From NCBI GenBank assembly GCA_963840855.1, contig CAWJBB010000027.1, positions 64,001-128,000 on the forward strand: DNA of 64,000 bases. Direction: 5' to 3'. Made by a program: the position numbers and the translations under genes. The notes under the pieces were generated by a model, which did not search any database, was not told where the DNA came from, and saw nothing but the letters and a program-made list of their open reading frames with translations. Shown piece by piece: positions 1 through 64,000 of this stretch. This DNA comes from an uncultured delta proteobacterium (lineage in GTDB: Bacteria > Desulfobacterota > Binatia > UBA9968). Positions within the stretch are counted from its first letter, which is position 1, and each line of letters begins with the position of its first letter.

Positions 1-1318
1 CGTAGAGCACCAGTGGCGGCCGCGTGTAAGCAATGAATAAACCCACGGCCAAAACGATACCTGGAATCACCAGCGGCGCCAGAGCGAAGAACGTCAGATA
101 ACGCGCGCCGCGAAAAAGATTGCGGTTGGTGATATATGCGATCAGCGTCGCCATCAGAGTGCCGATGGTGGCGGTCAGTATTCCGAGTTTGAACGTATTG
201 TAGATCGCCCTCTGGGTGTCCCCATACTCAAAAAAGGCGAAGGAGAAATTTTTTAGCGTGAAGTTGTCCCAGGTCAAGGGCAGCGCCCATGCCTTGGAAA
301 GCGCGGCCTTGAGCAAAATCCAGTAAGGCAAGAAGACCGAAAGCGAAAGTATCCCCAACACCAGAAACATTACGGGCAGACGGCCCCAGCTCAACTTGAG
401 CAAACGTTTTTGCCCGCCCTTGCCGCCGACGGTGCTGAAGCCGCGCCGCCCGAGAATTTTTTTCTGCGCGCCGATCAAGACCATCGTCGCCAAGAGCAAA
501 GGCACGGAAAAGGCGGCCGCCAGGTCGAGCCGCGGCGGATATTGAAACAGCGCCCAGATCTGCGTCGTGATCGTGTGTATGCCCGCCGGCAAGCCGAGAA
601 TCGCCGGCGCGCCGAACAAGGACAACGAGTGCAGAAAGGCGAGGATGAATCCGCCGATCAACGCCGGCAGCGCCAGGGGTAGCGTGACGGTCCAAGCTAT
701 ACGCCATTTGTTCGCACCGAGAATCTCCGCAGCATCTTCCAGATCCGACGAGATCAGCTCACAGACGTTGGCGACCATCGAAAACACATAGGGAAAACTA
801 TAGAGCGCCATAACAAAGATCAGCCCCGGCATAGTGAAGATGTTAAAGAGCGCGTCTTCCGCACCCGTTAACGAACGGTAAAACTTGTTCAGCGCTCCGG
901 CGTTCGGTCCAGCGAGCAGCGTCCAGGCGAAGGCGCCCAAAAACGGGGGCGTAACGAAGGAGGCCATGACCAAAGCGCGGATGGGCTTTTTCCAGGGCAT
1001 ATCCGTGCGCGTCACCAGCCAGGCCAGCAGCGCGCCGAGAACCACGGAAATAACGCCCACCCAGAAGGAGATAACGACGGTATTCCAGATCGCTTTCAAA
1101 AAAGCTGCGTTGGTGAAAACTTCAAGGTAGCGGCCCAGGCTAAAGCCGCTCTGATCCCACAGGCTGGCGCGGAAGATCGAACCTAATGGGAAAAGCATCA
1201 AAAAAACGAGAAACAGCGCCGCGCCGATCCAAACCGGCAAGGTCGGGTCCTTGAACCGAGGCATGGACCAGCTCTGGTTTGCAGTCTTGGCGATGGACTC
1301 GGTTACGGTAACGGGCAT
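1..1318 (-). CDS. ABC transporter permease (FbpB/iron(III)-type), 3' truncated by window edge, with frameshifts
   Basis: Manual translation MPVTVTES...DPTLPVWIGAALFLV, then hydrophobic helices and an EAA-like DLEDAAEILG segment. Frame breaks include the A-run at ~1199-1207. Lies directly downstream of a substrate-binding protein gene. Confidence 0.8.
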   Translation of the reverse strand, partial: MPVTVTESIAKTANQSWSMPRFKDPTLPVWIGAALFLVFLMLFPLGSIFRASLWDQSGFSLGRYLEVFTNAAFLKAIWNTVVISFWVGVISVVLGALLAWLVTRTDMPWKKPIRALVMASFVTPPFLGAFAWTLLAGPNAGALNKFYRSLTGAEDALFNIFTMPGLIFVMALYSFPYVFSMVANVCELISSDLEDAAEILGANKWRIAWTVTLPLALPALIGGFILAFLHSLSLFGAPAILGLPAGIHTITTQIWALFQYPPRLDLAAAFSVPLLLATMVLIGAQKKILGRRGFSTVGGKGGQKRLLKLSWGRLPVMFLVLGILSLSVFLPYWILLKAALSKAWALPLTWDNFTLKNFSFAFFEYGDTQRAIYNTFKLGILTATIGTLMATLIAYITNRNLFRGARYLTFFALAPLVIPGIVLAVGLFIAYTRPPLVLY

Positions 1319-1340
1319 GGTATGATATCGCCAAGCTATC

Positions 1341-2366
1341 TTACGCGCCGAAAAATTCGACGAAACGTTTTCTGATTTCTGCGTTGCGCTTTTCCAATTC
1401 GTCGGCGTCCGCAGGTAGGAGCTTCAACTCCTTGAGCTTAGGTTTGTCCGCGGGATAGGTCACCTCAGGATGGCCGGTGTAGAGTCCCTCTTTGTCGGCC
1501 AACAATTGCTGTGACTCTTTGGCAAAGATAAACTCGGTGAAGAGTTTCGCTGCGTTGGGGTGCGGCGCGTCTTTCGCGATGGCCACCGGCGAAACCACCA
1601 ATGGCACGCCCTCTTTGGGATAGATAATCTTGATCGGGTTCCCCTGCTTCAGCGTTTTGTAGTAGTAATACTCGGCGCCGTTTACTCCCACCGGCCGCTC
1701 GCCCGAAGCGACGACGCCAGCCGGATCGTTGGCTGACTGCACCAGATGCAATTTGTTTTTCGCGAGATCGCGAAAGTAGTCCCAACCATATTGATTCACC
1801 AGCGCCAGCACATGGGTCATGATGATGCCGCTGTAGCCTGGATGGGCTGTGACCAGCCTGCCACTCCACTTGGGATTCAAAAGATCCTTCCAGGTTTTCG
1901 GCGCGTCCTTTTCGGAAACGATTTTCGGATTGTGCGCAATCACCGAAAGCGTCGCCCGCATGCCGTAGTAAAAGCCGGCCTTGTCCTTGAAGCCGTCGGG
2001 AAAACTGGCCACGCCCTGGGGCGTGAATTTCAGCAGCAAATCTTTATCCTTGAGCAGCTCGAAATGGCCGGCATCCGAGGTATGAACGATGTCGGCATTC
2101 TTTATACCCGCCGCCGTTTCCTGCATGAATCTTTGCAGCACACGCTGTGAGCCGTTGCGGTGCACTTCCACCTCGATGCCTTTGTACTTGTTCTGGAAGT
2201 AATGGGCGATGGCGGTGGAAGACGGCAACGCTAGGGAAGTATGCCAAACCACCTTGCCCTCTTTTCGCGCCGCCTGAATCAGGGCGGCGTCCTGGGCCAT
2301 CGCCGCCGACGCCGCCGTGACGCACAGGACGAACAATAAAAACCCGATGTTTTTTCTCATTGTCAT
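1341..2366 (-). CDS. ABC transporter substrate-binding protein (Fe3+/AfuA-like)
   Basis: Signal peptide; AARKEGKVVW, PKTWKDLLNPKWSG and APHPNAAKLF motifs. Confidence 0.85.
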   Translation of the reverse strand: MTMRKNIGFLLFVLCVTAASAAMAQDAALIQAARKEGKVVWHTSLALPSSTAIAHYFQNKYKGIEVEVHRNGSQRVLQRFMQETAAGIKNADIVHTSDAGHFELLKDKDLLLKFTPQGVASFPDGFKDKAGFYYGMRATLSVIAHNPKIVSEKDAPKTWKDLLNPKWSGRLVTAHPGYSGIIMTHVLALVNQYGWDYFRDLAKNKLHLVQSANDPAGVVASGERPVGVNGAEYYYYKTLKQGNPIKIIYPKEGVPLVVSPVAIAKDAPHPNAAKLFTEFIFAKESQQLLADKEGLYTGHPEVTYPADKPKLKELKLLPADADELEKRNAEIRKRFVEFFGA

Positions 2367-2394
2367 GACCTCCTTGTAATTCCCTCGCCCATGT

Positions 2395-3768
2395 TCACAT
2401 GGGACTCAAAAGCTTAGAGAGCATGTCTATAGAAGAAAGGTGCTCCAACCGCCGCACTGAGTCAAGGATGGCTTCAACCCTCTCCGCCGTCAACGCGAGC
2501 CGAGCATTGGCGCGAAACTTCTCTTCGATTTCTGCCGGTGCCAATGGGTCTTCCAATCCTCCCCGAGGATAGGGCTGATTCTCTTCCAGAACGGTCCCGT
2601 CGTCGAGGAAAATTTTCACATGGCCGGAAAAATGGCGCGGATAATCGATGGTCGGATCGAGCTCGTAGCGAACTTTATTCGCCAGAGCGAGAAGCTGAGC
2701 GTCGTGGATTGCCTCCTCCGAGAATTCGCCGAGGCCCGCTTTGCCCCGAATGAGCATCACGGCAATGCTGTAAGGCAAACTAAATTTGGCGCCGTAGGAA
2801 CTTGTTGGCCGCTGCTTATCGGCGAGAGGCTCCCAAAGCCGGTGCACCGGCCCTTCCGCCGTGCGGCAGACAACTTCGGTGATCTTTTCCGGCGCGGGAC
2901 CGTATCTCTGTTTAAGCTTTAGAGCACAGTCCATATACGGGTGTGATATCGAGCCGCATGGGTAGGACTTGAAAGCGAGCCGCGGTATCTCCCATTCTTT
3001 GCCCAATTCCAACAGCTTCTCGAAGCGGTACTCACCGGCGCCGCCGAAACAATGATAAAATCCGTGGGTGCCTTCGAAAACCTTCGCGGGTCCGCGAAAG
3101 CCTTCCTTGGCGAGTAAGGTTGCAATCACCCCGCCGTGAGCCGACCAACCAGGGTGTAAACGCTTGGTCCACGTGCCATCGGCGAGATATTCGATGATGC
3201 CGGAGCTTTGGCTGCCGCACAGGCCGAAAGCATCGACCCATTGATCGAGCGCAAGACCATAGAGTTTACCCGCCGCGGCCGCGGCGCCGAAGGTCGAACA
3301 GAGCGCTGTCGGGTGAAAACCTCGGGCATGAAATTTTCCCGGCGCTACCAGGCCGACCTTGCACATCACTTCCGTGCCGGCGATAGCAGCTTCGAGAATC
3401 GCTTTGCCGCTGGCCCCTACTTCTTCGCCGGCAGCCAACGCGGTGGTCGCGGCGACGCACCCGGTGTGCACGATGGCCTCCTCCAAGGTATCGTCATAAT
3501 CGAGACCATGAGCCAGTGTGCCATTGGCGAGCACCGCGTTGGCGCCGGCCACTTTGATCGGTGTACCGATCAGGCGGCTCTGCGCCGCGCCGCCAAGCTT
3601 TTTTGCGACGTTCAAAACCATAGCGCCAAAATCCATGGTTGACGACGCCAGGGCGATGCCCAGGGTGTCGAGAAAAACCAGCTTGGCTTTATCGGTCACA
3701 GCCGGCGGCACTTGAGTAAGGTCAAGGCCGCGGACAAAATTTCCTATCGCTTGCGAGTACGGCTCCAT
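2395..3768 (-). CDS. MmgE/PrpD family protein
   Basis: NGTLAHGLDYDD, GFHPT, KRLHPG, FKSYPCG, KFSLPY motifs; 457 aa. Confidence 0.9.
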   Translation of the reverse strand: MEPYSQAIGNFVRGLDLTQVPPAVTDKAKLVFLDTLGIALASSTMDFGAMVLNVAKKLGGAAQSRLIGTPIKVAGANAVLANGTLAHGLDYDDTLEEAIVHTGCVAATTALAAGEEVGASGKAILEAAIAGTEVMCKVGLVAPGKFHARGFHPTALCSTFGAAAAAGKLYGLALDQWVDAFGLCGSQSSGIIEYLADGTWTKRLHPGWSAHGGVIATLLAKEGFRGPAKVFEGTHGFYHCFGGAGEYRFEKLLELGKEWEIPRLAFKSYPCGSISHPYMDCALKLKQRYGPAPEKITEVVCRTAEGPVHRLWEPLADKQRPTSSYGAKFSLPYSIAVMLIRGKAGLGEFSEEAIHDAQLLALANKVRYELDPTIDYPRHFSGHVKIFLDDGTVLEENQPYPRGGLEDPLAPAEIEEKFRANARLALTAERVEAILDSVRRLEHLSSIDMLSKLLSPM

Positions 3769-4351
3769 TGTTTGCTCCCGAGTTTGCGGCGCTGAGATTT
3801 TGCCGCGCGTTTTTCTTTGCCGCCCGCAAGCGCGCGCAGGAGCGGCGCCAAGCTTCTTAGCTCCGGCAACCGGCCCACGAGCCGGACCACTTCCTCCGTG
3901 CTTTTGCGCGGCAGCACGAGCGCCGCGCAGTCGCGAAACTTCTCGCTCAATTCAGCCCAACTCATGGGCTTTTGCGGATGGCCGCGGGCGACATCCGAGC
4001 GGCCTTCTATGACTTTACCGTCTTTGAGCTTGATGCGAATTTTCGAGCGCACCTGATCGTAGCCGAGAGATTCCATCTCGTCATCGACATAGAGCGTGAT
4101 ACGCTTCATCAGCTCGACGACCCTGCGCTCGCGCACTTTTTATAGGCGGTTCCCAAAACACTAACTTCTTGCCGACCACCCATCCGGCGGGTATGATTCA
4201 AGATAATCTGCGTGCCCTCTTCGGTCTGACCGGCCAGCGCCACGCCCAATCCGTCAAGCACGAATCCTTGCGCCAAACGGATGACCTCCAGCGGTATGTC
4301 CCGGTAGCGCGTCTTGGCGACGTAGTTGGCGATTTCCGCGGTAAGACCCAT
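3744..4351 (-). pseudogene. MmgE/PrpD family gene with a large internal deletion
   Basis: N-terminus (MGLTAEIANYV...LDGLGVALAG) joined out of frame at ~4137-4141 to the C-terminus (RGHPQKPMSWAELSEKFRDC). About 200 codons remain versus 457 in the neighbouring paralog. Confidence 0.75.
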
Positions 4352-4423
4352 AAAGCTTTTCTGCAATGAAGCTACAATTTAGGCGTCAATATCATGAACC
4401 CGAAGCAACTGTCGAACCTATTG

Positions 4424-4453
4424 TTGACATACGCTGGAGGCATGCGCTAGGTT
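4424..4453 (+). promoter_or_regulatory. Putative sigma70 promoter for the riboswitch leader
   Basis: TTGACA (4424-4429), 18-nt spacer, TAGGTT (4448-4453), just upstream of the aptamer. Confidence 0.4.
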
Positions 4454-4475
4454 GAACAGTGTCATAGCGTCTGGA

Positions 4476-4588
4476 CACCTTATCCAGAGTGGTGGAGGGA
4501 TCGGCCCTTCGAAGCCACAGCAACCGGTTCCATGTAATGGATCCTGGTGCTAAATCCCACCCCCGCCCGGCGGGGGGAAGATAAGGTG
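4476..4588 (+). ncRNA. SAM-I (S-box) riboswitch
   Basis: P1 CACCTTATC/GATAAGGTG; ATCCAGAG-TGGTGGAGGGA; GGCCC-GAAGCC; CAGCAACC; GGTGCTAAATCC; GGAAGAT, all matching the SAM-I consensus. Confidence 0.95.
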
Positions 4589-4601
4589 AGGTTGAGAATC
4601 G

Positions 4602-4635
4602 ACCTCTTCTTATCTTCGGGGAGAGGTTTTTTTTT
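4602..4635 (+). terminator. Riboswitch-controlled intrinsic terminator
   Basis: ACCTCTTC...GGAGAGGT stem followed by a long T tract. CTTATCTTC (4609-4617) is complementary to GAAGATAAG (4577-4585), giving the antiterminator. Confidence 0.85.
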
Positions 4636-4650
4636 GCTGACGATTGAACC

Positions 4651-5427
4651 ATGAGCATCCGTCTGACTACCGAAGAGATCGAACGCTACAGCCGGCAAAT
4701 TTTGGTGCCGGATCTAGGCGGCAAAGGGCAAATCCGCCTGCGCCAAGGGCGAGTATTGGTGATCGGCGCCGGCGGGTTGGGATCGCCTGCGGCATTTTAT
4801 CTCGCGGCGGCGGGCGTCGGCACTTTGGGCCTGATCGACCCGGATCAGGTTGAGCTTTCCAACTTGCAGCGGCAAATTCTTCATGGCACGGCGGACATCG
4901 GGCGCAAAAAAGTGGAATCGGCGCAAGCAAGACTGACGGAGCTAAACCCGGGGGTGACCATCGTCAGCCAAGCGGTGCGGCTGGAAGCAAACAACGCCGC
5001 GGAAATTTTTAGCGATTACGATTTCATCGTCGATGGCAGCGATAATTTTGATACAAAGTTTTTGGTCAACGACACTGCCGTAGCGCTGGGCATTGCTTTT
5101 TCCCACGCGGGGATCGTGCGCCTGCAAGGTCAAGCGATGACGGTGATTCCCCACAGGAGCGCTTGCTATCGCTGTTTCTTTAAAGATCCGCCACCGCCGG
5201 AAGAGCTTTTGAGCTGCCAGCAGGCGGGCATTCTCGGCGCGGTTGCCGGCACCATCGGTTCCATTCAGGCCACCGAGGCGATTAAATTTCTCGCCGGCTT
5301 CGAAGAAGGCTTGCTCACGGACCGGCTGCTGACCTACGACGCGCGGGCGATGAAGTTTCATACCGTCGAGGTCAGAAGAGACCCCGAGTGCAGTGCGTGC
5401 GGCGCGGCAAACGCCTCGACCGGTTAA
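4651..5427 (+). CDS. moeB: MoeB/ThiF family sulfur-carrier adenylyltransferase
   Basis: RYSRQ, GAGGLGS, SNLQRQ, CYRC and CSAC zinc motifs; no rhodanese domain. Confidence 0.9.
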   Translation: MSIRLTTEEIERYSRQILVPDLGGKGQIRLRQGRVLVIGAGGLGSPAAFYLAAAGVGTLGLIDPDQVELSNLQRQILHGTADIGRKKVESAQARLTELNPGVTIVSQAVRLEANNAAEIFSDYDFIVDGSDNFDTKFLVNDTAVALGIAFSHAGIVRLQGQAMTVIPHRSACYRCFFKDPPPPEELLSCQQAGILGAVAGTIGSIQATEAIKFLAGFEEGLLTDRLLTYDARAMKFHTVEVRRDPECSACGAANASTG

Positions 5428-5609
5428 ACAGAGAGGAAATTTGGACTCGGTCAATCATCCGACAATCCGCCGGTGAATGCCATGGCCGCTGCATCTTAAA
5501 GCCGGTATGGAGCGGTCGGTGACGCCAAACCGCCGCCTTGAAAGGCTTTGGATGAAGGGCTATTTTAAACCGCAACTGGTAAGGGTAATTCATATCGAGG
5601 AGGCAACTT

Positions 5610-5888
5610 ATGTCCGTGCGAGTACGGGTACCGACGCCCTTGCGCAAGTTCACGCAAGGCGCCGATGAAGTCAATGCGCAGGGCAGCACTATGCGCGCGT
5701 TAATGGACGATCTGGAACAAAACTACCCTGGGATCAAAGAACGCATCTGCGACGAGACCGGCAAGGTGCGCCGCTTCGTCAACGTATACGTCAACGGCGA
5801 TGACATCCGCTTTCTGCAGAATCTCGAAACCAGCCTGAAAGACGGCGACAATATTTCCATCGTCCCGGCCATCGCCGGAGGATCATAG
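5610..5888 (+). CDS. MoaD/ThiS/CysO-type ubiquitin-like sulfur carrier
   Basis: RVPTPLR, RRFVNVYVNGDDIRFL, C-terminal PAIAGGS. Confidence 0.9.
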   Translation: MSVRVRVPTPLRKFTQGADEVNAQGSTMRALMDDLEQNYPGIKERICDETGKVRRFVNVYVNGDDIRFLQNLETSLKDGDNISIVPAIAGGS

Positions 5889-5901
5889 AAAGCAAAGGGT
5901 C

Positions 5902-6903
5902 ATGGCCGTCAGTTCACCTAACTTGCGATTGATTACGGCGCCGCCCCTGGAGCAAAAAAAAGTCGACTCGGTGCTCGACTTGATTGGCGACACACCGTTG
6001 TTGCAAATCCGCGCCCTAGCCGAAGGCCTCCCCGCGAGGGTGCGCGTTTTCGCCAAGCTCGAAGGCTTCAATCCAGGCGGTTCGGTCAAGGACCGGCCCG
6101 CTTGGCGCATGATCCAGGAAGGATTGCGCACCGGTAAACTGCGTCCTGGCAAGACGATACTAGACTCCACTTCCGGTAATACCGGCATCGCTCTGGCGCT
6201 CATCGGCCGGGTCTTGGAGTATCCCGTGGAGTTGGTGGTGCCCGCTAACGTCAGCATGGAGCGCAAACATATACTGCAGGCCTACGGCGCCAATGTAGTT
6301 TTCAGCGATCCCATGGAAGGCTCCGACGGCGCCATTCGTCTATGCCGCAAAATCATCGAAGAGAATCCGGAAAAATATTTCAAACCGGACCAATATTTTA
6401 ATCCCATGAATCCACAGGCCCATTACGAAACCACGGGTCCCGAGATCATGCGCCAGACCGATGGCAAGATCACTCACTTCGTCGCCGGCATCGGTACCGG
6501 CGGCACGATCATGGGCGCGGGCCGCTACCTGAAAGAAGCCAATCCGGCGATCCGGGTCATTGCCGTGGAACCCGACGACGCGCTGCACGGCCTCGAAGGT
6601 CTGAAGCATATGGCCAGCTCCATCGTTCCGGGCATTTATCACGAGGATGAACTGGACGAAAAAATCGCCGTCTCCACGGACGATGCCTATGCGATGGTTT
6701 ATCGCTTGAGCCAGGAAGAAGGGGTGCTGGTGGGACAATCATCCGGCGCCGCGCTGTACGCGACGTTAAAACTCGCGCGCAAACTAAAAGCGGGCACCCT
6801 GGTAACCATCTTTCCCGACTTCGGCGACAAGTACCTGAGCACCAATCTCTGGGTCGGATGGCGCGACCGCATGGCCGTTGGCAATCTCAAATTCTCGATA
6901 TAA
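5902..6903 (+). CDS. cysM: PLP-dependent cysteine synthase (CysM-type)
   Basis: NPGGSVKDR, STSGNTG, GIGTGGT, GQSSGA motifs. Confidence 0.85.
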   Translation: MAVSSPNLRLITAPPLEQKKVDSVLDLIGDTPLLQIRALAEGLPARVRVFAKLEGFNPGGSVKDRPAWRMIQEGLRTGKLRPGKTILDSTSGNTGIALALIGRVLEYPVELVVPANVSMERKHILQAYGANVVFSDPMEGSDGAIRLCRKIIEENPEKYFKPDQYFNPMNPQAHYETTGPEIMRQTDGKITHFVAGIGTGGTIMGAGRYLKEANPAIRVIAVEPDDALHGLEGLKHMASSIVPGIYHEDELDEKIAVSTDDAYAMVYRLSQEEGVLVGQSSGAALYATLKLARKLKAGTLVTIFPDFGDKYLSTNLWVGWRDRMAVGNLKFSI

Positions 6904-6929
6904 TCTTGGATGGCAACGAATCGCTAGGC

Positions 6930-6993
6930 GTTCGACGTCGAGCGTAAAAGGTTCGACGTTTAAGGTTTTAGATTCGAACTCGCGACCTCGAAC
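6930..6993. repeat. Inverted 7-nt periodic repeat hairpin (GTTCGAC-type)
   Basis: gttcgac gtcgagc gtaaaag gttcgac gtttaag gttttag / ttcgaac tcgcgac ctcgaac. Confidence 0.6.
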
Positions 6994-7007
6994 CCGTTAG
7001 TTGCGGT

Positions 7008-7469
7008 TCACTTTGCGGTCGCAGAAATCGACAGCACCAACACACCGCCCTCATGGGGCGGCCCGCCCAGGATGAAATTCCCGCCATTATTCAGGCGCAC
7101 GGTGGTCTCAAGCTGCGGCTTGTCGCCTTGTTTGAGCTGCACTCTCAGGCTGAGCTGGTTGTTGGTCACTTCTTGCGGCCGAACCGTAAGGACCCGTCCG
7201 CCCGGAATCTCGAAGTTAGCGTTGCCTTGCCAGCGCGCGGTCTGGGTTTCTTCTTTCAACAAACGGTAAGAGCGATAGTTCAATGCCTTGAGCTGTTTTT
7301 CCAAAGGCGCGAGACGCGGATCGAACTCGCTGTCTTGTTTACCAGCGGCGACCGTTTTGATTGTGATCTGGACCGATTGAAAACTTTTGTCGGCAGCATT
7401 TAAACTGAGTGCCGCCGAGCATAGAAAAAGATTAAAAAGCAGGGCCTTTATCGCTGGTTTCACCGGCAC
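7008..7469 (-). CDS. Exported hypothetical protein in the ECF sigma operon
   Basis: Signal peptide, beta-rich body, overlaps the anti-sigma 3' end. Confidence 0.65.
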   Translation of the reverse strand: MPVKPAIKALLFNLFLCSAALSLNAADKSFQSVQITIKTVAAGKQDSEFDPRLAPLEKQLKALNYRSYRLLKEETQTARWQGNANFEIPGGRVLTVRPQEVTNNQLSLRVQLKQGDKPQLETTVRLNNGGNFILGGPPHEGGVLVLSISATAK

Positions 7470-7974
7470 CCTCGCTTTCGTTATCTGGATTCTGATAGAG
7501 CCAGATCACCGTGGTTTTGCTCTCATGCTCGCGCAAAAGCGCAACGTTGCGCCCGTAGGCATCGATGGATTCGACGGTGGCGAAGTTATTGCGTGGGGCC
7601 AACACGCCCCAGCCGGGCAAGATAGACCCAAGGTACAGCGCCCCGATTAGCAACACGATAACCGCGGGCACCGCCCAGGCAAACGACGGCGCGCGAATAA
7701 ACGGGCCGGCCCATTCCGCCAAGTCGGCGTACCAGGGTCGCCTCGCCGCGATCCGTTGCCGCAGGCCGTGCCAAAAGGGCTGGGCGTCGAGGCGAAAATC
7801 CTCCGACTCAAAGACGTCCTTCATCACCCTATTGAGATTTTCCAACTGGCGCCGCTCCTCGCCGCAGATCAGACAAGTTTCCAAATGCAAGCGAACGGCG
7901 TCGGCTCTGGCACCGGATAGTTCGCCGTCAAGCCACGCGCCAATGGACTCTCTGATTTCCCCGCAGGTATTCAT
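7432..7974 (-). CDS. zf-HC2 anti-sigma factor with TM helix
   Basis: WLDGEL and HLETCLIC zinc motif, single TM; ATGA overlap with the sigma gene. Confidence 0.85.
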   Translation of the reverse strand: MNTCGEIRESIGAWLDGELSGARADAVRLHLETCLICGEERRQLENLNRVMKDVFESEDFRLDAQPFWHGLRQRIAARRPWYADLAEWAGPFIRAPSFAWAVPAVIVLLIGALYLGSILPGWGVLAPRNNFATVESIDAYGRNVALLREHESKTTVIWLYQNPDNESEGAGETSDKGPAF

Positions 7975-8558
7975 AGAAACGCTCTCAATTTTTCTTGTAA
8001 CTTTTTTCGCGCATAGTGGAGACGGCTCATCACCGTGCCTTCGGAACAACCCAACAGCTCCCCGATGTCCTTATAAGATAATCCCTCCAACGTCCTTAAG
8101 ACGATCACCGCCCGGTGCTCTGGCGTTAAATCGTTAATCGACTGAACCAATTTAACTCTTAATTCCTTGTCGTGAACGTCGGCAAACGGATCTTTAGCGA
8201 ACTCGTTGCGCTCTTCCATGACACCGTCCATCGATTCCCGAAAATCCAAAGGATTCCTCCTTTGTCGTCGCTGGGCGTCGATGGCGATATTGACCGCAAT
8301 CCGGTAAAGCCATGTATAAAAAGACGAACCGCCCTGAAAGCTCTTGATCTTACGATAGGCGCGAAAAAAGGTTTCCTGCGCGACTTCCAGCGCGTCTTCT
8401 CGGTTACGGAGCAGTCCCAGAATCACCATGAAGACTTTCTGTTGATACCGAGATACAAGCTCCTCAAAGGCACTCATATCCCCGGCTTGGCATTTCTGGA
8501 CCAATTCCCAGTCGCTTGCTTCGACCACAACAGGCCTGCCCCTTAGACGCCGTCCCAA
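7971..8558 (-). CDS. ECF (RpoE-like) sigma factor
   Basis: AQETFFRAY, SSFYTWLYRIAVN, GLSYKDIG...GTVMSRLHYAR. Confidence 0.92.
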   Translation of the reverse strand: MGRRLRGRPVVVEASDWELVQKCQAGDMSAFEELVSRYQQKVFMVILGLLRNREDALEVAQETFFRAYRKIKSFQGGSSFYTWLYRIAVNIAIDAQRRQRRNPLDFRESMDGVMEERNEFAKDPFADVHDKELRVKLVQSINDLTPEHRAVIVLRTLEGLSYKDIGELLGCSEGTVMSRLHYARKKLQEKLRAFL

Positions 8559-8683
8559 ATCGTTTATTCAGCTAACCGAAGAACTTATTGGCGAAATCTT
8601 GAAATTCTCGCGGATTACCATAAAATTGTCTTGATTTCATTAAAAATTTCCTCAAGGTTTCCATTAGTGTCAAGGGATTATTC

Positions 8684-9700
8684 ATGCTGGTCCAATGCCC
8701 GAAATGCAAGACGACTTATAGAGTTTCCGACGAAGTGGTCAAAGGAGCGGCGCCGTCGTTTCGTTGCTCGCGCTGCAAGCATACCTTCGAAGTCGAAGCC
8801 CAACCGGAAAGCGCCACGGATGTTTCAAATCCCGGCGCGGATAAATCTAGGGAAAATCCCGAACTGGCTTTTAGCTTTGAGCCGGCCACGCGGTCGGAGC
8901 CGGAATTACCGCGCGAAGACTCTCCCCGAGAGACCAACAGCTCAAGGGACCCAAAGCTGACCGCCCTTGGCAAAACCGACTGGCAGTTTAAGGAGGCCGC
9001 TGGCAGCGGTGAGGATGCAGCATCCTTCACCATCGCTGCTACCAGCGCGGCAGCGAAAGATGATATACCGGCACGGCCAAGCGTGGAGAAAGAGTCCTAC
9101 CAAATTTCTTCCCTTGCGCGAGAAACCAACGATAACGTCTTGATCATCGAACCCTATCGCGACCAACCCGCCTCGGTCACGCCTTTTCTGACCCTTTTCG
9201 GCTTGCTCGTCGTTCTATTTGCTTTCGTGCTGGCATATCAAAAAACCCACCCTGCCGCTTCGGAAGAGTGGGTGCGCAGCATCCCTCTCCTGGGGCACTC
9301 GGTAGTGCGGAATGACCACGTGAAAAACGGCGTCGTGCTCAAATCCATCGAAACAAAATACCAGAGCTTGCAGGGAAATCGCGACGTCGTGGTGCTTACC
9401 GGCATCGCGGTGAATCAGAATCCGGTGATGATCCGCAATGTCCAGCTTGCGGGGCAGCTCTACGATCACGAGGGCAGAGAAATCGAGCGCCAGACGATGT
9501 GGATCGGCAATGCCATTTCGTCGCAGATCATTCGCGGAATGACCGCCCAAGACATCGCTGATCTCCAACGCTTAAAGCCATTGAAAACTTTTGAAATTCC
9601 ATCTGGAGATTCCGTGCCCTTCGCCATCGTCTTTCTGCGCACGGGCAAACCGGTTAAGGACGCGCGCTGCGAAGTGCTGTCGGCGGAGGGGGACGCCTAG
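8684..9700 (+). CDS. MJ0042-type zinc-ribbon / DUF3426-like membrane protein
   Basis: CPKC...CSRC at the N-terminus, disordered linker, TM helix, C-terminal beta domain. Confidence 0.8.
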   Translation: MLVQCPKCKTTYRVSDEVVKGAAPSFRCSRCKHTFEVEAQPESATDVSNPGADKSRENPELAFSFEPATRSEPELPREDSPRETNSSRDPKLTALGKTDWQFKEAAGSGEDAASFTIAATSAAAKDDIPARPSVEKESYQISSLARETNDNVLIIEPYRDQPASVTPFLTLFGLLVVLFAFVLAYQKTHPAASEEWVRSIPLLGHSVVRNDHVKNGVVLKSIETKYQSLQGNRDVVVLTGIAVNQNPVMIRNVQLAGQLYDHEGREIERQTMWIGNAISSQIIRGMTAQDIADLQRLKPLKTFEIPSGDSVPFAIVFLRTGKPVKDARCEVLSAEGDA

Positions 9701-9717
9701 AGGCATTATTTTGAAGG

Positions 9718-9909
9718 CTACTTTCCATCGGGGCGATTTTTCGACTGATCCGGCGGCGTGATATCGATTTCATCGGGCTCGCGCAGGGCTTTTTTGAATT
9801 TTCTGATGGCAGATCCGAAACTTCCACCGATATCGGGCAAGCGGCGGTTAAAAAACAGGATCACGACGGCCAGTATTATCAACAACTCTCCGAGACCTAA
9901 GCCAAACAT
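9718..9909 (-). CDS. tatA: Twin-arginine translocase TatA/E subunit
   Basis: MFGLGLGELLIILAVVILFF...RLPDIGGSFGSAIRKFKK. Confidence 0.85.
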   Translation of the reverse strand: MFGLGLGELLIILAVVILFFNRRLPDIGGSFGSAIRKFKKALREPDEIDITPPDQSKNRPDGK

Positions 9910-9929
9910 CTCTGCTCCTTCCGCGGTTA

Positions 9930-10841
9930 GTGGCTAACCTTCCCCTGCCGATTTCCTCGGTTGCCGCTGATTCACTGATCCGATATTATATCCCGGTGCG
10001 GTTCGAGAACATATCCTACCCTTGTTTTTTCCTTTCGCTGACGGTGCACCTGGCGCTCGTTCCCCTGCTTTGGCGCAAACCGTTCGCGGCCAATCCGGCA
10101 TTCGAGCCGATTTCCGTTTCTTTTCTGCCGGGCGCAAAACCCATCGAACAGGAAAAAACCTTAACCGCGCGCCCGCTCCCATCGCGCCGCCAGCGGCAAC
10201 CCGCGCAAGCGAAGCAGCTCAAAGGCGCGCCCGCCGTCGAAAAAAAACCGCTCCCGCCATCGCCCCAACCTGATATTCGAGACTTACCGCTACCGCCCCA
10301 ATTAGCGGCGCGCACCGAACCGGCTCCCATTATTCAGGAACGTCCCGCCATCGTCGAAGCTCCCCCGCGAAACGACCAGGCAAGCGTCAAGCCCGGCCCC
10401 GCGCCAGGGGAAGCGTCGATCTTTCGTAAAGACGGTCCGGCAAAACCCGACGGAAGAGAGCAATTGCTTCCGGGCATTCGCGGTTTGACGTCGTACAATC
10501 GACCGATTCCGCTCAATACCCAGGACCCGATACTGGCGCCGTACACCAAAAGGATCGAAAGCCGGATCGAAGCGCAGTGGGAATATCCCGACCTGGCCAA
10601 GCACTATGGGCTGCAGGGCAAAGTCACGGTGGAGTTTACCGTCCTGCAAAATGGCCATATCGACATCCTTTCGGTGGTACGCTCATCCGGTTCCAATTTG
10701 CTCGACGATGAAGCCGTACGCGCTATCAAGGTTGCGGCACCGTTTCCACCGATTCCGCGATCCATCGCCGCGAATCGCCTGCGCATCATCGCCGGCTTCA
10801 CTTACGTGAATAACCGCCTCGCTTTCACCAACAATCCTTAA
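9930..10841 (+). CDS. TonB-family energy transducer (true start possibly GTG at 9996)
   Basis: SLTVH TM motif, Pro-rich linker, YPDLAK...GKVTVEF...RSSG..LLDDEA. Confidence 0.85.
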   Translation: MANLPLPISSVAADSLIRYYIPVRFENISYPCFFLSLTVHLALVPLLWRKPFAANPAFEPISVSFLPGAKPIEQEKTLTARPLPSRRQRQPAQAKQLKGAPAVEKKPLPPSPQPDIRDLPLPPQLAARTEPAPIIQERPAIVEAPPRNDQASVKPGPAPGEASIFRKDGPAKPDGREQLLPGIRGLTSYNRPIPLNTQDPILAPYTKRIESRIEAQWEYPDLAKHYGLQGKVTVEFTVLQNGHIDILSVVRSSGSNLLDDEAVRAIKVAAPFPPIPRSIAANRLRIIAGFTYVNNRLAFTNNP

Positions 10842-10951
10842 TGCTCGAGAACGAAGCTCGGCGGCAAGCCTCCAGCAAATTTTTTGAAGGGCGCGGATAA
10901 AGCAGATTTCACCGGTCGTCTTTGCGACCTTCGCGCAATCGGACCTGCGTG

Positions 10952-12442
10952 TTAATCGCCGTCCGTGCCTCTAGGTTCCCACCTAAGCACCGGCTTACGC
11001 GCGGCACGCGCCTCATCGAGCCTGGAGACGGGAGTCGTATGGGGCGCGGTCTTGACGAGCTGGGGATTTTCCCGGGCTTCTTGCGCGATGGCAATCATCG
11101 CCTCGATGAATTCATCGAGGGTTTCCGGCGTTTCGGTTTCCGTTGGCTCGATCATCAGAGCGCCGTGCACCACCAGCGGAAAATAAATTGTCGGCGGGTG
11201 GCAGCCGTAATCCAAAAGCCGCTTGGCGATATCCAGCGTGCTCACGCCCTGCTTCTGTTGGATCCGGTCGGTAAATATGCATTCATGCATGCAGGGCTCG
11301 TCGTAGGCGATCTCGTAATACTTTTCCAACCCCTTGCGGATGTAGTTGGCATTGAGCAACGCCATTCGGCTGACCTCTTGCAAACCGTCCGCTCCCAGCG
11401 AGACGATATAAGTATACGCCCTAACCAGGACGCCAAAGTTGCCGAAGAACGAGCGCACGCGGCCGATGGACTTCGGGCAATCTTCAACTAAATTATATTT
11501 GGCACCGGTTTTTTCGATGCGCGGCGCGGGCAAGTAATCGCGCAACGCGTTCTTCACGCCCACGGGCCCCGCCCCTGGCCCGCCACCGCCGTGGGGCGTC
11601 GAAAAAGTCTTATGCAGATTCATATGCATCACGTCCACGCCCATATGGCCGGGCTTGGCGATGCCCATGAGGGCATTCAGATTGGCGCCGTCCAGATAAA
11701 CCAATCCGCCCTTGGCGTGCACCGCTGCGCAGACCGCTTCGATATTTTTCTCGAATAGGCCGAGCGTGTTCGGATTGGTGATCATCAAAGCAGCGACATC
11801 TTCGTCCATCACCTTGGCGACCGTTGGCGCGTCGATCACGCCCTGGTCGTTGGAAGAAATCTGGATCACGTCATAGCCGCATAACGTCGAGCTGGCCGGG
11901 TTCGTTCCGTGGGCCGTATCGGGCACGATGATATTTTTTCGCGGCGTGCCACGCTCGGTTAGATAAGCGCGGATGAGCATCAACCCGGTCAGTTCCCCCT
12001 GGGCGCCCGCTGCCGGCTGTGCGCTGACTGAGTCCATCCCGCTCAGTTCGGCCAACATACTTTCCAGCTCGCAGATCAATTGTAAGGCTCCCTGCAAGAG
12101 CTCGCCGGGCGCCAACGGGTGAATCTGCGCGAAGCCCGGCATGCGCGCCACCGTTTCGTTGACCTTGGGATTGTATTTCATCGTGCAAGAGCCAAGCGGA
12201 TAAAACTGACTTTCAATGCCGAAGTTGCGCTGGGAGAGACGGGTGAAATGGCGCAGCGTTTCCAGCTCGCCGAGCTCGGGAAATCCGGCGATATCATCGC
12301 GCAGCAACGCCGCGGGAATATGCTCGGCGGCCCCAGCGCTCTCCGCGGGCCAGAACAGCGCGCTGCGCCCCGGCGAGCCGCTTTCAAAAATGAGCCGCGG
12401 CGTTGCTGAGTGGTTGCGCTTAGTCGGAGAGGTTTCGGACAA
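10952..12442 (-). CDS. gcvPB: Glycine dehydrogenase subunit 2
   Basis: YPLGSCTMKYNP, NLHKTFSTPHGGGGPG, MIEPTETE. Confidence 0.96.
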   Translation of the reverse strand: MSETSPTKRNHSATPRLIFESGSPGRSALFWPAESAGAAEHIPAALLRDDIAGFPELGELETLRHFTRLSQRNFGIESQFYPLGSCTMKYNPKVNETVARMPGFAQIHPLAPGELLQGALQLICELESMLAELSGMDSVSAQPAAGAQGELTGLMLIRAYLTERGTPRKNIIVPDTAHGTNPASSTLCGYDVIQISSNDQGVIDAPTVAKVMDEDVAALMITNPNTLGLFEKNIEAVCAAVHAKGGLVYLDGANLNALMGIAKPGHMGVDVMHMNLHKTFSTPHGGGGPGAGPVGVKNALRDYLPAPRIEKTGAKYNLVEDCPKSIGRVRSFFGNFGVLVRAYTYIVSLGADGLQEVSRMALLNANYIRKGLEKYYEIAYDEPCMHECIFTDRIQQKQGVSTLDIAKRLLDYGCHPPTIYFPLVVHGALMIEPTETETPETLDEFIEAMIAIAQEARENPQLVKTAPHTTPVSRLDEARAARKPVLRWEPRGTDGD

Positions 12443-13766
12443 GACGGTCGATCTCCTCTTTTTCGTTCATCTCGGTCACGCACATTAACAGCCCATCGGG
12501 CAGCTCCGGATACCACTGGGCGAGCGCGATGCCTGGAACGATCTTGTCCGCGGCACAACGCTTTTCCAAGCGCGCCAGATCGCGCACCCGCAGGACGAAC
12601 TCATTGAAAAACGGACCGCTAAAACAACTCGCTAGCCCGGCCTCTTGAATGAGACGCGCATGGGTTTCATGGGCTCGGGCGACGTTGACCTCGGCGATGC
12701 GCCGCAGGCCCGTCCTACCGAGCAGCGAGAGATACACCGTGGCTGCCGTGGTACAAAGAGTCTGGCTAGTGCAAATATTCGAGGTCGCTTTGTCGCGGCG
12801 GATATGCTGTTCCCTCGTCGCCAAGGTGAGCACGAACCCGCGCCGCCCCTCGGTGTCTACCGTCTCGCCTACCAGGCGGCCGGGGAGGTTGCGCATGAGT
12901 TTTTTCTGCGCGGTAAAAAATCCGAACGCCGGCCCGCCCAGATTCATGGGCACGCCGAGACTTTGCCCTTCGCCCACCGCGATATCGATGCCGTACGCCC
13001 CCGGCGGTTTGAGCAGCCCTAGAGCAAGTGGTTCGGGGGTCACGCTGATCAATTGAGCGCCGGCTCTCGCGCACGCAGCCTGGAGCGTCGAAAGATCTTC
13101 GATGACGCCGAAGAAATTGGGATAACCGACGACGGCGCACATGGCCCGGTCATCGAGCATGCTCGCGAGTCGCTCCACATCCGTCGCACCGTCGGCGGCG
13201 AAGGGAACTTCGATCAATTCGACATCGCCGAGGTTCTTCAAATAGGTTGCGATGACGGCGCGATACTGCGGATGGAGCGCTCGCGACAGCAAGACGCGGC
13301 GCCGCGAGTCCCGCTGAATGCGGCGCGACATCAGGACCGCTTCCGCGGCGGCGGAGGCGCCGTCGTAAACGCCGGCATTGGACACCTCCATGCCGGTGAG
13401 CTGGCACATGAGTGTTTGGAATTCGTAAAGGACCTGGAGCGTTCCCTGGCTGACTTCCGGCTGATACGGCGTGTAGGAAGTGAGAAACTCGGAGCGCGAA
13501 ATCACCGCGTCCACGGCGCTCGGTATGAAATGCTGGTAGACACCACCGCCCAGGAAGAAACTCCACTCCCCGGCCGCGGCGTTCTTGGACGCCAACGCTG
13601 CCAGCCGATTCTTGACCGCCGGCTCGGTAAGCCCCGCCGGCAGCGTAATCGTCGCATGGGCGCGCAGCCCTTGCGGGATATGTTCGTAGAGCTGCTCGAC
13701 GCGTTCTAGGCCGATGGCCTGGAGCATCCGCTTTTGGTCCAGCTCCGTCTGAGGGGTGTAACGCAT
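12420..13766 (-). CDS. gcvPA: Glycine dehydrogenase subunit 1
   Basis: YTPYQPEVSQG, TREQHIRRDKATSNICT. Confidence 0.96.
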   Translation of the reverse strand: MRYTPQTELDQKRMLQAIGLERVEQLYEHIPQGLRAHATITLPAGLTEPAVKNRLAALASKNAAAGEWSFFLGGGVYQHFIPSAVDAVISRSEFLTSYTPYQPEVSQGTLQVLYEFQTLMCQLTGMEVSNAGVYDGASAAAEAVLMSRRIQRDSRRRVLLSRALHPQYRAVIATYLKNLGDVELIEVPFAADGATDVERLASMLDDRAMCAVVGYPNFFGVIEDLSTLQAACARAGAQLISVTPEPLALGLLKPPGAYGIDIAVGEGQSLGVPMNLGGPAFGFFTAQKKLMRNLPGRLVGETVDTEGRRGFVLTLATREQHIRRDKATSNICTSQTLCTTAATVYLSLLGRTGLRRIAEVNVARAHETHARLIQEAGLASCFSGPFFNEFVLRVRDLARLEKRCAADKIVPGIALAQWYPELPDGLLMCVTEMNEKEEIDRLVRNLSD

Positions 13767-13775
13767 GCGCCGAAG

Positions 13776-14231
13776 CTACTTGTCCTTCTCCTCGTCATCA
13801 TCTTCTTCTTCGCTTTCGTCTTCTTCGTCTTCGTCGTCTTCTTCTTCCTTTTGCTGAGCCACGTATTCCGCATATTCCTCAGCGGACATCAGGTCTTTCA
13901 AATCGTCCTTATCGTTCATCTCCACCCGGATCATCCAGCCGTCGCCGTAGGGGTCATCATTGATGGTTTCTGGACTGTCCGGCAATACGTCGTTGATTTC
14001 CAGCACCGTGCCGCTCACGGGAGCATAAACGTCGGAAACCGCCTTGACGGACTCCACCGCGCCGAAGGGATCGTCCTTAACGATCTTCTCGCCCACTTCG
14101 GGCAGTTCGACATAGACAACATCGCCCAACTCCTCCTGAGCAAACTCTGTGATGCCGATGGTCGCGGTGTCTCCTTCCACGAGCACCCATTCATGTTCTT
14201 TCGAATAAAATAAGCCTTCCGGGAACTCCAT
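13776..14231 (-). CDS. gcvH: Glycine cleavage H protein with acidic tail
   Basis: YSKEHEW, VESVKAVSD lipoyl-lysine motif, PYGDGW. Confidence 0.95.
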   Translation of the reverse strand: MEFPEGLFYSKEHEWVLVEGDTATIGITEFAQEELGDVVYVELPEVGEKIVKDDPFGAVESVKAVSDVYAPVSGTVLEINDVLPDSPETINDDPYGDGWMIRVEMNDKDDLKDLMSAEEYAEYVAQQKEEEDDEDEEDESEEEDDDEEKDK

Positions 14232-14262
14232 GCTTTCCTCCTTAAAACGCTCGGCGCCGCGA

Positions 14263-15355
14263 TCAACGCTTGACAAACGGCAAAGAAACGATTTTGGCGC
14301 GGGTTCTGCGCCCGCGAATTTCAACTTCGATATTTTCACCGCCCTCGGCCGCTTCACGAGATACGTAGCCCAGCGCGATGGATTTTCCAAGCGTCGGCGA
14401 TTTGGTGCCGCTGGTAACATGACCCACTGCGCGCCCGTGGCGGTAGAGCGCATAACCGTTCCTGGCGATGCCTGGCTCCAACAGCTCCAAGCCGACCAAA
14501 CGGCGGTGCACGCCTTCGGACTTCTGCCGCAGGATGGCATCCCGGCCCATGAACGTCGGCTTGGACAACTTGACCACCCAATCCAGCCCGGCTTCCAGCG
14601 GCGTCGTCGTGTCGTCGAGCTCGTGGCCGTACAAAGGATATCCCTTTTCTAACCGGAGCGTATCGCGGGCTCCAAGTCCCGCGGGCACGAGCCCATCACC
14701 GGCGCCCGCCCTCAGCAACGAGGCCCACAGTCCTTCGGCTGCGTCGGCATCGCAATAGAGCTCAAAGCCGTCTTCGCCGGTATAGCCGGTGCGCGAGATG
14801 AGACAACGCACCGACGCTACGTCGGCGAATTGAAAATGGAACGTTTTTAACTCGCCGAGAGCGAGCGCCGCCAGCGGCTGCAAGATTTTTTCCGCCAGCG
14901 GTCCCTGCAGCGCCAGCTGCGCGTAGCGAGCGCTCATGTTGGCGACTTCCACACCGGCGCCGGCGTGTCGCCGCATCCAGCTAAAATCCTTTTCGCTGTT
15001 GGACGCATTGACGCAAACGAGAAAGCGATCGGACTCCAGACGGTAGAAAATCACGTCGTCTACGACCCCGCCGTTCTCGTGGAGCAGCAAATTATACTGC
15101 GCCTGAGAGACCTTGACGCGCGCCACGTCGTTGGCGGAAATGCGCTGGCAAAACTCCAGCGCGCCGGCGCCGCGCACTTCGATTTCGCCCATGTGACTCA
15201 CGTCGAACAAACCGGCGCGGCTGCGCACCGCCAGCATGCTCATCGATAACGCCGCTATACTGAACCGGCATCTGCCAGCCGGCGAACTCCACCATTTTAG
15301 CGCCCGCGCGCCGGTGCGCGGCATGGAGCGCCGTTTTCTTGAGTCCTTGGGCCAC
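14263..15355 (-). CDS. gcvT: Aminomethyltransferase GcvT (frameshift at ~15235)
   Basis: [21 protein letters not shown] in one frame; [19 protein letters not shown] and [11 protein letters not shown] in another. Confidence 0.93.
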
Positions 15356-15378
15356 GGACTTTGTTACCGGCGCGGGAA

Positions 15379-16242
15379 TTATCGCTCGCGCTGCAGGGAG
15401 TCCTTGGCGGCCTTCAATGTGTTATAGAGCAACATACAGATGGTCATCGGTCCCACGCCGCCGGGCACCGGCGTAATTGCCGAGGCGCGCTCCTTGGCGG
15501 TTTCAAATTCCACGTCACCACAGAGCTTACCGCTGGGCAATCTGTTGACCCCAACATCGATGACCACCGCGCCGGGTTTGACCCAGTCGCCGCGCACCAG
15601 GCCCGCCTTGCCGATGGCGACGACTAAAATATCGGCCCGGCCAACCTCGTCGCGAAGACTCGCCGTGCGCGAATGGCAGATCGTCACCGTGGCATGTTTC
15701 TCGAGCAGCATCAGGGCCACCGGCTTGCCGACGATATTGCTTCGCCCCACGACTACCGCGCTTTTGCCCTTGGGATCACAGCCCGCCGATTCCAACAACT
15801 TCATGATACCCATGGGCGTGCAGGGTCTGAAACCGGCGCCGCCGAGCAATAACATCCCCTGGCTCATGGGATGAAAGCCGTCAACATCTTTATGCGGCGA
15901 GATCGCTTCCAGAATTCGCTCCGCGCGGATATGCGCCGGCAAAGGCAGTTGCACCAGAATGCCGTTGACGTTTTTGTCTTTGTTCAGATTGTGAATGAGC
16001 GCGAGCAGTTCTTTTTCCGAAATGGTCGCGGGAAGCAGATGCTCATAGGATTTGATGCCGACTTCTTTGCAGGCCTTTTCTTTGTTCTTTACGTAGATAT
16101 GAGACCCCGGATCGTCGCCAACCAACACGACCGCCAATCCCGGCGCGATGCCCCAGCGCCGTTCCAACCCCTCCACGTCTTCTTTGATCTGTTTTTGAAC
16201 TTCCTTGGCGACCGCCTTGCCGTCAATGATCGAAGCCATCAT
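15379..16242 (-). CDS. folD: Methylenetetrahydrofolate dehydrogenase/cyclohydrolase
   Basis: [33 protein letters not shown]. Confidence 0.97.
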
Positions 16243-16456
16243 TTACTCCGTAGTGGCACTTCGCAGTGGGATGAAAAAACCTATACCGGAAAAAATCGAT
16301 TGTAAAGCAAGACCGTCGACTATTTGCATGACATGGGACAGCGCCAACGTCAACCCTGGAAAATGGCGATGATGCGGCGCTGGGCGCCGCGCGCAACTAT
16401 CATTAAGCGTGAAGTTTTGATAGGGAAATATCCAATCCAGAAAAGCATGGGGAATC

Positions 16457-17560
16457 TTGATGGACAAACCAAGGACGCTGGAAGAAGTCAAAAATGATAT
16501 TCGCGACCGTGTCGGCCACCGGGCGCCGTTTCTCCACGCGGACAAAGCGGAAGCTCAGGAGGCTTTGGCCAAGATGCCCAACTTCGACGGAGAGATTTGG
16601 GCCGCGGCATGGAACGACTTGGGGGCGCGTTGGGAAGACAAAGCCTATAGCGCGGAAAGAGCCGGCAACGCCGCCCATGCCAAGGAGGCCTTTCTAAAAT
16701 CTTACGGCTACTACGGCATTGCGCGCCATCCGTTTCCGAGCACGCCCGGAAAATACCACGGCTATCAAAAAACCCGGGAAATGTTTCTCGCGGCGGCGAA
16801 ATATTTCGACATCCCCATCGAGCGGGTATCTATTCCCTTTCGCGACAAGCCGGACAAACCTATTGTGGGCCATCTACGGCTGCCGAAGACGCTGCCGGCG
16901 CCATTGATCATGCACTGGGGTGGCATCGATAACTGGAAAGAAGAGCGCCACTCTTTCGGCGAAGCGTTCGTAAAAGAAGGATGGGGCTGTTTCATCATGG
17001 ACAGCCCGGGCACGGGCGAATGCCCGATGCTCGCGGGACCCGACGCCCACGTTGTGCATACGACGGCGCTCGACTATCTAAGCAGACGCCGCGAAGTCGA
17101 CGCCAACAAGATCGCCGTCGTCGGCGCCAGCTTCGGCGGCCACTGGTCCACCAAACTGGCTCATGTCGCGCCTGAAAAATTGCGCGCGGCGGTCAACTGG
17201 GGCGGCGGCATTCATTATTTCTTTCAACCCGAGTGGCAGGAACGTTCGCGCCACGCGGACTCGTATCTTTTTGATTTGATCGAAGCGCGCGCCAATCTTT
17301 TCGGCAAAAGCAATTTCGACGAGCTGTGTGCGGTGATGCCTGCCCTCTCTCTGCTCGATCATGGCTGGTTGGATAGGCCCTCCGCGCCCATGCTGATCGT
17401 CAACGGCAAAGAGGACAAACAGGTGCCCCTTGATGACTTTTATTTATTGTTGGAGCACGGCGACCCGAAATCCATCCGACTTTTTCCCGGTGGCCACATG
17501 GGCGCGATTCCGAATATCTTCAAGACGGTGATCACCTGGCTGCACCAAAAATTGGACTAA
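16457..17560 (+). CDS. Alpha/beta hydrolase (FrsA / 2,6-dihydroxypseudooxynicotine hydrolase-like)
   Basis: GGIDNWKE, DSPGTGE, GASFGG nucleophile elbow, GGHMG. Confidence 0.8.
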   Translation: MMDKPRTLEEVKNDIRDRVGHRAPFLHADKAEAQEALAKMPNFDGEIWAAAWNDLGARWEDKAYSAERAGNAAHAKEAFLKSYGYYGIARHPFPSTPGKYHGYQKTREMFLAAAKYFDIPIERVSIPFRDKPDKPIVGHLRLPKTLPAPLIMHWGGIDNWKEERHSFGEAFVKEGWGCFIMDSPGTGECPMLAGPDAHVVHTTALDYLSRRREVDANKIAVVGASFGGHWSTKLAHVAPEKLRAAVNWGGGIHYFFQPEWQERSRHADSYLFDLIEARANLFGKSNFDELCAVMPALSLLDHGWLDRPSAPMLIVNGKEDKQVPLDDFYLLLEHGDPKSIRLFPGGHMGAIPNIFKTVITWLHQKLD

Positions 17561-17564
17561 GACC

Positions 17565-17819
17565 ATGAGTCTCTATCAACTGCAAAAACTCATTTACCAC
17601 GTCAACCGTGATGCCGAACGGCGCGAACGTTACCGTCAAGATGCCGCGGCCTTCGTCAACGGCTACGAGCTGTCGGATGAAGAAGCCAAGGCGATATTGA
17701 ACGTAGACACGCGGACGCTCTACTCGATGGGCGTCCATTCGCTGCTGCTCAGACCGTTTGCCCTGCTCAATAAAATATCCAACGAGGACTACGCGAAAGC
17801 GTTAAAAGGATTGGAGTGA
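17565..17819 (+). CDS. LigA-like small subunit of an aromatic ring-opening dioxygenase
   Basis: 84 aa, YELSDEEAKAI..LYSMGVH; adjacent to a LigB-family gene. Confidence 0.75.
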   Translation: MSLYQLQKLIYHVNRDAERRERYRQDAAAFVNGYELSDEEAKAILNVDTRTLYSMGVHSLLLRPFALLNKISNEDYAKALKGLE

Positions 17820-17822
17820 GCC

Positions 17823-18638
17823 ATGCCGATCGTATTCGCCTGCGCCGCGAGCCATGCTCCCGGGATGACCGCGTGGACCGAAGCCGCGCCGAAGGATCAA
17901 GCCGATAAATTTCTTGGTAGCTATCGCAAGCTCGGCGAACGGCTTGCGGCATCGAAGCCCGATGCGATCGTCGCCCTCACCGTCGAACATTGGGCCAACT
18001 TTTTTCTGAACTCGATGCCGGCGTTTTGTATCGGTCGCGCAGATCATTACGATGGTCCTATCGAAGAATGGCTGAGAATCCCCAAAGCGCGGGTCCCCGG
18101 CGATGCGCAATTGGCCGCGGCGCTGATCGATGCCTGCCTCGACGGGGGTTTCGATCCGACTTTTTCCGATGAGCTATTGTTCGATCATGCGACCTTTCTC
18201 CCCCTGCACTTTTTGAATCCCAGCATGGCCGTACCCGTCGTGCCCGTGATTATCAATACCCTGACAACCCCAATGCCATCTGCCAGGCGTTGCTTCGCCC
18301 TCGGCGAGTTTCTCGGAAAAGTTTTGGCAAGGAGCGAGAAGCGGATCGCGATGATCGCCACCGGCGGCTTGTCACACTGGCCGGGCGAAGCCAAGCATGG
18401 CAAGATCAACATCCCCTTCGACAAGAAATTTCTCGATAATCTATTGACCAACGATCTTAGCAGTCTGAGCGCCTATACCCATGACGAGATCAACGCCGAA
18501 GCCGGTTCCGGCGGCCACGAAATCAGGACCTGGATCGCCCTCGCCGGCGCGGTGCAAAGCTGGAAGGCGGAATTGCTAGCCTACGAGCCGGTGGTTCCGT
18601 GGGCCACGGGTTGCGGCCTGGTCGCATTCAACCGGTGA
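17823..18638 (+). CDS. LigB-family extradiol ring-cleavage dioxygenase
   Basis: SHAPG, EHWANF, DHA, GGLSHWPG, HEIRTW. Confidence 0.88.
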   Translation: MPIVFACAASHAPGMTAWTEAAPKDQADKFLGSYRKLGERLAASKPDAIVALTVEHWANFFLNSMPAFCIGRADHYDGPIEEWLRIPKARVPGDAQLAAALIDACLDGGFDPTFSDELLFDHATFLPLHFLNPSMAVPVVPVIINTLTTPMPSARRCFALGEFLGKVLARSEKRIAMIATGGLSHWPGEAKHGKINIPFDKKFLDNLLTNDLSSLSAYTHDEINAEAGSGGHEIRTWIALAGAVQSWKAELLAYEPVVPWATGCGLVAFNR

Positions 18639-18757
18639 GTTCAAGTCGTTCAAGCCGTTCAAATCGTTCCAGCCGTCGAACAATCCGGCATCGTTTTGAA
18701 CAACTTGAACGGTTTGAACTTTTTGAACGTCGTGATTGGCGTGCCTTCGTGGTGATA
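18639..18757. repeat. Inverted 9-nt periodic repeat hairpin (GTTCAAGYC), copy A, with a CGTGCCTTCGTG tail
   Basis: 4x GTTCAAGTC-like units, loop, 4x NNNTTGAAC units; homologous to 21935-22035. Confidence 0.85.
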
Positions 18758-18827
18758 CCGTTTTTGTTTCTTGTGTTTAAATTCTTATCCTCATACTAAT
18801 GCCTGTTGCCTCTCGCCTATTGCCTAT

Positions 18828-19822
18828 ATGAAATTCAGCCTGCACAGCGTCCACGGCGGCGTCAAAAACATCGACGAGATCCACAAGCGCGCCCGGCGCG
18901 CCGAAGAGCTGGCCTACCACGGCATCTTTCTCGGCGAAAGTCATTTGAGCTCAATCGACTCGTTCCAGACACTTGCGAGTTGCGCGATGATCACCAAACG
19001 CGTTCTCCTGGGCATCGCCGTTACCAATATGGTATTTCGCCATCCAACGGTTCTGGCGGGAGCCGCAGCGTCATTGAATGAGATTTCCACAGGCCGCGCC
19101 ATACTCGGCCTCGGCACCGGTGACGGCCCGGTTTATTCGCAAGGCCTAAAAGCCACGCGACTGCTTGAGTTCGAAGAAGGTGTGCGGCTCATTCGCCACC
19201 TCGTGCAAGGTAATCCGGCTCTATTTCCGACCGGAAAAGTCGGCATCGGTTTCACGATCAACAAACCGGCGCCGATTTATGTTTCAGCTGAGGGACCCAA
19301 AGGATTGCAGCTCGCTGGACGCTCGGCCGACGGCGTCATCCTGGGGACAGGTTTCGACCTGCGCGTTTACGAGTGGGGCAAGGAACAAATCCGCGCCGGC
19401 GCGGCCGAGACCGGACGCGACGAAAGCGCGATTGGCATCATCGCCGCCGGCATGCTCTGCGTGCGTAGCGACGGCGATGAAGCGAGAAGGATCGTCCGCA
19501 ATCGTATCGCCAACCGCGCCCATCACAATTTTCGCTTCACGTTGGAAACCGTGCCGCCGGACGAGCTCGAAGGCGTCAAGAAATTCATGGACGGCTTCGA
19601 CGTCATGCGGCCGATGGAAGATCGCGTTGACCCAGACTTGGTCAATCACTATCTCATTCACCGATTTTCAATCGCCGGTAATCCTGCGTGAATGCATTGA
19701 CACGCATCGAAGAGCTGAAAGCCGCCGGGGTGGAGCATCTTATGCTCACACCGGCGCGGAAAGTTTACGGCGAGACGGTCGAGGCCTTCGCGACAAAGGT
19801 AATGCCCCACTTCAGAACCTAA
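18828..19822 (+). CDS. LLM-class flavin-dependent oxidoreductase (frameshift at ~19685-19700)
   Basis: ARRAEELAY, RHPTVLA, GRAILGLGTG, GPKGLQLAG; the C-terminus RIEELKAAGVEH continues in another frame. Confidence 0.85.
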
Positions 19823-19874
19823 GACCGCGCGCCCTCCCATCTCGCCCGTCGCCCAGCTCGGTAACGCACAGCTC

Positions 19875-20216
19875 TCAAAGCTTCTCATCCTCGGGCACAA
19901 TATCGGTCACCAGATCGCGGATCAGCGGCCGTTTCGGCAGCGGCTCGACGGTAATCATGTCGGGCGTGAGCTTGGCGATGCAGGTATATTCGACTTCGCC
20001 GTTAACCAGCGCCACGCAGGTCTTGCAGGCATTGGCGTTGATGCAGCTGTAGCGAATTGCCAGGGAGCTATCCAAGTGGCCCCGTATCCAGCGCAGCGCG
20101 TCCAGTACCGACATGCCCTCTTCATAGGGAACCTCGAAGTCATCGTACCGCCCTTGATCGCGGCGCGCGCCGCGCCAGACGCGTAGCGAGGTTTTTTTTG
20201 GCGCGCCTTCAGCCAT
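19875..20216 (-). CDS. Stand-alone 2Fe-2S protein resembling the SdhB/FrdB N-terminal domain
   Basis: SVLDAL, YSCINANACKTC...C, VEPLP..PLIRDLV; 113 aa only. Confidence 0.85.
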   Translation of the reverse strand: MAEGAPKKTSLRVWRGARRDQGRYDDFEVPYEEGMSVLDALRWIRGHLDSSLAIRYSCINANACKTCVALVNGEVEYTCIAKLTPDMITVEPLPKRPLIRDLVTDIVPEDEKL

Positions 20217-21915
20217 CGACGCCTGTCCTTCGATGCAATCGCACCGGCTCGGCCCAACGCGAAACGAGATTACCTTCGGTTAGCTCTAGTACCTGGTTTT
20301 TCAAAAATTCGCCGTCGCTCTCGGGAAAATCTTCGCGCTGGTGCGCGCCCCGGCTCTCCGCCCGCGATAGCGCCGAGACTACCACCGCCTCGGCTGTGGC
20401 CAACATCGCGCGCAGCTCGAACCAATCCTGGAGATCGAGATTGAATGATGCTTCGGCGCCGACGGCGGCATTCACGAGATCGTGATCGCGCATTTGTCTA
20501 ATACGCGACAGCGCCTTGGAGAGCTTAACGCCTGTGCGAAACGGCCCCGCCTGCTCCCACATGAGGTTTTGCAGTTCGATCTGCAGCGCGGCGGGACTCA
20601 CGGCGCGCCGTTTGGGCGCTGCACAGAGCGCTCGCATTCGGTCATGCGACTCGCGCGCCCACTCGATCTTCCAGAGCGCTTTGGCGTGGCGCGAATATTC
20701 TGCCGCCGCCGAACCGGCGCGGTGGCCAAAGACGAAAGCCTCGGTGATAGCGTTGCCCGACAAGCGATTGGCGCCGTTGGCGCCACCCACCGCCTCGCCG
20801 GCGGCGTAAAGTCCTTGAAAGCGGGTCGCCATTTGCGCGTCCACGCGAATGCCGCCCATGTGATAGTGCGCCATGGGGCCGACCTCAACGGGCGTCTTGG
20901 TGAGATCGATGCCATTATTGAGCAAGCGATCGATCACCGGCCCGAACGCGGCGCGCAGACTCGCTTCAGGCATATGGCGAAAGTCGAGGTAGGCGCCGCC
21001 GTGCGGCGTGCCGCGTCCCGCTTCTAATTCTTTCAAGATCGCGTAAGCCGCGATATCGCGGGTGGCGTTGTACTCGCCGAAATCGCTGCTGCCGTAACGG
21101 TCGATGAATTCCTGGAATTCACCGTTAAGCAACCTGCCGCCGAGTTTGTAACGAAACGGGTCCCACATGATCGGGTCCATGCCGACCAATCGCGGCGCCA
21201 GGTGGCCGATGGGAAAAAATTGCACGAACTCCATATCGATCAACTCGGCGCCGGCCCAGAGTGCCAGCGCATAAGCTTCGCCGCCCATATTCGCCGACGC
21301 GCTGTTGCGCGCATATAGCTTGGTCAAGCCCCCGGCGGCAAGAATCACGGCTTTGGCCTGCACGGTGACGAACTCGCCAGAGGCGATATCCAAGCCGATG
21401 GCACCCACAGCACGACCGTCCTTGGCGACGATTTCGATAACCGCGTGGTTACTGATGCGGTGGATTTGCGCGATTTCGCTGACCTTGCGCCTTAGCGTGG
21501 CGGCTACGGCGGGACCGGTGTTGAGAAAGTCGACGTAGCAGCAGCGCTTCACCCTATGCCCTGGCGCGTGCTCTTGCTTGATATGGCCGTCTTCACGCGC
21601 CCAGCGCGTACCCCATTGCTCCATCTCGAGAATACGCGCGGGCCCTTCTTCGCATAGAAGCGCCGACAGCTCCTCGTTGCACAGGCCGCGCCCGGCTTTC
21701 AGCGTATCGTCGAAGTGCAACGCCACGGAGTCCGGCTCTTGATGGCCCAGCGCCACGGCGACGGTCATCTGCGCCATGATGGTCGCGCCGCCGCGTCCCA
21801 CCTGGCTCTTATCGAGCAGAATGACGGAAGCGCCGTTTTGCGCCGCGGCGATGGCCGCGTACATGCCGGCGCCGCCAGCGCCAACGACGAGAACATCAGT
21901 AGCTAAATGGGGCAT
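20209..21915 (-). CDS. SdhA/FrdA/NadB-family FAD-binding oxidoreductase
   Basis: GAGGAG, DMEFVQF, HYHMGG, GANRL, RAESRGAH. Confidence 0.88.
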   Translation of the reverse strand: MPHLATDVLVVGAGGAGMYAAIAAAQNGASVILLDKSQVGRGGATIMAQMTVAVALGHQEPDSVALHFDDTLKAGRGLCNEELSALLCEEGPARILEMEQWGTRWAREDGHIKQEHAPGHRVKRCCYVDFLNTGPAVAATLRRKVSEIAQIHRISNHAVIEIVAKDGRAVGAIGLDIASGEFVTVQAKAVILAAGGLTKLYARNSASANMGGEAYALALWAGAELIDMEFVQFFPIGHLAPRLVGMDPIMWDPFRYKLGGRLLNGEFQEFIDRYGSSDFGEYNATRDIAAYAILKELEAGRGTPHGGAYLDFRHMPEASLRAAFGPVIDRLLNNGIDLTKTPVEVGPMAHYHMGGIRVDAQMATRFQGLYAAGEAVGGANGANRLSGNAITEAFVFGHRAGSAAAEYSRHAKALWKIEWARESHDRMRALCAAPKRRAVSPAALQIELQNLMWEQAGPFRTGVKLSKALSRIRQMRDHDLVNAAVGAEASFNLDLQDWFELRAMLATAEAVVVSALSRAESRGAHQREDFPESDGEFLKNQVLELTEGNLVSRWAEPVRLHRRTGVDG

Positions 21916-21934
21916 AACCAAAATTATCGGCGCG

Positions 21935-22035
21935 GTTCAAGTCGTTCAAGCCGTCGAACAATCCGGACCACGTTTTAAACGACTTGAACGGTTTGAACTT
22001 TCTGAACTTCGTTACGTCGTGCCTTCGTGATGAGA
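21935..22035. repeat. Inverted 9-nt periodic repeat hairpin, copy B
   Basis: Same arms, GTCGAACAATCCGG loop and CGTGCCTTCGTG tail as 18639-18757; two units shorter. Confidence 0.85.
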
Positions 22036-22071
22036 GCCATTTTAAATGCGGTTTCCTGATGACAGGGAGTG

Positions 22072-22812
22072 TTAACAGTCGTCAGTCAATCCGCTCTGCT
22101 GAAGTTCCCGCAACGCCTTTTTGGCCGCTTCTTGCTCCGACTGTTTTTTGCTGGGGCCTTCGCCGCGGCCAAGCACTCTGCCGCCAACAAAGATCTCCGT
22201 CACAAAGCGTTTCGCGTGGTCGGGGCCCTTTTCGGCAATCATCCGGTAAACCGGCGGCTGGCGAAAAAGCATTTGGCTGATTTCCTGAAGCCGGGTTTTG
22301 AAATCCCGCTGGCCGAGTTTTTTCTCGCCCAGATCCGCGCCGAAATAGCGTTCGACGATACGGAGCGCCGCGCCGTAGCCACCGTCGCGAAAGACCGCGC
22401 CGATGAGCGCTTCGAAAGCGCCGGCGAGAATGGATGGCTTGGTCCGCCCGCCGCTGCGCTCTTCGCCCTTGCCTAGGCGCAAGAACGCGCCAAGATTGAG
22501 TTGCGCTGCTTTCTCCGCCAGCACGTCGGAGTTCACCAGACCCGCGCGCATGCGCGACAGGTCGCCTTCGCTTCTTTCAGGATGGCGGCGGATCAATAGC
22601 TCGCTGACGGCGAGGTCCAGAACCGCATCACCGAGGAATTCCAAGACCTCGTTGTGGCCGTCGCTTGGGCTGCGCTCGTGGGAGACATGGGTCAAGCAGC
22701 ACTCGAGCAGTGTGGGATCGGCAAAGCTGTAACCCAGCTCGCCTTGCAGTTGCGCGAGTGAAGGCTCTTGTTTCACGCCGTTAAAATGCGTGAGCGGCGG
22801 CGCCGTGATCAC
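22072..22812 (-). CDS. rnc: Ribonuclease III
   Basis: NEVLEFLGDAVL signature, dsRBD DFKTRLQE, GPDHAK. Confidence 0.95.
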   Translation of the reverse strand: MITAPPLTHFNGVKQEPSLAQLQGELGYSFADPTLLECCLTHVSHERSPSDGHNEVLEFLGDAVLDLAVSELLIRRHPERSEGDLSRMRAGLVNSDVLAEKAAQLNLGAFLRLGKGEERSGGRTKPSILAGAFEALIGAVFRDGGYGAALRIVERYFGADLGEKKLGQRDFKTRLQEISQMLFRQPPVYRMIAEKGPDHAKRFVTEIFVGGRVLGRGEGPSKKQSEQEAAKKALRELQQSGLTDDC

Positions 22813-24133
22813 CGACCGTGTTTAGCCCCGCGCCGGTCATTAAATGGCCGCGCAGCCAGCCGTTTTGCACTCCCTCGAGCTTTACGTTCACTTCCCGATT
22901 CGTGAGTTTCGGTTCATGGGGGAGCATCACCGGCAGATAATTTCGGCTAAATCCCCGGCAGAGGCCAGTCGCCTTGTCAGTTTTCTCTTCCACCAGCACG
23001 GAAACAATTTGGCCGAGAAATCCGGCGCAAAAGTTCCGTTTTTTTTGCCCGCCGAGCTCGCGCATTTTGTGCGCTCGGCGTTTCTTGACATCAGCGGGAA
23101 CATGCCCAGGCAACGACGCCGCGGCCGTTCCGCGCCGCTCGGAATACGGAAAAACGTGAAAATAAGTAAGCGGCAGCGACGCGAAATATCCCAGCGAACT
23201 TTCGAACTGGGCATCGCTCTCAGCGGGGAACCCGACGATGATATCGCTGCCAATGGCGGCATCCGGCAAACGCTCGCGCACCTTGACTAACAGTTCGCGA
23301 TAATACGCCGTGTCATAATTGCGGCGCATCTGTTTGAGAATCCCATCATCGCCGGCTTGAGCGCAGACGTGCAAATGGGCGCAGATGACTTCGGAGCCGG
23401 CGATCAAGTCCAGCAGACGGTCCGGCACTTCACGTGGGTCAAGAGAGCTTAGTCTCAGGCGCGGGATCAAACCGCTCTCGGCGATCATTTCCAAGAGGTT
23501 GGTTAAATCCGTTTTCGGATCTAGGTCCTGACCGTAGCTGCCCAGGTGAATGCCCGTAACTACGATTTCGCGATAGCCCGCGCCCGCCAGCGCGCGCACC
23601 TGTTCGAGAACTTCGCGGGGCGAGACGCTGCGGCTTAGACCGCGCGCCGCGGGAATAATGCAATAGGTGCAAGAATAATTGCAGCCTTCCTGAATTTTTA
23701 GAAACGCTCGGGTACGTCCCGGCAGCGCCCGCGTGCCGAGCACCGGTACGCCGCGCTCGCGCCTGACCTCGCTCACGGCGATCACCGCCTCGCGCGGCGG
23801 CCCGGGCATATCGACAAAACGCAACAGGTCATCGAGGCGATTGAGGCCAACGACGTAATTCACTCCCGGCACTCGCGCGACCTCCGCCGGGCTCACTTGA
23901 GCATAACAGCCGGTGACTATGACCTGTGCCCCGGGATTGGCGCGTTTCGCCCGCCGCACCAACTGGCGCGCCTCCCAATCGGCGCGGTCCGTTACGGTAC
24001 AGGTGTTGATGACGTAACAATCGGCCGCTTCTTCGAACCGCACGAACGAGTGTCTGTCCTCCAGACGGTTTTGGATCACCGCGGAATCATACTGGTTGAT
24101 CTTGCAACCGAGTGTGGTGATGGCAATGCGCAT
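22781..24133 (-). CDS. mtaB: tRNA ms2t6A methylthiotransferase
   Basis: TLGCKINQYD, INTCTVT, KIQEGCNYSCTYC. Confidence 0.92.
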   Translation of the reverse strand: MRIAITTLGCKINQYDSAVIQNRLEDRHSFVRFEEAADCYVINTCTVTDRADWEARQLVRRAKRANPGAQVIVTGCYAQVSPAEVARVPGVNYVVGLNRLDDLLRFVDMPGPPREAVIAVSEVRRERGVPVLGTRALPGRTRAFLKIQEGCNYSCTYCIIPAARGLSRSVSPREVLEQVRALAGAGYREIVVTGIHLGSYGQDLDPKTDLTNLLEMIAESGLIPRLRLSSLDPREVPDRLLDLIAGSEVICAHLHVCAQAGDDGILKQMRRNYDTAYYRELLVKVRERLPDAAIGSDIIVGFPAESDAQFESSLGYFASLPLTYFHVFPYSERRGTAAASLPGHVPADVKKRRAHKMRELGGQKKRNFCAGFLGQIVSVLVEEKTDKATGLCRGFSRNYLPVMLPHEPKLTNREVNVKLEGVQNGWLRGHLMTGAGLNTVGDHGAAAHAF

Positions 24134-24139
24134 GTTTTT

Positions 24140-24205
24140 ATTTTGGATTTTTGATTTTCGATTCAATCCAAAATCCCAAATTATCCCAAATCCAAAATCT
24201 AAAAT
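24140..24205. repeat. Inverted heptamer repeat (ATTTTGG/CCAAAAT)
   Basis: attttgg atttttg attttcg ... atccaaa atcccaa ... atccaaa atctaaa; overlaps the mnmA stop. Confidence 0.75.
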
Positions 24206-25266
24206 TCTTTGATCGCCTTTTCAATCCATCCTCCGCCCAGCACTGCTTCGCCGCGATAGAAAACCGCGGCCTGTCCCGGGGTCACCGCGGGGAAGGCTTC
24301 TCTGAAGCGAACTTCGCAGCTATCGGTCCGTGCATGGCGGATGACACAGGAAACCGCCGGCGCGCGGTAGCGGATCTGCACTTCGGCCTCGACTTCGGCG
24401 CCGCCCGGATCGTCGTGCCAATTGACGGATCGGGCGGTTAACCCCGCGCAGCTTAGTTCTTGCTTCTTGCCTACGACGACGCGCCTGGATCCTTCATCGA
24501 TATCGACAACGTAAAGCGGCTCAGCCGCCGAAATTCCCAATCCCCGGCGCTGGCCGATGGTCACGCCGTGAATGCCGCCGTGCCGTCCAAGAACTTTACC
24601 CGACCGGTCGACGACGTCACCGCCGCGAAGCTCGTTCTCCTCCGCGTAGGTTGCGACCAATGCCTTATAATCGCCGAAGCAGATATCCTGACTTTCCGGG
24701 CGTTCCGCCGCCGCCAATCCGAACCGCCGCGCCAACTCGCGCACCTCGCTCTTTTGCATCTCCCCCAACGGGAGCAGCGTGCGCGTCAGATGCTTCTGGG
24801 ACAACGCAAACAGAAAATAAGACTGGTCCTTGCTGCGGTCGGCGCCGCGCAATAACGAACTTCGGCCGCTGTCGCCGTGCCGTGCGATCCGTGCATAGTG
24901 GCCCGTGGCGAGGTAATCCGCCCGCCGCTCTTTGGCCCACTTGAGCAACATGCCGAACTTGAAATCTCGGTTGCACGCAACGCAAGGGTTTGGCGTGCGC
25001 CCGTGGAGATAGTTCTCGGCAAACGGCTTCACTACCCTGTCGGCAAATTCGGCGCGCAAATCGATCAGCGTGTGGGGTATGCCCAACTCCGCCGCGATTT
25101 CTTTCGCGCCGCGATGATCCGAGCAGACGCGCGGCCCGGCGTTTCCTTCCCACATGCGCAGTGAAACGCCCAGCACCTCATAGCCCTGCTCGACAAGCAG
25201 CGCGGCGGCCACCGAGCTATCTACGCCGCCGCTCATGGCAACCACCACTTTTTCTCTATTGAACAT
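24199..25266 (-). CDS. mnmA: tRNA 2-thiouridylase
   Basis: AMSGGVDSS, TPNPCVACN, ATGHY, KDQSYFL, ESQDICF. Confidence 0.96.
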   Translation of the reverse strand: MFNREKVVVAMSGGVDSSVAAALLVEQGYEVLGVSLRMWEGNAGPRVCSDHRGAKEIAAELGIPHTLIDLRAEFADRVVKPFAENYLHGRTPNPCVACNRDFKFGMLLKWAKERRADYLATGHYARIARHGDSGRSSLLRGADRSKDQSYFLFALSQKHLTRTLLPLGEMQKSEVRELARRFGLAAAERPESQDICFGDYKALVATYAEENELRGGDVVDRSGKVLGRHGGIHGVTIGQRRGLGISAAEPLYVVDIDEGSRRVVVGKKQELSCAGLTARSVNWHDDPGGAEVEAEVQIRYRAPAVSCVIRHARTDSCEVRFREAFPAVTPGQAAVFYRGEAVLGGGWIEKAIKEF

Positions 25267-25322
25267 ACACCAATATTCCTGGCAGCCGCTCTTGACCGAT
25301 CTGCAGGTTCGCGCACTTCGAA

Positions 25323-25394
25323 GTTTCTAGTTCCTAGTTTCGGGTTTCTAGTTTTCGAATTTAAACTAGAAACAGGGAACCTGAAACTAGAAAC
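25323..25394. repeat. Inverted heptamer repeat (GTTTCTA/TAGAAAC)
   Basis: 5 left-arm units and 4-5 complementary right-arm units. Confidence 0.8.
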
Positions 25395-25402
25395 CGATTG
25401 AA

Positions 25403-26137
25403 TCAGTTCCCCGTATTCCTGAGCAGCTCTTTCACTTTGTTTAGAACTTCGCTCTCCTCGGCGGTTTTTTCCTCGAGCCCGCCTTGGCGCGCATTCAATT
25501 CATCGATCTTCTTTTCTAATTTTTCAACATAGTCGGCCAGGCTGCCGATCGCTTTAGCGATTGGGTCGGGCAGGTCGGCTGAGTTGAGGTCGATAATCGC
25601 TTTGCCTGTAGGCGTATGCCTCGCTTCGATCTTTACGATTTTGCCCGGGACACCCACCACCGTGGAGTGCGGTGGCACGGAGGTCACGAGCACCGAGCCG
25701 GCTCCCACCCGGCTATGGCGACCGACGGTCACCGGACCAAGAACTGCCGCTCCGCTGAAAATCGTGACCGAATCCTCGATCGTGGGATGACGCTTGATTC
25801 GCTCGGTCGACGTACCGCCGAGCGTGACACCCTGGTAAATCGTCACATCGTCGCCGATTTCGGTGGTCTCACCGATAACGACACCCATACCGTGGTCGAT
25901 AAAAAAGCGCCGGCCGATTTTCGCGCCAGGATGGATCTCGATACCGGTAAGGAAGCGGCCGATATGGCTCACGAAGCGCGCCAGGGTAGTGAGTTGGCGC
26001 TGCCATAGCCAGTGCGCCAGCCGGTGCAACAGGATCGCGTGAAAACCAGGATAAGCAAGCGCGATTTCCCACAGCGACCGCAATGCGGGGTCGCGCTGGG
26101 AAATAACTTGGATATCTTCTTTAAGACTGTTCCACAT
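25403..26137 (-). CDS. cysE: Serine O-acetyltransferase
   Basis: [33 protein letters not shown]. Confidence 0.95.
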
Positions 26138-26148
26138 GACGAGTGGGA

Positions 26149-26228
26149 GCGAGGCGTGAGGCGTGAGGGGTGAGAAAGAAATGGTCTATCCGTTCCCTCT
26201 CGCCTGTTGCCTTCCGCCTCTCGCCTGC
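26149..26228. repeat. Inverted heptamer repeat (GTGAGGC/GCCTCTC)
   Basis: gcgaggc gtgaggc gtgaggg ... ccctctc gcctgtt gccttcc gcctctc. Confidence 0.75.
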
Positions 26229-26233
26229 CAATC

Positions 26234-27814
26234 TTAATTGGCCCGGTGCCGCTCCTCCTTGTATAGCTTGTAATCGATGCTGTCCACCAGTGCCTGCCAG
26301 CTCGCCTCGATAACGTTATGAGAAACTCCGACTGTTCCCCAGCGGTCCTTGCCGTCGCCCGACTCGATCAACACCCGCACCATGGCGCCGGTGCCTTCGC
26401 CCGACGACAACACGCGCACCTTGTAATCCAACAGCTCCACCTGTTTGAGCGACGGATAAAACTTTGTCAGCGCGCGGCGCAGTGCCTGGTCGAGCGCGTT
26501 CACGGGGCCGTTGCCCATGGCCGCGGCGTGCTCCATCACGCCATCGACCTGCACCATGATGGTGGCCTCGGAGATCGGCGGCTCGCCTTCTTTGCGCTTC
26601 TCATCGATGACGCGAAAGCCCAGCAGGCCGAAGTTTTTCTTTTTTTTGCCCAGCGCCTCTTGGATCAGCAGCTCGAAAGACGCCTCAGCCGCTTCGAATT
26701 CGTAGCCCTGGCTTTCCAGCTCCTTGGTGCGGCGCAGGATATCGTGAATCGCTTCGCCTTTGTCGGTAAGATCGATACCATACTCTTTCCCCTTGTAGAC
26801 GACGTTGCTCCGGCCGGAAAGGTCTGAGACCAACACCCGCTGCCGGTTGCCGACCAGGTCGGGATCGATATGCTCGTAGGTCTCGCGGTTCTTGAGCACC
26901 CCGGAGACATGCAGCCCGCCTTTATGCGCGAAGGCGCTGTCGCCCACATAGGCCTGGCGCTTGTTGGGCTGAAGATTCGCCAGTTCGTAAAAGAGATGGG
27001 AGACCTCGCGCAGTTTCTTGAGCTGCGCCGGTTTGACGCAATTTTTCCCCATTTTCAATTGCAAATTGGCAATCACCGAAACCAGATTCACGTTGCCACA
27101 ACGCTCGCCGAAACCATTGATCGTCCCCTGTACCTGGGTAACGCCCATCTCGACGCCCGCCAGCGTGTTGGCCACGGCCAGCTCGCCGTCGTTATGGCAG
27201 TGGATGCCGAGGGGCGTCTTGACGGTCCGATTCACATGGCTGAGCGCCTCGCGAATTTCACCCGGCAGGCGCCCGCCGTTGGTGTCGCAGAGCACGATCC
27301 AGTCTGCACCGCCTTCTTGCGCCGCCTTGAGGCATGCCAGCGCATAGTCGGGATTGGCGCGGAAGCCATCGAAAAAATGCTCGGCGTCGAAAATCACTTC
27401 GTCCACGCGCCGCTTGATGAAGGCGATGGAATCCGCGATGACCTCCAGGTTTGCCTTCTGGCTGATGCGCAGGTCATCGCGCACATGCAGGTCCCAGGTT
27501 TTTCCTACCAGGGTAACCACCGGCGTACCGGCGTCGAGCAGCACTTTCAAGTTCAAGTCCTGCGACGGTTTCGCGCCGGGCTTGCGGGTGGTCCCGAAGG
27601 AAGCGATCTTGACGTTTTTCAACTTGAGCGTTTTCACTCGCTTGAAAAAATCGGCGTCGCGAGAATTGGAGCCGGGGTATCCGCCCTCGATGTAATCGAT
27701 GCCCATCTCCGCCAGCTTCTCCGCAATGCGCAGCTTGTCTTCGAGGGTAAAAGAAATGTCCTCGGCCTGGCAGCCGTCCCGCAAAGTCGTGTCGTAGAGC
27801 AGTACGTCCTTCAT
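26234..27814 (-). CDS. cimA: Citramalate synthase
   Basis: [36 protein letters not shown]. Confidence 0.92.
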
Positions 27815-29034
27815 GAGTTCCCCCGCTTCCCAATAAACGCGTCGTGCAGCGCGCGCACCGCCAGTTCCGTGTACTTCGCCTCGACGACCACGGAAATCTT
27901 TATTTCCGAGGTCGAGATCATTTCAATATTGATGCCTTCGGCGGCCAGAACTTCGAACATCTTGGCCGCAACCCCGGCATGAGTGCGCATGCCGACGCCC
28001 ACGACGGACACCTTTGCGATATCCGTGTCCACCATTACGCCTTGGGCGTGCAGGAGCGGAACCATCTTTTCCACGATGGCCAGCGCTTTCTTGTGATCGG
28101 CTTTCGACACGGTGAAAGTCAAGTCGGTGGTGCTGTCTTCGCCGGCGTTCTGAATGATCATGTCCACGACGATATTGGCTGCGGCGATGGGACCGAAAAT
28201 TTGCGCCGCCAAACCCGGTCTGTCGGGGACGCGCTGTAGCGTAATCTTCGCTTCATTCTTGTCGTAGCTCACGCCGGAAACCAGCACCTCGTCCATGCTC
28301 TCGTCCTCCTTCACCAGCCAGGTCCCTTCGACATCGCTAAAGGTCGAGCGCACATGCACCGGGACCGAAAATTTCTTGGCGAACTCAACGGACCGGATTT
28401 CCAATACCCTCGCCCCGGCGCTGGCCAGCTCGATCATTTCGTCGTAGGAAATGCGCCGGAGTTTTTTTGCATCGGGGCAGATATCGGGATCGGTGGTAAA
28501 GACGCCCTCCACGTCGGTGTAAATCTCGCATGCCTCGGCGTTCAAAAACGCCGCCAGCGCCACCGCGCTGGTATCCGATCCGCCGCGCCCGAGCGTGGTG
28601 ATATTATCGTCTTCATCGACTCCCTGGAAGCCGGCGACGACGACCACTTCTCCCGCCTTTAATGCGGCGTGAATTTTGGTCGAGTCGATGGTCTTGATGC
28701 GCGCCCGGCCGTAGGCTTTGTCGGTGCCGATACGGACTTGATGGCCCAGATACGAGCGCGCCGGTTGGCCCAACTCTTTCAGTGCCAAGCTGAGCAACGC
28801 CACCGACACCTGTTCCCCGGACGCGAGCAACACGTCTTTTTCGCGCTCGTCGGGTATCTCGGCAATCTGCAGCGCCAAGCCCACCAAGCGATTGGTTTCT
28901 CCCGCCATAGCGGAAACGACGACGACGAGGTCGTTTCCCGCCCGCTTGGCGGCGCGGATCTTTTCCGCCACATGTTTGATGCGATCTATCGAGCCGACGG
29001 AAGTCCCGCCATATTTTTGTACCAGCAACGCCAA
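27811..29034 (-). CDS. lysC: Aspartate kinase
   Basis: [18 protein letters not shown], two ACT domains, STSEIK. Confidence 0.96.
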
Positions 29035-29056
29035 TTATCTAGCCCCTGCAACCTAT

Positions 29057-29551
29057 CTATGACAACCCTTGAACTTTGAACCGATTATTGCGCAATGCTT
29101 CTACAACCCTTTCATATCGGGCACCGTGCGCGCTAAACGTTAACCTGCGACGGGCCGCGCCGGCGTGGGTCAAATTCACTTCGAGAAACTCCTCGGTCTC
29201 ATCCGCCGGCAGGTATTCAAACCATTCCACCAAACAGACACCATCGCCGTAGAGATACTCGCGCAGATTGAGCCCTTCCTGGTCCGTGCGGCCGCTTACG
29301 CGGTAGAGGTCTATGTGGTAGACCGGCAAGCGGCCGTGATACTCATTGATCAGCGTAAACGTTGGGCTGCGAATCCAGGCTTTTTCACCTACCCCCAACC
29401 CCTCCGCCACACCGCGCACGAGACAAGTTTTGCCCGCGCCCAGCTCGCCCCTAAGGCCAATGATGTCACCGCCTTCGAGCAACTGTGCTAATTTCTTGCC
29501 GCAACTTTTGGTCTGGCGCTGAGAATGACTTATAACGCTCCAGGCACCCAT
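29057..29551 (-). CDS. tsaE: tRNA t6A biosynthesis ATPase
   Basis: GELGAGKT, SPTFTL, HIDLYR, VEW. Confidence 0.93.
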   Translation of the reverse strand: MGAWSVISHSQRQTKSCGKKLAQLLEGGDIIGLRGELGAGKTCLVRGVAEGLGVGEKAWIRSPTFTLINEYHGRLPVYHIDLYRVSGRTDQEGLNLREYLYGDGVCLVEWFEYLPADETEEFLEVNLTHAGAARRRLTFSAHGARYERVVEALRNNRFKVQGLS

Positions 29552-29605
29552 CTAAAGAGCGATCTCCATAAGCACAACTAATATATTTTGCGGGAGATTT
29601 CGAGA

Positions 29606-31162
29606 CTATGCGGCGGGCGCCGAGAGGGCACGCATGCCGGCGGGCAGGTCGTCGATAATATCCGAAGCAACGAGACCGATCTCGCCTTTTTTCTCCGCAA
29701 CGCGGTCACCGACGAAACCGTGGAGAAAAACCCCGAGCTTCATGGCGTCTTCCGGGTTAAGTCCCTGGCCCGAGAACGCCGCGAGCATTCCGGCGAGAAC
29801 ATCGCCCATGCCGCCGCTTGCCATACCTGGGTTGCCGGTGGGATTGATAAAAATCTTTCCGTGGGGAGTGGCGATGATGCTCCTCGCCCCTTTGAGAACC
29901 ACATAGCAGCGATGCTTGACCGCAAACTCGCGCGCGACGCCGACACGATCTTGACTAATCGCGGCGGTTGTTTTGCCGATCAGGCGCGCCATTTCGCCGG
30001 GATGAGGGGTGAGAAGCGGCGGAGTTTTGGCGCTTCTCAGACGGTCTAAGTCAAGCGCGAGATTATTGAGCCCGTCGGCATCGATGACCCACGGGATGTC
30101 TAGATTTCTCAGCAGCCATCGAAGCGTATTTCGCGTTGCGTCGTTAACGCCTATGCCCGGACCGAACAGCAGCGCATTTTTCCGCTCCAGCAGGCGCAGC
30201 CAATGCTCCGGCGCCAGCTCTTCCATTTCCTCGTCGCTAGTTTCCGGCAATGGCTCAGTCATCACTTCCACCAATGAACTGGCGAAAATATTGTTCAACG
30301 ACCGCGGCGCGGCTAGCGTTACGAGCCCCGCTCCGGCGCGCGTCGCGGCGCGGCACGCGAGAACCGCCGCGCCGGTCTTGCCTCTGGCACCGGCGATTAC
30401 GAGCAAATGGCCGTAGGTTCCCTTGTGCGTGTCCGCCCGCCGGCGCGGCACGAGCCACCTGATCTCTTCGCGGGTGAGCACTTCAGTCGCTGGCGCCACC
30501 GCTTCCGCCGCCAATGGATCGATACCGATATCGGCCACGACCAGATCGCCGGCGAAGTCGATACCCGGATGAATCACCTGCCCGAGCTTGGCATAACCCA
30601 GCGACACCGTCATTTCCGCTTGGATTGACACACCCAGTGGCGTCCCCCGGTTGGTGTCAAGACCGGAGGGAATATCGACGGCGATTATGGGAACGCCGCT
30701 GGCGTTCATCAGTGTAATCGCCTCGGCATAGAGCCCGCCGACCTCGCTTTTGATTCCAGTCCCCAGAATCGCATCGACTAACAAACCCTTGCCGGCGACC
30801 TTCCGCTCCAGGGTTTCGAGACCGCCCGCGGTAATCTCCGTGACTTTGCCCCTGAGCTTTTCAAAGGCGCGGCAGTTATGCGCGGCATCCGGTGAGAGTT
30901 CGGCGCGCTTGGCAAGGAGCGCCACTTCGCATGGGATTCGTTTCTTCTTGAGCAGACGAGCGACGACAAGCCCGTCGCCGCCGTTGTTGCCTTTTCCGGC
31001 AACGATGAGGACGCCTTTTTTCGCGGCGGCGGCAAAGCTCTTGAGAATGGCCGCTGTAATGCCTTCACCCGCGCGCTCCATCAGTGTCAGGCTAGGAACG
31101 CCGTGCTTTTGGATCGTCAATCGATCCATCTCGCGCATCTGTTCGGCGGTGACAACTAGCAT
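29606..31162 (-). CDS. nnr: Bifunctional NAD(P)HX epimerase/dehydratase
   Basis: GKGNNGGDG, DIPSG, HKGTYG, LTPHPGE, GGMGDVLAG. Confidence 0.94.
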   Translation of the reverse strand: MLVVTAEQMREMDRLTIQKHGVPSLTLMERAGEGITAAILKSFAAAAKKGVLIVAGKGNNGGDGLVVARLLKKKRIPCEVALLAKRAELSPDAAHNCRAFEKLRGKVTEITAGGLETLERKVAGKGLLVDAILGTGIKSEVGGLYAEAITLMNASGVPIIAVDIPSGLDTNRGTPLGVSIQAEMTVSLGYAKLGQVIHPGIDFAGDLVVADIGIDPLAAEAVAPATEVLTREEIRWLVPRRRADTHKGTYGHLLVIAGARGKTGAAVLACRAATRAGAGLVTLAAPRSLNNIFASSLVEVMTEPLPETSDEEMEELAPEHWLRLLERKNALLFGPGIGVNDATRNTLRWLLRNLDIPWVIDADGLNNLALDLDRLRSAKTPPLLTPHPGEMARLIGKTTAAISQDRVGVAREFAVKHRCYVVLKGARSIIATPHGKIFINPTGNPGMASGGMGDVLAGMLAAFSGQGLNPEDAMKLGVFLHGFVGDRVAEKKGEIGLVASDIIDDLPAGMRALSAPAA

Positions 31163-31163
31163 G

Positions 31164-31242
31164 GTTCAAAGTTCAAAGTTCAAGGTTCAAAGTCAAGCCG
31201 TGCAACGAGAGATTCGTTGAACTTGAACGTTAAACCTTGAAC
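31164..31242. repeat. Inverted heptamer repeat (GTTCAAA/TTTGAAC)
   Basis: gttcaaa x2, gttcaag, gttcaaa ... gttgaac ttgaac gttaaac cttgaac. Confidence 0.8.
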
Positions 31243-31261
31243 GGGCTGCTGCCGGGCACGA

Positions 31262-31987
31262 TCACGAGGCACGAACACGATCGAGAAGCTCCTTCATCTC
31301 GCGCACGGCTTGCGCGATGCCGACGATGACGGCGCGGGCGATGATGCTGTGGCCGATGTTGAGCTCGACGATTTCCGGGATATGGGCGATGGGCGAGACA
31401 TTTTGGTAATTGAGCCCGTGGCCGCCGTGGACCTCCAGACCGAGGCTCCGCGCCAGGCGCGCGGCGGCGATAACCGCTTGTAATTCCTTTTCCCGGGCGG
31501 CGCCCGCCGCGTTGCAGTAGGTGCCAGTGTGAATCTCGATGCCGTGGGCGCCGACTTCCCTAGCGGTTTCGATCTGCGCCTTTTCCGGATCGATGAACAG
31601 GCTCACGTGTATACCATTTCCTTGTAATCGTTTCACCGCCTCCGCGACTTTCGCTTTGTGCGCGACCACGTCGAGTCCGCCCTCAGTGGTCAACTCCTCG
31701 CGCTTCTCGGGCACGAAGCAGGCGTCATCGGGCCGGGCATTTTCCGCATAGGCCACCATCGCCGGGGTCACAGCCATTTCGAGATTGAGCTTGGTTTTTA
31801 CCCGGGCGCGCAGAAGCTCGACATCGCGTTCTTGAATATGGCGCCGGTCCTCGCGCAAATGGACGGTGATGCCTTCCGCGCCGGCCCCTTCGGCCAAAAG
31901 CGCGGCTTCCACGGGGTCGGGAACGTCAACGCGGCGCGCCTGGCGCAAAGTGGCGACGTGATCGACGTTGACGCCGAGACGGATCAT
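31262..31987 (-). CDS. pdxJ: Pyridoxine 5'-phosphate synthase
   Basis: [27 protein letters not shown]. Confidence 0.96.
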
Positions 31988-33448
31988 TTGCGTGCTCCGA
32001 CTTCGGCGCGAATCTCATCGGCGATTTCCCTAGCCATGGCGTCGATCTGCTTTTCGTCTTCACCTTCGAGCATGACCCGCGCCAGCATCTCCGTGCCGGA
32101 ATAGCGCACCAACGTGCGCCCACGCCCGTCGAGCGCCGCTTCCACGGTTTGGATCTTGTGGCTTACGCCGGGCATCGCCTCGAAATCTCTTTTCTCCCTT
32201 ATCTTGACGTTGACCAGCACCTGCGGCAAGCGCGTCATCACGCGGTTCAGTTCGCTCAGCCGCCGGCCCTTTTCGATCATCAACGCAAGCAGCTGCAAGC
32301 AGGTAATCGCGCCGTCGCCCGTGGTGTTGTGATCCAAGAACAAAATATGGCCGGATTGCTCACCGCCGAGATTGTAGCCATCCCGCAACATGCGCTCCAC
32401 AACGTAACGGTCGCCGACTTCGGTGCGCACGAGTCGAACACCCAGAGGTTTGAGCGCCAGCTCCAATCCAAGATTGCTCATCACCGTGGCGACCACGGTT
32501 TGGCCCTTCAGAGTGCCTTTCTCGCGCATATCCTTGGCGCAGATCGCGAGAATCTGATCGCCGTCCAGAATATCGCCCGTCTCGTCCACGAAAACCGCGC
32601 GGTCCGCGTCGCCGTCCAGCGATACCGCAAAGTCGGCGTGTTCATGGAGCAAAACATCCCGCGCCGATTCCGGGTAGCAGTGCGCCGCAACTACGGTTAA
32701 TATTTTCGCCGTCGGGCTGAACGCCGATGGGAATCACATTCGCGCCAAGCTCGGACAGCACCTCGGGAACCACTCGGTAAGCGGCGCCATGGCCGCAGTC
32801 CACGACAATGCGCAACCCTTCGAGGGTCAGATGGCGCGGAAAAGTATTCTTGAGAAAAACCACGTAGCGGCCCACGGAATCGGAAATCCGGAACGCCTTG
32901 CCGATTTTGGAAGCCGTCGGCCGGTTCTCCTCGGTCTCGCCGTTGAAAATCATCTCTTCCATGCGCGCCTCGACATCGTCGGGCAGCTTGAACCCGTCCC
33001 AGGAAAAAAACTTGATCCCGTTGTCCTGATAGGGATTATGTGAGGCCGAGATTACCACGCCGGCGTCGGCGCGCATGCTGCGCGTGAGAAACGCCACACC
33101 TGGCGTCGGCATTGGACCGACCAGCAAAACATCGGCGCCCCTGGAACAAATGCCCGAGGCCAGGGCGGTCTCGAGCATATAGCCGGAAACGCGGGTGTCC
33201 TTGCCGATAAGAATCTTATAGCGGTGCTCCGTATCGCCGCTGAGGATCTTCGACCAGGACGGAGGCTTGGACCGCCCCGATCCTTCCCGAGGTTGGGCCA
33301 CCGGATCATGCAGCACCAACGAGACAGCACGCCCCAATTTTAGCGCCATCTCCGAGGTCATCGGGTCCTGGTTGGCTATGCCGCGCACTCCGTCGGTGCC
33401 AAAAATATGACGTTTCGCTTTATTTGGTTTAGGCTGGCTCTGCAACAT
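31984..33448 (-). CDS. glmM: Phosphoglucosamine mutase (frameshift at ~32670-32685)
   Basis: FGTDGVRG and ISASHNP in one frame; DGDADR, GGEQSGH and RYSGTE in the other. Confidence 0.93.
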
Positions 33449-33578
33449 TGTCGTAGTCTCCCCTTAGCGTCGCTTATTTTTTTGTATCTTTAGGCTTCCA
33501 CGTGAGTAATCCGGCCAATGCTCTGTCAGCGCGCGGGACATTGTGGTGGAAACATCTCCACAGGAAACCCGGAAGAGC

Positions 33579-34508
33579 CTATGTTTTTGATTTCACGATA
33601 CGCACCTTGAACCGTTGTGGTTTCTGCTCCAGCACTTTGATATCCGGCGGCAAGTTGAAGCTCAACGGCAGCGAATGCTCGCCCGCCGCCAAGCCGTTAA
33701 GATCGAGGAAAACCTGGCCCGCACCGATTTCCATCTTTTCCAGTTCGTCACCCGGTCCCGTCAGACGCAGATAGACCGACTTGGGATTTATACTATACTC
33801 GCCGCCGCTGTTTTTTGCTTGTACTTCCACGGCGCGATATTCCTTCACGATCTGAGCCGCTTCCACCGTGACCGCCACCTCCACCTGGTCCGGCTCGAAG
33901 GCGACCGGCCTTCCGTCGGTTGATAGCCGAACCGTCCGCTTAGTCACACCGCGCCCTGGTTCGATTTCTATGGGCAGGGTCTCCGCCAACGCCAGACCGC
34001 GCACGTCGTCAGCCGGTCCCTGCACCGAAACGCGTTCCGGCTTCACCGACGTGGCGGCGACCTTGAACGCGACGGGGAGCTTGTTGGCGAAGCGCACGGT
34101 CACCGGCAGCACCCTTTTAAGTACTGGCTCAATGCGCAGATTGACCACCGGCGGCGTGATGCGCGAAACCGTAACGCCCCGCGGGATATTGAGGGAACTG
34201 CTGCTCAGGGGAAAACTTCCCGATCCCGGCTTTGCCGTGCTGAGATCCAAGCCGAGCTTGAGCGTCTCCGCGTCGAAGGTGGAAACTAATGTGCGCGGCC
34301 CCGACAACCGTAACACGACAAAGTCAACGCGGTGGTCCATGACCATCAGGCCACGCGGGACATTACGAATTTCCACCGGCACCTCGACGGACCGCTCGAT
34401 ATCGCGTTGCCCCGCGAGCCATAGACCCACGGCAATAATCAGCGCCAGGACTTTGAGCCCCAGGTTGCTGCCGGCGAGGGCGACGATTTTTTCCCACAGA
34501 GCTTTCAT
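33579..34508 (-). CDS. cdaR: CdaR/YbbR-like regulator of diadenylate cyclase
   Basis: NLGLKVLALIIAVGLW TM, repeated YbbR-like beta domains, located between cdaA and glmM. Confidence 0.85.
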   Translation of the reverse strand: MKALWEKIVALAGSNLGLKVLALIIAVGLWLAGQRDIERSVEVPVEIRNVPRGLMVMDHRVDFVVLRLSGPRTLVSTFDAETLKLGLDLSTAKPGSGSFPLSSSSLNIPRGVTVSRITPPVVNLRIEPVLKRVLPVTVRFANKLPVAFKVAATSVKPERVSVQGPADDVRGLALAETLPIEIEPGRGVTKRTVRLSTDGRPVAFEPDQVEVAVTVEAAQIVKEYRAVEVQAKNSGGEYSINPKSVYLRLTGPGDELEKMEIGAGQVFLDLNGLAAGEHSLPLSFNLPPDIKVLEQKPQRFKVRIVKSKT

Positions 34509-35263
34509 GGGCGAACCAGGTCGCGCAGGGCGGCGCGCAACCGCTGGTCGTCCATATTCTCCGTCACGTTGCCGCCCACGACCAGCGCTACGGTTCCTTC
34601 CTGTTCTGATACCACGACCGCAACGGCGTCGGTCTCTTCGGTGACACCGAGGGCCGCGCGATGGCGGGTGCCCCAGCTCTTGCGCAAGTTGGGGTTGGTG
34701 CTCAACGGCAGAACACAACGCACCGCCGTCACCCGGCCTTTTTGAATCACTAGCGCGCCGTCATGAATCGGCGAATGGGGCAGAAAAACACTGATGATCA
34801 ACTCGCGGCTGACCCGGGCGTCGAGGCGGGTGCCGATTTCCATATATTCGTTAAGCCCCACATCGCGCTCCAGCACCACCAAGGCGCCGACCTTTTTTTC
34901 CGCCAGCGCCAACCCCGCTTGAACGATCTCGTCGATGACATCTTCGCGCCGCTGGACCATGCGTTCCACCGTGCTGAAACGCGGCGCTGCTCCCACCTGG
35001 GTCAGAGCGCGCCGGATATCGCTCTGAAAAATCACGATGATGACGAGTATGATCGAGCCGAGAAAGTTGTCGAGGACCCAGTTGAGGGTGAAAAGCCCCA
35101 ACGCCCGCGACACTACAAACGCCAGCATGATCACCGCCAAGCCCGTAACCATCTGCATGGCACGGCTGCCACGGAGAATTTGCAGCAGGCGGTAAACCAG
35201 GAACGTGATAATCCCGATATCGATGCCGTCCTGCCAGCGTAGTTGGCCGATGATCTCAGGCAT
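34505..35263 (-). CDS. cdaA: Diadenylate cyclase CdaA
   Basis: 3 TM helices, IFQSDIRRAL, PIHDGA, GTRHRAA, VVSE. Confidence 0.94.
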   Translation of the reverse strand: MPEIIGQLRWQDGIDIGIITFLVYRLLQILRGSRAMQMVTGLAVIMLAFVVSRALGLFTLNWVLDNFLGSIILVIIVIFQSDIRRALTQVGAAPRFSTVERMVQRREDVIDEIVQAGLALAEKKVGALVVLERDVGLNEYMEIGTRLDARVSRELIISVFLPHSPIHDGALVIQKGRVTAVRCVLPLSTNPNLRKSWGTRHRAALGVTEETDAVAVVVSEQEGTVALVVGGNVTENMDDQRLRAALRDLVRP

Positions 35264-35273
35264 GTTAACGGCT

Positions 35274-36224
35274 CTAGGAAGCTCCCGGCCCGTAGCGGAG
35301 CGCATCCGCGACGCGCGCCGCACGCACCGTTGCTTCGACGTCATGCACCCGGAGAATATTGGCGCCGCCGAGCACCGCTGCGACCGCCGCCGCAAGACTC
35401 CCCTCGAGCCGATCTTCGGGGTCTACTCCGAGAATCTTACCAATGAAAGCCTTGCGCGACGCGCCGATCATTAGCGGCTGCCCCAGCGCCGCTAACGCCG
35501 GCAGGCTGCGGAGCAAGGCCAAGTTATGCTCCAGGGTCTTACCAAAGCCGATCCCCGGATCGATGATCACCGTCTCCTGGGCGACCCCGCGACCCATCGC
35601 TTCAGACAATTGGGCGGCGAGAAAATCCCTCACCTCGCCGACGACGTCGCCGTAGCGCGGCTCGACCTGCATCGTGCGCGGCGTTCCCTGCATATGCATC
35701 AGCACCACCGGCACTCGCTCGCGCGCGATAACGGAAATCATTTCGGCATCGAAGCGAAGTGCGCTAATATCGTTGACGATATCGGCGCCGGCTTCCAGGG
35801 CGGCCTGCGCCACCTTTGATTTGTAAGTGTCGATGGAAATCGGAATTTTTACTTCGCGGCGCAGCCCGCGCAGCACCGGCAAGACCCGCGCCAGTTCTTC
35901 ATCTTCTGAGACAGGGCGTGATCCCGGGCGCGTTGATTCGCCGCCGATATCGAGAACCTCCGCCCCAGATTCGACCATCGCCACACCATCGGCGACCGCC
36001 CGGCTTACGTCTTCCCGCCGCCCGCCATCGTAGAACGAGTCAGGAGTGATGTTTAGTATACCCATGACGGTGGTTCGGCGCGAAAAGTCGAGCTTGCCAT
36101 GCCGCGTTGATAAGCACGCGCGCTCTCCCGAAGCGGCGTGCGGCAAAGCTGTGAACCGGTTGATCAACTGGTTTATCTGCTGTGGATTTTGCTCGCCCAT
36201 GCCCGACTCAACGGCCATTTCCAA
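35274..36224 (-). CDS. folP: Dihydropteroate synthase
   Basis: MGILNITPDSF, DIGGESTRPG, DPGIGFGK, SRK, RVHDV. Confidence 0.96.
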   Translation of the reverse strand: MEMAVESGMGEQNPQQINQLINRFTALPHAASGERACLSTRHGKLDFSRRTTVMGILNITPDSFYDGGRREDVSRAVADGVAMVESGAEVLDIGGESTRPGSRPVSEDEELARVLPVLRGLRREVKIPISIDTYKSKVAQAALEAGADIVNDISALRFDAEMISVIARERVPVVLMHMQGTPRTMQVEPRYGDVVGEVRDFLAAQLSEAMGRGVAQETVIIDPGIGFGKTLEHNLALLRSLPALAALGQPLMIGASRKAFIGKILGVDPEDRLEGSLAAAVAAVLGGANILRVHDVEATVRAARVADALRYGPGAS

Positions 36225-36356
36225 AGCGCTGAATTGTCGAAAAAACAGACCCGGCGGGTGCGGGATTCCGTCGCCGCCGCAAGATCCCCACCTCCGTCAA
36301 AAGAGCTTGAGCTTGAATTGGAAGGGAGCTGAAGTTAGCCCCCGGTGAGAAAAAGC

Positions 36357-38195
<1,839 letters not shown>

Positions 38196-38269
38196 CGAAT
38201 TCCTCCGTGTGCAACAAACGAAAAAAGTCTAACACACGCCTAGTAATCGATCAATAACGCCTCGATCTT

Positions 38270-39691
38270 TCAGCGGTCCTGGCAATTCACTTGAACGCGC
38301 AGGACTGCCTTGGTGTCGGGACCGACTCGGCCGATCTCGCTTCTGCCATAGCCGGGAAGCCAGAGCACTTCACCGCCCATGACGAGTAGCGGCAACAGGG
38401 CGCGCGCCGGCAAAGGCGCCTTTTTTTCGATAAAGAGCTCTTTTACCTTCCTGTGGCCCGCCATGCCCAGCGGCCGGAACCGGTCGCCCCGGCGAAAATT
38501 GCGCACGACTAACGGTTCCGTCAAGGCAGTGCCGTCGAAAACCGCCTCCCAGTGATCCTTGGGCAGCTCGGCCGGTGGATTCGACAACCGCTGGCAGTCC
38601 ATCGTCATGCCCGCCTCAGGCAGCGCCAATTCTCCGTCGATTACCAAAGAGTACGCATAACAGCGCGGTTTAGATTTGCCCGCCGCTTTGGCCAGCCGCA
38701 GCGTCTCGTACTCTCGGATCACCTCCCAGCCGCCGGGAATCGACAGCCGACTTTGCGGCGGGCCATCGGCAATAAGACCGAGAAGCGCTTCAACATGATC
38801 GAAATCGAGGCTACGGAGATGGCCGCGAGCCTGCTCGATCCAGAGACGAAGCATCCGGCGCTGCATGGCTTTGGGCTGGCGCAACAACCCACCGCGGCGC
38901 AGCCCTGATTTTGTGCGCAGTTGCTCAAGCTCCTTTAGTGCCAACCCGTTTAGGAGGATTTCCTCAGCGCGCAACACCTCCGCCGTTTGAGCCAACCTGG
39001 AAGGCACGCCTACGTCGAACCGCTCCTTGAGCCGCGGCATCAATTCAAAGCGAATCCAGTTGCGCAGAAAAGCGGTATCCTCGTTACTTCGGTCGAGGCG
39101 ATACGCAAGACCGTTGCGCTTGAGAAAGTCCAAAAGCTCTTCTTTGGTGGCACCCAACAACGGGCGAATGATCGTTACGCCGTTGGACGACTCAGCGCCG
39201 GCGACATTAACGGGTTGACCCGGTGCGATCCCGCCAAGCCCCTTTCGCCCGGAGCCGCGTAAAAGCCGCATGAGCACCGTTTCCGCCTGATCGTCCTGGG
39301 TGTGCGCAGTGGCAATCTTGTTGAGGTTCCGTCGCCGCGCGACTTCGGCGAAGAAGCGCAACCGTTCGAGGCGCGCCAGCTCTTCAAGATTACCCCTGCC
39401 GGCTTGAGACCGCAGGCGCGGGACGCTCACTTCCTTGATATGAACCGGCAGATTTAGCCGTTCCGCCAACCCTCGCACAAACCGCGCATCTTCTTTCGCC
39501 TCCTCGCCGCGAAGCCCATGCTCCAGGTGCGCCACTTCAAGGTGTAGACCTAACTCGTCTTGGAGGTTGTAAAGGACATGCAGCAGCGCCACCGAATCCG
39601 GCCCCCCGGAGACGGCAACGAGCACGCGGTCGCCAAGGGAAATCAATTGCGATTTCCGAATCACTTTTTTAAATTTTTCCTGGATAGCCAT
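38270..39691 (-). CDS. tilS: tRNA(Ile)-lysidine synthase
   Basis: AVSGGPDS, AHTQDDQAET, IRPLL, RNWIR, C-terminal TilS domains. Confidence 0.94.
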   Translation of the reverse strand: MAIQEKFKKVIRKSQLISLGDRVLVAVSGGPDSVALLHVLYNLQDELGLHLEVAHLEHGLRGEEAKEDARFVRGLAERLNLPVHIKEVSVPRLRSQAGRGNLEELARLERLRFFAEVARRRNLNKIATAHTQDDQAETVLMRLLRGSGRKGLGGIAPGQPVNVAGAESSNGVTIIRPLLGATKEELLDFLKRNGLAYRLDRSNEDTAFLRNWIRFELMPRLKERFDVGVPSRLAQTAEVLRAEEILLNGLALKELEQLRTKSGLRRGGLLRQPKAMQRRMLRLWIEQARGHLRSLDFDHVEALLGLIADGPPQSRLSIPGGWEVIREYETLRLAKAAGKSKPRCYAYSLVIDGELALPEAGMTMDCQRLSNPPAELPKDHWEAVFDGTALTEPLVVRNFRRGDRFRPLGMAGHRKVKELFIEKKAPLPARALLPLLVMGGEVLWLPGYGRSEIGRVGPDTKAVLRVQVNCQDR

Positions 39692-39764
39692 TGCTGGTAA
39701 AACATCCAAGAAAAAGCTTGCTAGGTTTAGGTCGGCAAATCAAGTGGAAATGTGAGCTAGCGAT

Positions 39765-39955
39765 CTAGGGGAGTTCGCATCCACTAAGCACTACAAGATT
39801 GGCTTTGAGATCCATCCCGAAGATCTCTCTTACTTCGAGCCTGCCGTCTTCTTTGTCGCTCTTGGCGAGAAGAATTGCTGAGGCGAGTGGATCGTTTTCG
39901 CTGAGCTCCGCGTGTGTGGCAAAATGAAGAATGTCGTGCCGGCGTGATAGGCGTT
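39765..39955 (-). pseudogene. CHAT-domain fragment, copy 1
   Basis: Manual translation RHDILHFATHAELSENDPLASAILLAKSDKEDGRLEVREIFGMDLKANLVVLSGCELP*; no 5' part. Confidence 0.7.
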
Positions 39956-40719
39956 GAGCAAGAGGGCGGGGATCACTTGAGGTCGAAGGCGATTAGCTCG
40001 TAATCCGGCTCGTGTTCCGATATATACCTCGCCGCCCTCACCTCGGCAACCTTGACGATAAACTTCGCCTCCGGAGCGTACCATAAGTGGTGGACCGTCA
40101 AGGTGTCATCAAGAGTCTGGCAACTACCAACACGACACTCCACTTCATAGGAAGTCTCCTCGATCTTGAATGTGCCAAATGGACCAGCAGGCGTGTTGAT
40201 TGTTTCGGTCCCGAGGACTTTAAAGCTGAATTCCCGCGACACCGACGCCTGCTGGGTCGCCCCCGGAAGACTAAACTGTGTTCTATACCGAAATCCCCAC
40301 GTCTTGTTGGCCGCTAACGGAAACTCCATGGTCCGCCGCCTTAACAGGGACGTACGCACCTCTTTCCCATCCTCGGGAGTTACTTGCTTTATCAATACCA
40401 AGTTCTGATCATAATACCGCCAGAGGTCCAATCCCCACTCGAAAACATACTGATCCTTCTCAATGGCACGGACGATCCGGGGAGATGTTCGACCGTCAGC
40501 AAAGCGCACAGTCCACGAATCGCCAACCTTATATTTAGGCATCTCAGCAACCGTAGGAAGAACTACAGGGGGACGAGAGATAGATGCAGGCGGTTGTAGC
40601 TGGGCAATGACCTGCGCCTGAGAAGCTTTGCTAGCCTCCCCACCCTTCTCCTTTCGCTCTGCCTCAAGCCGCGCTTCCTCTGTCCGGGCCTTCTCTTTAG
40701 CAATCCGCTCCTCCGCCGC
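39772..40719. repeat. Direct repeat copy 1a (homologous to ~46560-47500)
   Basis: Near-identical sequence covering the CHAT fragment and the C-terminal domain of the caspase gene. Confidence 0.92.
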
Positions 40720-42039
40720 CTGTAGACGCGCCCGCTCCATCTCGAGATTGGCCAATTCAACCTTTGCTGCTTCCTCAACCTGGCGTTTGTGTTCGATCTC
40801 TCGTTGCGCTTGTTCTGAACGGGCCTTTTCCCTGGCGAGCCGTTCTTCCTCTTCCTTAAAACGTAGACGTTCAGCTTCAAGCTTGGCGAGTCCAGCCTTG
40901 GATTCTTCCTCGGCTCGTAGCCTGCGTTCGACAGCTTGACGGGCCTCTTCTGTGCGGGCTTTCTCCACAGCAAGTCGTTCCGCCTCCGCTTTAAGAAGCA
41001 CCCGCTCCGCCTCCAGCTTCGCTAACTCAATCCTCTGCTTCTCCTCCTGAAGCTTCCGCTGCTCCTCAAATAAGGCTCTTTCCTGTCTGAACCTCGCCAC
41101 CTCCTCCCTGAGCCTCTCCCGCTCATCTGAAACCGCTGCTACAGACGGCTGCTGCCTCCCGGGGAGCACAAACACAAACTGTCCCTCGCCATCTAAACGA
41201 CTGTATTGCGGATGCTGCCGATCCTGTGAATCCCGCACCACACGACTCTCCAGCCATGTCGCCAGCTCCTGAGCCGTAACTATCCCGTTCTGATCTGTAT
41301 CCGCCGGACCCGTTAGCCCATGAAGCATCCGCCGGGTAAACAGACCATGCCCTTCCTCCTCCGATACCTGCTCGCCTTTGCGCCCCGCTGTGATAATCTG
41401 CACCGCAGGCTCCTTGGTCACAGATTCTAAATACAGAGCGTCTACCTTGGTTGGAGAAACATCCCGGGTAATGGTAAATCCCGAATAACAGGCATCCACA
41501 GCAAAAAGAACGTGCTTGGCCGGAATCCTGCGGGCAATCTTCCTTATGTCCTCCATGGCTATCGCCGTGAGCGGCAAATCCTCGGGATCTCCATCCACGG
41601 GCAGCAGAAACCCTTCGTCTCCCCCCCGTGGAAGTGAGGACGTAAGTCCATGACCTGCAAAGAAAACCAGGACCCGATCCTCCGCAGTCGTCCTGCGTAA
41701 CGTGCCGTAGAGGAGTTGCTCTATCCTCTGCTTCGTTGCTTCCTCATCCAAAAGGAGCAGTATCTTGTCCGAAGCAAAGCCAAGTTGCTGCGCTGCGGCT
41801 ACGATGCTCTTGGCATCGTTCACTGCGTAGTTGAGTCGCGGCGCCTTGGTGTAACGATCAATCCCGATGACCACGGCCCAGGAGGCGCGATACTGTACGA
41901 TACCGGAGGCGACAATCCCTCCAACCCCTCGCTCGGCGGCTGACTGTGCAGCTTGAGCCATCCCGGAGGAAAAAAGAACAAACAAGAGCACTGAGCCAAG
42001 GATATAGAGCCAATTCCTGGTAAGAATTAAATAGCTCAT
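39973..42039 (-). CDS. Exported caspase-like (peptidase C14) protein with coiled coil and DUF3108/TapB-like C-terminal domain
   Basis: Signal peptide; AVVIGIDRY, FFAGHG, DACYSG; E/R/A-rich coiled coil; ETINTPAGPF and WYAP in the CTD. Confidence 0.85.
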   Translation of the reverse strand: MSYLILTRNWLYILGSVLLFVLFSSGMAQAAQSAAERGVGGIVASGIVQYRASWAVVIGIDRYTKAPRLNYAVNDAKSIVAAAQQLGFASDKILLLLDEEATKQRIEQLLYGTLRRTTAEDRVLVFFAGHGLTSSLPRGGDEGFLLPVDGDPEDLPLTAIAMEDIRKIARRIPAKHVLFAVDACYSGFTITRDVSPTKVDALYLESVTKEPAVQIITAGRKGEQVSEEEGHGLFTRRMLHGLTGPADTDQNGIVTAQELATWLESRVVRDSQDRQHPQYSRLDGEGQFVFVLPGRQQPSVAAVSDERERLREEVARFRQERALFEEQRKLQEEKQRIELAKLEAERVLLKAEAERLAVEKARTEEARQAVERRLRAEEESKAGLAKLEAERLRFKEEEERLAREKARSEQAQREIEHKRQVEEAAKVELANLEMERARLQAAEERIAKEKARTEEARLEAERKEKGGEASKASQAQVIAQLQPPASISRPPVVLPTVAEMPKYKVGDSWTVRFADGRTSPRIVRAIEKDQYVFEWGLDLWRYYDQNLVLIKQVTPEDGKEVRTSLLRRRTMEFPLAANKTWGFRYRTQFSLPGATQQASVSREFSFKVLGTETINTPAGPFGTFKIEETSYEVECRVGSCQTLDDTLTVHHLWYAPEAKFIVKVAEVRAARYISEHEPDYELIAFDLK

Positions 42040-42063
42040 CTTGAGTCCACTTTAAGCTTATAC
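41941..42063. repeat. Direct repeat copy 1b (homologous to 47501-47622)
   Basis: Signal-peptide coding sequence and 5' leader duplicated. Confidence 0.9.
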
Positions 42064-42126
42064 GCTGAAAACTCAATCCCTCACTGGACGCTATATCGCC
42101 TAAGCCCTGTGAATTCCAGATCCCGT

Positions 42127-44871
42127 TTATTTGTGATGAAAACTCACTGCTCTCACCACCGACCCTGTCCCTGTCACCACATCGGTCACTTTCTGAATCT
42201 TCTTCCCGTCGCTCAGCGTGTACGTCACCGCCTGCCCTTTCGTGATCCCGCCGACGCCGCGCTGCATGACGGCGATGCGTTCTTTGATCTCTCGCGACGC
42301 GCGTTTGTGGCCGGCTTCGCTGCCACCTTCCATCTGCGCCAGCAGACCGCGGATGTCGGTCATCGGCTTTTCCGAGGCGAGCACGTAGATCGTCTCTGTG
42401 CCGGTATGTTCGTCCAGCCAGAACCACAGGTCCCTTGCCGGCACCACGACCTTTCGTCCGCCGTCGACGGAGCCGGACTGATTGATTTTCGGGTCGGGAA
42501 AAATCTGGCCCGCTTTGCTCTGGCTGTCGTACAGTAGAATGTACACGTACGCGGGGCGGTTCGATTCCAGATGAACCTGGAAATTATCACCTGAGCGCAA
42601 TACGCTGCCCTCGCTGACAATGATCTCGGAATAACCGCCATCAGCCTCTTTTCTCTGGCCGATGATGTTCATGCTCAAACGCAGCGGCGCGGCGACCGCG
42701 GCGGGCGCGGGCTCCTGAACAACAGCTATTTCTGGTTTGGCTGGCGCTGTGGGTGCCGTTTCTTGGGGCTTGGCCGCTATAGGAGCGGACTCTTTACTTT
42801 TCACGGCAAGCACCGGTGTCGGCTCTTTAGGCGCCGCGTCCTTCGCCTTCGCAACCTGCGGCGCTTCCTTCACCTCCGTCGGCGCGGGCGCGCTCTTCGT
42901 TTCGGCTTGTTCCGGCAGCGCAGTTTTTGTTTCAGGCGCCGGCGCGGAGACGATTTCCTTCTGCGCTTCTTCGCTGGGAGTAAATAATTGGTAACCGAAG
43001 TATCCAAGAACGAGCAGCAACGCTACCACGGCCGGATAAACATATGGAGAACGTCTCGCCGGCGTGGGCACGGGCTTCGGCGGCTCTTCGCCGCGGATCA
43101 CCTGCGCCCACTCCACGGGCGCGGCTGCGCGCGGCGGCGGAGCGACGGAGACTTCGATCTCGGCGGAGGCGAACTCGAAAGTCGGGTCGCCGTAGAGCAT
43201 ATACGTCGCCCAGACGATGGTCTCTTCGCCGTAGGCATCGATCAGTTCCAATCGGGCGCGGCGCACCGCTTCGCCGACTTTCACGCCTTGGGCGAGGAAA
43301 CTATAGAACCGTTTGGCGAAGTAGCCGCTCGGTTCGTCGAGAATTTCCCAGAAGGTGCCGATGTAATGCTGTACGCCGGCAAGCAGATAGGCATTGGCGA
43401 GGCCAAAGATCTCCTGCTCGAAACCGTCGTGAATCTGCCACTCGCCGGTCTGGCCGGTTTGACAGGCATTGGAAAAAACCAGCGAAGGCATGGGCTGGAG
43501 CCCGCCCATGGCCGAGATCTCGCTAGCCTTGAGCCGGCCGTCTTTTAAGAGCCAGCCACTCTCGGCGGGGTTGTCCGAATGATAATCGCCATGGCCGGCG
43601 TAGTGGACCACATCGTAGTCGCGCAGATTCTTTTTGACGAAGGGAATATCGACCGGCTGACTTTTGAAGTCGACATGAAACACCTCGCGCTTATCGTCGA
43701 GAAAGTTTTTGATCTCCATGCCTTCGCGGTAAGATGCGTCCAGATCGCCGCGCGGGTCGGCGAGGATTAAGACTTTGTAGGGCGCTTTGAGTGAGCGGTT
43801 TGAGAGCGCGGTCGGCGCCTGGCGGGTGCTGACGATCCGCCCCATGGCGAAGCGGCGGCAGAAAAACTGCTGGCCGTCGAACAGCAGCTCCCAGGGGATA
43901 TGAACCAGCTTGTCGTCGACGTAGAGGATCAGTTGGCGAGCTTGGGTCGCGCCGATCTTTTCCCGCGCCTTGGGCGGGATCAGCAGGTCGAAGAGAATCT
44001 GCCCGGACTTCTTAAGGCTGTCGAGTATCTCCGGTGTAACTTTGGCGCGCCGGTTGGCCCGGTTGAGAAGGGTGATTACTTCGCGCCGGGTTGCATCGAT
44101 CTGGTCCCAAGCCACTTCGACATTTTCATAAGGACGCAGCGTTCTCTCGCCAGCGTCGCTCTTCTCGAAAACGCAAATTTTGACGCTACCGTTTTCTCGC
44201 GATGCCTCCAGGACGATCTCACCGCCTATGCCCGACTCGCGGCGCACTTTGCCGCGCACGGCTTGGCGCCGCTCTACGCCCGTCCACATCACTTGATAAA
44301 CTTTAATATCCTCTTCGATGCCTTTGACCTGAACCTTGTCGACAAATGTGCAAAGGGTGTCGCGTCCCGGCTGGAGCGTATCGTAAACCGCCTCCGAGAT
44401 AAGGATCTGTCCCGGAGCGGCCAGTGACTTAATCCTTTCAGCGGTGTTGACGACGATCCCGTATACATCGCTAACATCCACAAACCCAGGTCCAGTGTGG
44501 ATGCCAATACGAATAGGGATGTGATCCCGCTCTGGCCGCCCCTGCCTGTCACGAAAGAGCGCCTCCTGCATGCGCTCAGCGCAAGCTACCGCGGCCGGCG
44601 GGTTTTCAAATGACACCAACAAACCGTCGCCCATGGTTTTAATCAGCTTGCCTTGATGCTGAGCGACGAGCGGCAACAGGAGATCGTTGTGGCGCTGGAT
44701 CATCAACTGGCCCTCGATGTCGCCTCGCGTGGAGAAGAAAGCGGTCGAACCGACGATGTCGGTGTAAAGGATGGTCGTCGGTCGCTTGAAGCGCGTGTCG
44801 ATGATCGCGTCCAGCTCGTTTCTCTTTCTCAGGATCTCTTCGAGCTCGGTCGGTTTGTCTTTATCGCTCAC
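42127..44871 (-). CDS. Class III adenylate cyclase - CHAT protease - TM - DUF4384 fusion
   Basis: YTDIVGST, KTMGDG, DVYG..VNTAER; IPWELL, HYAGHG, FSNACQT, MLYGDP; TM; LRSGD..YVYIL..IFP..GTETIYVLAS. Confidence 0.85.
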   Translation of the reverse strand: MSDKDKPTELEEILRKRNELDAIIDTRFKRPTTILYTDIVGSTAFFSTRGDIEGQLMIQRHNDLLLPLVAQHQGKLIKTMGDGLLVSFENPPAAVACAERMQEALFRDRQGRPERDHIPIRIGIHTGPGFVDVSDVYGIVVNTAERIKSLAAPGQILISEAVYDTLQPGRDTLCTFVDKVQVKGIEEDIKVYQVMWTGVERRQAVRGKVRRESGIGGEIVLEASRENGSVKICVFEKSDAGERTLRPYENVEVAWDQIDATRREVITLLNRANRRAKVTPEILDSLKKSGQILFDLLIPPKAREKIGATQARQLILYVDDKLVHIPWELLFDGQQFFCRRFAMGRIVSTRQAPTALSNRSLKAPYKVLILADPRGDLDASYREGMEIKNFLDDKREVFHVDFKSQPVDIPFVKKNLRDYDVVHYAGHGDYHSDNPAESGWLLKDGRLKASEISAMGGLQPMPSLVFSNACQTGQTGEWQIHDGFEQEIFGLANAYLLAGVQHYIGTFWEILDEPSGYFAKRFYSFLAQGVKVGEAVRRARLELIDAYGEETIVWATYMLYGDPTFEFASAEIEVSVAPPPRAAAPVEWAQVIRGEEPPKPVPTPARRSPYVYPAVVALLLVLGYFGYQLFTPSEEAQKEIVSAPAPETKTALPEQAETKSAPAPTEVKEAPQVAKAKDAAPKEPTPVLAVKSKESAPIAAKPQETAPTAPAKPEIAVVQEPAPAAVAAPLRLSMNIIGQRKEADGGYSEIIVSEGSVLRSGDNFQVHLESNRPAYVYILLYDSQSKAGQIFPDPKINQSGSVDGGRKVVVPARDLWFWLDEHTGTETIYVLASEKPMTDIRGLLAQMEGGSEAGHKRASREIKERIAVMQRGVGGITKGQAVTYTLSDGKKIQKVTDVVTGTGSVVRAVSFHHK

Positions 44872-45620
44872 GGACTGTCCTCCTTGATCTTGAGCCTGAT
44901 CGCGCCTAAAGAGTTGCCTCCATCGAAGACCGCCAATTGATATGCGCCGGAAGCTATGCGATCAAAGACGGCCGTACCGTTCCGTGCGAGATACGAAGCC
45001 TGCTCCCGCTCGCCGGACAATAGGCTAAATCGAAGCCCGTCGGCAAACGATCCCGACTTCGGCGTTACGTTAACGGAAACCTGACACAGCTCACCCTCGG
45101 TCCGTTCGACTTCGACAGTCACCCGGAAGTTTCCCAGATCTTTTGCGACCTGGACTGAACCGCCAGCGGGCGATATTCCTTTACCCCGGATCACGCCTGG
45201 CGCGTTTGCCAATACCAATTCGCCGGAGGTCGTAACCAGTGCAAGCGAATCTTTCGCCAATCGAACAACCAGCTCAAGAAAGTCTGGTTTGGGGGAGGTT
45301 CGATGTATGAGAGCCATTGCTCTCTCCACGACCGGTCGCGGGAGGCTCTCGTTGTCACCCGTTTTCTCGGCTGTATATGCGCCTACAATCTCCTCCAAGC
45401 ACAAAGCGCAAGCCGCTAAATGGCTCTCCACCTCACGCTTCTGGCTCTCGGCAAGATTGCCGCTTAAATAAACAGCTAGGTGTTCCTCGTCAAGACATCC
45501 AATCCGGCTGGGATATTTTCGCGCGCGGGGGAATATGAGCCGCAAAATCCTGCCAATCTGGTTTTCGTCTGATTCGACCACGGAACTCTCCTTCGGCTCA
45601 GAATTTTCACTGCCGGCCAA
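44868..45620 (-). CDS. zf-HC2 anti-sigma-like protein, no TM, with C-terminal beta domain
   Basis: CLDEEHL..YLSGNL..HLAACALC; overlaps the start of the cyclase gene. Confidence 0.75.
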   Translation of the reverse strand: MAGSENSEPKESSVVESDENQIGRILRLIFPRARKYPSRIGCLDEEHLAVYLSGNLAESQKREVESHLAACALCLEEIVGAYTAEKTGDNESLPRPVVERAMALIHRTSPKPDFLELVVRLAKDSLALVTTSGELVLANAPGVIRGKGISPAGGSVQVAKDLGNFRVTVEVERTEGELCQVSVNVTPKSGSFADGLRFSLLSGEREQASYLARNGTAVFDRIASGAYQLAVFDGGNSLGAIRLKIKEDSP

Positions 45621-45644
45621 ATAGACGGGAGATCCCGTGGGTTC

Positions 45645-46227
45645 TTACACGAGCGGATTTTTTCTAAGGACTTCTCGAAGCTTATCCAAGACGCGGCTTT
45701 TCTGGGTGTAGACCGCGCCGACGGACATCTTGAGAATCGCGGCTATCTCTTCTGGTGGCAGGGCTTGGCGAAAAGAAAGCTGGATTATGAGCCGCTCACG
45801 AGGGGAAAGGGCCATCTAAGAGCTTGCGAGAAGTGATCATCTCTTCTTCCTGGTCAATCAAAGAATCGGAAGCGTCGGACTGCGTCGGACGCGAGCGCTT
45901 CGGTAACTTCAACGGTCGGCGTTGGCTGTTTCCTCAGAAAATCGATCGTCAGTCGCGACGCGACAACTCGCAGCCAACTCGCGAGGGTACAACCACCGTC
46001 GCCGCTGAAATTGACTGAGCTTTCGGCAATTATCTTTGCAGAAGCGAAATGAAAAACTCTTGGTAGAGATCATCAACGGCGTCATCGCGGGACTCGGCAT
46101 GATGCAGGGTGAGAGTTTTCCGAATCGTGTGATAGACCAAGTTAGAATACTGCCGGACAAAGGTATCCCATGCGGCCTTCTCGCCCTTAACGCAACCCGC
46201 AATAAGACTCTTTTCCTGTTCGGTCAT
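45645..46227 (-). CDS. ECF sigma factor (several frameshifts; sequencing error or pseudogene)
   Basis: AAWDTFVRQYSNLVY, DDLYQEFF, CTLASWLRVVASRLTIDFLR, EEIAAILKMSVGAVYTQKSR spread across frames. Confidence 0.75.
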
Positions 46228-46364
46228 CAACCCGGCTTCTTTGAAACCCGTCTCTCCGTCGGAGTGCGAGTATCATAATCGGTAGTATCATGACAAGGCG
46301 CACATTGACGACGGTCTAGGCTAACGACCTGCTCTTCTGCGTGTGGAGTGACCAGGCGGGAAAA

Positions 46365-46745
46365 AATGCTACCTCCGGGGGCCGCCAGGAGTGAGATTGG
46401 TCTTGGTCTTGAGATTCTTGTAAAAGCTCGCCATCAACTGCGCCGTTGACCTGTCTTCCACATTCCAAAGACTGGCGACAACCGACGGTGGGCCGGCGTA
46501 GATGAAACGCGCGAGTAAGACCGACCAGCTCGTCTCCGCTGGAAAGTTTGCCCAATCCCGTCTCGCAGGCGCTGAGCACGACGAGACTGGCTTTCAGTTC
46601 CATTCCGAAGATTTCTCTTACTTCGAGCCTGCCGTCTTCTTTTTCTCTTGGCGAGAAGAATTGCTGAGGCGAGTGGATCGTTTTCGCTGAGCTCCGCGTG
46701 TGTGGCAAAATGAAGAATGTCGTGCCGGCGTGATAGGCGTTGAGC
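46365..46745 (-). pseudogene. CHAT-domain 3' fragment, copy 2
   Basis: LHFATH, DGRLEVREIF, LVVLSACETGLG, GLTRAF, VVASLWNVED, FYKNL. Confidence 0.75.
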
Positions 46746-47622
46746 AAGAGGGCGGGGATCACTTGAGGTCGAAGGCGATTAGCTCGTAATCCGGCTCTTG
46801 TTCCGATATATAACTCCCCCTCACCCCGGCAACCTTGACGATAAACTTCGCCTCCGGAGCGTACCATAAGTGGCGGACCGTCAAGGTGTTATCAGGAGTC
46901 TGGCACGCACTACCAACGACACTGCACTTCATAGGAAGTCTCCTCGACCTTGAATGTGCCAAATGGACCTGCAGGCGTGTTGATTGTTTCGGTCCCGAGG
47001 ACTTTAAAGCTGAATTCCCGCCACTCCCCCGTCCCCGACGGGACCCCTCCAGCCCCACCCCCTAATTTATACCGAAATTTCCACGTCTTGTTGGCCGCTA
47101 GCGGAAACTCCATGGTCCGCTGCCTTAACAGGGACGTACGCACCTCTTTCCCATCCTCGGGAGTTACTTGCTTTATCAATACCAAGTTCTGATCATAATA
47201 CCGCCAGAGGTCCAATCCCCACGCGAAAACATACTGATCCTTCTCAATGGCACGGACGATCCGGCGAGATGTTTGACCGTCAGCAAAGCGCACAGTCCAC
47301 GAATCCCCAACCTTATATTTAGGCATCTCAGCAACCGTAGGAAGAACTACAGGGGGACGAGAGATAGATGCAGGCGGTTGTAGCTGGGCAATGACCGCGC
47401 CTGAGAAGCTTTGCTGCCTCCCCACCCTTCTCCTTTCGCTCGCCTCAAGCCGCGCTTCCTCTGTCCGGGCCTTCTCTTTAGCAATCCGCTCCTCCGCCGC
47501 TGACCTGCAGCTTGAGCCATCTCGGAGGAAAAAAGAACAAACAAGAGCACTGAGCCAAGGATATAGAGCCAATTCCTGGTAAGAATTAAATAGCTCACCT
47601 TGAGTCCACTTTAAGCCTATAC
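46560..47622. repeat. Direct repeat copy 2 (fusion of 1a and 1b)
   Basis: Matches 39772-40719 and 41941-42063; the intervening ~1.2 kb is absent. Confidence 0.92.
46759..47598 (-). pseudogene. Internally deleted paralog of the caspase gene: signal peptide plus variant C-terminal domain, frameshifted
   Basis: MSYLILTRNW..MAQAA joined to AAEERIAKEK...; CTD with alternative loops. Confidence 0.75.
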
Positions 47623-47687
47623 AAGGATTCCGGTCAAGACTCAGTGGCTTGTCGGGGCGCCTAGAGTTCAGACCAGACAGACACGGC

Positions 47688-47724
47688 TTGACAATGCGGT
47701 CAAAGAATCAGATAATCAGATTAT
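47688..47724 (+). promoter_or_regulatory. TA operon promoter with palindromic operator
   Basis: TTGACA-N17-GATAAT; palindrome ATAATC-A-GATTAT (47712-47724) abutting the ATG. Confidence 0.7.
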
Positions 47725-48072
47725 ATGAGGCGCGCCAAAACCAAAGCATCCAAACGACCCAAGCGCCCGGTAAAAGAAACGCGGCGCATTCATTCTACGG
47801 CGAAAGGCAGCCGTGTCATCTCGGCGACCGAAGCGGCCCGCACCTTTTCTGAGCTACTCGACCGCATTTGCTATCGCGGCGAGACCTTTGTGATCGAACG
47901 CGGCGGAGAGCCGGTATGCGAAATGTCTCATGTTAAGCCACCGCGGTTTACGGGCGCCGATTTTCTGACTTTACTGCATTCTCTGCCAAAGCCTGATCCA
48001 GGCTTTTGGGACGCGGTACATGATTCAACAAGGCAGGAGCCTTCTGTCCCAGAATCGCCGTGGGAACGCTAA
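47725..48072 (+). CDS. Phd/YefM-family antitoxin
   Basis: ISATEAARTFSELLDRI..RGETFVIERGGEPV; overlaps the toxin gene. Confidence 0.8.
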   Translation: MRRAKTKASKRPKRPVKETRRIHSTAKGSRVISATEAARTFSELLDRICYRGETFVIERGGEPVCEMSHVKPPRFTGADFLTLLHSLPKPDPGFWDAVHDSTRQEPSVPESPWER

Positions 48073-48461
48073 TCGATTCCAGCGTACTGATCGCCTGGGA
48101 ACGCGATCGATCCGAGATAGAGACCCAGCTGGGCGATTTTGCCGAAGAGGATTTCGCTATCTCGGCTATCACCGCGTCGGAATTGCTGCACGGGGTCCAT
48201 CGCGCGACGAGCCCTTCCCGGCAAAACCAGCGAGAAGCCTTTGTGGAGGGCTTATTATTGCGACTCCCGATAATCGCCTTCGATCTCATCGCCGCCCGCA
48301 TTCATGCCCGTTTGTCCGCAGAGCTTGCGCTGAAAGGAACCGCTGTGGGTCCGCACGACCTCATCATTGCAGCCACCGCTATGGCAATAGGTTACGCCGT
48401 GGCTTCACATGACGGGCGTAGTTTTCCGAAAATTCCGGGTCTGTCCTTTCGGCGCTGGTGA
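48060..48461 (+). CDS. vapC: VapC PIN-domain toxin
   Basis: LIDSSVLI, SELLHG, HDLIIAATA, SHD..SF. Confidence 0.88.
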   Translation: MGTLIDSSVLIAWERDRSEIETQLGDFAEEDFAISAITASELLHGVHRATSPSRQNQREAFVEGLLLRLPIIAFDLIAARIHARLSAELALKGTAVGPHDLIIAATAMAIGYAVASHDGRSFPKIPGLSFRRW

Positions 48462-48501
48462 TTTGTTCTAGGGAGAGTCCAGTTGGTCGAATTTGGTCAA
48501 A

Positions 48502-49638
48502 TTACAATGTTAATTTTCCCGCATAACCCGTCATCTCGACGTAGCCTTCCCCGGCCACAGGTTTGTTCTTGAAGGTTCCTTTTACCTCCGCTGCTCCTTC
48601 CCAATACGTAACCCGTGTGCTTCGATTCGTGATCAGTTCTTGATCTTGAAACGCAGGGTTGATTGCCAATTCGATTTGCTCGGACGGAACGGCGATTTTC
48701 CACTTCATCGGATAGTTGGCGCCGCTCTTGGCGCTCTTCCAGCGCTCGAGGACTTCCACGTGGTAGTCATTGAGGTTTAGATGCCGAGTCGACCCATCGG
48801 CTCTTACCAGCGTGCCGCTTGCGTGGGCATCGATCGTGCCATCTTTGCGGCGCATAAGATAAAGCATCAATTCGGTCTGGTTATCGAGCTGGATGCTGAA
48901 CCAATCCCAGCCGACCTGTTCAGAAGTCAATTGATTGCTGCCGAACTCGTGGTCCATCCACGTCAGGCCGCGAACTTTTTCTGTTTTGCCGTTGATCGAA
49001 AGCTCGCCCTCCGCCTGCATGCGCGTCAGAGAATAGTAATAGGAGGCGCGTCCCGCTCCTTCCGCCTTTTGACTGAGACCGTTTTGGCCATGCAGCGCGG
49101 GCGGCTTGAGCGAAGTCAAGCGAAGATTCAATCTCGATTGCCGGTCACTGACCTGAATGCGGTGATTGTTTGCATCCCCCTCGACTTTCCAATCTTCGTT
49201 CCAGACATGATAGCGATCCGCCGCCGCGCCGGCCTTGTCGCCGTAGCCGCGATTGATGCGTTCGCGGAAAAGAAATTTCTTGGCGGCGATATCCGACAGG
49301 GCGAAGTGCGCCATATACAGGTCAGTGAAAATGACCGGGTGTTCCTTACGTTGCGGTTCTTGGCGGTCGCGCAGGCCGAATCGAAAAAACGTCACTTGAT
49401 AGCCGTAGCGCTTGCCGCCCGCAGTCTCCAGGTGTCCCGTGTAATACCACCACTCGGTCTTGAAGTCGGGATGCGAAAAATGATCGGCGGGAAATGATAG
49501 TTTTCGGCCCGGTAATGCGAGTTGGTAGGTAAAGCCACCCTCACCCTGCCCTCTCTCTGGCAGGGAGAGGGTTAAGATGGAGAGAAGAGCCCAAAAAAAG
49601 GTTTTTAAAAATGCTTTTGCGTTTGTATGAGATTCCAT
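48502..49638 (-). CDS. AttH-like lipocalin / carotenoid 1,2-hydratase-like exported protein
   Basis: FPADH..HP.FKTEWWY, SYYYS, WMDHEF, GWDWFS, YWEG, GYVEMTGY. Confidence 0.85.
   Translation of the reverse strand: MESHTNAKAFLKTFFWALLSILTLSLPERGQGEGGFTYQLALPGRKLSFPADHFSHPDFKTEWWYYTGHLETAGGKRYGYQVTFFRFGLRDRQEPQRKEHPVIFTDLYMAHFALSDIAAKKFLFRERINRGYGDKAGAAADRYHVWNEDWKVEGDANNHRIQVSDRQSRLNLRLTSLKPPALHGQNGLSQKAEGAGRASYYYSLTRMQAEGELSINGKTEKVRGLTWMDHEFGSNQLTSEQVGWDWFSIQLDNQTELMLYLMRRKDGTIDAHASGTLVRADGSTRHLNLNDYHVEVLERWKSAKSGANYPMKWKIAVPSEQIELAINPAFQDQELITNRSTRVTYWEGAAEVKGTFKNKPVAGEGYVEMTGYAGKLTL
49538..49572. repeat. REP-like palindrome inside the coding sequence
   Basis: CCCTCACCCTGCCCTCTCTCTG-G-CAGGGAGAGGGT. 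Confidence 0.65.
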
Positions 49639-49676
49639 ATTTGCAGAGGCATTTCCAGTAATGCTATAGGGAGCCT

Positions 49677-50507
49677 ATGGAAAAACAATACACGCGCCAG
49701 ACACTGCTCACAACTCCTCAGGAGCTGCAACAGAAACTAGGCAACGCCGATCTTTGCATCATCGATACTCGACCCGCGGAAGATTACGCACGGGGCCATA
49801 TACCCGGCGCGACACACTTCGATCTATTCGGGTTGAGCCTGGTGGATACCACCGAGGCGCCGCTCAAATCCTTCATGTTCATGATTCATCACGTCCTCGA
49901 GTTACGCGGTGTGAGCGCGGACAAAGAAGTCGTATTTTACGAAAATAACTCCGGCATGCGCGCGGCGCGTGGCCTGTGGTTTTTGGAATATTACGGCCAC
50001 CCCAACGCGAAAATGCTCGACGGCGGCATGAAAGCGTGGACGGCCGCCGGCTGCCCGGTTACCACGGAAGCGGTTTCCCCTAAAGCCGCGTCGTTGAAAA
50101 TCAGCGAGCGCCGCGACGTGTTAGCAACCGTCGATGATGTTCTCCAGGCGCTGAACAAGAAAGAGTTCTTGATCTTGGACACCCGCAGCAAAGGCGAGCA
50201 TCTCGGCACGACCGTCCGCGCGGCGCGCGGCGGCGCGATCCCCGGCTCGATTCACGTCGAGTGGACGGACAACTTGGATGCCGGCGGCAAGTTCAAATCC
50301 GTCGCCGAGCTGCAAGCGCTGTACGGCCAAGCCGGTATCACCTCGGATAAAGAAGTCATCTCTTACTGCCAGGGCGGTTACCGCGCGGCGCACAGCTATG
50401 TTGCGCTCCGATTGCTGGGATTTCCCAGAGTCCGTAACTACATCGGCTCCTGGAAGGAATGGGGCGACCGCGCGGACTTGCCTATAGAAACGCCCAAGGT
50501 GAAATAA
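49677..50507 (+). CDS. Two-domain rhodanese sulfurtransferase
   Basis: GHIPGA, LDGG, YCQGGYRA, YIGSWKEW. Confidence 0.92.
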   Translation: MEKQYTRQTLLTTPQELQQKLGNADLCIIDTRPAEDYARGHIPGATHFDLFGLSLVDTTEAPLKSFMFMIHHVLELRGVSADKEVVFYENNSGMRAARGLWFLEYYGHPNAKMLDGGMKAWTAAGCPVTTEAVSPKAASLKISERRDVLATVDDVLQALNKKEFLILDTRSKGEHLGTTVRAARGGAIPGSIHVEWTDNLDAGGKFKSVAELQALYGQAGITSDKEVISYCQGGYRAAHSYVALRLLGFPRVRNYIGSWKEWGDRADLPIETPKVK

Positions 50508-50530
50508 CGAAGATTAGAAGAATCATGACC

Positions 50531-50644
50531 GTTCTAGACGTACAAGCCGTTCCAATCGTTCAACCGCTTTGAACGGAGCGCCCGTCCTGAGCGCCGTGAA
50601 GCGAAGTCGAAGGACAGCGGTTGAACGACTTGAACGATTTGAAC
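50531..50644. repeat. Inverted 9-nt periodic hairpin with nested GTCCTGAGC...GTCGAAGGAC element
   Basis: gttctagac gtacaagcc gttccaatc gttcaaccgct ... agcggttgaac gacttgaac gatttgaac. Confidence 0.8.
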
Positions 50645-50728
50645 GATGAGGGCGTGAGCAAGGCGCGAAACCACAAGCAATTGCCTCATTGAGTTCAGCA
50701 AAGCAATCGCAAATAAGGAGACATATCT

Positions 50729-51676
50729 ATGCGAACTTTAGACCTTCTCGCCAGCGACCCGTCCCACCTGCCGTTTCTTTTCGTCTTCAAGGAATCCAAG
50801 GTGATGGAAAAATATGGCTATGAGATCGATCTGCACATCGTCGGCGGCGCCAAGGCGCCAACCATGGCGCACCGCGCCAAGCTCGCGTTGGCCGGCGAGA
50901 TCGACTTTTTGAGCGGGCTTCATCACGAAACGTACCGCGAGCGCGCCAAGGGCGAAAAACGACTGACATACCTCGCCCAGGCGCAAAACAACTGGGACGA
51001 CCGGCTGGTCGCGGCGCCCGAGATCAACAGCATCCAAGACCTTAAGGGCAAGAAGATCGTCAGCCATTCCAAAGCGCCCTGTGTTTCGGGTAATCTGCGC
51101 GCGGTGCTCGAAGAATGCGGGCTCAAAGCTGAGGAGATCAACATCGAAGCGGTTGACGACTCCTCTGGCAGATTTTTGGATTTCGTCGATGACATCACTT
51201 CAGGCAAGGCCGCGGCCGCATTGGTGGACATGCCCTTCGACCTTTACGGCGTAAAGAAGGGATTGAAAATCGTGCCCTTGCCTGACCGGCCGGTGATTCA
51301 CAACACCACACTTTTGGCAACCTCGGACTACATCAAAGAGAACGAAGAAACGGTCTACGCTTTCCTCAAAGGCTTCATCGAGGCACTCCATTATTTCAAA
51401 ACTCAACCGGACAAGGTTGTGCCGATACTAAAGGCAAACTTGGCCAAGCGTTACGGATTGGAAGAGGACGAATACTACGCACACCTGCAGCGCGAGTGGG
51501 CGAAATTACTCTCGAAGAAACCCTATCCGCTGGCGAGCGCGATTCAAAACGTCTATGACCTCGACGTCGGCAAGGATCCGAAGATGCGCCATATCGGCCC
51601 CATGGAGCCGTGGGATCTGCACTATCTCCGGAAAATCGACGACAGCGGGTTTATCGACCAGCTTTACGCGTCGTGA
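50729..51676 (+). CDS. SsuA/TauA/NMT1-like substrate-binding protein
   Basis: INSIQDLKGK, AFLKGFIEAL, LRKIDDSGFIDQLY. Confidence 0.75.
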   Translation: MRTLDLLASDPSHLPFLFVFKESKVMEKYGYEIDLHIVGGAKAPTMAHRAKLALAGEIDFLSGLHHETYRERAKGEKRLTYLAQAQNNWDDRLVAAPEINSIQDLKGKKIVSHSKAPCVSGNLRAVLEECGLKAEEINIEAVDDSSGRFLDFVDDITSGKAAAALVDMPFDLYGVKKGLKIVPLPDRPVIHNTTLLATSDYIKENEETVYAFLKGFIEALHYFKTQPDKVVPILKANLAKRYGLEEDEYYAHLQREWAKLLSKKPYPLASAIQNVYDLDVGKDPKMRHIGPMEPWDLHYLRKIDDSGFIDQLYAS

Positions 51677-51679
51677 AAG

Positions 51680-52537
51680 CTAATTGGACGTAGCGACATA
51701 CATCGTGTCGTCGCGCAGAATAAATCCAGGCGGATTTCCACGTCTGGACACGACCTCGAGCCAGTCACCGTCGGAGCGCACGACGTTGATTCGGGTACCT
51801 TTGTTGACGCGAGAAATCACCCGGGAGGATTCCACCGGCTGTTCGTGCACTTCCGTCGCCCTTGTGGTCTCATAGACCCCCGGCTCCGCCGGGCGCCTCA
51901 CGGGGCGGGACGGGGCCGGCGCGCGCTCCACGGGACGCGGTTCGCTTCTTGGCTCTACCTGCGCCTGGCGCGCGCTGCGACGATCTGGCTCGCGGTTGCC
52001 ACCGCTCAATCGCTGTCCCGCCGCGGCCTGTTCTTTCCGGCTTTCCTCCAAACGGGCTTTGAGCGCCTCCGCCTCCTTAACACTTTCAGCTGCTTCCTGG
52101 CGCACTTTGGCAAGCTCGGCTTCGACGGCCTTGACATGCTCCTCTTTGATCTCCAGTTGTTTGACTTTTTCGGCCAAAAGCCGGCGCGCATCGCCGGATT
52201 CGTCTCTTCCCAGCATACCCGTACCGAGCAACGCCGCGGCGATAACGCAAAGAACGATACCGGCGATAAGCATGATTTTTGGCATAGTCGTTTTTTCCCG
52301 TCGCGACGGTTTCATCTCCCGTGGCCGTTCGTCGCGGATCAGCCACTCCGGTGACGGCGCCGTGTCCACCTCCGCTTTGCAATATGGGCAATGCGCGCTG
52401 TCCTCGGCGATGCTATTGGCGCAATGAGGACAAAGCCGGCTCGAAACCGCGCTCACTTCGTGCAACGACCGGCCATCCTTGGTGCAAAAATTGAGGTTAT
52501 CGTCGTACTGTGCTGAGCACTCAGGGCATTGTTTCAT
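51680..52537 (-). CDS. Zinc-ribbon / TM / coiled-coil / SH3b protein
   Basis: CPEC..CTKD, CPHC..CPYC, TM, coiled coil, VHEQP..SRVISRVNKG...DWLEV..GFI. Confidence 0.75.
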   Translation of the reverse strand: MKQCPECSAQYDDNLNFCTKDGRSLHEVSAVSSRLCPHCANSIAEDSAHCPYCKAEVDTAPSPEWLIRDERPREMKPSRREKTTMPKIMLIAGIVLCVIAAALLGTGMLGRDESGDARRLLAEKVKQLEIKEEHVKAVEAELAKVRQEAAESVKEAEALKARLEESRKEQAAAGQRLSGGNREPDRRSARQAQVEPRSEPRPVERAPAPSRPVRRPAEPGVYETTRATEVHEQPVESSRVISRVNKGTRINVVRSDGDWLEVVSRRGNPPGFILRDDTMYVATSN

Positions 52538-52800
52538 GGCAAACATTGTTGATCGTATGGCGCAGTCCGTCAAGGGATATGGCGCGATGATCGTTAGACG
52601 GCTCTTGCTCAATGCTGTGAACAAACGGCTCAAAAAATCTCCGATCCGAGGTCGCCGGAGCATTCCCATCCATCGAAGATCGCGAATGGGGGATCGAAAA
52701 TCGCCGACTTCTAGCGAAAAGGCGTTTTAGCCGCCTGCCAGGCCCTGTCTTGCCCGCGCTACAACCTTAGGCTATAGAACCCTGAAAGGAGTTTTCCGAC

Positions 52801-53742
52801 ATGGCTCTGATCATCAGCGAAGCGCAGACTCAAAGACTGATCGACATGCCTCAAGCGGTCAAACTCTTGGATCGAATTTTCCACGACCGCGCCGCCGGCA
52901 AAATGCGTAGCGTGCCGCGCCGGCGGCTCAGAGGCAGCGACAAACAGCTCAATATGATGGCGGCATGGCATCAGGACGTGGATTTGATCTGTCTACGCTC
53001 CTACGCGGCGGCAGCGAATACGATCACGCTCTACAGCGGGCGCACCGGCCAGATCCAGGCGATCATCAATATGGGTTACTTGAGCAGCCTGCGCACAGGC
53101 GCCGCAACCGGCGTGGCGGCGAAATATCTCGCGCCGGCCTATTCGAAAACTCTCGGCATTATCGGTCCAGGCTGGCAGGCGACGTTCCAAGTCCAAGCGG
53201 TGGCCAACGCCTGTTCCATCGAGCGCGTCGTTGTCTGGGGACGCACTCCGAAGCGCCGCAAAGACTTCATCAAGCGGATGAGTAAAATCGTCAAAGCGGA
53301 CTGGCGTGAAGCCCTATCCGTCAGCGAGGTCGAAGCCGAATCTGACATCCTCGTCGTCTCGACGGACTCGACCACCCCCGTCGCCCACGGCGCGCATCTC
53401 AAAGAGGAAGTTCTGGTCGCCTCCATCGGCGCTAACGCCGCGGTCAAGCACGAAATTTCCAACGATCTCATCCGCCATATGAACTACATCGTCACCGATG
53501 ATTTGCCGACGGCAAGAGGCGACAGCGGCGATCTCATCGCGGCCTGCGAGTTCGGCATCCTACGCTGGGACGGCATCGTACCATTGGACAGCGTCGTCGG
53601 CCACGGCGCGCCCCACCCGCGCCCTAAGCGAATTCTCTTCCAGTCCAACGGCATCGCCGACGAGGACCTCGCCGTGGGTAAGTACGTGCTCGACCAGGCA
53701 AAACGAAAAAAATTGAAGCTCAGGCGCGTCACCGAAATCTGA
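52801..53742 (+). CDS. Ornithine cyclodeaminase / mu-crystallin family protein
   Basis: LSSLRTGAATGVA, IIGPGWQA, SIGAN, SNGIADEDLA. Confidence 0.88.
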   Translation: MALIISEAQTQRLIDMPQAVKLLDRIFHDRAAGKMRSVPRRRLRGSDKQLNMMAAWHQDVDLICLRSYAAAANTITLYSGRTGQIQAIINMGYLSSLRTGAATGVAAKYLAPAYSKTLGIIGPGWQATFQVQAVANACSIERVVVWGRTPKRRKDFIKRMSKIVKADWREALSVSEVEAESDILVVSTDSTTPVAHGAHLKEEVLVASIGANAAVKHEISNDLIRHMNYIVTDDLPTARGDSGDLIAACEFGILRWDGIVPLDSVVGHGAPHPRPKRILFQSNGIADEDLAVGKYVLDQAKRKKLKLRRVTEI

Positions 53743-53965
53743 CGAGCACGACGCGGCGGTTGTCGAATGGGAACTCGGCCCAATATTCTAGTTTATTTAA
53801 AGGGTGAGTAAGGAGCGGAAAGTGCGGATTATGGAAACGGATGAAATCAAGGCGCGGTGATGCTAGCTTCTCTACAATGGCAACCGCAGCGTGGATGCAA
53901 AAAAGTGCGGCGGCATCTAAAACAACTGGCCAATCCTTGAGTTTACGCAATTCCGTTGAGATTCT

Positions 53966-54688
53966 TTACGGCTTTTCAAACCGCAGTACGAAGCGGTCGC
54001 TGCGATCGCGCAATTTGGTCACGCTGAAGTCGCGCGTGTCGTCGGCTCGGCTGAGCATCGTCCCTTCTTTATCGAGCCTAAAACCGACGCCGGTCACGTC
54101 CTTGATGACGAGATTCTTTTCGATACGGTGAAACGATTTCGCGTCTTGATCGCCGCGGCCCGCAGCCGCCGAGTGATCAACGACGCCGTACGCGCCGCCC
54201 CGCTTCAAGGCGCCGAAAATTCTCCGATTCATGGCGATGCGCGCATCGGCTGCGACCTCGTGATAGTCGAGGTGGATAAACACGAAATCCAGCGAACCAT
54301 CCTGAGGCAACGCTAGTTTATCGAGCGGCCCATCAAGCACGCGGACGTTTGCCATGCTTGGTTGTTTCGCGCGCTCATGCAGCTCCGGCCGGGCGGCCGG
54401 GTTAGCTGAATAAACCAATCCGTCCGGCCCAACCAACTGAGAAAGAATCGCGGTATAGTAGCCGCGGGCCGCGTAGATGTCGGCTACCTTGTCACCTTTC
54501 TTGACCCCATAGAATGCCATCACCTCGTTGGGCTTTCGTACCGCATCCAGGGCGCGCTCATTATCCGGCCGCGCGGTACTGGTTAAAATCGCCGCATAAT
54601 CGGGAGCGGCTTGCGTAGCCGCGCAGCCTGCCAACATCAATGCCAGCGCCGGCAGCCAACTTATCTTGGCCAAAAAACTTCTATGCAT
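53966..54688 (-). CDS. Lipoprotein class I SAM-dependent methyltransferase-like protein
   Basis: LAGC lipobox; RKP.EV..F, VADI...GYY, YHE, LKRGG..VVDH, HRI, DRFVLRFEKP. Confidence 0.8.
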   Translation of the reverse strand: MHRSFLAKISWLPALALMLAGCAATQAAPDYAAILTSTARPDNERALDAVRKPNEVMAFYGVKKGDKVADIYAARGYYTAILSQLVGPDGLVYSANPAARPELHERAKQPSMANVRVLDGPLDKLALPQDGSLDFVFIHLDYHEVAADARIAMNRRIFGALKRGGAYGVVDHSAAAGRGDQDAKSFHRIEKNLVIKDVTGVGFRLDKEGTMLSRADDTRDFSVTKLRDRSDRFVLRFEKP

Positions 54689-54831
54689 CGAAAAAGTCCT
54701 CCGGTGTATGTCGGTATCTCGAATGTAGATTTTCTAAAGGGAATTGCAAGAGTTGTTTCGTCGAGGCAGGCAGATTTCATTGTTAGAGTTCCAAAATCGT
54801 GTTGATCCGAGCCGAACGAATCGCGATCACT

Positions 54832-55608
54832 TTAAATTTGATTGCGCTGGAGAGCCGAGTTGACGTCATGTTTGAGCAGGTCCCAAATCCTTTCCGTGCA
54901 CTTCGCAAAATCCGGGTCCCTCATGCTCTTCATGTTGCGCGGCCGCGGGATGTCGACCGTCACGACTTCTTTTACCAGCGCCGGCCTGGCGCTCAAGACG
55001 GCGATGCGGTCGCAAAGCATTACCGCTTCTTCGATATTATGGGTAACGAGAACCACGGTTTTCTTGTCCCGCTCCCAGATGCGCAGCAGCTCCTCGCGCA
55101 TGAGCAGGCGCGTTTGCGCGTCGAGGTTGGCGAACGGCTCGTCCATGAGGATTACTTCGGGATCGTTGGCCAGCGCGCGCGCGATGGCGACCTTTTGCTT
55201 CATACCGCCGGAAAGCTCGTGGGGCCGGGCGCCGGCGAAGTCCAAAAGCCGCACGACTTCGAGAAAAAAGCGGCTGATGCGTTTGTATACCGAAGGTTCT
55301 TCGTTGCGAAATTCCGCTCCCAGCGGCACGTTCTCTTCCACCGTGCGCCAGGGCATCAGCGCCGAGTCCTGGAACACCATAGAGACCGGTGATTTGGTAT
55401 GTTGCTCGCCGACGAATTCGACAGTTCCGGTAGTCGCCTCGTCCAATCTGGCGATAATGTGCAACAGCGTCGTTTTGCCGCACCCCGTCGGGCCGATGAT
55501 CCCGAAGAACTCCCGGTCGCGAACCTCGAGGCTCACCCCACCGAGCGCGCGCACGCCGCGCTCGCCGGTCGTGAATTGCTTGGTTACACCGCGAACAACA
55601 ACTTTCAT
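54832..55608 (-). CDS. TauB/SsuB-type ABC ATP-binding protein
   Basis: GPTGCGKT, LSGGMKQ, LMDEPF, VTH. Confidence 0.93.
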   Translation of the reverse strand: MKVVVRGVTKQFTTGERGVRALGGVSLEVRDREFFGIIGPTGCGKTTLLHIIARLDEATTGTVEFVGEQHTKSPVSMVFQDSALMPWRTVEENVPLGAEFRNEEPSVYKRISRFFLEVVRLLDFAGARPHELSGGMKQKVAIARALANDPEVILMDEPFANLDAQTRLLMREELLRIWERDKKTVVLVTHNIEEAVMLCDRIAVLSARPALVKEVVTVDIPRPRNMKSMRDPDFAKCTERIWDLLKHDVNSALQRNQI

Positions 55609-55707
55609 GTTAAAGACTTCGGAGATTTAACCGCAAAGCTTGTCCTGACGCGAAATGCGAAGGAACTTGAATCACGGAAACGTCGCATAGTATCTATTCA
55701 AGAAAGT

Positions 55708-55742
55708 TCCGAACCCTTCGTGTCCTTCGTGCCTTCGTGGTG
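55708..55742. repeat. CTTCGTG periodic repeat arm, identical to 63602-63636
   Basis: TCCGAACCCTTCGTGTCCTTCGTGCCTTCGTGGTG (35 nt) at both sites. Confidence 0.85.
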
Positions 55743-55759
55743 AGACCGCGCCAAAGTGA

Positions 55760-56752
55760 CTAGCGCCCGCCGAAGATGTCGTGAAAAATCTTGGCGTAGC
55801 GTTCGAACTCTTCGAGCACCTCGCTGGGCGCGAAAGCGGGCTTGATGCCTTCGACGAAGCGCGCCTGCTCCGGCGGCGTGTCAATCCGGTCCGGAATTCG
55901 GTCCATGCCGCGAACCAGCTCCTGGCCCCGCTTGGACAGAACGAAATCGATAAAAAGCTTGCCCGCGTTAGGATGGGGAGCCTTGGTCGAGAGACCCACG
56001 GGATGGATGTTGGCAAACACCGGATTGAGATAAACCCAGTCTACCGGCGCGCCGGTAGGCTTCATCTGTTCAAAGTTTTGGGAATAGGCGGTGAGCACGC
56101 CTTTGAACTCGCCGGCAGCCACCAATTGCGCGAGAATCGTCCGGCCGTTGCGCAATTGAGCCTGCTTCGCCAACTCGCGCATGTAGCTGAGACCTTTCTC
56201 ATCGCCCATCGCTTTCACCATGGTGCCGAACCATTCGTAGGGCCGGCTGTCGAGGCCGATGTTACCCTTCCACTCAGGCTTTAAGAGATCGCCATAAGAT
56301 TTAGGAATATTCGCTTTCGCCACCGAGCGGGTGTTGAAGCCAAAGGCCGCGTAGTTGGTGTAGATCGAAGTCCAGGTCGCCTGAGGATCCTTGTAGCCGT
56401 CGCGGTAGAATTTTCGTTCCGGCGAATCATAGGGGGCAAGCATACCGCGTTTCTTCAGGTTGTAGCCGTAGAAGCTCGAGGTCATCATCACATCCCAGAG
56501 ATTGCGCCCCGCGCGCGCCTCCGTCAGGATGCGTTCCATCATTTGGGCGTCGGTGGCGCGATAAAACGTCGCGTCGATCTTCGGGTAAAGCTGCTTGAAG
56601 CCGTCGGTCAAGACCTTGGAATGGGTGGCGTTAAAGGAGGCGTAGAACATCATCTTGCCTTCCCCCTCGGCAAGAGTCTTCACATCCTGCGCGAAACCAC
56701 TGGACGTCATTAACAAAACCACTATTGCGGCCAGCGTTCGAATTTTCGCCAT
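55760..56752 (-). CDS. ABC substrate-binding protein (Fe3+/AfuA-like)
   Basis: Signal peptide, EGEGK, PKSYGDLLKPEWKG, APHPNAGKLF. Confidence 0.85.
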   Translation of the reverse strand: MAKIRTLAAIVVLLMTSSGFAQDVKTLAEGEGKMMFYASFNATHSKVLTDGFKQLYPKIDATFYRATDAQMMERILTEARAGRNLWDVMMTSSFYGYNLKKRGMLAPYDSPERKFYRDGYKDPQATWTSIYTNYAAFGFNTRSVAKANIPKSYGDLLKPEWKGNIGLDSRPYEWFGTMVKAMGDEKGLSYMRELAKQAQLRNGRTILAQLVAAGEFKGVLTAYSQNFEQMKPTGAPVDWVYLNPVFANIHPVGLSTKAPHPNAGKLFIDFVLSKRGQELVRGMDRIPDRIDTPPEQARFVEGIKPAFAPSEVLEEFERYAKIFHDIFGGR

Positions 56753-56787
56753 CACTCCATTACTCCAGCGCTCCATTCCCCCATCCC
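56753..56787. repeat. 8-nt periodic half-element (TACTCCA-type)
   Basis: cactcca ttactcca gcgctcca ttccccca between two genes. Confidence 0.55.
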
Positions 56788-57510
56788 CTACGGCATCTCC
56801 GCCAACAACCGACCGTATCCCATGACCGGTTCATTCAAGTGAAGAATTTTCTTGGTCGCCCAGACTTGCGCCGGAATGCTCGACACGACGGTGGTCTTCA
56901 GATCCTTTTCGAGCATTTCGATCACCGGCAGGTTATGCCAACCCGCGCCGAGCATATAGATACCATCCACCGGGCCATGCTCGAGATAAATTTTCTTGGC
57001 GAAATTGTAAATCGCCTCGGGCGCGAGTTTGCCGGCGTCTTTGAAAGGAACTTCGATACCTTTCATGGCTTTGATTCGAAAGCCGTCGTCTTCGAGAAAC
57101 TTGGCGAACCGTTGATTCATGTCATCCTGAAAATAGGTTATGCCCACCAAACTTTTCAATCCCAAGGCGCGAAAGGCATCCACCTGCGCAATCGTCGCCA
57201 CGGTTACGGGAATTTTGTATTTCGTCGTGAGGGAATCGGCGATCTCGCGGTCGGCGCCGTGGCCGCGCACCATGGTTGGCGGCGCGCCCATGATCATCAC
57301 GACATCGACGCCCAGCTCCGCCAAACGCGCGACTTTTCTTTCGGCCACGGACAAGGCCTCTTGCAGCTCTTTCTCGTTTCCGGCACGGATGCCGGCATGA
57401 GCGGGAATAAACCCCACCCCCTCGGGCATCAGCTTGATAAAACTCTCCATGGAGCCAGGCCGATAGGTTGGCTTGACTAGACCGACGATTCCCCGCGCGC
57501 CATAGTACAT
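56788..57510 (-). CDS. Maleate isomerase / arylmalonate decarboxylase-like protein (Asp/Glu racemase fold)
   Basis: GIVGLVKP, AFRALG, VIEMLEKDL..VVSS..A.VW, GYGRLL. Confidence 0.8.
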   Translation of the reverse strand: MYYGARGIVGLVKPTYRPGSMESFIKLMPEGVGFIPAHAGIRAGNEKELQEALSVAERKVARLAELGVDVVMIMGAPPTMVRGHGADREIADSLTTKYKIPVTVATIAQVDAFRALGLKSLVGITYFQDDMNQRFAKFLEDDGFRIKAMKGIEVPFKDAGKLAPEAIYNFAKKIYLEHGPVDGIYMLGAGWHNLPVIEMLEKDLKTTVVSSIPAQVWATKKILHLNEPVMGYGRLLAEMP

Positions 57511-57578
57511 AATCGGGCTTCTCCTCTAACTTCCGATCCGCGTATTGGTATCGATCAGCACCGGACGCGCATCACCAG

Positions 57579-57644
57579 GTCACGGGTCCGGCGTCTCGCG
57601 TCTAGGGTTGACTCCAAACCCCGGACTCAAGACTCTGGACCGCG
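57579..57644. repeat. Inverted heptamer repeat (GTCNNGG/GACTCNN)
   Basis: gtcacgg gtccggc gtctcgc gtctagg / gactcca aaccccg gactcaa gactctg gaccgcg. Confidence 0.65.
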
Positions 57645-57648
57645 GCAG

Positions 57649-59364
57649 CTACGCCGCCGCTTGTAACGGCGCGTCGCTGCCGTTACCCAGCACCCTGCCC
57701 GGCAGAGCGCCGGTGTGGGCATCTTTTTCCACCAAGACTTGGCCGTTGACGATGGTCATTTCGATACCGACTGCTTTCTGGATAAAGCGCTTCTCGTTCG
57801 CCGGCAAGTCTTGAACCATTTCCGGTTCACATTCGCGGATGGTCGCCGGATCGAAGACAACCAAATCGGCCGCCATCCCCGCGCGTAGGAGACCACGACC
57901 GCGCAGGCCAAAGATCGAAGCCACCATGAAGGTCAGCTTGCGCACGCCTTCTTCGAGGCTCATGATTTTCTTCTCCCTTACCCAATAACCAAGCAGGCGC
58001 GTCGCGTAGCCAAAGCCCGCGTCGTAGATCAAATGCGCGCCGGCATCGGACTGACCGACCAGCACGTACGGACTACGAATGATCTCCGCCACGGCCGCCT
58101 CATCGCCATTGGTGCTGGAAGTTTGGAACTCAGTGTCCAAATCTTCTTCCAATGAGAGATCGAGGAAGGCGTCGATGACGTCCTGGCCGCGCAGCTTTGC
58201 GATCTCCGCCACGCTTTTCTTTTCCAGCTGTTTGTTCGCCGGGGTCGCCGCATGGATCAAGTAGACCAAATCCCAGCGCCGCGAGAAGCGCGACGACTTC
58301 TTATCTTCCACTGCTTCATAGCGCATCTTCTTGCGCGTCTCCGGGTCGCGGATCGCTTTGATACGCTCTTCGAGGGGCAAAAATAGAATCGCCTTCCAAG
58401 TCGGCAGGTCGTCGAACACCTGAGCGTTTTTCATGGTCAGTCGGTTGTTGAACAGCCGCGCGTTGCAAAGCGGATAGGACTGGACGCCACGGTCCAGAGA
58501 CTCTTTCGCCAAGTCCAACAGCTGGCGCCATTCATTGGGCTTGTCCCAGCGCTGCGCGATGCTCTGCCAGATCACCGGCCGGCCCGACCGGCTCGAAATC
58601 TCGTCGAACAACCGGACGCTCTCGCGCATCGGCACCGACACGCCGAGCGACCCTCGCGAAATTTGCACCGCGCCTTGATTGATCTCGCCCAGCGCGCAAG
58701 CTAGCTCGATAATCTCTTCGTCGGTGGCAAAGCGACTCTGAATCGGCGTCCCATCGGCATACATATGAACGGGATTTTGATTGGTCGAGAAGCCAATGGC
58801 GCCCGCGCGCACGCCGGCTTTGAGCACTTCTTTCATCTGGTGAATTTCCGCCGGCGTCGCCGCGCGCTCGATAGCGGCGTCCCCCATAACGAATTGGCGT
58901 AACGCGCAATGGCCCATCAGCGCCGCGACATTGACGCCGAGGTTGCCGCGCAGTTTGTCTAAATATTGCGGGAATGTCGTCCAGCCAAACTTTACTCCGG
59001 CTTTCAGTGCCGGCAACGAAATCGCCTCGACTCTTTCGAAACTCTTGAGAATCGTTTCCTGATCCTGTTCTTTGCACGGCGCCAAAGCCAACGCGCAGTT
59101 GCCGGGAATGACCGTGGTCACGCCGTGATAGCAAGAAGAGGTGGCCAGCGGGTCCCAGAGCAGTTGCGCGTCAAGATGAGTGTGAAAGTCGATAAAGCCC
59201 GGCGACACCGCCAGGCCGTCGGCGTTGATCACCCGTTTTGCGCTGCCGTTAATTCTTCCGGTTTCCACGACGCGACCGTCTTGGACCGCCACGTCGCCTA
59301 GATATGAAGGCAAGCCGCTGCCGTCATAGATTCGTCCGCCTTTGATCAACACATCGTAAGCCAT
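57649..59364 (-). CDS. N-acyl-D-amino-acid deacylase-family amidohydrolase
   Basis: PGFIDFHTHLD, GVTTVIPGNC, SDAGAH, GMAADLVVFDP. Confidence 0.88.
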   Translation of the reverse strand: MAYDVLIKGGRIYDGSGLPSYLGDVAVQDGRVVETGRINGSAKRVINADGLAVSPGFIDFHTHLDAQLLWDPLATSSCYHGVTTVIPGNCALALAPCKEQDQETILKSFERVEAISLPALKAGVKFGWTTFPQYLDKLRGNLGVNVAALMGHCALRQFVMGDAAIERAATPAEIHQMKEVLKAGVRAGAIGFSTNQNPVHMYADGTPIQSRFATDEEIIELACALGEINQGAVQISRGSLGVSVPMRESVRLFDEISSRSGRPVIWQSIAQRWDKPNEWRQLLDLAKESLDRGVQSYPLCNARLFNNRLTMKNAQVFDDLPTWKAILFLPLEERIKAIRDPETRKKMRYEAVEDKKSSRFSRRWDLVYLIHAATPANKQLEKKSVAEIAKLRGQDVIDAFLDLSLEEDLDTEFQTSSTNGDEAAVAEIIRSPYVLVGQSDAGAHLIYDAGFGYATRLLGYWVREKKIMSLEEGVRKLTFMVASIFGLRGRGLLRAGMAADLVVFDPATIRECEPEMVQDLPANEKRFIQKAVGIEMTIVNGQVLVEKDAHTGALPGRVLGNGSDAPLQAAA

Positions 59365-59434
59365 GGTCTTTCCCTCCGGGTAATTTCCATTTCCAGATCA
59401 ATACACCCTTTTGGCCACTGGCGGCAAATGGGTA

Positions 59435-59931
59435 CTACTTCGTCGCGAAGATCTCCTTGAGTTTGGCGCGCAGAGATGGGCTAAGCTTGAACAGACCTGC
59501 CACGGTTTTCTCCAGCTCTTCGGCGCTCACGGGCTCGATGTCCAGCTTCGACTTCGCCGCGTCGGCGAGCAGCTCCGGATCTTTCATAGTGTCCACGAAA
59601 GCTTTGCGGAGAATCCGCACCCGGTCCCTGGGCGTGCCGGGAGGCGCGACGTAGGGACGGTAGTAATCCGACGGATCCTGGATGCCGACCTCGATCAACT
59701 GGCGCGCCTCATCTGATTTTGCATAGCTAATGGCTAGCGGCACGTTGGGCAACTCCGGATGCGGCTTGTTGAGAATCTGGAGCACGACGATGGCGTCACC
59801 CGGCCGAATCGCCCCGCCCCACGTCGCTCTGATCGAATCCCAGGTCCAACAACCGCCGGCGATCTCTCCGCTATCCGCGGCCAACCGGATCTCGGCCGTG
59901 CCCTTGTAGCCGGAGACGACTTGTATGATGA
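59435..59931 (-). pseudogene. 5'-truncated Bug/TctC-family substrate-binding protein
   Basis: VSGYKGTAEIRLA..GE, HPELPNVP, RPYVAPPGTP; the N-terminal half is missing. Confidence 0.7.
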
Positions 59932-60097
59932 TTCGCCGGCCCTGCGCCGAGCGCCGAACGCTTGCGCGCCCGGGCAAAATTCAGTTAAAAGTTTCAGGTT
60001 CACGACTAGGATATAACACAATACTCTATGGTAGAGTATTCATGCAGTTGACGCCTAACGTCAATTTGGTCGGTCCATCCGATGCCGGAGGTGTTCA

Positions 60098-60463
60098 ATG
60101 GCCCAACGAGTCTTGGTGGTTGAGGATAACGATGATTGGCGAGCGATAATGGCTCTAATCTTCGCCCGTCTGGGCTACACTGTCCTCCAGGCGGCAGACG
60201 GTAGTGATGCAGTCGAAAAGGCGGTGAGCGAGCATCCCCACCTCATTATTATGGATTACCGGATGCCGAAGATGAACGGTCTCGAGGCCACAACGGCGCT
60301 CAAGGGAAATCCCGTCACCAAAGACATACCAGTTGTTATCTGTACGGCGGTTGGACCTGAGGTATATAAGAATACTGAGCTGGTAAAATATGCCGACGAG
60401 ATCCTTCAAAAACCCGTAAAGTTGCAAGTATTTCAGGCCATAGCGCAAAAATACCTGCAGTGA
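60098..60463 (+). CDS. Single-domain response regulator (CheY-like)
   Basis: LVVEDN, IMDYRMPKMNG, CTA, QKPV. Confidence 0.9.
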   Translation: MAQRVLVVEDNDDWRAIMALIFARLGYTVLQAADGSDAVEKAVSEHPHLIIMDYRMPKMNGLEATTALKGNPVTKDIPVVICTAVGPEVYKNTELVKYADEILQKPVKLQVFQAIAQKYLQ

Positions 60464-60535
60464 GCAGAAATATCTGCGGCTATCAACGGGAACATAGATA
60501 ATGCCGGCTAACCAGGCCGCCCAGCATACGCGGGG

Positions 60536-61609
60536 CTAAGCCGCGGCGACTAGATTCCTATAATGTCCCGCTTTCGAAATCGGCGCCAACCCGGTGAGAA
60601 TTGTCTTCCAGCTATCACCGAGATCTTCGCTAGAGAAAATTTCTCCCGCAGTCGTCGCGGCGAAAATCGCCGTCGCGTTCCCCGCTTCTTCGAGGCAAAA
60701 AGCTTCGATGCTGGCTTGCAGCCGGTCCGGCAAGCCGTTTTTCAGAATCTCCCAACTGCGCCCGCCGTCCTTGCTGCGCGAGATGCGCGTGCCGGCGAAG
60801 TGCGTCGTGCGCCAGGTGCCGGGAGCGTCGTGCGCCGCGGTCATAAACATGAGCTTGGGATCCGATGGGCGGTATACGAAACCATCCGGGTAACCGCCGA
60901 TTTCATTTTCGCGTCCTGTCCATTGTTCCCACTTGGCGCCGCCTTCAGGACCGACGTAAAGCCCTCTGCCGGTAACCGCATACAAGAATTTGGGCCCGGT
61001 GGGATGAATCATCAAGCGGTGAACATCTTCGTACAGGCTCGGGAACTCTACCCAATGCTCCCCGCCGTCCGTGCTTTTCAAAAGCCCGCCGACCTCCACC
61101 GCCGCGTATATCGTCATCGGATCATCCGGATCGAAGTTGATATGTTTGACGTGGCCGATGTGCGGTGGGGCGGGAAAGCTCCACTTGGGCACACTGGGTA
61201 CTGAACGCAGGGACGGAATTTCGTTCCAGTTAAGACCGAGATCGTCGCTCACAAACAGGTGCGCCGGCTCGGTGCCCGCAAACACCCGGACCCGCCCATT
61301 GATACGCCGCGCCGCCAAAGAGTAGACATCGTTCTGCGTTAATCCATTCCCTCTCGGCTCCCACGTTCTACCGTCGTCGGCGCTGACGTGGATTCCGCCG
61401 TGAAAAGCGCCGGCGAACGTCAAGCCGCTTTCAGGCTCTTTGATAATCGCGCTGATATGCTTGTCGGTGATCGCGCGGTGCGCAACTCGCCACGCCGAGC
61501 CGTCCCGCGCGATGATTGCGACGCCTTCGCGCGTTCCGACTAAGACTTCTTTTGAAAGGTACGGGGAGGAGTAAATCGTCGTGCCGCCGTGGGATAATCC
61601 AATCGCCAT
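60536..61609 (-). CDS. BNR/Asp-box beta-propeller protein
   Basis: SADDGRTW, SDDLGLNW, STDGGEHW, SKDGGRSW, SEDLGDSW. Confidence 0.85.
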   Translation of the reverse strand: MAIGLSHGGTTIYSSPYLSKEVLVGTREGVAIIARDGSAWRVAHRAITDKHISAIIKEPESGLTFAGAFHGGIHVSADDGRTWEPRGNGLTQNDVYSLAARRINGRVRVFAGTEPAHLFVSDDLGLNWNEIPSLRSVPSVPKWSFPAPPHIGHVKHINFDPDDPMTIYAAVEVGGLLKSTDGGEHWVEFPSLYEDVHRLMIHPTGPKFLYAVTGRGLYVGPEGGAKWEQWTGRENEIGGYPDGFVYRPSDPKLMFMTAAHDAPGTWRTTHFAGTRISRSKDGGRSWEILKNGLPDRLQASIEAFCLEEAGNATAIFAATTAGEIFSSEDLGDSWKTILTGLAPISKAGHYRNLVAAA

Positions 61610-61684
61610 TGTCTGGTCCTCCTTATATGCAATTTAGTAACTAGCGAATTCGCTGCGAACGCTTCTCATTTCACTTTTTGCCTG

Positions 61685-61831
61685 TCAACCTGAATTGAAT
61701 GGGCTGAACGGGGCTGGGGCTGATCCCATGCCAATGCGGAGCGTAAGTTCGCTGGATTTTGACTCCCCGGCGGCGGCGAGATCGAATGAACACGATAGCA
61801 AGGCAGCGGCAATTACGAGTGCTCGCGCCAT
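61685..61831 (-). pseudogene. Possible N-terminal remnant of a substrate-binding protein
   Basis: MARALVIAAALLSCSFDLAAAGE..TLRIGMGSAPAP, then a stop codon. Confidence 0.4.
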
Positions 61832-61943
61832 CGTTCGCCGCCGTGCCGGCCAGCGCGCTACACTCGTTACGGCTCCAACGGGGTGCCGAAAAACCCTAAG
61901 TAGACCCTTCGTGAACGTCAGAGTCTGTGCTGAGCCATCGACG

Positions 61944-62264
61944 CTATTTTCCGGGGCGCGCCTCGGCATAGCGCAACACCTTACCGCCCTTGGGCGCCCG
62001 GGTCGGACCATAGGGCGTGTCTTTTTCGATATAGATGCACGAGCCGGCGTTGTAGACAGTGCCGCCGATTTCAATCTCCCCTTCAAGCACATAGAACATC
62101 TCATGGAAAGGATGGCTATGCACCGGTATATCCGTATCCGGTCCCCAGTGACGGATCATCATTTCCGGACTTGCTCCGTGCTTGCCCACATGCAGCCACT
62201 TGGTATATCCACGACCGCTCTTGGCCATCTCGACGTCGTTTTCGTTCACTACATGAATCGCCAT
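61944..62264 (-). CDS. Cupin-domain protein
   Basis: PVHSHPFHEMFYVLEGE, G..IYI..TPYG. Confidence 0.85.
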   Translation of the reverse strand: MAIHVVNENDVEMAKSGRGYTKWLHVGKHGASPEMMIRHWGPDTDIPVHSHPFHEMFYVLEGEIEIGGTVYNAGSCIYIEKDTPYGPTRAPKGGKVLRYAEARPGK

Positions 62265-62286
62265 AAAACCTCCAAGTTAAGATTTC

Positions 62287-63510
62287 TTATCCCACCGCCG
62301 CGCTGGCAGCCAAATTGAATTCGCTCTCGGGCACCCACTTCTCATAAGCGGGGATCAAGATGATCTTGTTCTTCTCCGCGTCCCTGACAACACACTTGGG
62401 ATCTTCGCCGCGTCTGACTTTTTCAATTTCGCTCAGATACATCTTGCGCAGCTTGATGATCCCTTCATCAATGCGCGGGCCGAGATTCTCGTTCTCCCGA
62501 TCCGCAATCGCCGGCATGCTGTCCACCACCATGCCATCTTCGATGAAGTGGAGCGGCGGGACCGGGTAACCAAGCTCAGGATCGTCGGAAGTCCGATACT
62601 CTTTGTAGGGCTCGATGAAATTCGGTTCGGGTTTCCAACGTTTGCTGAACGGATCGCCATCGTACTTGCCGGGGTTGTCCGCCGGCTTGAAGCGCACGCG
62701 CATAAGCAGCGTATGCGTGTCATCGATGGGCACGCTCCAACGCGCCGCGGACACCGGCGTGCCGCCCTTGCCTCCCGCGAGATATCTGCCACCGCTGCCG
62801 CCGCAGCTCACGCCCGGCATCAGCAGATGGTGTTCGCGATAGTTCAACATCCCGGGTTCTTTGGTCTTGCGATAGGCTTTATAGACCAGTCCCCATTCGG
62901 TTTCGTGAAAGCCTAAATCTGGCTCCGTGCTCATGATGTCCGGCCACGCCCCGCCATGCGTAAAACTCGGATGCACCGGGTCCATGCCGTTCTCAACGCA
63001 CTGCAGCCAATTGCAGTTCTGAAATCCTTGAATCGTGATGTAGGCCTCGCCGTCCCCGACGAGAAAGTTGTAGCGCGGCACCAAAGGGGCGGGCTGCGGT
63101 CCAAAGTAGGCGAAGATTAAACCGCCGAGTTCTTCGATCGGATACGACGGCAAGCGAATCGATTCTTTTTTCAACTCGCTATCGGGAAATTCGCCGGGCA
63201 TCTGCACACACTTGCCTTCGGTGTCGTAAAGCCAGCCGTGATAGCGGCAGCGCACCCCGTCGCGCTCGATGTCGCCGATGCAAAGATTAGCGCGCCGATG
63301 GGCGCAATAGGCGCCGATGAGCCCGACTTTCCCTTTGCCGTCGCGGAATAGCACCAGGTCTTCGCCCAAGACACGAACAAAAGTCGGCTTCATCTTGAGA
63401 TGCGCCGAGATCCCGATGGGCCACCAGTAGCGGCGGAGAAACTCGCCCATCGGCGTGCCGCGCCCGGTTCTCGTTAGAATTTCATTTTCTTCCCGGCTGG
63501 TTCTATACAT
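62287..63510 (-). CDS. Rieske non-heme iron oxygenase (phthalate dioxygenase / LigX-like)
   Basis: GTPMGEFLRRYW, CAH..CRYHGW, ENGMDPVH...HG. Confidence 0.9.
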   Translation of the reverse strand: MYRTSREENEILTRTGRGTPMGEFLRRYWWPIGISAHLKMKPTFVRVLGEDLVLFRDGKGKVGLIGAYCAHRRANLCIGDIERDGVRCRYHGWLYDTEGKCVQMPGEFPDSELKKESIRLPSYPIEELGGLIFAYFGPQPAPLVPRYNFLVGDGEAYITIQGFQNCNWLQCVENGMDPVHPSFTHGGAWPDIMSTEPDLGFHETEWGLVYKAYRKTKEPGMLNYREHHLLMPGVSCGGSGGRYLAGGKGGTPVSAARWSVPIDDTHTLLMRVRFKPADNPGKYDGDPFSKRWKPEPNFIEPYKEYRTSDDPELGYPVPPLHFIEDGMVVDSMPAIADRENENLGPRIDEGIIKLRKMYLSEIEKVRRGEDPKCVVRDAEKNKIILIPAYEKWVPESEFNLAASAAVG

Positions 63511-63527
63511 GCAAATACCTCGAATTA

Positions 63528-63676
63528 TTTAACCACAAGGAGAGAAGAAAAAAAATTCACCACGAAGGCACGAAGTTCACGAAGTTTAAGAATATAAAAC
63601 ATCCGAACCCTTCGTGTCCTTCGTGCCTTCGTGGTGGGTCCCCATTTTTGCGCCCTTTGTTCTCTTTGTGGTTAAA
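63528..63676. repeat. Nested inverted periodic repeat (outer TTTAACCACAA, inner CACGAAG x3)
   Basis: caccacgaaggcacgaagttcacgaag / cttcgtgtccttcgtgccttcgtggtg within tttaaccacaa / ttgtggttaaa. Confidence 0.85.
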
Positions 63677-63684
63677 TTCTTGTC

Positions 63685-64000
63685 TTAATGCGCCAAGATT
63701 TTTTTCATCCCTTCGATCACCTCGGGCGGTTGGACGACGACTCTCTTTGCGATCGCTTCCAGTTCTTGGCCACTGACGGGTTCGAGTTCCCAGTTGCGTT
63801 TCTGCGCTTCGATTACGAATTCGGGATCGGCCAGCGCTTTCATGAAACCATCGCGCAACGTCGCAACCCGGTCCGGCGCCATGCCTGGCGGCGCGATTAA
63901 TGGCCGGCCGATGGCATCGGGCGCCATGAGCACCGTCGCCAAACGGCGCGTTATTTCCGTGGCTTGGCGCTTTTCTAGAATTTCATTGACGGTGGGCACC
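63685..64000 (-). CDS. Bug/TctC-family substrate-binding protein, C-terminal part (window edge)
   Basis: GRPLIAPPGMAPDRVATLR..F...DP.F. Confidence 0.75.
   Translation of the reverse strand, partial: VPTVNEILEKRQATEITRRLATVLMAPDAIGRPLIAPPGMAPDRVATLRDGFMKALADPEFVIEAQKRNWELEPVSGQELEAIAKRVVVQPPEVIEGMKKILAH

Follow-up and report, generated by a model that had tools for sequence, protein, structure and literature searches.

Gene content of the island

The window analysed here, a stretch of 64,000 nucleotides, carries an island of ~8.8 kb between tilS (38270..39709, minus strand) at its downstream flank and a CrtC-like lipocalin gene (48502..49638, minus strand) at its upstream flank. In relatives that lack the core genes, the lipocalin gene and tilS abut (G386) or lie ~75 bases apart (G003), and because the flanking genes are adjacent or nearly so, we regard the whole 8.8 kb as the occupant of an insertion site. 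Its conserved core consists of an ECF sigma factor, a soluble zinc anti-sigma factor and a CHAT-TM receptor. The receptor's cyclase domain is optional, and a C14 caspase and a toxin-antitoxin (TA) pair are cargo outside the core. Domain matches identify the pair as a Phd/YefM-like antitoxin (47725..48072, plus strand) and a PIN/VapC-like toxin (48060..48461, plus strand). The antitoxin has a 74% identical counterpart at the same site in G800, the one other examined genome with this Phd-PIN pair; different pairs are found in others. A previous, sequence-only reading of this DNA had described a co-oriented gene set with VapBC as one of its modules. The anti-sigma and receptor genes do overlap on the minus strand, but the TA pair lies on the plus strand, opposed to the remaining island genes, and was rejected as a core part. 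Degraded copies also occur at this site: a truncated receptor in G188, a CHAT remnant in G002 and a sigma remnant in G800.

The ECF sigma gene (45645..46227, minus strand), recognised as such in the sequence-only reading, encodes Sigma70_r2 and Sigma70_r4 in separate frames. That reading missed a net gain of 7 bases (583 bp vs 576 in two orthologues), with which the gene is not an open frame. Alignment to orthologues places five to seven single-base insertions near 46034, 46006, 45883 and 45840-45814, up to four of them inside 30 bases, and there is no nonsense codon in the matching frames. All 40 mappable family-conserved residues are kept (3 of 43 conserved columns were unmapped, and one of the five sigma pieces was left out). 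Homologues, which carry the names Binatia or Deltaproteobacteria, are mostly 186-191 aa long, and intact ones of 191 aa are 84-88% identical across the first sigma piece. The background of frame changes is 2 in ~18,850 aa of 57 core genes. An intact sigma gene, an anti-sigma gene and a 99% identical caspase gene are each recorded on a contig of 7,312 bases, the equal size suggesting a single contig. The additional bases are probably read or consensus errors in the assembly, though a true loss of the gene's function in this strain is also conceivable.

A predicted ECF promoter (45619..45649, minus strand; -35 TGTAAG, 16-base spacer, -10 CGTCTA) overlaps the sigma stop codon and points toward the anti-sigma gene. 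With a matrix trained on 20 sites taken from other genomes it scores 35.7, the next best match across 7.1 Mb scores 15.4, and shuffled-genome controls gave 2 matches per run at a score of at least 18. Since this is the only strong match in the genome, we rejected a genome-wide regulon. In relatives, copies of the promoter lie upstream of anti-sigma genes and cargo genes.

Both clan-CD proteases named in the sequence-only reading have intact dyads. The receptor (42127..44871, minus strand; 914 aa) joins a class III cyclase (PF00211, residues 31-194), a CHAT domain (PF12770, 288-562; H427/C470), one hydrophobic segment starting at residue 611, a linker and DUF4384 (758-836). The segment is preceded by basic residues, from which the CHAT domain is predicted to be cytoplasmic and DUF4384 to lie outside. 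The predicted exported C14 caspase (39973..42039, minus strand; 688 aa) has a signal-peptide-like N-terminus, the caspase domain (53-281; H130/C184), a stalk of charged helical repeats and a DUF3108-like C-terminal domain (below the Pfam cut-off; Atlas score 0.96) with a hypervariable loop at 581-601. A close orthologue of it was found in 1 of 90 family genomes, and the caspase, to whose CTD the sequence-only reading gave a sensing part in its circuit, is not core; in relatives its slot is usually occupied by exported TPR-CHAT proteins. Two 3' remnants of such genes remain here. One (39765..39976, minus strand), compared by eye with the relatives' full proteins, has HFATH and LSGCE motifs and no start, and the longer second one (46369..46760, minus strand) matches PF12770 at E 2e-13. 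The latter adjoins a caspase gene duplicate without a caspase domain (46759..47598, minus strand), in which a signal peptide is joined to the stalk end and C-terminal domain. Two segments, 39775-40719 and 41932-42063, recur joined together at 46563-47622 with 93-95% identity, with the CHAT 3' remnant downstream. The duplicate (46369-47622 when the remnant is included) was overlooked in the sequence-only reading; its caspase-gene part has small indels, frameshifts and variable loops unlike those of the caspase gene. A sequencing-run search yielded no run with more than 0.38 of the words and no RNA run among those listed. Contigs from four sequencing runs represent related strains, and deletions similar to that of the duplicate occur in contigs from runs X1, X2 and X7.

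Conservation of the core pair and of arginine motifs

Among 90 family genomes, the receptor was found in nine and the anti-sigma in ten; the two genes are adjacent in the same nine, and in the tenth the contig stops within the receptor gene. At distant loci the anti-sigma gene is directly followed by a CHAT gene in 11 of 14 (four zinc-domain-only matches left out, L016 and L092 counted once). The gene-neighbourhood search that the sequence-only reading had called for thus bore out the pairing, with anti-sigma genes lacking a nearby CHAT gene in G041, G663 and G579 (contig C189). A metagenome scan gave 68 loci, 8 of which match beyond the zinc motif, seven of these being short contigs. An exported TPR-CHAT query had no match in receptor genomes G331 and G810, and eight genomes had a TPR-CHAT match and no detected receptor. 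In distant receptors the ectodomain is of the TPR/CsgG kind, RG[VI]GG is missing and no exported protease is encoded close by; an outer protease tier is therefore not essential to the family.

The candidate anti-sigma gene (44868..45581, minus strand; database protein of 237 aa, with an alternative upstream start at 45620, frame 44868-45620) overlaps the receptor start by 4 bases and encodes a ZAS-type zinc helical domain followed by a beta-sandwich. The soluble zinc protein expected from the sequence-only reading was recovered: zf-HC2 matches at E 4e-4, just below the cut-off, and there is no TM segment. The HxxxCxxC zinc motif is present in 125 of 134 homologues, only one of which reaches a hydrophobicity of at least 1.8, indicating that the family is soluble. 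Its profile matches RsiW, DdvA, RsrA and ChrR chains, and it would hold the cognate sigma in the manner of RsiW/RsrA/ChrR-type factors. PF13620 (carboxypeptidase-regulatory-like) matches 25 of 144 homologues, and Foldseek with the anti-sigma model returned generic Ig-like matches only, none at E 0.001 or better.

Arg145 (codon 45188-45186, numbered from the 45620 start) is shared by 135 of 135 clusters, whose mean identity is 25% (of 148 representatives, 14 with lengths outside 205-290 aa were dropped), and by 121 of 121 near homologues, and its conservation exceeds that of the zinc ligands (0.96-0.99). The AlphaFold model (pLDDT 86.8) places it in an unstructured loop where it alone is invariant, with a hydrophobic residue before it, a small one after it and the rest free to vary. 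An alignment-free count found RG in the linker of 77 of 135 proteins vs ~10% expected. These features make Arg145 a candidate P1 residue of a cleavage site.

Similar motifs recur in the receptor, with candidate cut sites at Arg206 (44256), Arg593 (43095) and Arg871 in RGVGGI (42261), all on the minus strand. A juxtamembrane [VILMT]R[GSA] lies beside the CHAT domain in 16 of 18 receptors (truncated L135 dropped) at 27% linker identity; it was absent from the receptors of G012, G388 and G800. In 5000 shuffles the mean was 2.4 receptors and the maximum 9, vs 16 observed, figures that, like our Poisson values, overstate the case since the motifs were chosen after viewing these sequences and the kin are not independent. 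The dyad is intact in every complete orthologue. Three acidic residues, D372, E383 and D512, are likewise kept in 18 of 18 CHAT domains, and their positions appear to resemble those of the residues that bind P1 Arg in clan CD (PMC4357240). A full-receptor model from a 4-sequence alignment had a pLDDT of 38, and we make no structural claim for the DUF4384 tail or S1 pocket. A cyclase is present in 11 of 20 receptors and a TIR domain in one; the other eight lack both. Residues D38, K78, D82, D135, N142 and R146, which we take to be catalytic, are present in the cyclase.

The motif RG[VI]GG is common to the DUF4384 tail, the caspase propeptide (RGVGGI at Arg37, 41931) and the exported TPR-CHAT proteases of relatives. 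It occurs 6 times in the genome's 2.1 million ORF residues, two of them in this island. When 12 related loci (54,443 residues) were searched with a wider form of the motif, all 24 matches fell in DUF4384 proteins or tails and CHAT proteins of the island, and two further loci repeat this restriction. Of 111 caspase propeptides, 25 carry RG[VIL], as do 16 of the 30 nearest (9 of an initial 120 caspases lacked an anchor and were dropped).

A proposed protease-gated sigma switch

We propose, with a slight leaning in its favour drawn from sequence comparison, that the cluster is a protease-gated sigma switch in which cleavage of the soluble zinc anti-sigma behind its invariant Arg, by the CHAT protease predicted to span the membrane, would free the ECF sigma. 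The gene order, the intact His-Cys dyads, the motif conservation and the conserved promoter-like sequence before the anti-sigma gene are direct observations. At rest, the sigma would be held by the ZAS domain. On the outside, an Arg-specific protease (here the C14 caspase, in relatives TPR-CHAT) would be switched on via its variable binding domain, process its own RG[VI]GG site and cut or engage the copy of this motif in the DUF4384 tail of the receptor; we offer this outer step, taken as a whole, tentatively. The cytoplasmic CHAT, once active, would cut hydrophobic-Arg|small sites at R145 of the anti-sigma and at its own linkers (R593, R206), the latter releasing CHAT and the optional cyclase from the membrane, and this cytoplasmic step as a whole we judge fairly likely. 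Freed sigma would transcribe only its own operon, raising the supply of exported proteases and surface cargo (amplification) as well as that of anti-sigma (damping). The variable TPR, DUF3108-like, CsgG and M23 cargo suggests that the system probably responds to a ligand on a surface or met through cell contact. In its fullest and more doubtful form, the proposal is of a caspase cascade with one tier on either side of the inner membrane, a bacterial counterpart of protease-activated receptors. Exported caspase-like proteases, forming an array that can expand and whose ligand-binding domains can be exchanged, would all act on one RG[VI]GG site, carried by the DUF4384 ectodomain of a receptor that is itself caspase-like and would cut the anti-sigma and its own linkers, the sigma re-transcribing the array and some members freeing a cyclase or TIR domain. 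The sequence-only reading had likewise envisaged a CRISPR-independent transmembrane circuit. Its cytoplasmic CHAT cutting the anti-sigma gains support from co-occurrence, the candidate P1 Arg and the HetF-PatU3 precedent discussed below, but its cAMP arm does not belong to the core, and neither do the caspase and VapBC.

Conservation by itself cannot tell binding from cutting, and the Arg motifs might instead be docking or inhibitory pseudo-substrate peptides. The DUF4384 tail and the propeptide would then silence the exported proteases by filling their active sites, ligand binding or clustering would trigger the receptor, and the anti-sigma loop would anchor that protein to the CHAT domain. 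Precedents are a gingipain prodomain Arg that fills the S1 pocket as an inhibitor (PMC4357240) and PCi, which both inhibits PCaspase and is cut by it (bioRxiv 2023.06.23.546230), and the outer motif is missing from distant receptors. We nevertheless consider this unlikely, because Arg145 alone is invariant in a free loop, as at the PatU3 site, and because the receptor dyad is so uniformly kept. That the island is decaying here, with a true sigma pseudogene, no working circuit, and the caspase, duplicate and TA genes hitch-hiking at an insertion hot spot, is suggested by the frameshifts in sigma and duplicate, the two CHAT remnants and the common degradation at this site (G188, G002, G800). It is an improbable account when set against the single-base nature of the sigma changes, their lack of nonsense codons, the retained conserved residues, the low background of frame changes, the 7,312-base record and the intact promoter and 5.6 kb of neighbouring ORFs.

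A defence role had also been suggested. In such a role, cAMP or another cyclic nucleotide, the caspase and VapC would stop an infected cell. The cyclase residues listed above, the TIR domain that replaces the cyclase in one receptor, the crowding of TA pairs at the site and the links of DdvA-DdvS and Csx29-Csx30-sigma to defence speak for an anti-phage or abortive-infection island. We think it very unlikely: 9 of 20 receptors have no cyclase and the cyclase of G028 has different specificity residues, export is predicted for the caspase, the TA genes lie on the opposite strand, and PADLOC gave only generic caspase, CHAT and cyclase domain matches. No nucleotide-sensing effector or CRISPR/CBASS gene was recognised among the scanned island proteins, which gave no Pfam or PADLOC match to a SAVED sensor, CD-NTase or Cas10, and there was no Cas7-11, CRISPR array, csx30 or csx31 among the proteins between the flanking genes. 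The cyclase that underlay the sequence-only reading's cAMP output is present here but accessory, and we rejected cAMP as the main output since the domain is optional.

Widespread as CHAT domains, bacterial C14 caspases and DUF4384 are, a substrate is known for few of them. This locus supplies an enzyme, a sigma factor, a predicted promoter and candidate cut sites down to the residue (R145, R593, R206, R871, R37), making the circuit testable in vitro and by reporter. Were the outer tier also true, DUF4384 would be a protease-sensing ectodomain and bacteria would run a caspase-to-caspase relay across a membrane.

Comparison with known systems

In the open-access literature searched, a scope that takes in few subscription papers, we found no description of this wiring. 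Among sigma families, ECF54 resembles it in having a carboxypeptidase-regulatory-like protein at +1 and CHAT genes nearby, but in the portions available of its sources (PMC7826278 supplement, PMC8999054) it is 100% actinobacterial, lacks a recognised anti-sigma and is accompanied by subtilases; none of the loci we scanned had a recognisable subtilase. ECF25 shares zinc and/or DUF4384 anti-sigmas, but these are described there as membrane proteins. The Pycsar model PycC matched the cyclase domain only at E 1e-4, and no cNMP-binding effector was found in the island. In Haliangium ochraceum, SAVED-CHAT, PCaspase and PCc-sigma likewise unite a CHAT protease, a C14 caspase and a sigma in one cluster and form a two-protease cascade such as we propose (bioRxiv 2023.06.23.546230). 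There, however, both proteases are cytoplasmic, cA3 is the trigger and CHAT activates the caspase, whereas here they are predicted to lie on opposite sides of the membrane and the caspase would act first. DdvA-DdvS of Myxococcus xanthus combines a ZAS anti-sigma and an ECF sigma with a CHAT domain linked to a TM helix (PMC11506125), but its CHAT is periplasmic and fused to the anti-sigma in one ZAS-TM-periplasmic TPR-CHAT chain, while ours is predicted to be cytoplasmic and has its soluble anti-sigma encoded by a gene of its own.

The precedent cited in the sequence-only reading, type III-E Craspase (Csx29 TPR-CHAT, Csx30, CASP-sigma), shares the logic in which CHAT cuts a soluble anti-sigma in its linker and frees an ECF sigma, as we predict here, and some Csx30 C-terminal domains are DUF4384 (PMC10028731, bioRxiv 2022.08.17.504292). 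It differs in that our system has no Cas7-11 or RNA trigger, a membrane-anchored protease, DUF4384 on the protease's outer side rather than on the substrate, and a predicted P1 Arg in place of the Met or Leu motifs of Csx30. A closer parallel is HetF of Anabaena sp. PCC 7120, a CHAT-TM-periplasmic TPR protein that cuts PatU3 at R117|S118, with only R117 essential (PMC9457339). PatU3 inhibits the ECF sigma HetZ (PMC13342950); HetF is absent from the accessible text of that 2026 paper, and the joining of the two papers into one HetF-PatU3-sigmaHetZ circuit is our own. By analogy, the cluster likely works like that circuit, with a possible extracytoplasmic protease tier above it. Common to both are a cytoplasmic CHAT with an intact dyad, one TM segment and an extracytoplasmic domain (a topology predicted here), a soluble ECF-sigma inhibitor encoded behind the sigma, and a cut, predicted here, after Arg before a small residue. 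In contrast, the inhibitor here is a ZAS zinc domain plus beta-sandwich, the sigma, judged by the length of its homologues (mostly 186-191 aa, against >400 aa for HetZ), is probably a plain 191-aa ECF factor without the HetZ insertions, all parts lie in one operon, the ectodomain is DUF4384 rather than TPR and has a motif in common with the exported proteases, and a cyclase or TIR domain may be fused. The receptor is not a HetF orthologue (20.7 bits against model NF045509, cut-off 1200). If our reading is true, the HetF-PatU3-sigmaHetZ logic of heterocyst development would be one case of a general signalling design.

Island layout and the state of the sigma gene

The island, 8.8 kb long, is flanked by a lipocalin gene (48502-49638) and tilS (38270-39709). 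Transcribed from the minus strand are, in order, a caspase-less duplicate gene with a CHAT remnant (47598-46369), the ECF sigma gene (46227-45645), the gene for the zinc-finger anti-sigma (45581-44868), the gene for a 914-aa receptor with cyclase-CHAT-TM-DUF4384 architecture (44871-42127; dyad H427/C470 present), the gene for a 688-aa C14 caspase with a signal peptide (42039-39973; dyad H130/C184 present), and a second CHAT remnant (39976-39765). The plus strand carries a Phd-PIN pair (47725-48461). The sequence-only reading had described a co-oriented set ending in a toxin-antitoxin (TA) module, with both protease dyads intact. The components and the dyads are as described and the genes from sigma to caspase share one strand, but the Phd-PIN pair is transcribed in the opposite direction and the sigma gene is broken in the assembly. 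TA pairs change from locus to locus, the window's own pair recurring in one other genome examined, the related G800, and we no longer count VapBC as part of the set. In relatives lacking the core (sigma, anti-sigma and receptor), the flanking genes abut (G386) or are separated by ~75 bases (G003), and in G002 a CHAT remnant is retained between them. Homologues are labelled Candidatus Binatia and Deltaproteobacteria, which suggests that the host is a soil or sediment bacterium of Binatia type. Beyond the lipocalin gene, an ORF at 51680-52669 (minus strand), read by eye, combines a TM segment and a coiled coil with double zinc-ribbon-like CxxC motifs at its N-terminus and an SH3-like C-terminus.

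As assembled, the sigma gene measures 583 bases, compared with 576 in two orthologues, and alignment to the closest orthologue tested reveals seven insertions of one base each, four of which fall inside a 30-base stretch. The resulting pieces retain 40/40 mappable family-conserved residues. Across 57 other conserved genes (about 18,850 aa), only two frame changes were found, one in a gene we label glmM-like (window 32672-33430, equivalent to G000:C27:96672-97430 in genome numbering) and one at G000:C74:28153-28920. Small indels also occur in the adjoining caspase-less duplicate, and the following 5.6 kb are clean. Database entries for an intact 191-aa sigma, for an anti-sigma and for a caspase with 99% identity each name a 7,312-base contig, and the equal size points to one and the same contig. 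The frameshifts probably represent read or consensus error. Real decay of the sigma gene is possible, because the same site decays in three relatives (G188, G002 and G800); these cases also favor the view that the island is dead in the window's genome, which we nevertheless consider improbable.

Conserved core, predicted promoter and variable partners

Searched with the receptor CHAT profile, the full set of 90 family genomes yielded nine with a match, and with the anti-sigma profile ten; the same nine carry the two genes side by side, and in the tenth the contig stops within the receptor gene. In a phylum sample, matches were found in 18 of 401 genomes. Fourteen near-full-length distant loci were fetched from this sample, and a CHAT gene lies directly 3′ of the anti-sigma in 11, with one at a contig edge and two without CHAT. 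No CHAT was found near the anti-sigma in L098:12536-17779 (G041), L126 (G663) or L132 (G579). In G041 and G663 the sigma and promoter motif are still in place, and the protease that activates such loci may be encoded elsewhere or be absent. The expectation that the island genes would co-occur in other genomes holds for anti-sigma and receptor, but not for the C14 caspase, whose close orthologue was found in 1 of 90 family genomes. Exported TPR-CHAT proteins were matched in 6 of 8 other receptor genomes, and also in eight genomes without a detected receptor.

The receptor itself is modular. Of 20 receptors, 11 have a cyclase, one has a TIR domain in its place at the N-terminus (L133:4922-6892), and eight have neither. 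Members of the window's family have a DUF4384 ectodomain; three distant receptors were scanned, and theirs are TPR and/or CsgG-like. At seven distant loci (L122, L124, L125, L127, L128, L129 and L134), the receptor is immediately followed by genes for a BamG/PorV-like outer-membrane barrel and for a ~690-aa lipoprotein, an arrangement that suggests a trans-envelope version. A different ECF and zinc anti-sigma module precedes three large exported TPR-CHAT genes in G035 (L100:1004-17752) and an M48-TPR protease in G014 (L101:3194-7077). The window's genome has some ten more class III cyclase domains elsewhere (contigs C69, C49, C70, C87 and C58), several of them clustering on C69.

Between the sigma and anti-sigma genes lies TGTAAG-N16-CGTCTA, which we take to be of ECF-like promoter form; from its form and position it is predicted to be the promoter of the ECF sigma. 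The motif is found again before cargo genes inserted between sigma and anti-sigma, and is therefore not merely a reflection of the sigma stop codon. When the genome is scored with a matrix built from 20 sites in other genomes, the window site comes out on top (35.7; next best, 15.4), and this single high-scoring site makes the operon itself the predicted regulon.

The inserted cargo is variable and exported, mostly with a predicted promoter copy for each gene (L018:8339-11100, L093:4366-7522, L094:14423-18283, L098:14839-16205 and L138:8919-9560). It includes CsgG-SH3, M23 peptidase, HEAT-repeat and beta-helix proteins, a DUF4384 lipoprotein bearing a pair of RG motifs, and a stand-alone protein resembling the caspase C-terminal domain. 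Another cargo protein, a small one, had no match in a Pfam scan; its motif is presumably phospholipase A2-like. In relatives, tandem arrays of exported TPR-CHAT genes are spaced by remnants of the receptor 3′ end (L017:10098-10241, L019:151-372, L093:12798-13082 and L021:971-1495), which suggests that arrays grow through recombination between the conserved DUF4384 tail and CHAT ends. The DUF3108-like C-terminal domain of the caspase contains a hypervariable loop (window 40237-40299 and 47020-47082; proteins P0339-P0348). Among seven near-identical proteins, at least three residues occur at 11 of 21 loop positions, compared with 1 of 242 in the caspase domain, and the loop looks like a diversifying binding surface.

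Candidate arginine cut sites on either side of the membrane

The cut-site motifs were picked after inspecting the sequences and the genomes are related, so the counts that follow are descriptive. Inside the cell, anti-sigma R145 is present in 121/121 near homologues and in 135/135 sequences from 50% clusters (mean identity 25%), making it more conserved than the zinc ligands, while the columns flanking it are the most variable of the protein. It is preceded by V, L or I and followed by G, S or N. Independently of alignment column, RG turns up in the anti-sigma linker of 77 of 135 sequences, where about 10% would be expected, and hydrophobic-R-[GSA] in the linker of 107 of the 135. In a structural model (pLDDT 86.8), the protein is predicted to consist of a helical zinc domain plus a beta-sandwich, and R145 is placed in an unstructured loop. 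Between CHAT and TM, 16 of 18 receptors carry a similar motif (shuffle mean 2.4, maximum 9), which inspection by eye also places between cyclase and CHAT in most receptors; the motif is missing in G012, G388 and G800. D372, E383 and D512 are invariant in the receptor CHAT alignment. In clan CD, proteases cleaving after Arg do so with acidic residues on alpha1, L4 and L5 (PMC4357240). The three CHAT residues may, by analogy, be their equivalents.

Outside the cell, RGVGGI occurs right behind the caspase signal peptide (R37) and in the receptor DUF4384 tail (R871), and the genome's ORFs (2.1 million residues) contain RG[VI]GG only six times. At 12 related loci, all 24 matches to a wider motif lie in one of three sequence contexts that are unrelated to each other: DUF4384 tails, a DUF4384 lipoprotein, and the C-terminal loop of exported-type CHAT. 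Two loci added afterwards show the same pattern. Distant loci with TPR/CsgG ectodomains have neither RG[VI]GG-type motifs nor exported proteases nearby. Of 111 caspase propeptides, RG[VIL] is present in 25, and in 16 of the 30 nearest, and in G331 and G810 the motif is present with no exported TPR-CHAT found by the query used. Both observations count against an obligatory role for the outer motif.

A proposed circuit and its known relatives

The most likely reading, and a probable one, is cleavage of the anti-sigma at R145 by receptor CHAT, which would free the sigma. Self-cleavage at R593 and R206 would release protease and cyclase from the membrane. In the window's family, the trigger might be an exported Arg-specific protease, activated via its variable domain, that cleaves or engages the DUF4384 tail; we propose this step tentatively, and a caspase-to-caspase relay across the membrane is likewise a speculative possibility. 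The transmembrane circuit of the sequence-only reading is partly supported, through the conserved anti-sigma/receptor pair and the invariant R145; the cyclase is optional and the close caspase orthologue rare. The same arginine motifs could act as docking or inhibitory peptides, an interpretation we consider unlikely. A cyclic-nucleotide defence system would draw on the cyclase domain in the window, as did the earlier suggestion of a cAMP output, but with a cyclase in 11 of 20 receptors we find such a system improbable.

Several known systems resemble parts of the receptor-cleavage scheme. Craspase has CHAT, anti-sigma and sigma output in common with it, but requires Cas7-11 (PMC10028731, bioRxiv 2022.08.17.504292). 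DdvA has a topology opposite to the one predicted for the window receptor (PMC11506125), and the two-protease cascade of SAVED-CHAT/PCaspase is cytoplasmic (bioRxiv 2023.06.23.546230). For ECF54 and ECF25, the likeness is limited to gene context (PMC7826278, PMC8999054), and the window's context may already be listed under a later ECF group in the supplement of PMC7826278. Anabaena HetF, a CHAT-TM-periplasmic TPR protein, cuts PatU3 at R117|S118 (PMC9457339), and PatU3 inhibits the ECF sigma HetZ (PMC13342950, a paper that does not mention HetF). Although the window receptor falls outside the HetF family (20.7 bits with the HetF model, against a cut-off of 1200), the ectodomain differs and the window's sigma is plain, HetF is the closest working analogue of the window locus.
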